Shown: in pieces, positions 1 through 64,000 of the stretch | Position numbering within the stretch: position 1 is the first letter of the stretch | Layout of the letters: every line of letters starts with the position of its first letter | Assembly (NCBI RefSeq): GCF_011745625.1 | Contig: NW_027191452.1 | Span: forward strand, 682,001-746,000 | Length of the DNA stretch: 64,000 nt | Direction: 5' to 3' | Source of the DNA: Cladosporium halotolerans | Lineage: Eukaryota | Program-made: the position numbers and the translations under genes | The notes under the pieces: generated by a model | What the model saw: only the letters and a program-made list of their open reading frames with translations | The model's database searches: none | Told to the model about the DNA's origin: nothing

Positions 1-216
1 CTGCGCTCTACGACTACGAAGCCCAAGCTGACGGCGACCTGTCGTTCAGCGCCGGTGACATCATTGAGATTGTCCAAAGGACCGCGAACGAGAATGAATG
101 GTGGAGCGGCAAGCTCGATGGCAGACAAGGCCAATTTCCTGGTGAGTTCCTTCACCTTTTGAAAATCAAGGATTCATGCTGACGACTAGCCAGGCAATTA
201 TGTGCAGCTAAACTAA
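1..216 (+). CDS. RVS167: 3' end of Rvs167-like BAR/SH3 (amphiphysin) protein, partial; intron 142-193
   Basis: Translation from nt 3: ALYDYEAQADGDLSFSAGDIIEIVQRTANENEWWSGKLDGRQGQFP|GNYVQLN*. This is a C-terminal SH3 closely resembling yeast Rvs167. A GTGAGT..GCTGAC..CAG intron restores the frame. Confidence 0.85.
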
Positions 217-549
217 ACGACTCTGACCGCACTGCTCAAGCATGTCCGTTTCGACACGTCTGATGTGAGCGACATCTGCATCAGCACATCCTTTTAATCA
301 TCTTCGTGTCATTCATCTTGCATGGCTTCTTGGATAATGTCTATAGTATTTCGAAGTAAGGACGTCTGCAAATCACATAGTCATCGAAGATCTCAAAGCC
401 ACTCACCGCACAATCTTCTGTCTTTGCGCGGCATGTAGCTTCCAAGAATGTATGGATACGTAAAAACAGCAACGTAACTTCTCAATTTGAGTTGGGTATC
501 AAACTCCCTACAGACTATGCCTCCTCATGCAACGCATCGGTCAATCAAT

Positions 550-1214
550 CTAAGCCTTGAACTCAGCCTCGATGGCGCCCTTGATGGATGCGGGCTTGGT
601 GGTGCTCGCCCACCTGCCCTTGACCTGGCCGTCCTTGCCAATGAGGAACTTCTCGAAGTTCCACTTGATACGCTGCAGGCCCATGATGCCGGGCTTCTCC
701 TTCTTCATCCACTCCCACACAGGTTCGGGGCTGTCGCCGTTGACCTCGGTCTTGCCCAGGACCTTGTAGGTGACCTTGTGGCCGATGACGCAGAAGTTCT
801 GGATCTCCTCGTTGGTGCCCGGGTCCTGGTTGTTGAACTGGTTGCAGGGGAAGGCGAGGATCTCGAAGTCGTTGGGGTGGGCGGCCTTGACGTCTGTTTG
901 GATCGCGGGGTTAGTCACTGCTCTGCGGGCTGGCACAAGGTGGGGCTGGCGTCGTTACCTTTGTAGAGAGCCTCGAGGTCGTCGAGCTGGGGAGTGAAGC
1001 CACACTTGCTGGCGGTGTTGACGACGAGGACGACCTTGCCCTTGAGGTTGGCGAGCGGGTAGGCCGCTCCCTTGTCGTCCTTAGGCTTGAAGTCGTAGAA
1101 GCTGGTCGCGGAAGACATGGTTCTCGTAGCTGTGCGGAAAGCTGGTCTGGCGAGGGAGATGTTTTGGGCGAAGGCAAAAGTTGATTTCTGGCAAAGGCGG
1201 GTTATTGTAAACAT
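550..1214 (-). CDS. HYR1: Cys-type glutathione peroxidase (Gpx3/Hyr1-like); intron 894-958; second in-frame ATG at 1118
   Basis: Motifs [18 protein letters not shown] and IKWNFEKFL. Two ORF-track pieces are joined by a GTAAC..CAG intron. Confidence 0.93.
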
Positions 1215-1743
1215 AGAATGACGCGAGAGGGGTGGTCTGATTGTGATTACATATAAAGGGGAGGGCAGAGACTTCTGGAATCGTTAAGCGCGCATGGTCT
1301 ATCCGCACCACGCCACGATAGAGCTCTGCACCGAGGCATGTGAAGCGTCGTCATACGAGCCTCAGGCAGCAAGGCAGGCAGGCGTACTGGCAGTGGGTGC
1401 CTCGGCAGCCGCTCCGCGCCCTGACGAAGGAGTGGGCGCAGGCGGCCTCGCTGCCTCGCCTTTACCCCAGACGCGCCCGGGCAAGTCGGGCGGCGCGTAA
1501 AGGTCGTCGACGAGGCTGCCTGTCAAGCCTGTGATACACGGCATACACTCGCCTTCGCTGATGCCAACGCAAGGCGGACAGTGCGCAGTGGATCGCGACA
1601 CCGCATACCAAGCCCCAGCCTATTTTTCTTGTCTTAACGCTTCTCGTCCAACTCCCTCCCTCCTAGCAATGTACGATCTGCGATAGGCTTGTTCGCCTCC
1701 GTCTTTCATCGAAATCTACATACTATCGCATTCTACAACGACC

Positions 1744-4700
1744 ATGGCGGAACTACGCCCCGATGCTTCGCGCGACGACGTTGAGGAGGAACTCTTCTTC
1801 CAAGATATCCTCATCTCAAGTCTGGACCCAGGCGCAGACGATTTTTCGGACCGCTTGTCAGCAATAGAGAATATCAAGGTAGATCTGCAGCGTCGTTTGG
1901 AGGCTTTTGACGCTATGGGCGTAACCGACATGGATGGCTCTGCTGAGTCAAGGGGCCTTGGTCCTGGCCATCAGAATCTTGCCGGAAGCTCTTCAAACCA
2001 CACTTTCGGCACGAAGCGACCGAGAGCGAACTCGTCGTACGTTGCGCATGATCGCCCGTCCAAGCGCACCAGCCCGGAGAACTCCTCTGGGAGCACGCCG
2101 AATTCAGCATCGTCATTCGAGCTTATAGACCACCCTGCCGTAGACACGGCAGACAGGGCAAGGAGTCGACAGGTAGCCGCAGAGGCCGCTATGAAGAGGA
2201 GGCGCGAGGAGCAGCAAGCGGATGAAGAGTTTGCGAGGAAGCTCAGTCAGGTTTCTGCAGCAGGTTCGGGGCCGATCGCTGGGACTTCTTCGCAGAGACC
2301 TGGTATACAGACGACAATCGGACACAATGGGTCATTCTCAAGACCGCCACCTATGCCGCGTGATAAGCCTCTACCTTCGTCGAGTACACCAACTCAAGGA
2401 GGCCCGGTGAAGCAGGAAGGTATCAAGGCAGAACCGAGAGCAGTCCTGCCGCCTCTCCCTCAGAGGAGCCGCGAACGGGCTCCGATCGTTGATCTCACTG
2501 GCAGCGACGAAGAAGACGAGCCCTTTGAGATCACCTCAGACACTTTCACCCCAAGTAGAAGATCCGCCCAGCGTCCTCCGGCCGTTAATCCACCGCAAAT
2601 GATGCCGCAGTCAGCGACTAGAAGCCTCCTTCCGCCACATCATCATCAGCAGCAGCAACCTTGGTCGCCTGCATTCACTCCACTGGCTATGCCCGGCGCA
2701 TTTCCAGGCATGACCGGGTACAGTATCCAGCCGAACTACGTGCCTGCTCAGCGCATGGCTACTCAGCGCATGCCCTATCAACCACCACCGATCGGAACTG
2801 CGTCTGCATACTCACCGAATCCTTTCGCGATGCCGCATAGGGCAGGCGCGCCAGGGGCGATGAGCAACACCCCAAGAAGCTTTCGTGGACCTATCGACGA
2901 ACTGCATGGCCTGATTCCTGGGTCGAGTTCTCGCCCTTATGACCTGTACGACGAAGACGATGATGACGATGACGACTTACATTATGCCGGCTCGCGCTCC
3001 ATTAGGCCTGAAGCGTATCTAGGCTATGAGGATATTTATCGCCGCCGCTTCGACCAAATTCTCGAGCATGACCCCCAGAAGACGAAAGAGGAGATCAACG
3101 ATCTTCTCAACAACATCAGGCCCGATGAAGACGTCCCAGATCACTTGCTGGTACCAACTCCGGCAGCCATGTCAGTGACCTTGCATAAATATCAAGAGCT
3201 GGGCTTGACATGGCTGCAAAAATGCGAAGAAGGTACCAACAAAGGCGGCATCCTTGCAGATGATATGGGGCTTGGAAAGACAATCCAGATGCTTTCATTG
3301 CTTGTTACCAGGAGGTCTGACGACCCTCGCTGCAAAACGACGCTCATCGTTGCGCCTGTCGCGTTGCTGCGTCAGTGGAAGCAAGAAATACAGCAAAAGA
3401 TCAAGCCTGGACGCCACGCACTTACAGTCTTCACTCACCATGGGCAGACGAAGAAGAAGAATTTCAGAGATCTCCAGCACTATGATGTCGTACTCACCAC
3501 GTACGGCAGTCTTGCGTCGGAGGTGAAGAAAATGGAAAAATTCCATGCACGTCAAAAGCACAACGCGGACGCCCGTCCCAACGACTCGGAACGTTGCGCC
3601 CTCATCGATCCTGACGCCTTCTGGTATCGCGTAATTCTCGATGAGGCTCAGTGCATTAAGAACAAGTCCACGCAAACCGCTAAAGGCGCGTGCATGGTCA
3701 ATTCCAAGTACCGCTTTTGCATGACGGGTACACCTATGATGAACAATATCGGAGAGCTGTATTCCTTGATCCATTTCCTCCGCATCAAGCCTTACTGCCA
3801 GTGGGAGAAGTTCCGACTCGACTTTGTCACTCCTCTAAAGAGTAACTATGACGAATATCGTTCAAAAGCTATGCGGATGTTGCAAACGCTTTGTCGCGCA
3901 CTCATGCTTCGCCGGACCAAGGCCAGCAAGTATCAAGGCAGACCGATTCTCGTCCTGCCCGAGCGTACGACTGAAGTCGAGCACTCTGTGTTCAACGAGG
4001 ACGAAGACTCTTTGTACCACGCTTTGGAGTCGAAGACTGCGATCCAGTTCAACAAGTACCTCAAGGCAGGCACTGTCGGCCGATCCTACACTGCCATCCT
4101 TGTCTTGCTGCTCCGCCTACGGCAAGCATGCTGCCACCCGCATCTCATCAAGGACTTCAGCGTTTCTGAGGCCGCAGGCGTCCCGATCGAGGATATGATG
4201 AATCTGGCGCAGGAACTTGATCCGCAGGTCGTTGCCCGTATCAAAGAGACCGGAGGCAACTTTGAGTGTCCCATCTGCATGGATGCCTGCACCAACCCTG
4301 CGATCTTTATTCCCTGCGGCCACGACACGTGCCGCGACTGCTTTGTCACTCTCTCCGATCCAGCCAATCAGCTCGCCCAAGGCAATGAGAACGGCACGGT
4401 CGTGCGCTGCCCGCATTGCCGTGGTAACATTGACACGAAACGCATCACCGACTTCGACAGCTTCAAAAAGGTTCACATGCATGAGCTCCTTTCCAAGGAA
4501 GAGCTGGAGAGTTTGGAAAACAATGATTCGGAGACAGAGTCAGAGGACAGCGACAGCGACGGGGACAGCGACAGCGACGAGGCCAGCGAGGACGAGGTCA
4601 AGGATGAAACACTCGACGGCTTCATCGTCAAGGACGATGCTGAAGTAGAGCGTGCTGATTCCACGACGGAATCTGAGAGTGAAGACGTCAAGCCTGAAAA

Positions 4701-5526
4701 GAAGGTGAAGGCAGAGGGCAGCGATGCAGAAGATGGTGATCCCGGACCTTCCATGCCGAGGACCAAGAGGCTGAAGGAGGGAGATGTCAAGGACAAGAAG
4801 AGCAAGAAATCCAAGAAGGGCAAGGCCAAGGGCAAAGGCAAAGCGAACCAGCTCAGTCTCGCAGACCTCAAGAAGCTTTCGACAAGGAACGCGGACGCGA
4901 AGAAGAAGTATTTGAAGAAGCTTCGCAAGACCTTTGTCTCATCTGCAAAAATTGACAAGATGATGGATCTTCTTACCAACGTCATTGAGAATGCCGATGA
5001 TGGTGAAAAGGTTCTCATATTCAGCCAGTGGACATCACTACTTGACCTTGCCGAAGTGCCAATCGAGGAGAAAGGATGGGGCTATCGGCGCTACGATGGC
5101 AGCATGAATGCGAAAATGCGTGGCGATGCAGTTGATGACTTCAAGGACGCCCGCAAGAACGTGCGCGTCATGCTGGTCTCTCTTAAAGCCGGCAACGCAG
5201 GCTTGAACCTCAATGTGGCTAACCAAGTCATCATCCTCGACCCTTTCTGGAATCCATACATTGAGGAGCAAGCCATTGACCGCGCGCATCGCATCGGTCA
5301 AGCTAGGCCCGTCAAGGTGCATCGCGTGCTCGTCCAGAACACGGTGGAGGATCGTATCATCGAGCTGCAAGACAAGAAACGCGCGTTGATTGAGGAGGCG
5401 CTCGATGAAAAGGAACATCAAAACATTTCTCGCTTGGGCGTGCAGGAGCTGGCCTACCTGTTTGGTGTGACTAGAAATGCTGACGACAGGGTTCAATACC
5501 AGGAGCGCAGGCGCGATCGTCGATGA
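1744..5526 (+). CDS. ULS1: SNF2-family ATPase with inserted RING finger (Uls1/Ris1-like SUMO-targeted ubiquitin ligase)
   Basis: GGILADDMGLGKT, ILDEAQ, C3HC4 RING (CPIC..PCGHDTCRDC..CPHC), QAIDRAHRIGQ, and a SIM-like PIVDLT in the N-terminus. Confidence 0.88.
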   Translation: MAELRPDASRDDVEEELFFQDILISSLDPGADDFSDRLSAIENIKVDLQRRLEAFDAMGVTDMDGSAESRGLGPGHQNLAGSSSNHTFGTKRPRANSSYVAHDRPSKRTSPENSSGSTPNSASSFELIDHPAVDTADRARSRQVAAEAAMKRRREEQQADEEFARKLSQVSAAGSGPIAGTSSQRPGIQTTIGHNGSFSRPPPMPRDKPLPSSSTPTQGGPVKQEGIKAEPRAVLPPLPQRSRERAPIVDLTGSDEEDEPFEITSDTFTPSRRSAQRPPAVNPPQMMPQSATRSLLPPHHHQQQQPWSPAFTPLAMPGAFPGMTGYSIQPNYVPAQRMATQRMPYQPPPIGTASAYSPNPFAMPHRAGAPGAMSNTPRSFRGPIDELHGLIPGSSSRPYDLYDEDDDDDDDLHYAGSRSIRPEAYLGYEDIYRRRFDQILEHDPQKTKEEINDLLNNIRPDEDVPDHLLVPTPAAMSVTLHKYQELGLTWLQKCEEGTNKGGILADDMGLGKTIQMLSLLVTRRSDDPRCKTTLIVAPVALLRQWKQEIQQKIKPGRHALTVFTHHGQTKKKNFRDLQHYDVVLTTYGSLASEVKKMEKFHARQKHNADARPNDSERCALIDPDAFWYRVILDEAQCIKNKSTQTAKGACMVNSKYRFCMTGTPMMNNIGELYSLIHFLRIKPYCQWEKFRLDFVTPLKSNYDEYRSKAMRMLQTLCRALMLRRTKASKYQGRPILVLPERTTEVEHSVFNEDEDSLYHALESKTAIQFNKYLKAGTVGRSYTAILVLLLRLRQACCHPHLIKDFSVSEAAGVPIEDMMNLAQELDPQVVARIKETGGNFECPICMDACTNPAIFIPCGHDTCRDCFVTLSDPANQLAQGNENGTVVRCPHCRGNIDTKRITDFDSFKKVHMHELLSKEELESLENNDSETESEDSDSDGDSDSDEASEDEVKDETLDGFIVKDDAEVERADSTTESESEDVKPEKKVKAEGSDAEDGDPGPSMPRTKRLKEGDVKDKKSKKSKKGKAKGKGKANQLSLADLKKLSTRNADAKKKYLKKLRKTFVSSAKIDKMMDLLTNVIENADDGEKVLIFSQWTSLLDLAEVPIEEKGWGYRRYDGSMNAKMRGDAVDDFKDARKNVRVMLVSLKAGNAGLNLNVANQVIILDPFWNPYIEEQAIDRAHRIGQARPVKVHRVLVQNTVEDRIIELQDKKRALIEEALDEKEHQNISRLGVQELAYLFGVTRNADDRVQYQERRRDRR

Positions 5527-6070
5527 GCTGGTTACTCATCACCGTACAGTACGGTGCATTGGAGGAACACTGGCGCAAACAAAGATTCTTTCGCTTCATG
5601 GCTGATGGGAACCCCGATTTGGTTTCCTTTCTCGGTGATGGGTTCGTGAAATGGCGTACCGGTTTGATGATGAAGACAGAGATACCCATATTTGCTAGCG
5701 TCGGCGAACGCAAAGTCTAAAGTTAAATGGAACATCACAGCAAATACTCCAATGACGCCGCGCAGGCTGCCAACCACTGCCACCCTAATATAACTGCGAA
5801 ATGTGAACGACGAGATCCACTATTGATCAAATAGTCACTCCCATTTCCAGCCTCTGCGAATCCATTGTGAAGACACATTCGATTGGGAAAGTGACCTTGC
5901 TCCATTGAAATGCTGACCAGTCGTCGGCACCTTACGTTCCCAAACTCTATTGCTTGGAGCATTTAATTTTCGATGCGAATTTAAATATAAGAACATCGTG
6001 CAAACGGAGGCAGAGACTTGTCGCAAAGCCACCAGTTTCAACTACGTCTCCAAGCACCAGAATCAACAAA

Positions 6071-6421
6071 ATGCGCAACTCTCCCGCCAACCCCGAATCT
6101 CCACAAGTTCTGCCCGGCGCCTACACCCGGCACAACATTTCCATGCCGCGAAACAGGATGGCCCGCAGGGCGCAACACATTTCGCGCCCTGCACCGGAAC
6201 GAATCTCCAGAGCCGGTAGAGCAGTGGCACTCATCTTGACCGTATTAATCGTGGGCCTGGTTTTCGTCGTTGCGATCAGCGTGCTCATACCACTTTGGAA
6301 CCATCTCCTCGAGCATTCAAAGCCAACCGCCGCGAGTCGGCCTCTGGTCGTCAATTCGAATGGGCGCAATGCTGCCCTCCCAATCAACCAGCGTGGGCTG
6401 GATCCATCGCTTGGATACTAA
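6071..6421 (+). CDS. Putative small single-pass membrane protein, hypothetical
   Basis: ATG in CAAAATG context and one strong hydrophobic stretch (AVALILTVLIVGLVFVVAISVLIPLW). No recognisable family. Confidence 0.4.
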   Translation: MRNSPANPESPQVLPGAYTRHNISMPRNRMARRAQHISRPAPERISRAGRAVALILTVLIVGLVFVVAISVLIPLWNHLLEHSKPTAASRPLVVNSNGRNAALPINQRGLDPSLGY

Positions 6422-7136
6422 GGCGATGTACACCTCCGAATTCTCGGATCTCCGCGTTGAACAAAGCGCCGTTTATGATCGCGGCGGAAAGACATTGTGG
6501 AGGTTGGGACGATTACTTTCAACTCATACTACTCAGTGTTAGAAAGTAGGACCAATGGCGAGAGATTTTGGTACCTCGAAATGTGCTTATTTTGTCGATA
6601 CGTAAATCTTGTCTTTGCTAGCTAGTACTCAATGAAATTGTAGAAGAAATCAGAACACCCATCCGAATTTCCCCTCACGAGATGCCCTGTCCTCGATATA
6701 TTGTCAGATACAATCGTTTTTTCGTGGTGTAATCGCAAATGGACTTTGGACTCATCGGAACGTCAAGTGAGCCTCCCCTTGGTGTTATTGCGGTATCTAT
6801 GTACTGCCGGTGAACAACAGGACGGATGCAAGATTATAAGCAATGCGATGATAAAATACTTTGATGGTAAATACAGTCAGATTATCTTTCGAAACAATAC
6901 ACAACTCCTCGCTTGCTTGCTAAATGCGTCGACCGTGAAGTGACCAATTGGACATACTCGTTGGCAGCTACGTCAGATAGACACGAAAATCAATCTCCTG
7001 CAAGAACTCGATCGCAAGCGAGCAAAGCACTGGTAAGGAAAAACCCGAGCCCCTTTTTTCTATCATGGAAAGTCCGTCGAATCCTAAACAGATTCAAGTG
7101 TTAGCCTGCGGGTATGGTGTCGGTGAAGGGTGGCGG

Positions 7137-8868
7137 CTAGTGTCGATCGCTCACTTTTCTCAAGCTGGTACGTTCACCGGATGAGCGCTGACGGCCAGAT
7201 GGGTGCTTCTGCAAATCAAAGGGCGCGGAGTGAGTGTTGTGTGCTTGGTGCCGTCGTGAAAGGCCTCGCGCCGGGGTAGGACCGCGTGGGCTTTCACTGT
7301 CACGGCTGCTGCGTCCAGTAACAGTGGTGTCACTGGCACTCCTGTCTGACGCCTCAGAGCTGAAGCTGTAGAGGCTGGTGATTGGTGCGGGAGCTTGCAA
7401 CTCGGGCAACCGTGAGGATGACAGCAATGAGGAGGATGGCCGAGTCTCGTAGAAAGAGGACGTTGCAGTGGGCAATGAAGCGCATGATCCCGCGTATCGC
7501 AAGTCTGGAGATTGAGGCGGTGGAAGTGTCGAAGATGGCATTGAGTTCTGAAACGCTTCACCAAGGCTTGTGATAGTAGCTGGAGAAGATTCTGGGCTGT
7601 ATGCCCCAGGAGGATGGAACTGATAGCCGAGCACAGGATCGCTCATGGGAGTTGTCGTAATCGGGAACGGGGCGGACTGATTCGAAGCGGTGCTCGAATA
7701 CCCGGGCCCTTGTGCAATGTCGGCATGATGGCGCGAGTTGCTTCTCTCCAGAGACCATGGCATTGCGTTACGGCTGTGGACGCCGTTGATGTGTGGCCTG
7801 AAGCTTGCTGTTGCTGGTTCCAGTGGCCTTGCATCAGAAAGCGACTGGGATGTGTAGGGGTGCTGAGCGTACTGGATGGTGTACGGGACTGACAGCTGGC
7901 GTTGAGGCAATGGCAAGCGACGCTCTAAAGGTGTATGGGTGGGCAGAGACGAGTGCAATGAGGTCATGTTCAGCGCAGACATGGCATCTGCACTCACGCT
8001 AGGCAAACGACCGTTCCCAGCATGGTGGGACATTGGAACCTGGAGCGTGCCGAAAGAGTAAGTATTGGTTTCGCACAAGGGCGAAGACACTGGCGGGGAG
8101 TATGTTGCGCTGGCACCGTAGTTGCGAAAGCTTTCTGTCGAAGCGTACGAGCTGAGCGAATCTTGTCGTGGCCCAGTGCTCGATACGTAAGTATACGATT
8201 CAATTGGCGAGCTGTCGTACTGTGTATCACATTCCGGTGGCCACGGTGAGCGTGTCTGTAGAATCGGTAAAGATAGACGGTGTTGTGATGAGTATGCGGT
8301 TATTCCATCCCCCATCGCTGGAGGCGACGTGTCTCTGTTGTATTGCCCTGTGCCGACATGGCTCAACCCCGTCGGTATGAACTCTAAATGCTTTGAATTC
8401 ATCTATGGCCGCCATCAGGTCCGAGCAGAAGTACTAATCATGAATTTACTTACTCTGCAAAAATTGCACTCTTCAACCCTCACACCCGAGCTTCTGCAAG
8501 CCTGGCAGCCGGTCCCATCGCCAGGGTCGCCAGAGCACTTGATCTTCCTTCTACGGCATCGCGCGCACTGTAGCCGATTGATGAGCTTGGCGGAACCCTT
8601 TCGCTAAAGGAGCGATCATACTTACGGCAACTGCAATGCGTCTTCTCACTTGGCCGCCCGCCGTCAAGGGCTCATCTGGTTCTTGGATTGCAGTGTGACT
8701 GGGAACCCGATTGGAGTACGGCTGACGAAAACCATGGCGGCTATGATGGTCAAAATCGCTGTACGGATGAGTTCGTCCAAAGAAGTCTTTGTTTGCTTCG
8801 TTCCTGTGGTTTGTGCGATGAAATGCGTCAAACTCGCCGGTACCATGATATGACTGCGCCGCCCTCAT
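7137..8868 (-). CDS. Zn(II)2Cys6 transcription factor; introns 8568-8625 and 8403-8453; true 5' end uncertain (possible upstream exons from ATG 9166)
   Basis: Spliced sequence RRRIAVA|CARCRRRKIKCSGDPGDGTGCQACRSSGVRVEECNFCR|MNSKH... gives a six-Cys binuclear cluster followed by an S/P-rich tail. Both donors are GTAAG. Confidence 0.85.
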
Positions 8869-10999
8869 AGTGACATGTCATGATGGCATTTCCGCATGGT
8901 ATAAGCAGAGTAGAAGAAGCCGGGATGGACGGTGCAAGCGGCTCGGGAGAAATAGGATGCAGAGACAAGCAAATACGTTTCCAAGGCAAGTAGGTGTCAC
9001 AGGACTGGTGTCTTGAGTGCAGCGCCAATCTACAGTCGATCGGGCTAATCGGGCACCTCCAGATAAGTGAGCAGACGCTCATAGCAAATGCGAGCAAACA
9101 AGCGCTCGACCGGTAGTCGACGTTGTTCGTGTTTGTCGTGGCACAGGTAGTGTAGGTGTGAGACATGGTCCTCTCAAAACAGGCGACAAACGGAGACTAT
9201 TGGGCGCCGATCGCAAAGGGTCGGCCGGTGAGATGATGAGGACCGAAGAGGACACGTTCGAGCGCCTGCCTTATCCTGCAACATGCAGCGGCTGTGAGCT
9301 AGCCCACATGCAAGTTTCCGAGAGCCGATATTAACAGGACGGGGCACGATCACTGACCCCCGTCTTGTCATACCTAAATTGAGGTCATGCTTCGGTGTCA
9401 GGCCTGACCGCGCTTGTCCTTCCTCTCTGGATTATCGGTGATTGCCGTGCACGCGGTGCAATTCGCGTGCAAAAACTCTGACGGACTTCGTCAGCTCGCG
9501 GTGTATTTCCATGGCTTCGCCGGTGAGTCAGCGAACTTCTTGTAGAAGACACAGTTCTAACCTCCTAGCCTGCTCAGAGATGGAGTGCTCATGATGGCCA
9601 AGACGGGGGCTGCGAGCGCCTTCAGGCGTGCACCGTTGGGAGTTGGCCCTTCGCCGCCCGGAGCCGCCAAATGCCTTCACTGGGGCCTGCTGAAGCCTGC
9701 ATGCACGACGCTTCTGCTGTTTCGTAACATGTATCTACCCGAGCCGTGCAATTCTGGCCCCTCTGAGAAGCAGGTTGCACCAGTATGACGGTCAGCAATA
9801 CTACGACGCCACGTCGATTTCTCAACACATGAGAAAGAGCATCCTGCGATCTCGCAACCACGAAGAGTGCAGACTGAGGTCCCGTACAGGTAGGGATTCC
9901 AGTCAGGTTGAAACTCGCTCTGGCGCAGAAATACTGCGATCGGGAACAGCGTTTGCGGAAGCATACAGGCGCACAGACTATTCGAGAAGTCTTGCGCAAT
10001 ACGGAAGGGTACCTACATTGTGTGTAGCAAGATTTATCAAGTCTGCGCTGTTCGGCTGCGGTCAACCAAATGTCGAGGGAGTAAGTAGCCGTGGCTTGCA
10101 CATAGGAATCTACTGACTTCATGCCATGCGTGAGACATACCTGAGGCGATGACATGTCGAACGACGGCCTGGGATCCGTTGAGGATGCTATCTCAGCCAG
10201 CATGAAGTACAGCTCGCCTATGCTCATACATGCCGGCCGATCCAGGAGAAGGTGAATCATGCCTGACCATGTACATGGGCCCCGGGAGCAGGTTCTCACC
10301 GTGGGGACGGTGGTGATTCAGGAGATGCGTATGCATATGTGACAGGTCGTACTCAGAAGCCTATCGACCGCACTGACTAGGATCACATCGCCGTTTTGCC
10401 GGTGCGAGGAGCCTTGGCCCAACAGCTCATGCGGTGGTCGATGTCTCTCGCACGGCAGGCGGAAGAGGAGAGCTCGTTGCCCGATGGTGGCTTAGAGCAA
10501 TGATGTGAAGGCGGCACCAGCCACTGCAGAGAGACAGATAGGTGTTCACAGGGCAGGCAGGGAGACGCAGGGAGTCGTATGAGGTGGCGCTCGCGGCGGC
10601 AAACAAGTAGGATAGCGACAGGTCTCGCGGCATGAGCCCTTGCAGCGAGCGCAGATGCAATGCGTAGGCGCACCGTGGCGTGCCTAAAGCTCCAAGGTCA
10701 CTGTCAGGTTGGCGTTGCACACGCGCCTGGATGCCTGAACGAGCAGGGGCTAGGCGCGCCTGGCGCCTGCGAGCTCGGCTGGCGAGTGAAGTCGGTCGTT
10801 GTCAAGTCATTCTTCACATGCCTGAGCGTCCACTGAACGCGGGCGCTCGCGTTTTGGTCCGAGCTTCACGTTGCCCGCGAAGTTCGAGAAACACCAGCAT
10901 ACAGCGCCTACCTTCTGCGCCGCCAGCGCCCGTGTGCCCACCTCGATCTGCCTCGACCACGATATTCGAGGATTCTAGTTACGCGGCAAGTCGGCCGCC

Positions 11000-13900
11000 A
11001 TGTTCAAAGTCCCCGACTCAGACGATCTGCCTAGCACACCACCTCGCGACCAGCTGCTCTTCAGCAACCATCCCAAAAGCACGACGCCTTCTCATGAACC
11101 ACCCACATACCTAACAAACGTCTCGACCACACCTCTCGGTCCTCCGCCCCGGTCCGTCTATGGAAGCTCATTCAACGGCGCCAATGACACGTTCCTACGC
11201 AGCAGGGGAACACCTCTGAGGGGCTTCGCGCTGCCGCAGAGCAGCCCTCCGCAAGAAGAAGACGAGGATGCGGAGGGCGAAGAGGATGAAGTGACCGCAC
11301 CCAGCTATGCGCCTCGGGTAGCATTGAGCTCGATGTTGAACAGCCCACGCGGTTTCAAGAGGAGTCGGAGCGGCAAGGTGCAGCCACGGCATGATAGTGA
11401 CATGCCCATCATTGCGCGGGACTTAGCAAAACAATCTGGCTCGGCGCATTTGGACGAGCCTGATGATTTTGTCCTCCGCAGCGAGGACATCGTGGCTACC
11501 TTGGATGGCAAAGCGCGAAACCAACCAATCGCCGAGCTGGACGCTGCGCTTTCCAATTCATCTGCTCAATTAACGTCCCTTTGGAGCCAATTGGCACCTC
11601 CATCGACCGACGAAGGTTCCATCGGACCAGCTGAGGAAGACCCGATTGCACAAGCTTCTTATGTGGCTTCTTTCTTGCTGCAGGTCCATCACCCTCACAC
11701 TGCTAAGCCTGTGCAGCCCGTAGCAAGCGCCCGATTCCCGCGTATTGGACTTGGCCAGCGCGCTCCCACTTCAGCGATACCCTTCCCCAAAGCTCTCCTC
11801 AACTGGTTGAATGCCCACCATAATCCTTACCCGGACGACTACGACGCCATTCTCACGACACAACCGGCTCCCTCTAGCAGTGAAGGCTTCTGGGATATCG
11901 CCTATTCCTTAGCATTGCGCGGAAAATTCGCCCGGCTGATCAGACTCCTGAAAGATGCGCGTTTTGAGCATGCCGTTACCGCGCTCGACGATGGCGCAGC
12001 TCGGCCTGGATATCACGGCAGGCAATTGGAGAGCACCGAAGCTTTGATCGCACATTGCATCAGTGTGCTGGAATTGTGCCCTGCACTTGAACATGAGAAC
12101 TGGGACGTGAAAGGGAACGATTGGGCGATCTTCAGACAGAGTGTCCGCCAGGCGATCAACGAGCTGGAAGAATTCGCCGAAGAAGACGATGACGATGAAG
12201 ATCAAGATATCCCTAGTAACGCCTTTGCGCGGTCTGCCAGAAGTGAGCGCCAACGATCGCTCAACTTTAGCACGGCAAGCAAGCGGGCAGAAAGCAAAAT
12301 TCCCTGGACCATCTACGAGAGCTTGCGCTCGCTCTACGGACAGATGCTTGGATCTACTGACGAGATTGTCCTCGTGTCTCAGGATTGGCTGGAGGCGTGC
12401 GTTTATCTGACGGTTTGGTGGAATGGCGAAGATGATATGGAGCCCGCCGCGAGCGTCTCTCGCGGTGGCTTGCGTAGAAGCACATCGACTAAACAGCGCA
12501 CAAGAGCAGTCGACATAGCGCCCCTCGCTGCCTATCGCAACAAACTCTATGATGCGTACGCCCAGGTTACAAGTAACCCTGAAGACTCGGTCTTTCAGGT
12601 GGACACAATGGATCCGACGCTGGTGGCCCTTGCATCCGTGATGGAAGACAATGTCGAAGGCGTCGTCGCACTTCTGAAGACGTGGAGTTTACCCGTGGCG
12701 GCTTCTGTGGTGGAAATTGGCGCTCTCGGCGCGTGGCTACCACAAGGGCGACCGAGGAGTAGGGGTCTTGTCGAGCAAGGATTCAGCAGCGAAGATCTGA
12801 TGGTGTTGAGCCACGGCCCTTCTTCTCAGAAGCCCGTCAGCGACATCGAGAGGGATGGTATACTACTCCAGTATGCGGATGCTTTATCTGAAAGGGAAGC
12901 GTTCCAGGGCGCTAGCGGAGCCGCCAAAGAAGGATGGGAGCTTGCAGTCTCGGTCCTTGGGCGCTTGGATGATGGTGTTGCTGCACAGCGCAAGATCGGT
13001 GATATGCTCGAAGCCATCGAGCTGAAGGATGACGTGCGTGTCGATAAGGTTCTCGCCCTTTGCAGCGACCTTGGTCTCTCGGAGCAAGCGCGCGCCATTT
13101 CTGAGGTAAGTGATCTGGAGACCGTTTTCATACATCGATTGACTAACGATCGTGCAGCGGTACGCGGACAGCCTGACCGACTCACCCCAAGCGTATGGCG
13201 CAGCATTGATCTTTTACGCTCGAGCCCATATCGCTTCGAAGCTGAAAGACACACTCGCCTTGCTGACCTCACTGTCGCTCGTTCAATCTGCTGCCGTGCC
13301 TTCGACCTCGCAAATGGACCAACAACTCGCGTCGCTCTTGACTAAGGATCGACCAGGATTCGTGCGTCTTGCGCGGTCGGATCCCAAAGCCGCGACTTTG
13401 CTATCCTCCAACTTCAGCGGGTATGCGACACTTCGCAAATTCTACGATCTGCGCGATCAGGACGTGAGCCAATCGCCCTCGAGCAACACATCTCACTTGC
13501 GCCCGCTCGAGCGAAAGCGTGAAGCGGCTAAGGCGCTTATGGCGGTCATCGAAAGCGCAGCGGATTGCATTCGAGGTGGACTCTTCGACCCTGAAGTGGA
13601 GTCTGCAATCCCCGCCGACGCCCTCTTAGTGCTACTAGGAGAAACACTGCCCTTGCTTAGCACAGAGCAGCGCATATTCTCCAAAAATGACGTGTACACG
13701 CTCCTCCGAATCGTTGAAGATTTCTCCACTGCGCCCGCTCGGATACGTGACAGGGCAGAGGATCTCTTCCGAGCAAGTGGCAGTTCGTACCGCGGCGGCG
13801 GCGGAACGGACTCGCTCAAGAAATCCAAGAGCGACTTGAGCACTGGCTCTGGGTCTAGCTATGACATGCTAGCTTCGTCTGTCATGGCGCTTTCGCAGGA

Positions 13901-14051
13901 GCATGGCAAAGCCCAGACTGCTCGGGGATGGGACTGGAGGAAAGGTCTTGACGGGGCTGGTGGTGCAAGTGTGGGTTCTAAAGAGGTACTGGCAGTGCTC
14001 CGTCTTGCGCTTTCTCAGGAAGTAGCCAGGGGGATGACCGGAATATACTGA
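11000..14051 (+). CDS. NUP85: Nucleoporin Nup85-like; intron 13106-13157
   Basis: Long helical protein with FWDIAYSLALRG, DWLEACVYLTVWW, GWELAVSVLGRLD and YGAALIFYARAH, as I recall for Pezizomycotina Nup85. GTAAGT..CTAAC..CAG joins two ORFs. Confidence 0.78.
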
Positions 14052-15621
14052 CGTGGGCCGGCATGATAATGGCTTGGCGCCAAAAGAACCGTCTTTGCAT
14101 GTATTCTAGTCGTCGAGTGGAGCTTTAAAATTCCTACCCTGCTGCAATTTGTTGACGGAAACCCAGAGCGGAGCTCTATTCCCGTGGAAAGGTAGACAGC
14201 AGAGAGCGCGTGTATCTAATATGCCAAACAAAAGGACGACGTCGTTGACTTCTCGATTGTTCTCGATGAGAGCAAGTGAGAGGGCGGCAGAGATCCGCAT
14301 ATCGACAGGTCAAGCTGCAAACCGCGACTCAGAGGATGCTTGGTAGACTCACGTCGTTGTAGACTCGCTAGCGCTCGGGTTGCCGTGCGTTTCATCAAAC
14401 TTGACATGCCTTTTCTGATGGCGTCACGCGTGCCTCGCCAGGGAGGCGCCCGCGCCGTGGCGACACCATGCACCCCACTCCAATGCTTAAACTTTCAATC
14501 ATGCAAAATTAGTGCAGACTGCTGCGGTAGTGAGTGGCTGTCAACGTATCTCATTGACCCTGTATTAAAAGTGCCGGAGTTATCGCCGGCCCCGCTTCAT
14601 CAGTCTTCGTGAAGCTCGCACGGCTCGCACCCTCGCGTCTCCTCTTGTGAAGAAGCAGTCTGAGTCAATCCGCCCCAAAGACCGCCATGCAGAGCTCCTG
14701 ACTGTCCGCAGAAGTGCGTCATTGGGCTGCCGCGCAAGCTTGATGCATTCCTCTTGGTTCGGGCCTCTCTAATCACCTCTCCCCCTCACCCGCCTGCTGT
14801 CAGAACCATCGATGCAATAGTCCGGCACCCTCTTGGTGCACAATGGTAATGTCGACACGTCGACATGTAGTTTCTATGCATCTCACCGCCAGATCTCAGT
14901 GGCATCCACGCCATAACTGCAGGCTCTTTCGCCAGTTTTGTCTGCAGCACTAGGGCTGGATGGCCCAATTTTGGCCACGTGAGACGAACGCGGCGGCGCG
15001 ACATGTTCAACCTCCCGGAAAGCCACATTGACATCTCGCTACCAGCATAACCTCTGTCCTTGACAGCTGGCGGCGCAGAGTGGATGTGCTGGAGCTTCTG
15101 CAGGCTCCGCGCATACTGGAAGTGGCCGTGCCGCCTATTAATGCCACTTAGTCCCGGCCGTCAGGTTGCGCCAGGGTAGTCGCAGCTCAACATTGACTTG
15201 ATATTAGTACCAACTATAACTGGCCGGATTGCCGGACTGGGCAATGAGTCCACTAACTGGTTCGATGCTCTCATCAGCCAATGGTTGGATGACCGCCGCT
15301 GACCTGCATGAGTTGGGTAGGGCGGACCTGTTGCACTGACTACAAATTCACAATGGCATCCCAAAATCCAAACAGCTGTGCTACCACATCGACTTTCCAG
15401 TCACTTCTACACGTCTACAATTCCACAGTCCCGTTATTCGTGGCCGAGTTGGACAAATCAGCCATCGACTTCCGACTCCGAACGCCCCGTTCCACGACCG
15501 AAGTGACTATTCATTTCCGGCAGCTGGCTGCTATCACTCGAGGCTTTGGGAACTCATAAAAGGCCGTTGTCTGCTGCGCTTCACATCGAATCCTACATCG
15601 CTTCCTCCAGCATCAGTCACG

Positions 15622-17098
15622 ATGAGGCCTTTCCTCCAGAATTTCCTCCGAAGCAATACATTTGCATTGTCCAGGCCATTCTCTACAGGCCCGGCAGTCC
15701 AACGCTACACCTTTGAACCATTTGGGCCAGAGGAGACACCTTACTGGCAGAGGCTAAAACCCTGGCAGGATGTGACACATGAACAATTTCTCAGTCACGA
15801 GTGGCAGGTGAGGGAATTCAATTCTCGCTGAGTGGTCGTGCATTGCTGAACCTACCACCAAGGTAAATAAAACACCGAAAGGACCGGAAAAGCTACTCGA
15901 TTTCTTGGAACAGATCGTTCCAGCTAAGATTACGGACAGTCGTCCAGGATGTCGAGAGCCTATTGCCACCCGAAAGGCTTTTCTCCTTGACATTCAAGAG
16001 GGGATTAAAGCGGCACCGATGGCGGTTCGACTTACGCCACACCTCCTGAGCATTGCGAATTGGGAATCGCCTTTTGACGATCCAATCGTCCGCCAGTTCA
16101 TTCCTCTCAAATCGAACCTTGTTCCGGACCATCCGATGGCGACTTTCGACTCCCTTGACGAAAAGAAGTACTCGCCAGTAATCGATCTGGTCCATCGCTA
16201 TCCAGACAGGGTGCTGTTTCTAGGTCGGTTCCCTGCAAATGTTTTGTAGTAAGTTACTTCTAACTCCGATTTTGCAGCTACTGGAACCTGCCCGTCATAT
16301 TGTCGATTTTGTACCCGTTCGTATGCCATCGGAGCTTCGACGGAAACCGTTCAGAAGACGCTCCCTCGACCGGGAAGGGCAAAGTGGACCACCATGCTCA
16401 ACTACGTTGAGGAAACTCCGGTAGTCAGAGATGTTGTGGTCTCAGGGGGCGACTCCTACACTCTTCATCCAGAACACATGACCTTTATTGGAGACCGCTT
16501 GTTGGGAATGGATCACATGAAATGCTTCCGCATCGCAGCGCGAGGTCTGTCGTTCTGTCCCATGAGGATCATCGACCCGAGCGATTCATGGAGCGAAAGC
16601 CTCATCGACCTCAGCGATCGCGGGCGTCAGTCGGACAAGGGAGTAGTCCTACACACTCACTTCAACCACCCCGCCGAAATCAATTGGGTGACGAGACGAG
16701 CTATGCGATATCTCTTCCGCCGTGGCGTGACCGTACGAAATCAGACTGTGCTACTGCGAGGGGTCAATGACAATGTCGAAACCATGTCCACCTTGATCCG
16801 ATCACTGGCCGATCTCCATGTCAAGCCTTACTATGTGTACCAAATGGACATGGTCAAGGGCGTGGAAGATCTGCGCACACCGCTTTCAACAGTCCTGGAA
16901 CTCGAGAGCCAAATCACAGGGACCATTACAGGCTTCGACTTGCCCAAGTTCGTGGTGGATCTTCCAGGAGGCGGAGGCAAAAGACCTGCTTCGACTTATG
17001 ATACGTATGATAAAGAGACGGGAGTGAGCACGTTCCGAGCACCTGGGATTGCCGGTGACCGGGTCTTCACCTACTACGATCCTTTGCCGAACGCTTGA
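15622..17098 (+). CDS. kamA: Radical SAM lysine 2,3-aminomutase (KamA family); introns 15808-15862 and 16224-16277
   Basis: HRYPDRVLFL|ATGTCPSYCRFCTR (CxxxCxxC), VVVSGGD, HTHFNHP, NQTVLLRGVND, PYYVYQMD and FVVDLPGGGGK (PLP lysine). Confidence 0.92.
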
Positions 17099-18358
17099 TG
17101 AGGCGTTGTCTGTGGCCTGCAGAGCAGTGGCGGCACCATGGCGCCACCACCATGAGCCACCCTCGCGGGACCGGTGTATTTGTCCGCCATGGTGCGTCAC
17201 CCAAGCGAGTATGAGCTCGCTTGTGGCTTGCAGGACTCTGCCGTACTGGTGCATGCCGGACAATTGGAATCCGACAGAACGACAAGTGTGACTGCCTCAG
17301 TACACTTCAAGGACAATCAATATGCGAAACACGGCTCCTCTACCAATTAGTATAGCTTAGCTGACAATATATCATTGACGATTGATGAAAAGTCCACCTC
17401 CACCATCCCGCTTTCTCCACTGGCGGGCAGCTGAACCGCAAACCGTGGCAGGACTCGTGGGGACGACATCTTGTGGGGCGTAATCGCACGCGAGGAACTC
17501 AAAATCTGTCCTGAACGGGTGAGTAATCGTCTTACTTCCTGCGCGAGAGGATATAAACGCAGTCAGCCCATGACCGAAAGCAGTAAATGCACGGCCAAGG
17601 TGTCTAACATTAGCAGACGACGGCGATCGAGAAATCAATGAGCATCTGCGAATATGCAACGCCGTAGATACGACCCTGAGAAATGTGGACGCCGCCAATC
17701 GGTCCACAGAAGGGCCGGTGGCAGTCGCTTGGGAGGACAAGTCGACATGCCCTCATGCACGGCTCTCTTTCCACGTCTCTTTAGCGAAGGCCAACTCCCC
17801 GTCACCCTTCCGTCATCCCCGAGCGCCACAAATAACGCTCTCTGGCCATCCAAGGGTTGAGGAGCGGTCGAGAACATCGCGGACCCCTATGTAGGACAAG
17901 TTTTCTAGTAATTTCTACGATCCAACGAAGGCCCGAGATTTGCTAGACGGAAGATCACAGAATGCTAGCGATTCAGATGTAAAGAGGTGCGACTTTCGAG
18001 CTGAACTGCTGTTTTTAGGCAGGATTCTGTCGAGCTCGACATCGTCCCACGCTGAAGAGGTCCTCGAATTCGAGATCACGTGACCAGGGTGTCGGCGATG
18101 TTTAGTTTTGGCTGTGGGAGGATCTACCTTAACATAACCATGCATCAAAATCTTGAAATGGAGAAGAACTTACAAAGACACACGTTATTTGTAAACAAAT
18201 CAAATTTGTAAAGTTATCGCTGGAAAAGCATCGCTTGCATGTACTTGGTCTATTGTCACTGCAAAAGTGAGCGAGGAGTGACCCTTCACGATGAAATCTT
18301 CCTCAAGAGATCCCTGGTCGATCTCGCGCTTGCAATGAAACTCATGTATGCCCTTCGC

Positions 18359-18700
18359 TTATCGCTTTGCACTCAGAATGACCAGATCGTCGAAATCCTT
18401 TGACCCAACCAGTTTACCCAGGACGACTTTCCATGGAACTGTGACACCAGCGACATTGGACTCGTAATTCGGCATGCCTGCCCATTGGGACTTCTGAGAT
18501 TCTGTCATAAGGTCGCGCTCATAGATTTCGACGCTAAGCGAGCCGCGAGCGAGTGGCTTAGACGTGCGCTGGAGATTGGTGTGTTTCTGAAGAATGCCCT
18601 CGAGCTCGGGGACAGTCATGACAGCGAGGCCATCGGGCACGATCGACTTCGAGACGTCGTGATGGTGGTGATAGACCAGGACCCTGTTGCTTGGAGCCAT
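18359..18700 (-). CDS. Hypothetical 113-aa protein
   Basis: Intronless ATG-TAA ORF with globular-looking composition and a TATA-like TATATCAAAA just upstream. No family recognised. Confidence 0.6.
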   Translation of the reverse strand: MAPSNRVLVYHHHHDVSKSIVPDGLAVMTVPELEGILQKHTNLQRTSKPLARGSLSVEIYERDLMTESQKSQWAGMPNYESNVAGVTVPWKVVLGKLVGSKDFDDLVILSAKR

Positions 18701-19195
18701 GCTACGGGACTTTTTTGATATAGAGAATCAGTGTCTGGGTGTAAGATGGCTGTGATGAGTCGAGCGCAAAATAACGTTTGCGTTTGCGCCGCCAATTGAA
18801 GGTCAGTCGCTGGCAATCAGACAAAGACGCCGCCTTCACTGGCGTTGTCAACCGGATTTGTTCGCGAGTCTCCTTTCACTAAGGGATTTTGTTCGCGTTC
18901 TCGACGCCGAAGCCAACAAAGGAATGAAAGTGCGGCTCAGCGCAAGCTCAACCTGCATTCAGAACGTGCGGTCTTTTCGCGGATTCGCATTGAGTACAGC
19001 GCAATACAGATTGCCAATGGGTATCTTACAATCTCATGCATTTCGCTCGACCCCTCACTCTCTAGATATTCCATTGTTCCAAGCGAAAACTCGTTCAAGC
19101 TGGGGGCTCGAGCTTGAGACTTGAGCAGGGCTAATCACAGATTCTTCACATCCGCCTTGCGAAAGTCTGAGAGCATCGCTGAAAAGGTGTCTTCT

Positions 19196-20664
19196 TCACC
19201 TTCTGCGTTCGTATCTCTCGCGGCTACGGCGCCGCTCTGGGCTCCTACGTTTGTGATAGTCACGGTCATCATCTCTACGCCGCGACCCCTCGTACCTGTC
19301 TCTGCCATCCCTGTCCCTGTCGTATCTCTCGTGTCTGCCTTTATCCCGATCCCTTCTGGGAGGGCTTCTGCTACGGGGCTTTCCTCGGGAGTCTGCATTC
19401 TCTGATCGCCTCTGGCGTTCGGACTTGTCGAAGACATAGTCGTACCTGTCGCCACGACTACGCCCACCTTCTTCTCCGCGATATTGCCTCCTGCGCTCCA
19501 AGCTGTCGATGCCTCCGAAGCCCCCTCTGCTACGGGCAGTGTCGCTTTTGGCCCCCTGGCGCCAATCTGCAGACAGCTTTGAAACACTCTGTGAAAAGTC
19601 GACGTGGATGCGGTGATCGTCGATCAAGACGCCCTGCATCTTGAAGTAGGCACGCTCGCAGTCTTCCTTGGACCCGAACTCGATGAAAGCATACTGCAGA
19701 CTGTCGCCCGTGGTTTTGTCGCGGATTACTTCGCAGGATAAAATCTTTCCAAAGCGGGAGAAGATGAGTTCCAAATCTTCGTCTCTGGTCACGGGGTTCA
19801 GCTTGCAGACGAACAAAATTTGCTCTGGGGGTGTGATGTCTGCTGAGGGTAGGTCGCCAATGAGCTCGAGGGTGAGGGCTTGTGCACGAGCTTCCCGCTC
19901 TCGTCGGACCTTTTCGAGCTTCTCGGGGTCTGTGTTTTCTTCCAGAACTTCGTCGTGAGCTATGCGTACAGTGGCTCGCTGCTCGGTGGATGGCAAAGGA
20001 CTCGAAGGGGGCTCGACAAGACCTTCTGGGTCATCGTAGGGGTCATCTAAGACCACGGTGTGCAGAATCCGAATGTCCTGGAGCGGTCGGCCAGAATGGT
20101 CTGTGAACGTAGCGTTGATCTTTTCGAGAGCATGGAAGCCCTCGACCACTTCGCCGAAGATAGCAGCCTTGCCATCAAGATCCTCAATCTTCTCGCCGAG
20201 AGTAATAATAAACTGGCTGCTGGCAAGCCGATCGTCCGGGTTCGTCTTGCTTACAGTGGTCGCCATACTGACAGTACCGCGCTCCGAGTGCTTTCGATGT
20301 TTTGAGATCTCTGGTCTGAAGGTCATCCGTTCGGGTCTGCGTGTGCGTTTCGTGACGCCATCTGGCAATCCCCATATCGAAGAGCCTCCATCGCTGCCTT
20401 TGGCCTCGGGGCCTATGGGATCACCAGACTGGAAAGAGAAGTTTGGCTGGATATTATACACGGGAGAATAGTTGTAGTACTTGATCTTGCAAAGCTTCAG
20501 AAAACTGATGCTAGTTAGTGAATTGCCAAACCGTGCTTGGAGGGCGCGTGGAGCTACCATCAAAGGGAATGAAACTTGACTTACTTTTCGCAGCATTTGG
20601 GAGCATCCTTGACGAACAGGTCGATCGTGATATCGCCTGCCGATGTCTCGAGTAGCACTGACAT
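19196..20664 (-). CDS. cyp6: Cyclophilin-RRM peptidyl-prolyl isomerase (PPIL4/Cyp6/Rct1); intron 20505-20584
   Basis: [35 protein letters not shown] with [10 protein letters not shown] and [13 protein letters not shown]-rich tail. Confidence 0.93.
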
Positions 20665-21174
20665 TTTGCACCAAGATGGTAATCAGCCGTCGCAGACATA
20701 CACAGCGCGACGAAGTTGGGCGTCGATCTTGCGCGAAAGCTCCAGCCGTGCGACGCCACGATCTGGTTGCCTGAGGCATCGAATGTTCCAAGACCCCTCC
20801 GGATCTCGTAAGGTACCTACCTACTGCCTTGTGACACGAGGACAACAGCGCGTTGCGCTCTCGGCACGCTTGTTCCAAGAAGAAAACAGGGTGGAGCGTG
20901 TGATCTTACGGAGCACGAGCCGAACGCCTCAAATAATTATATACAAAGTATGCACCCTCTTAGCTCTGCTGGACGAAACCAAGGCAGTCGTGACGCAGCT
21001 GGATGATCTCCAAGCCAAGATGGTGGTCGCCAGCTCAGCGTCTCCACTTCCTTCCAAGGTTCCAAGTTGCTTGTCTATATCTTGTCTGTAGTTGCGCCAT
21101 ATATGGTTCTCGTCACTACTGTCTTTTACGAACAAAACAACCACCGGTCATAACAGTTAAGCCTGGGCATCACG

Positions 21175-22764
21175 ATGAAGAATTTCTTGAACAAGGCCAA
21201 AGCTGCCTTCTCAGATGACCATTTCCCCGGCCAGCATCAACAGCAGCCTATAGCAAATCAGCCAGACCGGCCTTCATCTATCCAGCCTCCGACCCCGGCG
21301 GACGTGGATCGCTACCGTTATCATCATGGCACCAACATTGGCTCTGTCTTTGCCATCGAGCGTTGGCTCACCAACAGCAGGTTCCCTGATGGCGCCGAGG
21401 GCTCTTCCGAGAAAGCCGCAGCTGAGGCGTGGGTCAAACGGGAGGGCGTCGATGCCACGAGGGATCGTTTCGAGAAAGCATGGCAGGAGTACGTCAGTGA
21501 CCAGGACTTGGACTGGCTTCGAGACGTAGCGAAGTGCACTTCGGTCCGCCTGCCAATCGGCTACTGGGATCTAGGGCCGCAATTCTGTGAGGGCACCGCC
21601 TTCAAAAAGCTCAGTGGGGTTTATCAGAATGCCTGGCACTTCGTCCAGGCTCTTGTTGCTCGATGCTCGGCCCGCGGAATTGGTGTTTTGATTGACGTTC
21701 ACGGCTTACCCGGTGGCGCCAACCCGCAGGAGCACTCAGGCACGAACAGCGGCAAAACAGAATTCTGGGATTCGCGCAGCAATCGAGCGCTGGGCACAAA
21801 AGCAATCGCGTTCATCGCACAGCAGGCGAAAACCATGGCTGGTGTGCTTGGTATCCAGATCGTCAACGAAGCCGAGTATGACGCGCCCAACATGTATGAA
21901 TGGTACGACGAAGTCATTGGAGAAATCTCCCGCATCGATCCTACAATGCCTATTTACGTCTCTGACGGGTGGAATCTCAACCGCTGTGCCGACTGGTCAT
22001 TGAACCCTAACAGCCTCAAGTACCAGACACTGAATCCAGTCGTTGTTGACACTCACTATTATTGGGCTTTTACCGATGATGACAAGAAGAAGACTCCGCA
22101 GCAGATCACCGATGAAGTCCATGGCAAGCTCGGCGAGCTTGATGGTAAGGATGGCAGTATCGTCGACAGAGGCGCCGTGCAGGCCATCGTCGGTGAGTAT
22201 TCCTGTGTCCTGACTGAGGACTCCTGGGCCAAAAGCGGCGGCGCCTCCAAAGATGATCTGGTTCGCGGATTTGGCAATGCACAATCTCAGAGATACCAGA
22301 GCCGCTCAGGGGGCAGCTTCTTCTGGACCTACCGAATGGACTGGATGGATGGCGGCGAATGGGGCTTCAAACAGATGACGAACGCGCACGCTATCACTCC
22401 GCCTCATGGCCTTACCCTCAACAAAGGTGATATCACTCAACGTATCGAGAATGCGAAGGGCCAGCAACTGCAGAAGCGTGGCGAGACGTTCGGCCAGCAT
22501 TGTCAGTGGTGGGACACCAACCATCCTGGTCACTATGAGCATTGGCGCTTCGAGGCTGGCTGGGACGTTGGTTTCACTGATGCCATGCATTTCTTCGGCA
22601 TGCGTTCGCAACGCGGCTTCGAAGGTGGTGACAAGATCGGTATGGTTGAGCTTTGGATTTTGAAGCGCATTCGTGAGAGCGGGCAAGGTGGCGGCTTCGT
22701 ATGGGAGTACGAGCAGGGCATGAGGCAAGGCATCCGGGACTTTTACCAGCTGGCAGGCATTTGA
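21175..22764 (+). CDS. Glycoside hydrolase family 5 (glucan 1,3-beta-glucosidase-like), no signal peptide
   Basis: RLPIGYW, DVHGLPGGAN, IVNEA (acid/base Glu), VDTHYY, VGEYS (nucleophile Glu) and FFWTY. Confidence 0.9.
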   Translation: MKNFLNKAKAAFSDDHFPGQHQQQPIANQPDRPSSIQPPTPADVDRYRYHHGTNIGSVFAIERWLTNSRFPDGAEGSSEKAAAEAWVKREGVDATRDRFEKAWQEYVSDQDLDWLRDVAKCTSVRLPIGYWDLGPQFCEGTAFKKLSGVYQNAWHFVQALVARCSARGIGVLIDVHGLPGGANPQEHSGTNSGKTEFWDSRSNRALGTKAIAFIAQQAKTMAGVLGIQIVNEAEYDAPNMYEWYDEVIGEISRIDPTMPIYVSDGWNLNRCADWSLNPNSLKYQTLNPVVVDTHYYWAFTDDDKKKTPQQITDEVHGKLGELDGKDGSIVDRGAVQAIVGEYSCVLTEDSWAKSGGASKDDLVRGFGNAQSQRYQSRSGGSFFWTYRMDWMDGGEWGFKQMTNAHAITPPHGLTLNKGDITQRIENAKGQQLQKRGETFGQHCQWWDTNHPGHYEHWRFEAGWDVGFTDAMHFFGMRSQRGFEGGDKIGMVELWILKRIRESGQGGGFVWEYEQGMRQGIRDFYQLAGI

Positions 22765-23671
22765 GATTCTACTGCTAACTACAGAGTGGGTTTGATGAGA
22801 CATGAGGGTACTGTTGGTTGGAAGATTATTTTGTGATGCGCGCGTAAATATCCTGCTGGACGCAGCACGGCTCGCACATTACCATCATTAGATAGTTCCA
22901 CCTGGCCAGTTCAAAAGTTCCTGCCTATGTGCCAATCATGCTTCTCTCAGAGCGCCCGAACTTGCTGGGTCCTGTGGCCAAGGCCAGTGAGCACATACCT
23001 GGTGCTGGCGGCGTTGGTCAGCGCTCACGCCTCCCGCGCAACAGGGGCGATGGTGTCCATCAAATAAGACTCGCGGGTTGTGTCAGCCCGCCTGTCTGGG
23101 TAGTTGGATAAGTAAATGCTGTATAGCATGACGGCGACGAATGCCCAGCACGCGAAGTACAAAAATAAATACAGTCGGCGCGGGTAGTCGGGCGATGTCT
23201 CGCCGTTGTGCTGTCTGGACGAATCAGGGCTCGCGGTCTACGCGGCGTCACAGCCTTGTTGCTGTTGCCAGCGCTCTGGGGAAGCGACCACGGCGACACA
23301 CCACCAGCCGCTGACTCTTGACTCTCGACCGCGGCGCCCACTCCTCCGACGCCCGCGACTTCATTTCCACCTTCACTAGGGTGTTCGCCCGACACTGGAC
23401 GTTCGACCATTTTCACTTGCGGCCGCCATCCTGAGACTGCCGCCCAGCCCCGCGGCCTGCGACCTCCAGGGACATCCGGCGGCGCCTCTTCCCTAGCTCA
23501 CGGCACCCGTCGACACCTCCCAGCGCTTCACTGTTTGGCTCGAGTACACGACACCGCGATCGCTCGATCGGCGCTCTGGGCAAAGGCAAGGTGCATCTTC
23601 GCAAGGCACAGCCTGACGCCGCAACACAACGCCTGCTCGTGAGCGCGTCGCTCAGAGCAATCGCAGCCAGT

Positions 23672-25887
23672 ATGGCACCCCTAATGGCACGACCGCGACG
23701 CTCACAACGACGCGCGAGCATGTCTTCGAACTCGTCTTCTTCAACCTCTCCGGAACGCGGAGTGGACGACGACAACGACTCCTTCATGCTCCAACCCAAC
23801 GACTCGCAATCCTCCCTCGGCCTCGATGCCTCTCCTGAACTCTCGCAAGACGACTCTTTGCGGAGGCAGTATGAGGAGATCTGTCGCGTATCGCCCGTGC
23901 ATCGTTTGCCGGCAGAGCTTCTGATTCACATTTTCTCGCGCCTGAGCGCGCCCAAGGACCTACAGTCATGCATGCTGGTATCGAAGGAGTGGGCGAGAAA
24001 TAGCGTGGGACTGCTCTGGCACAGACCTGCAATGGGGAAGTGGGAGAGCATTCACAGTGTGGTACAATCTATCCGCAAGGCGAACAAGTTCTTCGCATAT
24101 CAGGACCTCGTCAAAAGGCTAAACATGTCCACGCTGTCGAACGCTGTCAGCGATGGCACCTTATACGGCCTTGCAGACTGCAAACGGATTGAGCGCCTGA
24201 CTTTGACCAATTGTTCAAAGCTCACGGACATCAGCCTAAGGCCACTCATTGCAGGGAACCGAAGTTTACTGGCGTTGGACATTACTGGCTTGGATCAGGT
24301 GACGAACGAGACCATGATGGTGGTAGCAGATAACTGTCTGCGTTTGCAAGGACTGAACGTGAGCAATTGCCGGAGACTCGAAGACTCCGCAATCATGGCG
24401 ATCGCTAAGAGCTGCCGACATCTGAAGCGACTCAAGTTCAACAACTGTGGCCAGTTGACCGGGAATGCGATCATGACGGTCGCTGCACACAGCTCACACC
24501 TGCTGGAGATCGACTTGTATGGACTGCAAAATGTGGAAAGCTCAGCCATCACCGCTCTGCTTACCTCGTGTCCGCAGCTACGTGAGATGCGACTCGCGCA
24601 CTGCTCTCGAATCGACGACTCTGCATTTCTGGACCTTCCAAACGACCCGGAAATGCCCATTTCATTTGATGCGCTTCGCATTCTTGACCTTACAGACTGC
24701 AATGAACTGGGTGACAAGGGTGTGGAGAGAATCATCCAAGCATGCCCACGTCTTCGCAACCTTATACTCGCAAAATGTCGGCAGATTACCGACAGAGCTG
24801 TGTTTGCTATCACCAAGCTTGGCAAGAATCTTCACTACATACACCTCGGCCATTGCGCTCGCATCAACGACGTCAGCATCGAAGCGCTGGCCAAGTCATG
24901 CAACCGGATCCGCTACATTGATCTAGCGTGCTGCAGCAATTTGACCGACAATAGCGTGATGAAGCTTGCTAGCTTGCCGAAGCTCAAGAGGATTGGCCTA
25001 GTAAAGTGTGCCGGTATTACAGACAGGAGTATCTATAGCCTTGCACTGGGGGAGGTGAAAAACAACAAAAGAGTGAATGGTATCAGCGTCTTGGAGCGGG
25101 TGCATCTCAGCTATTGCACAGATCTGACGATTGAGGTACGGTCCTGCCGCAGAACCACATGCGAGTTTGAAGAATGCTAACAGTCTTACAGGGCATTCAC
25201 ATGCTTCTTAACAATTGCCCCAAACTTACGCACCTTTCCCTGACAGGCGTTCAAGCTTTCCTCCGCGAGGACATTCTCAGCTTTTGCCGCGACGCCCCGC
25301 CGGAGTTTAATGATCACCAGCGAAACGTCTTTTGCGTCTTCTCTGGTCACGGTGTCGCGCGACTCCGTGATCATTTGAACGACCAGAGGAATTTTCACTC
25401 TGGAACCGAATCCAACGTGCCTTCAGTCGCCGACGGAAGTGAGATGGGCATCGATGATCCAGACGAAAATATCGACACCGGATCAGGCACGAACACACCT
25501 GTTATGAATGTCAATGTCATGGGCACACACCCCGCGGGTATGACGCCTGTCGCACCCGGTCCATCGAACGCGCATGCGACGAACATTCTGCATCAGGCGA
25601 TACAAAACAACAATCACTGGGCCCCACAGATGGGCAACCTGACCCACGCCCACCTACAGGGCGGTGGGTCTCATCTAAGTCAAAGTGCGCCCGCTTCAAC
25701 GGGAGGGGCGTTGTGGGCCGGGGGCAATGCCAATGCTCCCACACAGCCTCCGCCACCGCCTCCTACCCACGGCCATCCACATGGAAACGCGCAGCAGGTT
25801 ACCGGCATGTTAGGTGCGACGGTGCTCGACGACGTCGACGAAGGGGACGAAACGTTTGGAGATGAGAGCGAATTGATGAACGATTAA
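23672..25887 (+). CDS. GRR1: SCF F-box/LRR protein Grr1; intron 25136-25191
   Basis: F-box LPAELLIHIF..VSKEW..LLWHRP; many LRRs (IERLTLTNC, KNLHYIHLGHC, LPKLKRIGLVKC); FCRDAPPEF..FCVFSG. Confidence 0.95.
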
Positions 25888-26961
25888 ACGACAGTATACC
25901 CATTTTTGGCGGTTTTTTGTTTCTTTTATTTTCTTTGCCCTAAGAGCGAGCCTTTGGAAGACCAACGGCCGAATCGCAGATCAACAACTTTTCTTCTTCA
26001 TTAGCATGTTCAGCGTGAGTTGAGATCTCGAGCGAGAGAGCGAGACTGAAGGGACGGAAGTGATATCTCCTTCAGTGAAATGCTATCGGGCTGTAAACAG
26101 GCGGCGGACTTGGAACTATAGCTGGTTGAACATGTTATGGCTCTAAAGCCATTCTCCGCTGTCTTTGTCATTGCTTTTGACTTTCGATTGAATCGTCTTA
26201 AGAAGTGCTCCGTTCAGGGTTAGGCTGCTCGGCAGCCACGCGTGTGTCTTGTGAGATGGTCACGACACGCAGCTCGAGCCCACCGCAGGGCCAAGCGGCA
26301 CTTCGGAGTGACGTGTTCGGTGTCGTCTATCTTCAGTAGGGTGAGCGTTCTGATATCAGTCAAGCAGTGGTGACCCGAATTGCCAAGGCGACTAGAAGAT
26401 CAGGACATGGGTACAGGCGCCTGACCATGACCAATGCTCCCAAGGACGTCGCTACCTACCTAGGTACTCTGATGAAGATGATCGTCACGCAGTACGAACA
26501 TTTCGCGGTCGTGCTCAAGCATACCAAGAGGAACCTAGGGTTGCGCCACGGAATCCTAACATAAAATTCAAGCTTCAAACTGCAACCCACACCAAGCTAA
26601 CCTCGATTCACGAGCGGTTAAGTCGATTGCTGAGGTGTTGCCCAGGCGCATGTTACTTGCTTGACTAGGCATTATTATCATTGATCTGCTATGATGCGCC
26701 CAGGCTTTTGCCAAGCTGCAGGGAGATATGCGGCTGCGGAACGTTTGCGGAAGCTGTGTAGGACAAGCCCATCACCAGGTACCTCCGTTCTTTCCGCTCT
26801 CCGCCGATGGCCAGGATATGCAAAGATTCCTATAATACTGCTGCCATCGTTTGCTAGTCCTTGATAGATACATCTGATTTTATCGATTGCAAAAGATAAC
26901 TGTGAAGGGCAAATTGATCAACAGCAACGAGAAATATCAATTCTTGTTCAGTTCAACGACG

Positions 26962-27576
26962 ATGTTTGGTTCGAAATCGAACGTCTTCGTCTCGCTCAGC
27001 CCCAGATATGATTATGATCAAGAGGGAGGAAGACGTTGCATGAGGCCGCATCACGTTTGGATGCTCACAGTCGAGACACCAAAGTACAGCTTCCCAGGAA
27101 CGCAGCAGAGAGATCCCAATCCTACCCACTATTCAGTAGTCTGGAACGAATACATCGGCCATTACGAACTGATGCCGGTATCACCGACAAATCTCGGTAT
27201 CATCGGCAGCATTCTTATCCAACGACACGCCCCTGCATCGCCGGAGAGATTGTTCCAGAAGTTGAAGGCGGGCATGAAAGCACATAACGCGAGTTTCCCG
27301 ACAGAACTAGAGGACAGTGACGGATCCGAGGACTGGGTCATGAACGCACTGCAAGCACTCCAAGACGACGCGACCATCCAGGAGTTCAACATCGACCTCT
27401 TCATGACTTTCTCCAAAGCGTACCTGGCCCGCCGAATGGACGGAGAAGGACCGGCGCGAATCGCTTATTCGAGGTTGCACAAGGACCATTCGCAGAAGCA
27501 GAGGAGCAACTTCTGGGTATCTTATCCGCAGAGGTCTTGCAACTACGAGGGCAATGTGTACGGCGGCCTCATGTGA
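26962..27576 (+). CDS. Hypothetical protein (204 aa)
   Basis: Intronless ORF with coding-like codon usage; pattern VFVSLSPR..HHVWML..DWVMNALQAL. Confidence 0.65.
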   Translation: MFGSKSNVFVSLSPRYDYDQEGGRRCMRPHHVWMLTVETPKYSFPGTQQRDPNPTHYSVVWNEYIGHYELMPVSPTNLGIIGSILIQRHAPASPERLFQKLKAGMKAHNASFPTELEDSDGSEDWVMNALQALQDDATIQEFNIDLFMTFSKAYLARRMDGEGPARIAYSRLHKDHSQKQRSNFWVSYPQRSCNYEGNVYGGLM

Positions 27577-28554
27577 TGCGGATTGAAGCGAAGATGCAGA
27601 AGAACACCAGCTTTAGAGATTTCGATTTTCTCGAAGGCCAAGGATAGCTCCACACGCCGGTCACATTCCGTCGCCGTTTGGCGCATCCGGGATGTCCGTT
27701 TGCTACACACAAGGAGTCATTGCCTGATACGTCAGCACGCCTGATGCAGTATGGGGCAAAGGGAAGGCCGGAAAAGGCTCGCGTGCAGAGAAAGAGCTGG
27801 CCGTTCAAGGGGTGTGGTGGACTGTATTCCGGCATACCGTACTCGTCACGCGAAACATTCGTTACCATCTCGAAAGGCCGATTTCTCGCGACGGAATATC
27901 AGGCAACGCGTTGTGAGAAGCAATTACAGCTTCTCGGCTCCAGCAAACCGAGTCGCGGCTCAGGCGCTACTATCTCCTTAAGATGCAGGGCCGCGCGAGT
28001 TGGAAGGTTAGGATACAATTACACGGTACCACAAGGTCCGAGCGGTGCTATCCCGTACGTAACTCACGAATATAACGAAAATCGGAAGATATTATCAAAG
28101 AGACTACTTCTGTCGTGTTTTCCAAGGAGTTGTTGTTGCTTGGGACGGAAATGTTGGTGCCTAGATTTTGGCATTGTTTCCCGCGAAATGTAATACGTCA
28201 CGCGTGGCGCAGCTCATGGGCAGGAAATCAATGGCCGGAATGGAGCTAATGATAAGTCTGTCGTGCGCACTTGCGGAAAGCAAATAATGACGGGTGGCGT
28301 GCTGGTTTGTTTCGGCGCCGTGCAATGTTTTGGAAGGCCGTTGGAGTCAGCGACTTCTTTGCGCCCAAGACATCAAGCCCGCCAAGCCTCCGCCTCACCC
28401 ATCCGACCTTGCCGCCGCGTCCGTATCTGCCTTTTTCTCGAGCACTACACATTTTCAGGTACTGGAAAAGGCGGTCGATACAAGCGCAACAAGGCGTATT
28501 CCCATGTCCCACTATCATACGGGTGTCCCTGCCGCTCCGCCATGGTCCGCCAGC

Positions 28555-30326
28555 ATGTCGATGCAAGCTTCCATCGTCCTCGACCAACCTGGTAACATCT
28601 CATTTACAAACCTCGACGAGATCAGCGGTAGAGTGGTCGTACGATGTTCGAAAAGTGTCGACATCAGTACGATCGTCGTCAAACTTGAAGGTGAGAGCCG
28701 CACGCGGCTTATGAGCTCTCCTGGTCCCGATGGAGAACGATCGAAGCCGCAGTTAGAGTATCACAAAGTATGTCATCGTCTTGCAAGGCAATGTTCATTC
28801 AATCCTAACTCTCTCAGATCCTCTACCGAGTGCAGATGGTGTTCCCGCCTGCCGACGTACTTGAAGGCAGATCTCGGACGGCATCCGGTAAAGGATCGTA
28901 TACTCTGCCGCCTGGGACGCACGAATATCCCTGGAGGTTCAAGGTTGGTCGAACGATCTCAATTTCTCTAATTATGCTGACTAAGTCCTAGCTCCCGTTC
29001 AACAATGCATGTCATTCTCAGAAAAGCATGATCGCAACATCTCCTTTGGCCACTCTCGGCCTTGAAGCGCCCAAAGTAGCAACAAGGCATGTGCACAAGA
29101 CTTTGCCTCCAACACTCAGTGGCTTCCCTGGAGAGGCTGAGATTCGTTACTTCGTAAAGGCTACCGTGGGACGACATTCGTTCTTCAAGGAAAATCCAAG
29201 AACATATACCCCTTTCAATTTCTTTCCGATTGAACCACCCCGATCGCCTCCGACTGGATCTCAGGTCTATGCTCGCCAAAAACACGCCTTCGCGCCTTTC
29301 CAAGATGCACCAGTGAAGGAGAAAATGAAGAGCATCTTTGGAAAGAAGCCAAGCGAGCCTGCTCCACTCGCTGGAGATGCGCCCTTCATCAGTGTAGACG
29401 CTCGCTTACCCGAGCCTGCAGTCCTCACCTGTAACCAGGACATACCGCTTACAATACTCCTTAAGCGCCTCAACGCCAGCTCGGATCCGATCTATCTGCA
29501 GTCACTCCAAGTCTCTCTAATAGCTAGCACAAAAATTCGCGCGCATGATGTTTTCAGGACCGAGCAGAATAGTTGGATCATCATGAGCCAAAGCAACATG
29601 GGCATTTTGGTGGGCTCGACAGCAGACACTGAGGGAACCGAAGTCGCTATCAACGAAGGTCTATGGCGTGGAAAGGCCTTACCCAACACGGTCGCTCCTT
29701 CTTTTGAGAGCTGCAACATCGCGCGAAGCTACAGCCTGGATGTCCGAATAGGTTTGAGCTACAGTGGCTCATCACAAGCGGGCAAGCTGAGCAAAGCATC
29801 AATGCAGCGTTCTGTAAGTTTTCAGGTTGCATGCGGGTGACCTCAGAAGCTTAGTGCTGACCAAATCACATAGGCACAAAATGTAGTGCTTCCTTTGAGA
29901 CTTGAGACTCAGGTCTATTCAGGCATAGCACCGCCAGCAGAAGTAATACAACGAATGGCAGAGGCTCGCGCCAATGGAAAACAACCGTTGAGTGAGCCAG
30001 GACCTGCAGCCGCGGCATCTTCGGCGATGGACGAGAAGCTTCGAACTGAGGGACGCAAATCATCCACAGCAGGGCCAAGCTCATCGGCGCCGCATAGTCC
30101 GATTAATCCTGAAGCACCGCAGATCCCGGCCAGGCCAGGGCGGCCAGTACCGCAGCAACCGCAGGAAGAATATGGAGATGCACCACCGAGCTACGAAGAT
30201 GCGATCGCATCTGATGTGGCGCCGGTGGATGCCCCAAGGCCTGACTACGCACCACCACCGACAGGCGAGGACCAGACGTTCAAACAAGATGAGAAGAAAG
30301 GATGGGTTGACTTTCGAGAGCTTTGA
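28555..30326 (+). CDS. Alpha-arrestin (ART family) adaptor; introns 28768-28817, 28944-28991, 29814-29873; alternative ATG at 28504
   Basis: FTNLDEISGRV..IVVKLEGESRT, LPPTL, IRYFVKATV, PSFESCNIARSY and a PPxY motif DAPPSYEDA. Splice sites keep the frame. Confidence 0.88.
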
Positions 30327-30849
30327 GGCGGGCTATAAGCCGGGCATGATTAGTAATAATGATCGAATGATTATCTCTACAGCTCTCACTTGCCCGTGAC
30401 CTACAAGGAAAATGTTAGTCGCGAATGAGGACATGGAGTGAGGGTGCTCAAGAGAGTTGGCACGTGACGCCAAGCCTCGTGACTAAAGCTGAGTCGGGGT
30501 CAAACATCCGCTGCCGCTCTCCAAAGTCGCCCAGTACAAATACTGGGGTGCACCAACCAACATTCAGCGACGGCAGCGACCAAGGTCTGAGAGGGCTTCA
30601 GATAGTACACAGCGGAGTTTAAAAGCAAGGACACACTGAAAGTGGGGATACCAGAACTCCTTGCGCGCGCTGCGGGTCAATACAAACCGCGCCGCTTCGC
30701 CCTGGACTGCTTGAGTCGTATACCGCTGTTCATCACCATCACTAGCATCGGCATCATTTCAGACGCCAGCACACCTTCAAGCCCGCCTGTTTCGCTTCAG
30801 TCTGTGGCCTTACCGACACATCCCTTGCCTTCTTCGAATACTCGCGACC

Positions 30850-32595
30850 ATGACGAACGCGCTGGTGGTATGTCCGCTTTCGAGGCGTAGCAAGAGCACG
30901 TGACACGGCGATGGCTAACGCTGTCGACAGGGCGACGTCTACGAGAAGATCATCCAGGAGGTAGTGGATGCGTCTAAGAACGACTTCGAAGAGAGCGGCG
31001 TCGGGCAGGGTACGCTGAACGAGCTGCAGCAGGTAAGCAACGGCGATGTCGTTCCTCTGGCGCTGCAAGAGTGCTTTTCCCACCACGTCCATGCAGTCTG
31101 GCATGGGAGCCACGACCAGCGTCAACCGGGAGGCCAGCACCGACGGCGTGAGCGCAGGTGCCCGGGGCTGTTATTGCTCTTCGCAGGCGGCTGGCACACG
31201 GCCAGCGCTCAGCAATCGCGGCAGGCAGCGTGCGCAGGGCAAAGCGGGGGCTTTGAGGATCGAGAGCGCCGGGCTCTCCGCTGCTTTTGCACCGACGCTT
31301 AAAAGCGCCCTCGCCTGCCGCACAGCCCCGCTCGCCGACCGCGCTTGACCGCTTACAGTTGGCCTGCAAGATCACGTGGCTTAGTGGTCGCCTGCAGTCA
31401 CTCGCATACCCGCATACAGGATCGAGTCGAATGATATACTGACAAGCGATTGCAGGAATGGCAGCACAAGCTCTCACAGCGCGGGGTCGCGCAGATGCCT
31501 TGGGATCCGAAGCCCGCACCGCCGGTCCAGCAGCAGCAGCCACCTCAGCAGCAGCAGTCGTCTCACAATGCCGGCATGCCTCCCGTCAACGGGAATGGGA
31601 TGCCGCCTGTATCTTATGGCGGCTACGACAACAATGTGGCCGCCCCCTCCAATGGTACCCCGCGGATCAAGACCGAGCCTGGCATGGAGCAAGCACAGCA
31701 GCCCCAGCAACAGTACCACGGGTTACCGCCTATGAGTAGCTATTCACAGATCAACGGTGGCCAGGGCGGTGGCGCTGCACGCGCTCAGCAGCTTGTCGAG
31801 CAGCAGTTCGGTCCGCAGGCTACAGCCGGCTTCCAACGTGGCGGTCTCGCTCTGCCCGGCCAGCAGCAAGCCAAACCTCAGGGCCTGCAACTCCCTCCAA
31901 ATAACAGCCAGCAGATGCATCAACAATATCAACAGCAACAGCAACAAGCTATGCAGCAAAGGCAGCAGCAACAGCTCAATCAACAACAACAGAACCCTCA
32001 GATCAAGGTCGAGAACAGCAACACAGCGCCGCAACAAGGCCAGTATCAACAGCAGCCGGCTCCGAACTACAGTCAGACAGATGGCGCCGATGACGCACTT
32101 GAGGAATGGCGAGCGATGTTGGCAGAGCGCCGCGCCATCGCTCAGAACCAGACAGAGCATGCAAATAACATGATGCGCGAGCGTATCGCTGCCCTCTCAG
32201 ATGACCTTCAGAGCGGTCTCATGATCCCTTTGGATGACCAGCAACGACGCTTGCAGGCACGCAGTCGCAAAGCAAAGGCTGCGAAATCGAAGAGAGCTGC
32301 TGCACTCCAATCTGGCTCAGAAATATCGACCCTGCCGGCGATTACGCAGCTGGACGGTGATGCAGCCGATGACGAAGATGACGAAGATGCAATCAACTCC
32401 GACCTCGACGATCCCGAAGACGACACGAATCAGATCAACGACGATGATGACGATAACGGAGACAGCATCTTGTGCACGTACGACAAGGTCCAGAGGGTGA
32501 AGAACAAGTGGAAGTGCACCCTCAAGGATGGCGTCCTGAATGCTAATGGCAAGGAGTGGCTTTTCCATAAGGGCAATGGCGAGTTTGAGTGGTGA
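30850..32595 (+). CDS. TOA1: Transcription factor IIA large (alpha/beta) subunit; introns 30868-30930 and 31033-31455
   Basis: MTNALV|GDVYEKIIQEVVDASKNDFEESGV..LQQ|EWQHKL; Q-rich linker; QLDG; DAINSDLDD; LCTYDKVQRVKNKWKCTLKDG..GEFEW*. Confidence 0.95.
31033..31455 (+). ncRNA. Candidate structured intronic RNA in TOA1 intron 2
   Basis: Several nested 6-9 bp complementary pairs found by eye (see findings). No known family recognised. Confidence 0.5.
31908..31995 (+). repeat. CAA/CAG-rich poly-glutamine tract in TOA1
   Basis: caacaatatcaacagcaacagcaacaa...caacaacaacag. Confidence 0.8.
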
Positions 32596-33250
32596 AAGGG
32601 ACAATTACTTCTTTCTCTTCTCTCGAAGCATGTGATGCCCCTCTAGTCCGTCAATGAGCATTCTAAAAGAGGCTTGTCTTGATTAAAACACCAGACTGCT
32701 GGAAGTTTTTGGCACACCCACCGGAATAGGTGCGACACATGTCTGCAATTGCTTGAAATACGAGATTGCACAGGGTGCGAACAGTTGACTTGGACGGGCT
32801 GCAAAGAACGTATCGATGATAATGAATCTACAATTTACTTTTATTACACAAATCAAATGCTACAAAAAAAAAAACCATTATGGAATCGAGTTTTGCTAAC
32901 AATCAAGTTTTCCATTGTTTCGTTCAGTTGCAGACCAAATTCGGCTTGGAAATGAATGCTGGGCTGTGACGCGGCACTGCGCCGCGGCGGGTGGATGAAC
33001 GTCCAGCCGAAAGTGGGCAGGCCAGGCCTCGTCGATCAACCATGCCTCTGGCCGCGATTGCCCGACTAAAAGGTAAGGCACGACAGGCTTTGGTCACGTA
33101 GCTGTCCTTCCTACTTTCCTCCTTTCTTTTACTTCCCGGTCAGGTTGTTTGCATTCCCTTCATTGCTGGTCTTTTCACTTCCCAACAAAACCCCTCCCTT
33201 GCGTGGTTTCATCCTTCCTTCTCAATCTCCCCAAAAATAGACCCGTCACG

Positions 33251-34240
33251 ATGAGCGCCCGCAAAATACAGATACCTTCGATATACACGCGCGACTCCTC
33301 CTTCTCCTCTAAACGGCCCGGCTCGTCCATCTCCAGCATCTCCACCCAACGCTCGGTGCATCCTTCTGTGCAACCCACAAGAGCGTCAACGACAGCAACA
33401 CCCGCCGCACCAACCGCCGTACCAACCGCAGCACCCGCAGCACCTCCACCCGCGACACCTGCCACTGGCCTCCTGGTCCTTATAACCGCAGGCACTCCCA
33501 ACGCCAGCTTGAAGAGCTATGTCAAGACTGCCTTAACGAAGGGATCTTCGATCACGGAAGTTGTGGTCTTGGGCGAGCAGAAACATGAGCAGGCATTGAA
33601 GCAGCTGAAAGTGGAGATGTACGGCCTAGCAGGCGCTATGAAGAGAGAGCTGGGCGTAAACGTGGAGTATGGACAGGCACCTTTGAGCGAAGAAGAGATT
33701 CGACAGCACCTGACGAAGGTTCTGGACCGTACGGGCAGGAAAGAGCTGCACGGGGTGCTTATCGATTTGTCGGAAGAGGAGATGCAGCCTATGGATGTGT
33801 TGGAGGTGGAACCTCAGGTGCTCATGGGACAATGGCTGCGGAGCGTTGGTTTTGTGCATGCTGTTGCTCGCTGCACCATCCCTTTGCTGAGAGTGGCCGC
33901 GCATCGGGCATCGCAGGCGGTGCCCATGCCTGAGAAGGCTCTGAAGTGCCCTTTCTTTGTCACAACATTGAAGTCGTCCTCGGGTACTAGCGGCGGAATG
34001 CACATTGTTGCCCTTCGATCTCTGCTGGACAGCCTTAGCACGCTCGGCAACCGCGACATCACATTTGGAGAAGCTGACGTTCTGCTCGCGCCAGAGCCAG
34101 AGCCAGTCGTGCAGGAGCGTCAAACGGCGATTGCGCCAACTAACGGATGGAACGACCACTCGGAAGACTTCTCTGCTGGAGAGTCACCTACCAAGCTGTG
34201 GGGCATGTGGTCTATGCAACAGGAGTTGGGGGACTTTTAA
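33251..34240 (+). CDS. Hypothetical protein: S/T/P/A-rich N-terminus plus degenerate SDR/Rossmann-like domain
   Basis: Long intronless ORF. LLVLITAG..EVVVLGE..LHGVLID..DVLEVEPQVLMGQW..VGFVHAVARCTIPLL follows SDR topology, but without TGxxxGxG or YxxxK. Confidence 0.65.
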   Translation: MSARKIQIPSIYTRDSSFSSKRPGSSISSISTQRSVHPSVQPTRASTTATPAAPTAVPTAAPAAPPPATPATGLLVLITAGTPNASLKSYVKTALTKGSSITEVVVLGEQKHEQALKQLKVEMYGLAGAMKRELGVNVEYGQAPLSEEEIRQHLTKVLDRTGRKELHGVLIDLSEEEMQPMDVLEVEPQVLMGQWLRSVGFVHAVARCTIPLLRVAAHRASQAVPMPEKALKCPFFVTTLKSSSGTSGGMHIVALRSLLDSLSTLGNRDITFGEADVLLAPEPEPVVQERQTAIAPTNGWNDHSEDFSAGESPTKLWGMWSMQQELGDF

Positions 34241-34292
34241 AGACGGCTGTTGTTGCATTTACATTCATATCGTGGGACTCGAAGCCAGGCAT

Positions 34293-35526
34293 CTATTCCC
34301 AAGCCCATCTTTTCTTACACCACTTTATTACATACACCAGCAAGACCAGCACGGGCACCTCGATCAGGGGCCCCACCGTCGCAGCCAACGCCTGCTGGCT
34401 GCCAGCTCCATACACCGCCACGACGACCGCAATGGCAAGCTCGAAATTGTTGCTCGCCGCTGTAAAAGACTGCGTGCAACTGATCTTGTAGCCGAAGCCA
34501 AAGCGCCACATGACCCATGCGGTGGTGGTGAATACCACCAGAAAGTACACCACAAGCGGTGCGCAGACTCGCAGGACGGACGTGATCTGCTCGACAACGT
34601 GCAGGCCTTGCGAGCCGAACAGGACGATGATGGTGTAGAGCAGACCGATGAGCGAGAAGGGGGCGATGTACCGGATGAAGTAATGCTGATATCTGTACTC
34701 TCCGATCAAACTTCTCAGAGCCAGCCTTGTGACGATTGCAGCCGCCAGTGGAATGCCGAGGAAGACCGCCACGGACGTGGCCGACTTTTCGTAGATGTCT
34801 CCGTCGATTTCGCTGCCTGATTTGCGCGAGACGACCTGAACGTAGAACACCGCCAGAGGGGCGAAGAGAACGATCTGCAGCAGGCTGTTGAAAGCTACGA
34901 GCACGGCGCAGTAGTCTCCATCGCCACCTGCCAGGTCAGTCCAGATAAGCACCATGGCAATGCAGCGTGCGACTCCAACGAAGATGAGTCCATCTCGAAG
35001 ACCCTCGCGGTCCGGTAGGAAAGCCCAGGCCAGAGCAGTCATGAAGAGGGGCATCACGATCCAGTTCAAGATGAAGCTGATCGCAATCTGCTTCCACAAA
35101 TCCCGAGTCTTGAACAGTAGGTGCAGCGTCTCGAAGCGGACCTTGCAGAGGATCGGGTACATCATGACCAGAAGGCCCACTGCGATCGGTGCACTGACAC
35201 CCACGAATGTCCCTCGCTGCAGCGCCGGGCCAGTCTCCGGTACAAGGTTCGCGAGGATGATTCCAATGGCCATGGCTAGGAGGATCCAAATGACAAGAAA
35301 ACGGTCGAGGATCGATAGACCCTTGAATGGAGGCGGTGGGGCATCATCTGAGATGGTCAGTAGTCGATCAAGCGAAGTGAGTGCATGTTGATTTCCGACC
35401 TTCTCTTGAAGTGCGGTGAGGCGCATCTTCGTTTTGAGATTTGTAGCCGTGTTCTTCTGTTGCGCTAAAGGCACTCTCTTCATCCTTGACTGTTTTGCGA
35501 AGTGCACCTCGCTCGGGTGTATCCAT
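34293..35526 (-). CDS. ACR3: Arsenite efflux transporter Acr3; intron 35348-35399
   Basis: MDTPERG..SRE|DDAPPPPFKGLSILDRFL; MMYPILCKV; ARCIAMVLIW; ASNNFELAIAV; GPLIEVPVL. Confidence 0.95.
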
Positions 35527-36136
35527 GGCTGTAGGGCTCGAATGCTGTCGAGAACACCGAGAGATGCATGACTTTAGATGCGAGGGATTTATGATAATAG
35601 ACAGCGACTCTTACAGAACGACTGGACGGCGGGTCCAATAGCAGGCTTGCAGCATGTCTCCAGAGATAGCTCGGGTGGCCAATCATAGCGCGGCAGTGAC
35701 AACGACGTTAACAACACGATATCGCGCAATAGTAGTACTATTGACAAGCCGATGTTGTATACCTTCAATGTTCCTTAAGTCTTAAAATAATTATTAGTGC
35801 AGCGCTATCTCCAATCACGCCTTCGAAATCAGTCAACTTCTGACGGAGAAACATCCCCCGAAGTCCTCGTTGGAGACGCCAGGCGTTGCAGACACTTTCT
35901 CTTGGCAGTGACATTGCATCGCTGGGCGACAGTAGTCTGTAACTATACGTGGTGAGATGAAGGACTTGATGATCGACATGTCATTGGTTACAGCAAATCT
36001 TCAGAAACACATATGCTAACATGATTAAACAGTCCATTTTATTCTTTTCTTCATTAGCTCAATCATACTTCTTTTGTACAGTAGTCATACACCCGCTTCT
36101 TCACGCGTGAAAGCGATTTTCGTACACTCCCTAGCT

Positions 36137-39100
36137 CTATCTCCTCTTCTTCGGCCTGTGACTGGGATCGCGCCCGTGCTTGTCAACCCTTCTTTCCGGC
36201 TTGGGTGGCACGAAAGGCACGTTCTTCAGCGACGCCTCCACGAGGCGAATCATGTACCCATCGACATGTCCCTCGCGATTCTTCGTGACATCATCTTCTT
36301 CGTCCTCACCGCCAGTCGCGCCTGGTGTAGGCGGCACGGACGGCCCTTTGCTCGAGGCATCGGCAAACTCGTCCGCATCCAACTGCTGCTCTTCCTTGCG
36401 AGCCTGTTGTGCAGCTTGCACGTCCTCCTTGTCTTCGACAGACTCGATCGTCTTTGCGATCGCCTTGTCGCCACCAGACAGGAAGCGGTCGATGGCGGCA
36501 GAAACGTCATCGGAGTCCTCGCCTTGCGCTTCGGATTTGGGTCGTCCGTCGTAGTCTGTCGTGAAGCGACCGTCTTGAATGACTGCCTGATCCAGCAAAG
36601 ACTTCTGATTCGCGCGACGCAGGATGTTCTCTTCGACAGTCTTCTCGCTCACCATCTTGAAGACCTCGACGTCACGCACCTGGCCGATACGGTGGGCGCG
36701 GTCCATGCACTGCTTGTCCATCTGCGGGTTCCAGTCGAGATCGAAGAAGATGACGGAGCTGGCGCCAGTCAAGTTGAGACCCACACCACCTGCGCGGGAA
36801 GACAGGATCATGCATTGGTACTTCGACTCCGGATGGTTGAACTCGGTAGTGATGAACTGGCGGCGCTCAGGGCCAGTGCTACCGTCGAGGCGCAAGTACG
36901 TAAGGCCAAGCAAGTTCAGGAACCTCTCCAGAATGTCGAGAGCGTGAGTCATCTGCGTGAAGATGAGGCACCTAGATCCCTTGGCTTGCAACTCGCGGAG
37001 GAGTATAGTCAGGCGTTGAAGCTTGCCGCTGTCGTATACCAGGAGACGAGAGTCAGGGAATACAATGCTGGTGCGCACACGCGCCTCGTGCGCAAAGTCC
37101 GACTCGAATGGGTACGTCGTGTTCGCGCGAATCAGCTTCTGTGTCTTCTGTGGAACCACATAGTTGAGGATAGGCGACGTTGCTTCCGGTGTGCAGAAAG
37201 CAAAGCGAGTGAGAGTGTCTTGGAACCTCGATCCATACTGCTCCAGCGTTGGAACGCTTCGCTGTACCAACGTACTGGTGGATTGCAAGCGATCGAAAGC
37301 ACGCTCTGCTTGCATAAACTCCGCTGGAGTGACCCTCGCGTCTGCGTTAGGAGTAAGCATAGAGAGCTTGCCTAGTACGGAGCAGCCTAGAGACGCCCTC
37401 GTGCCTCTGACCGTGAGGACCTCTCTCAGATCAGAGCCATAGATGGGTGCTCTCGAGAACGTCTCTTCAGAGAACGAGATGGCGTCACGGATCTGCGACA
37501 GCCTGCCTTGGCGTTGGCGGAAACGCTGATAAGCCTGACAACCAGAGATCGTTGAAAAGTCGTGTTCTGCTGGACCTAGGCTTTTCTGCAGCTCCACGAC
37601 CTGTCGGCGAAGGTGCTGTGCGCCAGAGAGTTGCTTCGAGCGACGAGCGAGATATTTACCGAGTGCCTCATTGCAGGTGACCATGAAGCTACGTGGGGTT
37701 TCCTGGCGAACGCCCAGTAGATCTCTGATGAGCTTCTCCTTAATGGCAAACGGCTCGAGCGGGCTTTGGGCCATCGCAAAACTCGTCTGGATCGGTCGAG
37801 GATCGAACAAATCAGGGTGGTTACACACACGGCGAAGAGACAGCAGTACTCGTCCGGCCGACACAGCGTTGCCCTGCTTGAGCTTGGCTTTCGTATCGGC
37901 AAGGCCCATGTAATCTTGATAGAGCTCACGCTGCCTTTTAGAAAGTTTGCAGACCACGGTATGTTCCGTCTTTTTCGGGAGGTCCTTTTCCACCTCAGAT
38001 TTGAGACGCCGAAGCATGAAAGGTCGCAGAGACATGTGCAATTGGCCCACGACACGAGATGCTTCCTCGGATAGAGTCTGCACGCCCCGGTCAAAGATCT
38101 CTTTGACTGGCTCCTTCCAGTTGGTGAGGAACTCTTCGAGCGTGCCGTGGTGCGCAGCGTCATCCTCATCGCCAGCGGCAAGGAACGTAAGCAAAGACCA
38201 AAGCTCAGTCAAAGAGTTCTGCAAGGGCGTGCCCGTCAAGAGTAGGCGGGCTCTGGTACGCAGTCGAATGAGAACCTGGAATCGCTGGCTGTTGAAGTTG
38301 CGAATGTTGTGGGCCTCGTCCAGGATCATGTAATGCCATTTCACGTTGCGGAGGGCGTTGATATCCTTCAAAGCAATGTTGTAGGATGTGATGACCACAT
38401 TGTAGCCACGCCTATCTCTTTGGTCGTGGTGGGGATCGTTCACCCAGCCTCGGCGCTTCGCCAGACGTTCTTCGGTCGTACCGTAGTAGCCAAGAACACG
38501 GAAACCTGGTAGGAACTTCTGAAACTCGGTCACCCAGTTGAGGATCACGGAAGTCGGCACAATGACCAAGTGAGTGTCCCAAACTCCGTGCTGCTCAGCC
38601 AAGTAGGCGAGGAGAGCGATCGTCTGGATTGTCTTGCCGAGGCCCATTTCGTCGGCGAGAATGCCGTTCGTCTTATTGCGATACAGAGATGCAAGCCAGT
38701 CCAGACCTGCTTGCTGATAAGAACGAAGATCGCCACGTAGCAGGGTAGGCTGCGGAACTTGTTGCTTGCCCAGCGCGTCTGATCGGCTTTGGGACGCTGG
38801 CGTGCCTGGAGCTGGTGAGTCGAGATGCGAGTAGTTCGCCTTCAGCGGCTCAGTGCCTTCAGCAGCTCGGTCGGGAGTTGGCTCAGCCATATCTGTGTCT
38901 TGGTCCTGTGTCGTCACTGCGTGAAGACCTGGGTCCCCAGTATTGGTTTCGACAGCACTCGTTCCAGCGTTGGCCGCCGCAGATGTCGTGTCAACTTCGC
39001 GTTCCTCATCCCCGTTGTTCTCTTCAGCACTCGTGACGGGAGTGGGTAGGCCAAGAGCCTTCTTCTCCTTCGCAGAAAAGAGGGCCCACAGGCTGTTTGA

Positions 39101-41437
39101 GTGACCAGGATCTTCGCTCGATTCCGACTGTTCGTCTTCATCGTCAGTGCCTTGATCACCATCGCCGTCTGAATCGTCCATGTCTTCGTCTGAATCGTAA
39201 TCTTCAGAATCCATGTCTGTTGACTCATCAGAGGATAAGCCGTCATCTGAACGCTGTTCTTGTCCTAGAAGTACACCATCAGATCCGCGCTGTTTGCGTT
39301 CCTCTTCAGCGACCTCAGTATCTGTACCATCGACTACTTCCGACTCGGCGGGATCGTCCTTTGCAGTTTCAGCATCCATGGGCGAGTCCGAAGCTTTCAT
39401 TTGGGAGACTTCGCCCTGAGCGTCTCCCTCTTTTGGCCGCTCGTCATCAGATTCTTCTGCAACAGTTTCATCACCGCTCACGCTATCTCGATCGTCTTCG
39501 GAGAGCTCGTGGGGTCCATCAGTAGCGCGCTCATGCGAGTCATCTTCACGCTGAGCGAGGTATGCGGCCAGCGCGTCCTGATCCATCTCACCTTCCTCTT
39601 CATCGTCGTTCGCCGAAGCGGCCTCACTTGATGAGTCAGACATATTCTCCTCGCTATCCTCATCGTCCTCTGAACCACTGCCTTCATCGCTGGTGGAGAC
39701 GTCGCCAGTGCTGTCTTCGTCGAACATGTCCACATCGCTGCCTGCTTCTCCTCTTTGCCGCGCGACCATATTCTGACTCCATTCGAGCTGCTTGTTCAGG
39801 CGCTCTTGACGTTTGACTTCCTGCTCTGCCTCCCATTGCTCTCGTCTGCGGTCGTCGACGTATTTCTGTACCATCTCCCACTTCGCCCGCATGTCCGTAG
39901 CAACTTGCCTCGCGATGAGCCTGAACATCTTGTCCGCCTCAGCTCTGAGATCCTCCTCGGTAGGCCCGCGTTTCGTTTTCCAGTAGTCCAATGCTTCGTA
40001 TGCCAGCTTCTTCGCGATTTGACGATGGTTCTGTTTTTCCCGGAGCTGCAAATGACGAAGGTACAACGCATGCTGGACGAGATGATCCTGGTGCCCGTAT
40101 TGTGAAGGTGGCTCCCGCTGCACGTAGTCCTCTCGGTAGATGCTGCAAACGTCTTCGCTCAGGGGTTTGCCTGGTTGAGCAGCATCTAGCAGCCGTTGCC
40201 TCATCACAGCCTCTTGCTCAGCAGCTTTCTGGTAGCGAATGGCGAACTCGTCTCGGGACGGTGGGCCGCGCTCATTCTCGGAGTATGGCTGTTGTTGCTC
40301 CTTCAGTTCAAAATCCTCGATGAGCTGGTAGAGGTTGCGACGAGGTGGTCGAGGTGGTGAAGGTGGAATGGCATTCGGATGAGGAGGAACTACGGGAGCG
40401 GAGTTGCTCTGGCGGCGAAGCTTCAGTCTCAGGCCTGGTCGCGTGGCTTCTGGAGATTGACGCGCATCGATGTTCCCACGGCGCTTGCGTTGCGTAGTCG
40501 GCGATGACGGACGACGCGGTGTCGCGGTGTCCGCTGCTTCACGTTTCCGCTTCCCCTCTAACTGTCCCTGCACAACGTCATCCGAGGGTTCCAGAGACTG
40601 AGCAGGCTCTGGCTCAGTGATTTTTGTCTTGAAGTCTTCGGATCCCACTGTGTCTCTAGGCCCGCGCGAAGATCGTAATGATTCCCTCGTAGATTTCCTA
40701 GTGGGTGCAGTCGCAGCAGCTTTTGCGCTTGGTTTGCCCTTGACCGTGACATTCTGCTCGCTTTTTGCCAATTTGTCTACAGTTTTCTTCGTTCTCGGAC
40801 TCACGCGCTTCGGCTGTGGTGTATCGCCCAATTCCTTGTTAACCCGCCCACTCTTTCTCTTGCCATCTACTTGTATAGTAGTCGGTCCCTGCGCGGCAAA
40901 TTTCTTCCAAGGCGGACTCGGTGGCCGAGACTGCGAAGTTGCCCGGCTGTCGCTGCGCACGCGACCACCCTCGCTCTCACTCGCTATCGGGGTATTGCTT
41001 CCTGTGCCGAATCGAGCCGAAACGCGACGACCATCTGCCGTTTTCATTGTCGAAGTCTCCGCGGTAGGGAATTGCCATGGTGGAGAAGGGGCGCGCTTGC
41101 GCTTCTTCTCGAGTTTCGTCTTGACCTCTGGGGTGGCCACCTCGGTTGCCTGGGACTCTCTGCGTTTCGTACTTGGCTGAGGTGCTGGGCGTAGTGTAGT
41201 CGAGGTCTCGGGGCCTTCATTAACCGTCATGTCCCCATTCTCCACGCTATTCACTCCATTTGACATTTCCTCCTTGATGCCTGCAGGGCCGATCGCGTCG
41301 ACCGAGGGTGATTCAACATTATCTTGGGGTGCCCCAGCAACGGAATCGTCGCCTGTTGATGGAAACGCGTCGAAAAGTTCGTGTTTCGATTCCGCCGGCC
41401 GGTTTTCCTCCAAGGTTGGAGGTTGTGTCGCGGGCAT
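36137..41437 (-). CDS. SWR1: Swr1 chromatin-remodelling ATPase (H2A.Z exchange)
   Basis: HSA region, acidic linker, NGILADEMGLGKT, ILDEAHNIRNF, split ATPase with long insertion, DSGKLQRL, QCMDRAHRIGQ. Confidence 0.93.
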   Translation of the reverse strand: MPATQPPTLEENRPAESKHELFDAFPSTGDDSVAGAPQDNVESPSVDAIGPAGIKEEMSNGVNSVENGDMTVNEGPETSTTLRPAPQPSTKRRESQATEVATPEVKTKLEKKRKRAPSPPWQFPTAETSTMKTADGRRVSARFGTGSNTPIASESEGGRVRSDSRATSQSRPPSPPWKKFAAQGPTTIQVDGKRKSGRVNKELGDTPQPKRVSPRTKKTVDKLAKSEQNVTVKGKPSAKAAATAPTRKSTRESLRSSRGPRDTVGSEDFKTKITEPEPAQSLEPSDDVVQGQLEGKRKREAADTATPRRPSSPTTQRKRRGNIDARQSPEATRPGLRLKLRRQSNSAPVVPPHPNAIPPSPPRPPRRNLYQLIEDFELKEQQQPYSENERGPPSRDEFAIRYQKAAEQEAVMRQRLLDAAQPGKPLSEDVCSIYREDYVQREPPSQYGHQDHLVQHALYLRHLQLREKQNHRQIAKKLAYEALDYWKTKRGPTEEDLRAEADKMFRLIARQVATDMRAKWEMVQKYVDDRRREQWEAEQEVKRQERLNKQLEWSQNMVARQRGEAGSDVDMFDEDSTGDVSTSDEGSGSEDDEDSEENMSDSSSEAASANDDEEEGEMDQDALAAYLAQREDDSHERATDGPHELSEDDRDSVSGDETVAEESDDERPKEGDAQGEVSQMKASDSPMDAETAKDDPAESEVVDGTDTEVAEEERKQRGSDGVLLGQEQRSDDGLSSDESTDMDSEDYDSDEDMDDSDGDGDQGTDDEDEQSESSEDPGHSNSLWALFSAKEKKALGLPTPVTSAEENNGDEEREVDTTSAAANAGTSAVETNTGDPGLHAVTTQDQDTDMAEPTPDRAAEGTEPLKANYSHLDSPAPGTPASQSRSDALGKQQVPQPTLLRGDLRSYQQAGLDWLASLYRNKTNGILADEMGLGKTIQTIALLAYLAEQHGVWDTHLVIVPTSVILNWVTEFQKFLPGFRVLGYYGTTEERLAKRRGWVNDPHHDQRDRRGYNVVITSYNIALKDINALRNVKWHYMILDEAHNIRNFNSQRFQVLIRLRTRARLLLTGTPLQNSLTELWSLLTFLAAGDEDDAAHHGTLEEFLTNWKEPVKEIFDRGVQTLSEEASRVVGQLHMSLRPFMLRRLKSEVEKDLPKKTEHTVVCKLSKRQRELYQDYMGLADTKAKLKQGNAVSAGRVLLSLRRVCNHPDLFDPRPIQTSFAMAQSPLEPFAIKEKLIRDLLGVRQETPRSFMVTCNEALGKYLARRSKQLSGAQHLRRQVVELQKSLGPAEHDFSTISGCQAYQRFRQRQGRLSQIRDAISFSEETFSRAPIYGSDLREVLTVRGTRASLGCSVLGKLSMLTPNADARVTPAEFMQAERAFDRLQSTSTLVQRSVPTLEQYGSRFQDTLTRFAFCTPEATSPILNYVVPQKTQKLIRANTTYPFESDFAHEARVRTSIVFPDSRLLVYDSGKLQRLTILLRELQAKGSRCLIFTQMTHALDILERFLNLLGLTYLRLDGSTGPERRQFITTEFNHPESKYQCMILSSRAGGVGLNLTGASSVIFFDLDWNPQMDKQCMDRAHRIGQVRDVEVFKMVSEKTVEENILRRANQKSLLDQAVIQDGRFTTDYDGRPKSEAQGEDSDDVSAAIDRFLSGGDKAIAKTIESVEDKEDVQAAQQARKEEQQLDADEFADASSKGPSVPPTPGATGGEDEEDDVTKNREGHVDGYMIRLVEASLKNVPFVPPKPERRVDKHGRDPSHRPKKRR

Positions 41438-41794
41438 CAACGTGGCCTGGACCCCTCAACCGTCATCGAGCCGATCGTAAAAATTCACCAGAACGTCGTC
41501 AAAGGTAGTCGAGACCGCGCTGTTTATCGTGATGTTGCGGGATTTGTGCTGCGAAGGACCGTTGTTGAGTTATGCTGCCGTGAAGGAGATGCGCCCGCAA
41601 ATGTGGTTGCACTTCTCGTAATCTCCTCTCCACATCACGCTCGCTCGACTCGCCGCTGCCCGCTTGGCAGTCCGTGCGTCGAAGCCGACGCTCGACTGCG
41701 ACGACCGCATGCCATGCAGCCAACCTTAGGCGCGCATTGAGAGCTCAGAACTCCCCAGATCCCCCCAATACACACCCGAGGAGCACCATACACT

Positions 41795-42464
41795 ATGGCC
41801 TCGGCCTTCAAGGTTCTGCGCGTCGCGCAGCGCGCCCCCATTGTGCGCCAAACCCAGGTCTCTCGCATCGCTTCCGCCCTTCCTCGCAGCTATGCCACAG
41901 CCACTATCCGCGAGGCCACCCCCGACAAGAGCGCCAGCCAGGTCGAGCAGGCCAGCGAGGATCTCTCTGGTAGCGACCCCAACATGGACCCGATGCAGAA
42001 CGGCAACTACCCGGACCCGTCCAAGACCTCCGCCCTCGCATTGAAGAGGCAGTTCAGAGATCCGCACGCGGAGTGGTGGGACCCGCAAGAGAGGAGGAAC
42101 TACGGCGAGCCGGTGCACGAGGTGAGCAGGGAATGCGATTTACAATGAGGGCGAAAGCAATGGCTGACTGAAGCCGCAGGACAATGATATCCTTGGCATC
42201 TTCTCTCCGGAGTCTTACACCCACGTTACTCCCGCCTGGGGCGGTGTGCTCTTTGTAAACTCTTTCCACGCTATGGGCATGAACAGAAGAAATGGCTAAC
42301 TTTCTCAGGGCACTTTTGTCGCTGCTTTCTGTGGCGTGCTCACCATCATTGGCGCTTACTACCCGGACAGGCCCTCCGCGCCTCGCACATTCCCTGGTGG
42401 TCTGGAAGCAGAGCTCGGCGGACCTAAGGCCGTGAGAGCACGCAGCGCTGAAGATGAGCTGTAG
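41795..42464 (+). CDS. NDUFB8: NADH:ubiquinone oxidoreductase ASHI/NDUFB8 subunit; introns 42122-42179 and 42255-42308
   Basis: Presequence; DPMQNGNYP..KRQFRDP..WWDPQERRNYGEPVHE|DNDILGIFSPE; one TM; YPDRPSAPRTFPGGLEAELGG. Confidence 0.9.
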
Positions 42465-43900
42465 ATGGGTCTCGTTCAAGATGCGCGACTGGGAAATCTC
42501 TTTTGTACGCTGTAAATATCAAGCAAGCGCATTACTGAACACAAAAACACCACGACCTCACAAGTCTCATCTCAAGTTCAACCCGAACGAGACAGTAATC
42601 ATTGGCCTGGCTGCGAACTTTTGGAAGCAGTCGGCTCTCGCGCCGTCTGATCACGCACACCTAGCAAGACTTGTGGGTCGATAGCTTGAGCGATCCAGCA
42701 GTGAGTTCTATCACTAAATGGTCATATGCCTGATATGAAATTGATACCTACACTGCAATATCAGATTGTGGTTCATATCAAATTCGGATTGTACAGCTGG
42801 ACCACTCGCAATCCGTCGCAAGCTCTGCAATTCCAGTGATTGCGGATAACATCGGCATTAAGAGTGAGCACATCCTCAGCACCAATTCCAGTAATGCACA
42901 ATTTCGCGAACATCGAAGTCATCTAGTCGCTACACATGACACTACGCATACACTGAAGCGACCAATCATCGCTGTGCATTGGATCTCACTGCCCCAATGC
43001 CGGTGTTAAATTGGGACTATAGGCTGCCATGACCAGATCTTAGTCAATTATAAGACTGCGGGGTCCTCCACACACATCGGGCACTATGAAAATGAGCCAT
43101 CGAGCTGTGAGCTCTCAGCTTTGTTAACACAGCCCGAATCCATTGCTTAGCAATCCATAATCCTATGCACTGCCACTTTGAGCCGGCTTGAGATTTGGCA
43201 TGCATTCGCGGAAGATTTTCATTGCCCTGGTACGAGGGCTGTGCTCTAACGCCGACAAAACCACGTGCGTGCAGTTGCTGGTCAGGAGGCACCGTACCAA
43301 AGTTCCGCAATGCCTGATGTAGTCGCCTGAGGTCGGAGAATTGCCCCAAGCATACTCGCTTGATTCCAGCTTATACAAATCCCATGTCCCAGCACGTAAG
43401 CTGAGTGCTCCCGCCGAGATTCGACTAGTCTTCTAGAAGCCCCCTGCAGCCAGGCAGCATGGAAGGGTCTTCAAGGCGTGAGCCGGTGGACGAGGAATGG
43501 TGACATCAGACTTCTTCCGACAGCCCGTCTTACTGTCTTTATGGAATGCCTGCAATCGATCATCAAATGAGCATCACCGGCGTGTCGCAGGATTCACTCA
43601 TCTGCAGATCGTGCACGCTAATGAAGTCATCTCGGCTTTCCGGCGTGGAGTGCCTAGGCTGAATGGAGGCGATGAAGCGCGCATGGCGCAGTCGCCTCCT
43701 GCCCACGCTTCTCTTTGTTTGGCATTTCCGCCACCAGCGCCAACGTACATAAGCAAGTCTCCGCGCGCGTTGCGGCCTCAGTCAGCGCATCTATACAAAG
43801 TCCATTCACCAGGTGCCACGTTCCACTGCGTCAGACTTGGATATTTCGGACCTTCAACGCCCAGATTCGCATTTTACCCTGTCGCGACAGATCCACAGCC

Positions 43901-44686
43901 ATGCGATTTCCACAGACATTCCTCTATCTCCTGACCTTTGTCACCGCGATCCAGGCACTCGCCGTGCCCGCGGCTTTCAACTCTCTGGTTGAGTCCGGCA
44001 CAGAGCTATACAAGCGCAAAGGTGGAGGAGGTGGTAGAGGCGGAGGCGGAGGTAGTAGCAGCAGCGGCGGCAGAAGTGGTTCAGGAAGCTCAGGAAGTTC
44101 CGGCAGCCGCGGCAGCAGTGTCTCTTCCGGCTCTGGCACACCTCGATCGTTCGGCGGCGGTGCCTATTACGGCGGAGGAGCAGCGCAGCCATACCGCGCC
44201 GGTTCGACCGGTGGCTGGAGGGGGCCGGCGCCCTTCTTGCTCGGCGCAGGCGCTCTCGCGTTGTTCCCTGGTCTCTGGCTCTACGGCGCGTACGCATACC
44301 GCTATGACGACAATAACGGAAGGCGGACATACTACAACGAGACCAGCGACCGCAACGAGACGAGGCCGGTCGAGTGTCTTTGCGCGCAGTACCAGCAGTG
44401 CGGCTGCGCGCAGACCGACGACCAGATGTACCTGAACCAGGTCGCCAACAACCAGACTCTTTCGTCTGTCAAAAACGGCACGCTTTGTAAGTTCCTTGTG
44501 CATCTTCTGCCAATGGTTCGAGACTAACACATTTCTCCAGACATCAACGGCACGTTGAGCAACGATACTGTCGCTCCTGGCACTGAGTCTACTAGTGCAG
44601 CTGGCAGCATGGGTCAAAAGCTTTTCGAAGCCGCCGGATACTGGCCTGTTGTCGCCGGTGTTGCTTATACGATGTGGTTCTTGTAA
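43901..44686 (+). CDS. Conserved fungal secreted/membrane-anchored glycine-rich protein; intron 44487-44540
   Basis: Signal peptide, LYKR (Kex2-like site), G/S-rich tract, FPGLWLYGAYAY, CLCAQYQQCGC, L|YINGTLSN and a hydrophobic C-terminus. Confidence 0.85.
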
Positions 44687-45369
44687 TCCAATTGACTTGG
44701 ACTGCTAGGACGAGCAATTGCGCTCATCTTTTGGAACGATTTGTCACGACGCGTTACATTCTACGATACCCGGGTTTCTGTGGATGGGCATATTTCGTAT
44801 ACACCAGTTGATTAATAGACGCCGCTACTGTGCATAGTCAAGGCGCCTCTTGAGAGACAAATGGAATATTATTCGATCTTGTACATAAAACTCCCACATG
44901 ATGTTTGTCAAAGTTCGGAAGTCGAAGGACGTGCTTGGACACAACGTATCGCGGTGCGTCCGATTCCCAACGCATCCCGAAAAAAATATTTTCCGGCTGT
45001 TACATGTTTCTCATGCACACAACGGACTCATTCTGCTCGCTGTCAGAACACGCTAAAGCATGTTCATTCAGCCATACATCAACGATCAACGCTGGACAGC
45101 TTCAAGCCCCACCTCTCTCCACAACTTCCGGTGACTTCATATCAACAGACTATGAGCTCAGTGTCGGATTTGAGAAAACCAACGTAGACGATCGATGCGG
45201 TCGATGCGCCGGCAGTAGGTAGTCGTCGGGCCTTTATCTCCCTGCTCTTCTCTCGCACACAGGTAGGCCTTCTGTCCTCAACAACCGCAAAACACCGATT
45301 CGCACCAACCCCCCAAAAAAAAGACCCCCATCCCGATCCTCTCCAATCCGAACCACACCACCGAGAACC

Positions 45370-45904
45370 ATGGCCCGTAAGCCCCCCACCTCCTCTCCCC
45401 CTCCCCCCAATCCCGCTGGCCCCCCTAACACGCCAACCCAACGCAGACCTTCCCTCCAACCCCTTCCCCTCCCTCACCCTCCCCTCCACCTCCGGCACCC
45501 CCGTCTCCCCCTCGACCCTCTCGGGCCTCAGCATCCTCTTCCCCACCAGCTCAGAGCGCACCACGACCTCCTTCCGCTCCGCCGCCGACCGCCTCCTCTC
45601 CAACGGCGTCAGCCACGTCTTCGGCGTCGCCGCCGCGTCCTCCTCTCCCTCCGCCCAGCAGCAAGTCAAGGAAAGCCTCGGCCTGCCGTTCCAGCTGCTC
45701 AGCGACGAAAAGGGGGAATTGAAGCAAGCGCTGGGCGGCTTCGAGGGCACGCTGGCGGTCGAGGACGGGGTGGTCGTGCAGGTTTGGGAGGGGGAGGGGG
45801 CAGGCGCGGAGGAGTTGCTGGGGTGGTTGGAGGGGCGGGTGGGGAGGGAGGGGCTGAGCACGAGGGCCGAGGCGGACATGTTGGAGAATATGACGGGGAG
45901 GTGA
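45370..45904 (+). CDS. Cysteine-free peroxiredoxin/redoxin-fold protein (154 aa); intron 45377-45446
   Basis: ATG GCC C|GTAAGC..CTAAC..CAG|AC gives MAHLPSNPFPSLTLPSTSGTPV..GLSILFP..SFR..GVSHVFGV..LGLPFQLLSDEKGELKQALG..TLAVEDGVVVQVW..AEELLGWL, an AhpC/TSA-like pattern. Confidence 0.8.
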
Positions 45905-46237
45905 GGTTTGGTCTCGGCGATTGACGACGACGGAACGAAAGCGACTGCCACTGGGCCGCTGCGCCTTTGGAGGAGTGCTTTGAAGGGGTCTCGTTGGGGG
46001 TGAAATGGAAGCGGGAGACCGGGCGGCGCCTGCGTGTGGAAGGGAAGCATGGGTTTAAAAAAAATGCAACTCGTCGATTGAAGGCCGTTAAGCAGGCAGC
46101 AAATGGTATCTCGGCCCTTCCTATATTCATCCGATAAAACTCCTTTTCCGAAGGCGGGTCTGTCCCTCGTGTTTCCCATGCAAAAGCCAAGAAAGAAAAA
46201 AAAAAGAAAAAAATCCCATCAATTCCATGAAAAGCAT

Positions 46238-47356
46238 CTAGTCGATCGTCATCCGATTCTGTATCTGCCCGAGCGGATGCGCGGGGCCCTGGAAGTCATT
46301 CGCGCCGCCGTAGGGCGAGACTTTGGGGTCTTCTGGGCTCTCCAGCTTCCGCCTTTGGATGTGCGGCTTGAGGCCCTTGTTGAAGTTTCGTGTGCACAAG
46401 CATGCCGTTACGATGGTAGCGATGAGCAGCAGGATCGTGATGACGGCGAAGACGGTGAGAGCCTTGCGGGCGGGGAGGTATTCGTTGACCTTGGCCATGT
46501 CGCCCGTGTCGTACATTCTGACGAGCTTGAAGATGAAGTAGGCCATGGCGGCGAAGTAGACGACGACCATGATGGCTTGGCCGTAGTAGGATTCGCGGCG
46601 GGTGACGAAGGCGGCGAAGAAGAGGAAGCAGACGGTGATGGGGACGGCGACGATGGTGAGGTAGAACTCAAAGTCGGTGAAGTTAGAACCGACGATGACC
46701 AGGAACTGCACCGTGAACGCGAGGAAGAAGAAGAAATCGAACTTGAGGAGGGCGATGTAGATCTGAGCGTGAGGTTAGCGACATTACCTGGATACAACAG
46801 CATGGAGTACACTCACCTGGAATGTCAGGTATCGCCGCTTGAGCCTCAAATCCGCGGAGATGTTCTTGTAGATGGTCCATGCGAACTCGCGGTAAAGCTT
46901 CCAGGCGACTCCGCTGAGCAGAATGGTACCCAAGGCGATGACACAGGGACACGCGAGAAGGAACCAGTAAATCTTGTCCCAGATGTTCAAACTGATCTGC
47001 GCTTGTCCCCCACCGGGAGGATAAAGCAGGGTGTCAATGGCTTCCTTGACCTGGGTCATTTGCACACCAGAGTAGATGAGCATGCCGGCATTGTAAAGGC
47101 AGAGCCCGATGACTTGAATTGTGTTCTTCGCGCGCAGCGCATCATACACCAGGACCAGCTGGTACAAGAAGCCGAAGATGAACAGAGCCAAGTATGTCGG
47201 GATGGAATGTGACGCGCTCGTTCCTTTGGAATTCGGTTGTAGGCTGACTTCGAACTGGCCAAAGACGTATCCTTCGATTGCCAGGGCGATGATGGCTTGG
47301 AAGACGGCGACAAGCGCAAAGGTCCAGGTCCATGGAGAGTTGGGCAGCCACATCAT
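46238..47356 (-). CDS. UPF0658-like multi-pass (Golgi) membrane protein; intron 46763-46816; possible non-AUG N-terminal extension from 47551
   Basis: IPTYLALFIFGFLYQLVLVYDALRAKNTIQVIGL, YREFAWTIYKNISADLRLKRRY..FQ|IYIALLKFDFFF, CTRNFNKGLK, RMTID*. Confidence 0.88.
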
Positions 47357-48059
47357 GCTCCTCCAGCAGCTGCGCCGCTGAGCATTTCCAGACGAAGTGG
47401 GCAGGCCCTCACGGTCGTGGTAGCCACCGGGCGGGTTGTACAGGTTGCGGCGGTCCTCGATGCTGAAAGAGCCGCTGTGGAGGGGCTTGTACGATTCACC
47501 AGCTCCAGCCCCGAGGAGCGAGGTGCGGTACTGGCGTTTTGGTGAAGCTATTTTGGCGGTTGTGGGAAGGCCGCTCAAGGGCGACCAAGCGCGCGGTGAG
47601 AGAGTGGAAGGGCGTGATGGTGCGACAAGGCCAGCGAATGCTGCAGGCAAAGCGTGGGAAGTCGGGACGGGTCAGGCGCGGCCGGTGCGACAGGGCTGAA
47701 GGAGGGTTGGGGGCGGAGGCGCAAGTGGGCGGCGACGGGTGAGGATTGGCGGCGCGAGGCAGAGGCAGCGAATGAGCGTGGGGCGGAGGAGTGCTGCGGC
47801 GGTTGCGGGCACACGACAGGCGCGACGACGAGTCGTCTGGGAGCGAGGGTGGCAGTGGTGACAGTAGGTAGTGACAGCGGTGGAGGTGGTGGTGTGAAGG
47901 GCTGGAGAGCAGCGTGCGGCCTGGCCGGCGTGCGAGGTCGAGACTCGCGGCGTTTCACACCTGTCGGCCTAGGGCAGCTCGGGCAGGGTTGGCTCGTCAG
48001 CTGCGACTTGGCGGGGAAGCTGAAGGCCGCTCGGCCGCTGGGCAAAGTACCTGAGAGAG

Positions 48060-48192
48060 GAGGCCTGGCAACTCAGGCACGGAGGATGGGCAGACGCGGG
48101 TAGAGGCCTGGCAACTCAGGCACGCAGGGTGGCAGACGCAGGTGTCAGGGTCTGCTGGGTCTGCCGGGTCTGCCGGGTCTGCCGGGTCTGCC
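48060..48192. repeat. Two copies of a ~43-bp direct repeat followed by (GGGTCTGCY)x5
   Basis: GAGGCCTGGCAACTCAGGCACG at 48060 and 48103; 9-mer tandem at 48148-48192. Confidence 0.9.
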
Positions 48193-48923
48193 GCACTTCC
48201 GAGGCGCGTGAGCTGCGTGGGCTGCAGCTGGAGTGCAGCAGCGCGGCGGGAGATCGGAGGATGGCAGGACGGCGCTCGATTGCCCTCGATTGCGCTGAGA
48301 TCCAGGGGTGTGCGTGTCTTGGGAAAAGGTAAGTTGTGCCTGAGGTTGGTGTAAGGTCAGGTACGCAGGTGGCATTCCTGTTATTTTTGTAGCACTCGTC
48401 GTGCATGTCACCCGGCCAGCTCTGACACCGTATAGGACACGATCACTCGCCCTGCTGGCACCCGCTCGCCTGTCCCGTGCTCCGCCCCCCGACCTCCACC
48501 TTCTAATCGCACGCCGTCGCCCGTCGGCTGTCTTGCTGTCGCTCGCCCGTCTCCGTGTCTGGGCTGTGCTCTGCTCGCGTGCTGGCGTGCTGCACAGCGT
48601 GTCCACGCTAGCGCTTGCGAAAAAATCTCCCTCGTACGCGTGCAACACCGACTTCCGACACCTCTTCCTCTCCCACAACCATCCCCCGGCAGCTCCATCG
48701 TGCATGCTGGGGCCAGTCTCAAGGGTATGTGACCGTTACTTTCATTTCTTCCTTGTTGCTCTCCCCAACCACGTGATGACAGTAATCTAACAAGAGAACC
48801 GTTGCGAATGACCTTGCTTCGGCAGGCGGATGATCGCACATAGACCAATTTTCTGATCTATTCATCTCCCACAATTTTGTGCAGCTTGGCTCAACGAACA
48901 CCAGCTAACGCACAATCTAGTCA

Positions 48924-50656
48924 ATGTCGACCGTGTCTCAGAACGCTGTGCGCCGGCTACGGCCCTACCTCTTCCACGGCTTCAAGCAATCCCAACGCAT
49001 TGCTTGCGCGCGAACCTTCACGCGTTCTTCTGTAGTCTCGCAAGTAGAAGCTTCGAAAAATGTTATTACACATGACTACGAGAAGCGGCTGGCCCAGCTT
49101 GATGGCTACAAGCCGCGTGATGAATGGTACCCTCGCCTGGCTCTTCACTCCCACCCAGAGCGGATGCCGGTAGCGAGCTTCCAGCAAGAGTATGGCCGAC
49201 TGGGCAACGACGAGACGTGTGACGATACCCGGAGAATCACTGGTACGATGTTGCGTTGAATCCAAGCAAGCGCTGGTCGCTGATAGGCAAGGTAGGCAAA
49301 GTGCAGTCTGTTCGTTCCGCTGGCTCCAAGCTGGTGTTCCTTGATGTAAAAGACGGAGACCACACCCTGCAAGTTGTCGTGCAGCTGAAGCACGTTGAGG
49401 CATCTGGTAGCAGTGTCGCGGATCTGAAGACTCTGGCAAAGGTCGCGCGCAAGGGTGACTGGTTCTCTTCGGTTGGCCGACCTCATCGAACAGCGAGGGG
49501 CCAACTCTCACTTCTCGCTACCGAGCTGCCCGTTCTCATGTCGCCATCTTTGCACCAGATCCCCGAAACCCTGGACGACCCAGAGACACGCGCCCTTCAC
49601 CGCCATGTAGACATGCTGGCCAATCCTGCCGCCGTACAGACCCTCCGCGTGAGGCACATTGTCGAGCGAGCCATTCACGATTTCCTCGACTCCAAAGACT
49701 TCGTCAAAGTCAACACGCCCATCCTCCAGGCAGGTGCCGGCGGAGCCGTCGCACGACCCTTCGAGACCGAAGCCACCGAGATGGAAGGCCAGCCCCTCAA
49801 CCTCCGCATCGCCCCCGAACTTTGGCTGAAGCGTCTCATCGTCGGCGGGATGGACCGCGTGTACGAACTCGGCCCCGTCTTCCGCAACGAAGGCGTCGAC
49901 GCCACGCACAACCCAGAGTTCACCATCTGCGAGTTTTACGCCGCGCAAGCCTCCCTGACGGACCTCATGCGCTGGACCGAGTCCCTCCTCCGCCACATCC
50001 AGCGCGCCCTCGACCCCCACCTCGCCAACCTCACCGCCCTCACCTCCGAACCCCTCGCCCTCTCCTCCCCCTTCCAAACCCTCGAATTCATCCCCTCCCT
50101 CGAATCCGCCCTCTCCCGCCCCCTTCCCCCTCTCACCTCCCCAACCGCCCACTCCGACCTCCTCTCCCTCTTCAGCGCCCTCTCCCTCCCCCTCCCCTCC
50201 AAGCCCACCCTCCCCCGCCTCCTCGACGCCCTCGCAGCAACCTACCTCGAACCCCTCTGCACCAACCCCACCTTCATCACAAACCACCCCGCCGCCCTCT
50301 CCCCGCTCAGCAAACACTACACCTGCCCCTCCACAGGCCAGCTCATCTCCGCGCGCGCCGAGCTCTTCATCGCCAGCCGCGAGATCGCCAACATGTACGA
50401 GGAGGAGAACTCGCCGTTCGCGCAGCGGGCGAAGTTCGAGGCGCAGCTGGCGTTTCAGGCCGTGGATGGCGAGGGGGACGGCAGGAAGACGGTCGACGAG
50501 AGTTATTTGCAGGCGCTGGAGTGGGGCCTGCCGCCGACGGGGGGCTGGGGGTGTGGCGTTGATCGGTTGGTGATGTTGTTTTCGGGACGGGGGAGGTTGG
50601 GCGATGTGTTGGCTTTTGGGGGGTTGAGGAATGTTGTTGGGGTTGGGAGGAGGTGA
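48924..50656 (+). CDS. MSK1: Mitochondrial lysyl-tRNA synthetase (class II); intron 49243-49295
   Basis: R-rich presequence, OB anticodon domain (VRSAGSKLVFLDV), GGAVARPF, LRIAPELWLKRL, FRNEGVDATHNPEFT, GLPPTGGWGCGVDRLVM. Confidence 0.93.
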
Positions 50657-50999
50657 TGTTGGACGCGAGACGACGACTTTGTACGATACTTTTTCATTAC
50701 ATGTATGTATTAAAGCGAAGAAACTCGCGTTGTTAAGTCTCGTCTCCTTCACGTCAGTGTGGCTGAAGCTAGACGTGTGAATTCGATTCGATGGCTCCGG
50801 ATGGCAACGATCGTCTTCCAGAGTGTCCCTGTAGCTAATGCAAAACTCCCCTCGCTATGGCTCGAAGATCGTGCACGCGAGGACACCGTCGTCGTTCGTC
50901 CGGGCACATGGTGCGTCCATAGACAAGCGAGAAACGGCTAGGGACCGGAATGCGGAGAGGACCCGCCTCCGCACTGGACGCTCGGCTTCACATGTCAAC

Positions 51000-51005
51000 C
51001 CTCGG
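51000..51005 (+). promoter_or_regulatory. Candidate FarA/FarB fatty-acid response element CCTCGG upstream of PXA1
   Basis: Exact CCTCGG about 180 nt before the ATG of a peroxisomal fatty-acyl transporter. A hexamer can occur by chance. Confidence 0.45.
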
Positions 51006-51184
51006 TCACTCGAGGGCAGCTTAGCACATGTCACTGACGCTCACGCGTCTCTTCTGGCTGTAACGCCTCGCCCACACTCCATGTTACACGCCTCTACGAA
51101 TCGACATCAACATCCATGATACACCAGCGCATTCCACCGTAGCCACTGCGGCCCTCACTGCGGCCCCCACCTACATACACCAAG

Positions 51185-53721
51185 ATGGCCGCCCAATCCA
51201 CCCTGCGCAAGTCGCCCTCCGACCGCTTCTCAGAAACCTTCGACTACTTCTACAACCGCCTCGCCGCCCGCCTGGACAAGCTGCAACGCCGCGGCCCCCT
51301 CTCCTCCCGAACCGCCCGCCTCGTCGCGACCCTCGCGCTCTCCCTCGCGATCATCACAGCCAGCTACGGCGGCTACAAGACGTACAGCCGGCGCAAAGCC
51401 GACCGCGAGACCGGAAGGCGCCTGGTGAGGCGCAACAGCGGCCTGCGGGGCAAGGACGGCAGCCGCACGATCTTCGTGCCGTACAAGGACTCCACGAGCC
51501 GCGTGACGATCTTCCCGACGAAGAAGACGACCTTCGACGCGCACCGCCGGCTCTTCCTCGCCTCCTCCGGACAGGCGGGCGACAAGTATGACCCGGCGAC
51601 GATGGGCCCGCCGCCGACGGGCATCAAGCCCGGGCTGAACGTCGCGTTCCTGCACCAGTTTCTGAGCCTGATGAATGTCATGGTGCCGCGGTGGAGGTCG
51701 AAGGAGGCCGGGCTGCTGACGACGCATGCGGTGTTTCTGCTCGCGAGGACGTATCTGTCGCTGGTGGTTGCGAGGTTGGACGGAGAGATTGTGCGGGATC
51801 TTGTCGCTGGGAAGGGGAAGGCGTTTCTTCTGGGCATCTGCAAGTGGCTTGCCATCGGGTCTGTGAGCTCTTACACCAACAGCATGATCAAGTTTCTGCA
51901 GTCGAAGATCAGCATCGCGTTCCGGACGCGGCTGACGCGGTACGTGCATGATCTGTACCTGGGCCATGATCTGGCGTATTACAAGTTGCACAATCTGGAT
52001 GGCGGAATCGGACAGGGAGCGGACCAGTTCATCACCCAAGATTTGACGCTGTTCTGTGACAGCGCTGCTTCGTTGTACAGTTCGTTGGGGAAACCTCTGG
52101 TGGACATATTCACTTTCAACTTCCAGCTTTACCACTCGCTCGGACCGTTTGCCTTGACTGGACTTCTGGCCACTTACTTCGGAACTGCGACGCTGCTACG
52201 GAAACTCAGCCCGCCTTTCGGAAAGCTAAAAGCGATGGAAGGCCGGAAAGAGGGCGACTTTCGGGCTCTCCACGCACGTTTGATTGCCAACGCGGAAGAA
52301 GTCGCTTTCTACAACGGAGGCGCGACAGAGCACGTTCTGCTCGACAAAAGCTTCAAGGAGTTGAAGACCTGGGTCGAGAACATCTACAAGATCCGCGTGG
52401 GCTACAACATCTTGGAGGACTTCCTGCTCAAGTACAGCTGGTCTGCCTTCGGCTACATCATCACGTCTCTGCCGGTCTTCCTCCCCGTGATCGGGGAATT
52501 GACTCCAGCGCCAAGGTCTCAATCCTCGCCCGAGCCCGCAGTTGAGGTTGGCAGCCGGAGCAAGAGTCAGAATCAGAGCGACGGCCGAATGAAGCAGTTC
52601 ATCACGAACAAGAGACTCATGCTCAACCTCGCCGACGCGGGAAGCCGTATGATGTACAGCATCAAGGACCTGTCGGAACTGGCCGGGTACACCAGCCGTG
52701 TGTACACCCTGATCAGCACTCTGCACCGGGTGCACGCCAAGGCATATGCGGCGCCCAGGTATCAGCACGCTGAGCTCTACAGCCTTGCCAGCATCGAGGG
52801 GACCCTGCACCGCGGCTTCGATGGGGTTCGCTTGGAGGACGTCCCTGTCGTCGCCCCGGCGTTGTATCCCATGGGTGGCGAGGAGCTGATTGAGAATATC
52901 TCGTTCATAGTGGGTCCGGGCGACCACCTCCTCATCACTGGGCCCAACGGCGCTGGTAAGTCTGCGGTGGCGAGGATCGTTGCAGGCCTGTGGCCGACGT
53001 ACCGCGGCCTCACCTCTCGGCCCCGCCAAAACGGGCAGGACGGGATCATGTTCCTCCCCCAGCGGCCGTACCTGAGCCCCGGGACTTTACGGGACCAGGT
53101 CATCTACCCGCACACGGAAATGGACATGCGCGACGCCGGACGGCGAGAAAGCGAACTGCAGAGCATCCTCGAGCAGGCCAAGCTCGGATATCTAACTGAT
53201 AGAGAAGGCGGCTGGGATACCCGGAAGGAGTGGAAAGACGTGCTGAGCGGCGGCGAGAAGCAGCGCATGGGCATCGCGCGCCTGCTGTACCACGAGCCTC
53301 GCTTCGCCTTCATCGACGAGGGCACCAGCGCCGTGAGCTCAGACGTCGAGGGCCTGCTCTACGAGCGGGCCAAAGGCAAAGGAATCAGTAAGTCTAGTCT
53401 TTCTCGTCCCATCCGGTCCCCACACCGCGCGCAGTGCTCGGCGCCCAGCTAACAACGCGCCGCACAGCTCTAATCACAATCTCCACCCGCGCCTCGCTCA
53501 AGCGCTACCACTCGTACACGCTGACGCTGGGCTTGGGCGAGGACGCCAACGAGTACGAGTTCCTGCGGGTTGGGACGGCGAGCGAGAAGGACAGCGTGGA
53601 GAAGGAGTTGCAGGAGCTCCGGGAGTGCTTGGCGCAGGTTGACTCGTGGAAGGCGAGGAGGCAGGAGATTGAGGAGGAGCTGGGGGAGGTGTGGGTGAGG
53701 ACGGGAGAAAGCGGAGCATGA
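51185..53721 (+). CDS. PXA1: Peroxisomal ABCD half-transporter Pxa1; intron 53388-53467
   Basis: RTYLSLVVARLDGEIVRDLV, EAA-like NAEEVAFY, Walker A GPNGAGKS, LSGGEKQR, FIDEGTSAVS. Confidence 0.93.
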
Positions 53722-54686
53722 GAGTTGTGGGACGCCCGACGGCGTGTATGGGGTTTTCTGGAGAGGCGATCCGGCTAGTTTGGGGTGCGTGAAGGGCTAA
53801 TTATTGCACGGACTGACCGAGGGCGGGAGATCCATAGCCGTACTTTTTTACTATCCGTCTCGCGTATGCAGTCACACGTGCCCGTCGAGGTGAAGACCGG
53901 TTTTGTTGTCTGAGAACGTAAGCAGACCTCACCGTGATATCCGGACTCAGTAACCGGCTTGCGCGCAATTGGCGCCGGGAAACAAGACAGACAAGACAGC
54001 GCCACCAAGCACCTTGAACACGCCACTCCGAGAGCCTCATCGTTGTGTCACCAAGCCTCGCGCGGCACATGACGAACCGCTCTTCGCTCGTCCAGAACTC
54101 CGGTCAAGTCACACGCGCCGCTACGTCAACGCCCAGCGCCGTTTGATTCATTCGCGACCCGGGATTCTCCAGCTGCCAGGCAAACAAACGCGGTGTCTCA
54201 CCGCCGGCGGAGGCAGCCACAGTGGGCCATCGCCCTTCTCGCATCCCGTATGTCACCGTAGCCCACGCCTCCACAAAGCCTCTCCGCGCCCCTTGGAACT
54301 GCCGTTCTCGTCTCGTGCCCGCCAAGCGCCCAAGGAACTCGCGTGGCCCCGTAGCGCAGCATCTCCTCAGCCGGATCAGGCCTGGGCGAAGACAGCCCGG
54401 GTGGGAGAGAGGTTATATTTCATATCCTGGCGCACCAGGCGCGCTGGGAAGGCACGGAGGACGGCGGACCCGCGCACGCCGCCAAACTTAAGCGACGCTA
54501 AGGTCTCCAAGCACGCTTGGGGCATGCTTGCCCCAGTCGCCGACCCGCCTTAGCGCACTGGCACGCCCCAATGCAACCCGCACGCAGGTCGGATAGCCTT
54601 CGCCGCATGCGCGCATCGGGTAATGACCGGCGGCCGGAGAGCAGGCGCTAGGTGGGCGTTAGCCGGCGTTTGCAACTCAACTCGCT

Positions 54687-55017
54687 GTGGGGCGGACGAT
54701 GTCCGGTGCTTTGAGATCGCGCGCGCCGTTTGACCCAATGATCTCCAGCCCACGCGAGGTTTTCGTGCGTGCGTGAGCCCGGGCACTGGAGAAAACCGGA
54801 CTACTCCGCGGGGTGCGCCCACATAGTCTGGAGGTCTGGGGGAGAAACCGTGGCCGCACGGCCCATCCTTTGAAGTTTCGTCTTCAAATGCAATCCCGAG
54901 AGGAGTGGTGTGTTGGAGCAGTGCCCGAAGGGAGGGGGCCAGCCTGGGCGTGCCAGGTGACGCCCGGTCAAGACATTATGGATCCGTATTGCATTGGCGG
55001 GTGGCACGTTATATAAG
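54687..55017 (+). promoter_or_regulatory. Cluster of CreA/Cre1 SYGGRG sites and TATA box of the MFS transporter
   Basis: GTGGGG 54687, CTGGAG 54786, GCGGGG 54808, CTGGAG 54828, CTGGGG 54836; TATATAAG at 55010. Confidence 0.55.
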
Positions 55018-55183
55018 TTTCTCGTGTAACCCTCGTTCTCCATGTCTCTGTCCCCCAGAAACGCCGATTGTCCCACTTTGATCTTTTGAGCAGCGCGTTG
55101 AGCCGTGTTGTCGACCTCATTGCTGCATAGGGAAGACCCGCCCTCGTTTATTCATTCGGTGATCCTCACACCTCGTCGTCGCC

Positions 55184-56979
55184 ATGGCTGGTGGTGCGGC
55201 CCTCAACATCTTCCGCATGGGCAAGAGCGGTTTGCCCAAGCAAGTCCTGAACCGTCATCTCTGGCTTGCCGTCCTTACCTTCGGTCTCATGGGCGCTGCT
55301 CGTGGTGTCGATGAAGGCCTGATTACCGGTATCTTCAACACCGATGTGTTCAAGCGCAGCCTCGGGCTTGACGAGCTCGATTCTGGCGCCCTTGCTGGTG
55401 TCAAGGGCAACGTCTCGTCCATGGTCCAGCTTGGCTCTATTCCTGGTGCTCTCCTCGCTTTCTTCGCCTGCGATTGGTTTGGTCGTGTCTGGGCTACTCG
55501 TCAGCTTTGCGTCGTCTGGCTCATCGGCATCGCCATCTTCATGGGCAACAACGGTCACATGGAGCTTGTGTACTTCGGCCGCTTCCTCGCTGGTATCGGA
55601 ATTGGCGAGACCGTCGTCGTCGGTCCGGTGTACTTGAGTGAAATCTCCCCTGCGCCGATTCGTGGTCTGTGCACCTGCGCCTTCACAGGGTCTGTTTACC
55701 TTGGAATCCTGATCGCGTACTTCGCCAACTACGGCACCCAGATCAACGACTCGATCTCCGACACGCCCACGCGATGGCTCCTGCCGACGTCTGTGCATCT
55801 CATGTTCGGCGTCGTTATTCTCTTCGCTTCCCTGTTCGCCATCGAGTCGCCCAGATACCTCGTCCGCGCCGGCAAGCGCGACCAGGCCCTCGCCAACCTG
55901 GCCAAGCTCCGCGGCATGGAGCCTTCTGATCCCTACGTTGCTGAGGAGTTCGCTGGCATCGAATACTCCTTCCAGGAAGAGCAAGAGGCGACATCCGGCA
56001 TGGGTTGGAAAGGCATGTGCCGCGAAATCTTCTGCATCAAGCGCAACTCCTACCGCCTGTTTCTCACCAACCTCGCTCAGCTTCTGGCTTGCTGGTCCGG
56101 CGGATCCTCTATCACTGTCTACGCAGCGGACCTGTTCAAGATCGTCGGCATCACCGGTCAGGAGGCGTCACTGCTGTCGACCGCGATCTTCGGCGTGGTC
56201 AAGTTCGTCGCCGCGGTCGTTTGCGCGCTCTTCCTGGTGGACACTCTGGGCCGCAAACGCTCCCTCATCATCGGCATCGCGCTCCAGACAATCGCTATGT
56301 TCTACGTCGCCATATTCCTGAACATTGTCCCCATTGCCAAGGACGAGGACTACACACCTTCCGCGTCGGAGTCGAAGGCCTCCACGGGCGCAATTGCCAT
56401 GATATATCTCTCTGGCGTGGGCTGGGCCCTCGGCTGGAACTCGGGCCAGTATCTGCTTAGTTCAGAGCTTTTCCCACTGCGTATTCGTGCTGTATGCTCG
56501 TCGATAACGATGGGAAGTATGTTGATTCCCAGCCCTCAAACGAAGCGACTTAGAACGTTTCGGAGCAAGCGCGCGAAAGCGCGGACGCCCCGGATTTCGG
56601 GGCTTCCCGCCGCGCTCCCGGCGTCTCTCAACCAATGATCTCACGCTAACGCTCTCGAATAGTGCACTTCATCGGCCAGTACACCACCAACAAAGCCCTC
56701 CCGAACATGCTCCTCATCGAAGACGGCCTCACCCCCTCAGGCACATTCTACTTCTTCGGCGTCATTAGCATCATCGGCGCCGTTTGGGTCTGGCTCTGCA
56801 TCCCCGAAGCCGCCGGCCGCAGCCTCGAGAGCGTCGACAAGCTCTTCGACCTGCCCTGGTACAAGATCGGCCTGCACGGCCGCAAGGTCGCCGAGGCGTA
56901 CGACCGCGAGGTGGAGAATCTGCGCGCCCAGGAGAAGCTCGAGAAGGAGCCCGAGGTCAGCTACAGGGAGGCTGCTTAG
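55184..56979 (+). CDS. MFS sugar porter, quinate-permease-like; intron 56517-56662
   Basis: ARGVDEGLI, GRFLAGIGIG, PVYLSEISPAPIRG, IESPRYL, VDTLGRK, SELFPLRIR, ITMG|MHFIGQY, IPEAAGRSLESVDKLF. Confidence 0.92.
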
Positions 56980-57682
56980 ATGTTATGACCAAGGGTGCTG
57001 CGACACGATATATACGACGATACTTTGCTCTGACGATGATGGCTGCGCGGAGCCGCAGTCATCGAGCAATGAATATAAAGATACTTCTCTCGTTCATCCT
57101 GCGCCCTGCAAGCTATCAATGTTTCACTTGAAGAGCACCAAACGGTCTCCTGCACGCATTATCGCAAGGCCATTGGTCTTTTTGGTCTTGCTCACAACCC
57201 GCAACGAATAGCGCATGCGCTGTTGCAAGCTTGCTGACGTCCACATGATATAAAGTAACGTGAACATGATATTACAGTATCCCCAGACCTTAAAACTCGT
57301 GGTTATGTCACTCTTTCTGAGACGCCTTCGGAATCTCCTGGGCGTTGAATTGATACGATCTCATCATACCACAGTCACCGGATGCCTGTCTCGGTTGGCA
57401 ACAGCAACTGACAATCGACTGATCTCGATTCGTCGTACCCTTTCAACCAATCCTCCATCACTCTGTGGATTGTCAGGACGAAATCCCGAAGACGAGATGT
57501 TAGCGTCATACTCTAGCACTGTCGCGACATCACGTTCATGCCTGACGAATGCTTTGGACGGATATTCTGAAGCTGAGTGTCTTATTTTCATTTCCTTCGT
57601 TCTCCCCTACAACAATGTTGATGCTACAGTACAATAGGAGAGGAAAGCGCCCATTTCTGTCCACTTCGCCGGGTCTATTGCA

Positions 57683-59096
57683 TCACGAAACCCACGGTTT
57701 CCAGCTATTCGACCAAGCATCTCCGCCAATGATGATGGAGAAAGCGCCGTTCACCACGGCCTGCGCAACCAACATTTTGATGCACAGGACCACTATCCTT
57801 CGAAACTCACTCCAAGACACTGACTGCCACGCCTCGCGGAAGCTCAGAGTGCCTCGAGGTTCGGCAAGTAATCCCGGCTTGAGACCGTTGGTCCCATTGG
57901 AGTTGAACGACCGATCGAACGGGATGATGGTCTCTTCTTCTTCAGGGAGCATGGACGCTTGGATCCGCGTGAGAGCCATGTCCAGCGGAACGCAGACGGT
58001 AAAGCTGATGCTTCTGGTCACAAGCCAGATGAGCGTCCTGATGACGTGCTCTGATGTGATGCCCGCTCTGAGCGCCCCGGGCTCGCTGTTGTTTAGATCA
58101 AAAGGATGCTTGAGTAGTGCGGGCACTGCTGCCAAGATCACGCTTTGCACGAGACCGTGCAGGGCGATTGGTCGCCATGTTGCGCGAAGCGTGGGGAGGA
58201 AAGGCGGCAGGCGTCGGTACCAGATTCGCAGCGTCGGCTGGGTGATTACGATGTGCACCCACGCAGTAGACCAGGATATCAAGCACACTTTGACGACGAA
58301 GTCACCCAGACCAAACATCAGAATGGTTTTGAAGAGACCGATCAGGGTTTGCGGGGCTTCGAAAGCTTCTTGTCTGGCAGGCGTCGGGAAACTGTAGAAA
58401 AGGCCGATCGGGAGGGCGACGAACATCATGGCGAACCACTGACAAAACTTGCACGCCAAGCCACGGAACGGTCCCAGCACTCCCCCGACCCTATACAAAT
58501 GGCGGACTGTAGTGCGGATACTGGAGGTGATCTGGCGCTCTTGTTTCACCGGTGGCTGAGATTCATCGCCGTCATCCTTTTTCGACGTCCACGGGGCCTG
58601 GGCAGGCATGACGACTTGTGGTGCTTCCAGCACGGCCAGCGTATATATCAAGCTCCAGAAAGAGTAACTGACCTAGCATGAATGTCAGTACCATCCCAAC
58701 GACGACTTTGCGGCCTTCTCGGTCCGAATCGAAACGAGTAAAGACCCAGGAGCGGCCTCGGCAGAGCTGGCTGGAGATGATGAAGTGACTTACAGCCAAA
58801 TCGGTCATGTAATGTGCCATGCTCGTAAAGAAACGGAGCACGCTGAACAACGAAGGGAGATTTCTCAGATGGGTCCAGTCATCGATGAGTTGATCGAGGT
58901 CGATGGGCGCTTCTGTATCATCCGTCATAGTATCGGTGGCATTCTAGGAGCACATATCAGCCAATTGGTCTCTGCTGGTAATCCGCAGCAGGCGATATCA
59001 TACCATGACAGTCTCAGAGGACAACACCTTGGAATCACCAGGAACCAGTGTCTCGCTGGGGAGCTCAACCGCGGGGACATCCTGCTGTGCATCCAT
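57683..59096 (-). CDS. Conserved fungal multi-pass membrane protein of unknown function; introns 58944-59003 and 58673-58793
   Basis: Exons MDAQQDVP..ETVM|NATDTMTD..TDLA|VSYSFWSLIYTLAVLE; motifs ITSSIRTTVRHL..GPFRG, WVHIVI and LTRIQASMLPEEEETIIPFDRSF. Confidence 0.8.
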
Positions 59097-60324
59097 TCTT
59101 TTTCGTTATGGGACTTGATCAAATTTGACGGGAAGAAGGTGTTCGTTCCACTAGGACCAGAGGTTCATAAGGTCTGCAGCTTGAATGAAGAACAATGTCA
59201 GCTGAACGGTCACGGCTCAAGCACAGCCGCCTGAAGGATCGCGCTAAAGTATCCCGTTAGAACCGCGCGCCACTAGAAATCATTGGGATTTTGGCAGGCA
59301 GAATCAGTTCCAAAGGCCGCAATTGTTCGAATGCGGTCTGAGCCTGGCCCCTCGCAGGATATTGCCTTGCAATCCTTGAGCAATTGCTTGTTGTGGGCTT
59401 TGGAAGAGCCCAAGCAAAGTCGTGGTCACTTGGTGATGTTCCAGAAATCAAGTCTTCGGTTAGCGTGCCGAAACCGAAGCGACGCCGGTCAATCCGTGAG
59501 AAATAGCGGGTGCGAGGCTGTGTGACCGATCGCATTGAATGGCGCGAGAGCCCTAGCGCCTGAGGAGTCACTCACGACTCTCCGAATACAGGATCAGGCG
59601 ATGTCCGCTATTACATCATTCCTCTGCACACATTCGGCTCTGATGCTCTTGACTCAACACTTGCACTGCTGCGCCGCCTAGAGTGAGAGATTGGGATCGT
59701 GAGGGAAGGCATCCACGTCTTATGTGAAGCTTAAGATTTACCCGGCATTGGAGAAATGATTAATTGAGCCCCTCCGCTTCAACAATACTCGTACACACAG
59801 CTTGCTACCTCCTCTCTGGGAAACGTTGTTCTGAACCTCTTCTCCGAAGGCTCTTGAGTTCTGGGTATCCCGATAGTATCTCGTAGTCGTTGTATGGAGC
59901 ATTGCATCTGCGGCGATACGCTCAAAGCGGCGCAGGCGAGTTTACAATGTTTACATCCTCGGGCAGATTCATTGATGCGATCGTATTCTTTCTCCCGACT
60001 GTGCCAGTGCACATGAAATTTTCCATGTCTCAAGATCTACTTAGTTGGAATACCATAATTTGAGACCTGAAGGTGGTGAATAGCATTCAGTTACGAGTGT
60101 GTCTATATTTAGCACCCTTGTTGCTCGTAGCTCGTTCCTGGTTGGTTGATGGTTGCCGTGACGCAGGAGGGGCGTTTGGGTTTTGGTGGGGTGTTTGCGA
60201 AGCTGGTCTGGCCCTGCAGCAGAGGCGCACTGTAAGGCGGAACTTCTTGTATCTGGTACTTTTCACTTGCCTCAATCCACATTTCTCCTTCTGTTCATCA
60301 GCATTGCAATTTACACAAACCACC

Positions 60325-61875
60325 ATGGCAGCCGCGATTAAAGACACTGTCAATAACATGCTCTCCGCCCTCAACCTGGGCGGTGAGAAGGCCGGCCAGG
60401 ATGCCCCACCGCAACCTCCCTCCGAATCCGATTTCACTGAGCTCAAGCAAAAGTATGAGAAGGCAGGCCAGGGCCATGTCTTCCAATATTGGGAGGAGCT
60501 CAAGCCCGAAGAGAAGGGTGCCATCTTCCAGCAGCTCCAGCCCATCGACCCTGAGCACATCAACAATATCACCGAGAAGGCCCTCAACCCGCCTGAGGAG
60601 AAGAGCGAGGAGAGCAAGCCCAGTCTGGACCAACTGCCTGATTCAGCCACCTCGTCTGTCATCGACAGCAAGAGCGGTGACTTGGACAAGTGGTACGAGT
60701 CCGGTCTCAAGCTCATCTCTGAGAACCAGGTAGCTGTCGTTCTCATGGCGGGCGGCCAGGGCACCAGACTGGGCAGCTCCGCCCCTAAGGGCTGCTTCGA
60801 CATTGGCTTGCCGAGCAAGAAGAGCCTTTTCCAGTTGCAGGCAGAGCGTATCTGGAAGCTGCAGCACCTTGCCAGCAAGACTTACAACAAGGAAGACGTC
60901 AGCGTGCCTTGGTACATCATGACTTCGGGCCCCACCCGCAAGCCTACCGAGCAGTTCTTCGAGGAGAACAAGTACTTTGGCCTGAACAGGAACAACGTCA
61001 TCTTCTTCGAACAGGGTGTGTTGCCTTGTATCAGCAACGAGGGCAAGATTCTGTTGGAGAACAAGGGCAAGGTCGCTGTCGCACCTGACGGCAACGGCGG
61101 TATCTACCAGGCGCTGATCAGCTCTGGCGTTGTCCAGGACATGGGCAAGCGTGGAGTCAAGCACATCCACGCCTACTGCGTTGACAACTGCCTCGTTCGT
61201 GTCGCTGACCCGACCTTCATCGGTTTCAGTGCCGAGAAGGATGTTGAGATCGCGACCAAGGTCGTTCGCAAGCGCAACGCCAAGGAGAGTGTCGGCCTCA
61301 TCCTGCAGAAGAACGGCAAGCCTGCTGTCGTCGAGTACAGCGAAATCAGCACGGAGCTTGCTGAGGCCAAGGACCCTAAGGACAGCGAGCTGCTCAAGTT
61401 CCGTGCCGCCAACATTGTCAACCACTACTACAGCTTCCGTTTCCTTGAGAGCATTCCGGACTGGGCTCACAAGCTGCCTCACCACGTTGCGAAGAAGAAA
61501 ATCCCTTGCGTCAATGACAAAGGCGAGCAAATCAAGCCCGAGAAGCCCAACGGCATCAAGCTCGAGCAGTTCGTCTTTGACTGCTTCCCCTTCCTGCCTA
61601 TGGACAAGTTCGCGTGTATGGAAGTGAAGCGTGAGGACGAGTTCTCTCCTCTCAAGAATGCAAAGGGCACTGGCGAGGATGACCCCGACACCAGCCGCAA
61701 GGACATCCTGCTGCAAGGCAAGAGATTCTTGGAGGAGGCCGGGGCTACTGTCATCAGCGAGGAGTCTGATGCAGGCGTGGAAGTCAGCCCGCTCATTAGC
61801 TACGGCGGTGAGGGACTAGACTTCCTCAAGGGTAGAGAGATCAAGGCTCCTGCTGTTATCGAGAAGGAAGACTAG
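60325..61875 (+). CDS. QRI1: UDP-N-acetylglucosamine pyrophosphorylase (Qri1/Uap1)
   Basis: [50 protein letters not shown] in CACCATGG context. Confidence 0.96.
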
Positions 61876-62775
61876 CACGCGTATTGACTGGTGAAGTTGC
61901 ACGTTGGTGACCAGTCTTGTTACACGGCGTTTTGGATTATTAGCACTCTATAAAAGGAAATGAATGACGATGCCACGGACACCCCTAGAATCCAAATATC
62001 CCACGTTTGACGGCATTGATCGTATAATCAAAACATTTTAGATTACGAGCGAAGCAACACAACACGAAAGTAGTATCTTGCTCTTCTCACACCAATGCAT
62101 GCACTTAGAATTAGAAGCGCTCGCATTGGCAAATGCCTTCGTCATTTCGTCCCCGCACGCTCCAACGCTCCAGTCGGGAGTGCCGTCCGCGGCTAAAGCC
62201 AATTGGCTCGCCTGCAGGCTTTTTTGCGGTGCGCATCCCACCTTCGGTTGGCCAGCTTTGCGATCTCCCTTCTTCTGACCGTCTACAACCAACAACTACT
62301 TCCTTGCATTATTCTCAGACTGTTAGTCGGAGGGCTGTTGTGGAAGTGAAGAAGAGCTGTGCAGAAAAAGGACGAAAGAGACCGGAACTTTTGCGGAAAC
62401 AGGTGAGTGGATGGCGAACCTTTTTCTTATGGGATGCGGAAGAGATGGAATCGGATGCGCACAACAGCATGATTGTTGAGTCTGAGGGAATGAGCTCGGA
62501 GCAATGTTGTCGCAAGATACGGTATGAGACTCATGGAAATGGTCACGTGTCGTCGTGCCAGAGCTCTGGGAATCGGAAACGGATGCGTACACGGAGGCGA
62601 AAGTGGGCTTGTGCGAACGGATACCATCGTTTCGTTGCAGGAAGGGAGACCACGCACAATGGCTTGGACACGGCATCGCGCCAGGGATCCGGGAATGTGG
62701 AATGCTGAATGGATGAGTCATCTGAAAGTCTCACATCTGACGAGCACCTTGCAGACAACCGAAACAGATATCAAC

Positions 62776-63641
62776 ATGTCTTCCCTCTCCCGTCGTGCGT
62801 GCTACAAGTGTGGCAACGTTGGCCACTACGCCGAGGTGTGCTCTAGCAGCGAGCGTCTCTGCTACAACTGCAAGCAGCCGGGTGAGTAATCTGCCATACG
62901 CGCGACCTCATGCCAGCGCTGATAGTTCAATAGGCCACGAGAGCAACACCTGCCCTCACCCCAGGACCACCGAGAGTAAGCTGCCGCAACAGAGATACAC
63001 AGATAAGCTTGTCCACTCACATTTCGAATAGCCAAGCAGTGCTACCACTGCCAGGGCCTCGGCCACGTCCAGGCTGATTGCCCGACCCTCCGCATCAGCG
63101 GCGGCGCTGCCAATGGCCGCTGCTACTCTTGCGGTCAGCCCGGCCACCTCGCCGTATGTCACGCTTCATCCGAATTCAGAGTACTTATCAATTAACGGAT
63201 TGACAGAGGAGCTGCCCTACCCCTGGTGCTGGCGCCGTCGCCCCGGTCGGCCGTGGTGCTGGCCCTGCCTTCAGAGGTGGGTTCGCCGGTCGCGGCGGTT
63301 TCGCTGGCGGCCGTGCTACCAGCTGCTACAAGTGCGGTGGCCCCAACCACTTCGCGCGTGACTGCCAGGCTCAGGCCATGAAGTGCTACGCTTGCGGCAA
63401 GCTCGGCCACATCTCCCGTGACTGCTCTGCCCCTAACGGCGGCCCCCTCAACGCAGCTGGCAAGACTTGCTACAGGTGCGGTGAGGCTGGCCACATCAGC
63501 AGGGACTGCGCCCAGTCCGTCGAGACTGGCGGTATCCCCCCTATCAACGGCGAGGCCAACATCACCCCCGCCGCTGTCCCGAACCCTGAGGCTGCCGCCG
63601 TTCAGGCCGCGCCTGTTGCTCCTGCCCCGATCGTGGCTTAG
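62776..63641 (+). CDS. GIS2: CCHC zinc-knuckle RNA-binding protein Gis2/CNBP; introns 62882-62933, 62976-63031, 63154-63206
   Basis: Seven CX2CX4HX4C knuckles after splicing (MSSLSRRACYKCGNVGHYAEVC...), with an RGG linker. Confidence 0.93.
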
Positions 63642-64000
63642 ATAGCCCCGGTTGCGTAGGCAGTGCTCGACTGGTCATCCAGCACGACGCAGCAACACCA
63701 CTTACGACCAACATTCTCTTCTATATAACCATTCAACATCTCGGCATGGCGTCCTTCCATTTCACAAATCGCAATTTCCAGCGTTTAACCAAACGAACGA
63801 CCCCTCACGGACACGACATTCAGACCAACAAAAGCGTTTTCCCCTTGAACGAAATCACGACCCAGCATATACCCCCGTACGCGAGCCTTAGTGCGGAGGA
63901 TCGAGAGACAAAGGAGGACTTACAGGGCTTTCCTGCTTGTAGAAGTCAGGCCCTTGAGTCGCGGGAGGGAGATTGAGAAAAGCTTGCAACGTATGGGGCG

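Follow-up and report, generated by a model that had tools for sequence, protein, structure and literature searches.

The TOA1 locus and its long second intron

The plus-strand gene at positions 30850..32595 of the window (the whole 64-kb stretch of DNA that was analysed) encodes TOA1, the large subunit of TFIIA. The N-terminal helical and C-terminal beta-barrel parts of the protein fit the Pfam profile PF03153, with exon 2 matching profile positions 1-32 (E 8e-11) and exon 3 matching positions 34-415 (E 7.4e-86). Exon 1 (30850..30867), defined by spliced RNA contigs, encodes MTNALV; exon 2 (30931..31032), defined by its PF03153 match, encodes GDVYEKIIQEVVDASKNDFEESGVGQGTLNELQQ; and exon 3 (31456..32595) includes the TGA stop codon at 32593-32595. 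The exons were joined by one RNA contig from each of two metatranscriptome runs belonging to two studies (X15 and X16), which skipped exactly 63 nt and 423 nt, corresponding to intron 1 (30868..30930, GT..AG) and intron 2 (31033..31455, 63.6% G+C), respectively. Intron 2, which a preliminary description of this DNA had singled out as about 7-fold longer than the typical introns of the window, is thus a genuine GT..AG intron that is exactly excised, and its 423 nt amount to 6.7 times the length of intron 1 in the same gene. Its splice signals are a 5' splice site GTAAGC, a branch site TACTGAC (31437-31443) and a 3' splice site TTGCAG. The RNA contigs of the window gene (X15, X16, X18 and X19) showed only spliced sense mRNA that leaves the intron uncovered, and so they are silent on intron-derived or antisense RNA.

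The X15 contig begins at 30545, which places the mRNA 5' end about 70-85 nt downstream of a pair of putative promoter motifs at 30461..30476, consisting of GTCACGTG read on the minus strand (30461-30468) followed directly by CGCCAAGCC (30468-30476), with motif classes assigned after PMC4046813. A motif search also found an RTCACRTG-type site inside intron 1 (30897-30904), in addition to the one in intron 2 described below. The window as a whole showed no enrichment of RTCACRTG (11 sites compared to 9.5 expected). Three of the 11 sites fall in a 920-bp stretch at the 5' end of TOA1.

Among the RNA-derived contigs of TOA1 orthologs, ten were fully spliced and two retained intron 1. An additional RNA-derived contig, from an Aureobasidium-like locus (L015), had intron 1 spliced and its 332-nt intron 2 retained, and locus L070 is a possible second case of intron 2 retention.

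Conservation of intron length and of a mid-intron core

Analysis of 49 orthologous loci with an intron at the same site revealed that intron 2 is 240-520 nt long in 48 of them, with a median of 400 nt, whereas the median length of intron 1 is 79 nt (n = 38 loci). In locus L055 the intron measures 75 nt, which may represent a loss. A sequence-profile match defined a conserved core of about 210 nt in the middle of the intron (31172..31383). Identity of this core to six relatives was 73-76%, higher than in the intron flanks (48-61%), in intron 1 (57-63%) and in the coding linker (65-68%), suggesting that the core is conserved above the neutral level. The first 139 nt and last 72 nt of the intron were unalignable even between genes with 74-79% protein identity.

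An iterated nhmmer profile of the core matched 36 loci in addition to the window; all matches were in the orientation of the gene and lay within intron 2 or immediately before exon 3, and the profile had no match elsewhere in the 328,620 bases of loci or in the 64-kb window. The core is a single-copy element of about 130-210 nt that is linked to its host gene, and in most carriers 56-123 nt separate its 3' edge from the 3' splice site. The carriers, whose lineages were assigned by the nearest named proteins, included members of the Pleosporales (Didymella 95%, Alternaria 97%), Dothideales (Aureobasidium pullulans 100%), Teratosphaeriaceae (Friedmanniomyces 100%, Extremus 100%) and Chaetothyriales (Exophiala 86%, Knufia 80%), and one Aspergillus-like lineage (56%). 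Judged by sequence comparison, both the length of the intron and the ~210-nt core are kept across two fungal classes, the Dothideomycetes and the Eurotiomycetes, which bears out the earlier hunch that the long intron is functional. To our knowledge, conservation of non-coding sequence across fungal classes is rare, and the TOA1 element is such a sequence, located in a gene that encodes a core transcription factor.

The core is non-coding, as one-base indels in its alignment rule out a coding function. Three open reading frames spanning the intron, one of 189 aa on the minus strand and two of 100 and 112 aa on the plus strand, were rejected as coding on account of these indels and because the exon 2 part accounts for their only Pfam match.

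Motif content of the core

The conserved content of the core looks like the primary sequence of promoter-type DNA motifs rather than a shared RNA fold. The order of these motifs, 5' to 3' on the gene strand, is AAAGCGGGG; in most lineages a TGRGTCA-like block adjoining YTTATA; a C-rich CCCCRC / CCCCGCCAAG block (the CCCCGCC motif); and RTCACRTG. The most widely conserved block, M1, AAAGCGGGG (31241..31249), consists of an A-rich run followed by SYGGGG. Downstream of it, TTAAAAG (31299..31305) occupies the place where most orthologs show YTTATA, equivalent to TATAAR on the antisense strand. Motif M3, CAGCCCCGC (31323..31331), is SYGGGG in reverse complement, and Pleosporales-type orthologs have CCCCGCCAAGCC at this position. 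The E-box ATCACGTG (31371..31378), of the RTCACRTG type, lies at the 3' margin of the core, at a distance of 84 nt from the 3' splice site. The window therefore has M1, M3 and the E-box and lacks TATAAR; the canonical form is also absent from its six close relatives, and the antisense strand of the window reads TTTTAAG, a degenerate TATA. Another block, GCGCTTGACC (31341..31350), was conserved only in the group of the window and in a Teratosphaeriaceae-like group, and the idea, considered by eye, that GCGCTTGACC..CAG marks an alternative 3' splice site or a poison exon was rejected since the sequence is found only in these two groups.

Among 47 distinct long introns, counts over which are not phylogenetically independent, RAGYGGGG occurred in 31, antisense-strand TATAAR in 32 (shuffles: mean 7.4, maximum 13) and RTCACRTG, once and at the homologous place, in 30 (shuffles: mean 2.1, maximum 6), with the E-box missing in 17, whereas sense-strand TATAAR occurred in only one (shuffle mean 4.9). 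The RTCACRTG motif was read on the plus strand in 14 introns, on the minus strand in 13 and on both in three, and such strand flipping fits a site that is read as duplex DNA.

RTCACRTG is the Cbf1 consensus (PMC10516642), and the motifs CACGTG, ACCGCC, TATAA and SYGGGG are positionally constrained in Aspergillus nidulans promoters with mapped transcription start sites, with CACGTG and ACCGCC at about -70, TATAA at -45 to -30, and SYGGGG representing CreA (PMC4046813). By consensus resemblance, M1 would be a putative CreA/Mig1-type C2H2 site and the E-box a putative Cbf1 site. The arrangement of the core departs from that of a simple promoter in several respects. On the antisense strand the E-box is about 70 nt upstream of the TATA, and thus about 100 nt or more from the likely start, beyond the -70 peak of A. 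nidulans. In addition, conservation extends over about 110 nt downstream of the antisense TATA, M1 included, for which a simple core promoter does not account, and the roughly constant distance of 175-218 nt from the 5' splice site to M1 across orthologs counts against a promoter reading.

RNA structure and alternative explanations

The preliminary description had listed six long-range helices and five side hairpins and had read the whole 423-nt intron as one nested multibranch RNA, either a cis-regulatory RNA or a non-coding RNA hosted in the intron. All ten of its complementary string pairs and its CGCT-TAAA-AGCG hairpin are present (two of the pairs depend on a G.U pair, and one base, at 31278, is shared by two arms), and several of the helices are used in the minimum free energy (MFE) structure. 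However, short perfect complements of this kind are expected at 63.6% G+C, and the folding energy of the whole intron, -177.3 kcal/mol, was no better than that of dinucleotide-shuffled sequences (mean -175.85 kcal/mol; z = -0.24; 41 of 100 as good), with the same outcome for a separate set of 200 shuffles (z = -0.33; 71 at least as good). The minus strand of the intron gave z = -1.5 and -1.2, and only the sub-stretch 31163-31330, whose ends were set post hoc on two helices, gave z = -3.0, with an equal effect on the minus strand (-3.4). In an alignment of the window with its six closest relatives, the 71 proposed base pairs were 66.9% paired. Two-sided changes numbered four, compared to 2.2 in shuffles (39 of 500 reached the observed count in these seven sequences), and for a second covariation measure on the same sequences 50 of 500 shuffles reached the observed value. 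The helix GCGGCAGG/CCTGCCGC was 86% kept, with one two-sided change; in contrast, most of the outer, long-range helices were only 43-62% kept, and the regions of their arms are the unalignable 5' and 3' parts of the intron. The orthologous introns did prove to be long, but a folding energy equal to that of shuffles and a lack of covariation above them are outcomes that the preliminary description itself had named as refuting its fold, and a function exerted through this fold finds no support in folding energy, covariation, consensus structure or Rfam. We regard the whole-intron fold as hardly credible.

Nor does the core contain a secondary structure shared across orders. RNAalifold found almost no consensus in 24 orthologous cores (four pairs, -1.9 kcal/mol, covariation term +0.16) and a consensus energy of -6 kcal/mol in 13 sequences. 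Covariation terms were zero or unfavourable in all four consensus foldings, which include those of the Pleosporales-type cores (+0.16, +0.88, -0.17, +0.58), and the MFE z-scores of the core in 20 orthologs averaged -0.64 on each strand. The ortholog groups share only an invariant GGGG/CCCC stem, and a helix between M1 and M3 was rejected, since 14 of 24 sequences would place C opposite A in it and none supplies a two-sided change. A covariance model (R1) built from nine Pleosporales-type cores recovered, in 42 sources, those nine together with L032, L050, L024, L070 and a fragment of L011, a shorter reach than that of the plain sequence profile (36 loci).

These results bear on two further ways in which the element could act as RNA. 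The core may function in the sense pre-mRNA, through linear protein-binding motifs or small lineage-variable hairpins, to affect the splicing rate or retention of the long intron, for example as feedback on the TFIIA level. This possibility is consistent with the invariable gene orientation of the element and with the retention of intron 2 next to a spliced intron 1 in L015 and perhaps L070, although such retention is not special, since ten other contigs are fully spliced and two retain intron 1. M1 also has a strong nearby complement in several lineages, with differing partners (GAAGCGGG/CCCGCTTC in L009 and L010; AAAGCGGG/CCCGCTTT in L027 and L077; CGGGGCTT/AAGCCCCG in L015), and the consensus energy of Pleosporales-type cores was lower on the plus strand (-18.0 kcal/mol) than on the minus strand (-12.9 kcal/mol). 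A sequence-only alignment of the nine Pleosporales-type cores gave a weak hint of local hairpins, with two-sided changes in five of 24 pairs (reached by 3 of 500 shuffles), although this alignment also served to derive the structure and each two-sided change occurs in a single sequence, and a model-fitted alignment of 14 sequences, biased by its fit to the structure, had them in 12 of 24 pairs (reached by 0 of 500 shuffles). Set against these observations are the lack of a structure common to the different orders, the covariation terms, the average core z-score of -0.64 on both strands and the mismatched M1-M3 helix, as well as the strand flips of the E-box between lineages and the presence of a canonical TATA only on the antisense strand, making action as sense RNA, in our judgement, unlikely. 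A distinct, stable non-coding RNA that falls outside the Rfam classes, either cut from the excised intron or made as a short RNA from the antisense TATA, would explain the size, single copy and long host-gene linkage of the core, which recall fungal intronic snoRNAs, as well as the position of its 3' edge relative to the 3' splice site, the conserved ~110 nt downstream of the antisense TATA, and the apparently intronic position of most antisense reads in the 5' third of A. nidulans toa1 (see below). Yet no Rfam 15 family, among them the TPP riboswitch, SRP, RNase P/MRP, snoRNAs and snRNAs, matched at its gathering score. The only match at E <= 10 in positions 30700-31800 was to snoZ206 (15.9 bits compared to a gathering score of 50; E = 7.1), and 20 orthologous loci (88,739 bases) had no match at gathering. 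Inspection of the core alignments by eye revealed no C/D (RUGAUGA, CUGA) or H/ACA box arrangement, neither strand showed a thermodynamic or consensus-structure signal, and TFIIA/TOA1 is not mentioned in the main text of two covariation screens of fungal introns (PMC8216456, PMC5640933). We therefore consider a stable non-coding RNA very unlikely. A search based mostly on literature listings likewise found no description of a TFIIA/TOA1 intron element.

Several individual sequence resemblances were also rejected because they were inconsistent across lineages. These included, as judged by eye, an Sm-like site at UAUUUGG and a TFIIIC B-box at GGATCGAGAGC, and, also lacking Rfam support, GCCCCUGCGC as a U6-like sequence and GAAAGCGGGG..ACAGCCCC as the CR-I/CR-V elements of RNase P/MRP.

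Antisense transcription at A. nidulans toa1

Published A. nidulans data contain 183 antisense reads at toa1 (AN0816, minus strand), distributed as 2 in the left, 0 in the middle and 181 in the right third of the gene, and the reads are flagged as 5'-biased, with 181 of 183 in the 5' third (supplementary file 7); these reads are placed by gene third and are not tied to the TOA1 core. The exon-only table lists 56 antisense reads for this gene (supplementary file 4), from which we infer that about 127 would be intronic, assuming that both tables count the same reads. An unannotated A. nidulans transcript with a weak TFIIA Pfam line (FWD.23297) is located at AN8669 and is unrelated.

A proposed intronic promoter or enhancer as the best explanation

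We propose that the mid-intron core is a promoter-like or enhancer-like element that acts as duplex DNA, probably in the antisense direction and similar to the intron of A. nidulans meaB, rather than as a folded RNA, an explanation that we judge to have an even chance of being correct. It is based on the findings that the element is conserved, contains promoter-type motifs, is confined to intron 2 of TOA1 and lacks a conserved RNA structure. According to this proposal, transcription factors and TBP would bind the core, and the module would drive a transcript with its start in the intron. This transcript would most likely be an antisense RNA that traverses exon 2, exon 1 and the TOA1 promoter; a role of the module as a downstream enhancer is the alternative. 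Either way, TOA1 expression would be tuned by transcriptional interference or chromatin effects, as with meaB. Since the TATA of the window is degenerate, an enhancer or a TATA-less version is more likely in the window itself.

A more specific possibility is that the antisense TATA senses TBP-TFIIA activity, such that plentiful TFIIA would fire it and hinder sense transcription of TOA1, resulting in negative feedback. We consider this quite improbable; if true, a sensor loop on a general transcription factor would predate the split of Dothideomycetes and Eurotiomycetes. More generally, if the element is a promoter, it would give a testable way to learn how TFIIA levels are set in fungi. The analysis also provides a caution, in that tidy nested complements of 6-9 bp in a 64% G+C intron are at chance level, and the real signal in the intron was found only by comparison of orthologs.

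Comparison with known systems

The TPP riboswitch of fungi, located in introns of the NMT1/THI4 type, is similar to the TOA1 core as a cis-acting conserved element in a fungal intron. Unlike it, the TOA1 element matches no TPP or other riboswitch model, and its host gene is not metabolic. Structured RNAs described in Pezizomycotina introns include an intronic H/ACA snoRNA and a structure in the metacaspase 1B intron (Gao, Jones and Rivas 2021, PMC8216456). Like the TOA1 core, these are single-copy elements kept in the same intron of the host gene across Pezizomycotina, but they have 4-24 covarying pairs, in contrast to the TOA1 core, which has no common structure, boxes or Rfam match.

The motif words of A. 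nidulans promoters (PMC4046813) and the Cbf1 site (PMC10516642) recur both in the core and in the region upstream of TOA1. The core motifs differ from those of A. nidulans promoters in lying inside an intron, some 750 nt past the mRNA start, and in the spacing of about 70 nt between E-box and TATA, which is wider than in the A. nidulans survey (PMC4046813).

The closest parallel is the A. nidulans meaB gene (AN4900), whose first intron of 331 bp is long compared to a median of 59 bp and contains an AreA-dependent antisense promoter; the meaB orthologue of Fusarium fujikuroi has a sense promoter inside the intron (PMC4046813). Both meaB and TOA1 encode transcription regulators and have an intron of several times the median length (331 compared to 59 bp for meaB; 423 compared to 63-79 nt for TOA1, with an ortholog median of 400 compared to 79 nt) that contains a cluster of transcription factor motifs, and for TOA1 the three conserved motifs (31, 32 and 30 of 47 introns) were each found far above shuffles. 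Furthermore, the antisense reads of A. nidulans toa1 are concentrated in the 5' part of the gene, like those of meaB. The motifs themselves differ, being GATA/AreA in meaB and SYGGGG, TATAAR, CCCCGCC and RTCACRTG in TOA1, and the meaB promoter has a known regulator, AreA, whereas the TOA1 element is known from its sequence and motif content. On the other hand, the TOA1 element is conserved in sequence across two classes, a conservation not reported for meaB. Should it prove to be an internal, probably antisense, promoter, the TOA1 intron would add a second case of meaB-type control, conserved far more widely than the first.

The TOA1 locus and its orthologs

TOA1, the TFIIA large-subunit gene (Pfam PF03153), lies on the plus strand in three exons: exon 1 (30850–30867), exon 2 (30931–31032; profile positions 1–32, E 8e-11) and exon 3 (31456–32595; profile positions 34–415, E 7.4e-86), separated by intron 1 (30868–30930, 63 nt) and intron 2 (31033–31455, 423 nt). 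RNA contigs from two metatranscriptome runs of two studies, one contig per run, join these exons with exactly 63 + 423 nt skipped between GT..AG ends; the longer begins at 30545. The G+C content of intron 2 is 63.6%, compared to 55.5% for the window. An arrestin-domain-like gene on the same strand (26887–30399; weak Arrestin_N and Arrestin_C matches under the Pfam cut-offs) ends only ~150 nt short of the TOA1 mRNA start, and the regular TOA1 promoter therefore spans only ~150 nt. Beyond TOA1, an ORF on the minus strand (34293–35507) matched SBF (sodium/bile acid symporter family, PF01758; E 9.1e-45).

Orthologs were sought in metagenome contigs by means of an alignment of relatives of exon 3. 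The search matched 571 stretches, 333 of them encoding a relative, and yielded a set of 80 loci, 61 of which allowed placement of both exon 2 and the beginning of exon 3. Twelve of the 61 lack intron 2; ten of the 12 also lack intron 1 and two keep intron 1 only, so all 12 are RNA-derived contigs from which intron 2 was spliced out. Intron 2 measures 240–520 nt in 48 of the 49 intron-bearing loci (median 400), with GT..CTRAC..AG signals in all 49 copies; the median for intron 1 in the same genes is 79 nt (n = 38). The sole genomic ortholog with a short intron 2 (L055:2923–2997; 75 nt, 41% G+C), whose nearest named protein, from Elsinoe, is only 46% identical, represents a lineage that either lost the conserved element described below or never had it. 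Partly spliced contigs were also found: an Aureobasidium-like, metatranscriptome-type contig retains a 332-nt intron 2 with intron 1 spliced out (L015:407–738), L070:493–988 either does likewise with a 496-nt intron 2 or belongs to a species without intron 1, and L022 and L045 show the reverse, with intron 1 retained and intron 2 spliced.

Judged by their nearest named TFIIA proteins, carriers of the long intron span Dothideomycetes and Eurotiomycetes, including Didymella (95%), Alternaria (97%), Aureobasidium pullulans (100%), Friedmanniomyces (100%), Extremus (100%), Exophiala (86%), Knufia (80%) and an Aspergillus-like lineage (56%); several more are <45% identical to any named TFIIA protein compared. 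The window's TOA1 protein reaches at most ~51–55% to named species (Vermiconidia, Lecanosticta) and 74–79% to its six close relatives. At the 3' end of exon 3, the coding frame stops just past ...KDG(V/I)L....(K/R/T/A/N)E in L044, L029, L061, L034, L056, L035, L025, L027, L032, L071 and L055, whose printed tails end KE, RE, TE, AE or NE; such tails imply that a third intron precedes the final ~12 codons. In the window, L015, L070 and L076 the frame stays open to ...GEFEW, with no such intron.

A conserved element within intron 2

BLASTN local alignments to the six closest orthologous loci recovered the middle of intron 2, here called the core (intron positions 140–348, window 31172–31383), at 77–80% identity, and the flanks were not alignable. 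Compared with the same six loci, identity within intron 2 was 49–57% in the 5' flank, 73–76% in the core and 48–61% in the 3' flank, against 90–93% for exon 2, 57–63% for intron 1, 65–68% for the glutamine-rich coding linker and 81–85% for the C-terminal coding part. When an nhmmer profile of the core was iterated over the introns, further lineages joined it, with matches at consistent positions. Run on both strands of the whole window and the 80 loci (328,620 bases), its matches comprised the window and 36 loci, always in gene orientation and either in intron 2 or, on seven contigs without exon 2, immediately 5' of exon 3, with no match elsewhere in that sequence; profile members match by construction, and new recruits had E values of 1e-13 to 1e-3 when first found. 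One-base indels exclude the core as coding sequence, and the ORFs across it showed no Pfam family. We conclude that a conserved element of ~210 nt inside intron 2 is what keeps this intron long.

Structure of the RNA

The preliminary description had proposed that intron 2 folds into a nested multibranch RNA. The intron and the complementary strings listed for this fold are real (two pair via a G.U pair), and the intron is unusual; the fold itself is what G+C-rich sequence yields by chance. The MFE of the intron is −177.3 kcal/mol, where 100 dinucleotide shuffles averaged −175.85 ± 6.05 (z = −0.24; 41 as good or better), and a second set gave z = −0.33, with 71 of 200 shuffles equally good; the reverse strand gave −1.5 and −1.2. 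The sub-stretch 31163–31330 reached z = −3.0 (other strand −3.4), with ends placed post hoc on two helices. Nor were the proposed helices kept by compensatory change above shuffle level: the 71 pairs were 66.9% paired in the window and its six relatives (the window at 100% by construction), with four pairs showing two-sided change compared to 2.2 in shuffles (39/500 reaching the observed value) and a covariation score of 0.099 compared to 0.093 (50/500). Long-range helices were 43–62% kept, and only GCGGCAGG/CCTGCCGC (86%) and the invariant CGCT-TAAA-AGCG hold. A search of Rfam at E ≤ 10 returned a single weak line, snoZ206 (15.9 bits; gathering score 50).

Two RNA-level explanations of the core were weighed against these data. 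Hints that it acts as an element of the sense pre-mRNA come from the nine Pleosporales-type cores, for which RNAalifold gave −18.0 kcal/mol with a covariation term of +0.88 (reverse strand −12.9) and five of 24 pairs showed two-sided change (3/500 shuffles), each in one sequence and in a structure derived from the same alignment; a covariance-model-fitted alignment, biased towards the structure, raised this to 12 of 24 (0/500). Thirteen cores from the window's group and the Teratosphaeriaceae-like group gave −6.0 kcal/mol, and 24 cores from all groups only four pairs at −1.9 kcal/mol (covariation +0.16). The sole helix common to all groups, GCGGGG/CCCCRC, is broken by a C.A mismatch in 14 of the 24 sequences and shows two-sided change in none. 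The mean MFE z over 20 representative cores was −0.64 on each strand. The GGGG-bearing block M1 (31241–31249) has an 8-bp complement nearby in several lineages, with partners that differ between lineages, and small local hairpins may occur in the core. A sense pre-mRNA element seems unlikely, and an intron-hosted ncRNA very improbable.

Promoter-type motifs in the core

Six blocks recur along the core in gene orientation: AAAGCGGGG, which in most introns lies 175–218 nt past the 5' splice site; yTTTGRGTCA, ~45 nt further on and exactly TGAGTCA (which we take to be a Gcn4/AP-1-type site) in L034, L056 and L065; YTTATA, read as TATAAR on the antisense strand; CAGCCCCAC or CCCCGCCAAGCC, ~20 nt past YTTATA; GCGCTTGACC, in two groups only; and RTCACRTG, which most carriers have 56–123 nt ahead of the 3' splice site. 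The spacing from the 5' splice site to AAAGCGGGG is near-constant in most lineages despite unconserved sequence there, and this 5' half is pyrimidine-rich in Pleosporales-type introns. Among the 47 distinct long introns, which are related so that motif counts are not independent events, RAGYGGGG occurred in 31 (shuffle mean 0.7) and antisense-strand TATAAR in 32 (mean 7.4, maximum 13), compared to one with sense-strand TATAAR (mean 4.9); among the 15 without the antisense motif are the window and its six relatives, all with TTTTAAG instead. RTCACRTG occurred once, at a homologous place, in 30 introns (mean 2.1, maximum 6); 14 carry it on the plus strand, 13 on the minus strand and three on both, because CACGTG, CATGTG and CACATG replace one another. 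Keeping place while changing strand is what a palindromic site in duplex DNA does.

RTCACRTG is the Cbf1 site (PMC10516642). Genome-wide start-site mapping in A. nidulans lists CACGTG, ACCGCC and CCTNAGG as over-represented promoter words, with CACGTG and ACCGCC peaking near −70, TATAA near −45 to −30 and CreA sites (SYGGGG) commoner at −50 to −100 (PMC4046813). Upstream of the window's TOA1, GTCACGTG is followed directly by CGCCAAGCC, 70–85 nt before the mRNA contig start. Three of the window's 11 RTCACRTG sites fall within 920 bp at the TOA1 5' end; across the window the motif is not enriched (9.5 expected). A fourth site of this type, ATCACATG, lies on the minus strand at 32629–32636, ~35 nt past the TOA1 stop codon. 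Motif content, strand behaviour and the absence of a common structure together suggest that the core is DNA of promoter or enhancer type, a reading to which we give roughly even odds; in its most specific form the core would be an antisense promoter.

Comparison with A. nidulans toa1 and meaB

In A. nidulans, toa1 (AN0816) lies on the minus strand in a locus of 1759 nt, 1260 nt of it exons (PMC4046813). Its 183 antisense reads (left 2, middle 0, right 181) are flagged as 5'-biased, and 126 came from 72 h of nitrogen starvation (PMC4046813 supplementary file 7); such bias was reported for 352 of 7,697 genes with antisense reads (PMC4046813). The exon-only table holds 2,653 sense and 56 antisense reads (supplementary file 4). 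Provided that the two tables draw on one set of reads, the difference would put ~127 antisense reads in introns within the gene's 5' third; a link between them and the core is conjectural. The 'tight' major sense start at 2341305 (supplementary file 9, ANIA_00816) lies 103 nt in from the annotated right end of the locus, 2341408, indicating either an annotated start codon too far upstream or an internal start.

Literature searches found no description of a TFIIA/TOA1 intron element, and the main text of two fungal-intron covariation screens (PMC8216456, PMC5640933) does not mention TFIIA/TOA1. The first intron of A. nidulans meaB, at 331 bp (median 59 bp) and with six GATA motifs, gives an AreA-dependent antisense transcript that affects sense RNA, and the corresponding intron of the Fusarium orthologue holds a functional sense promoter (PMC4046813).
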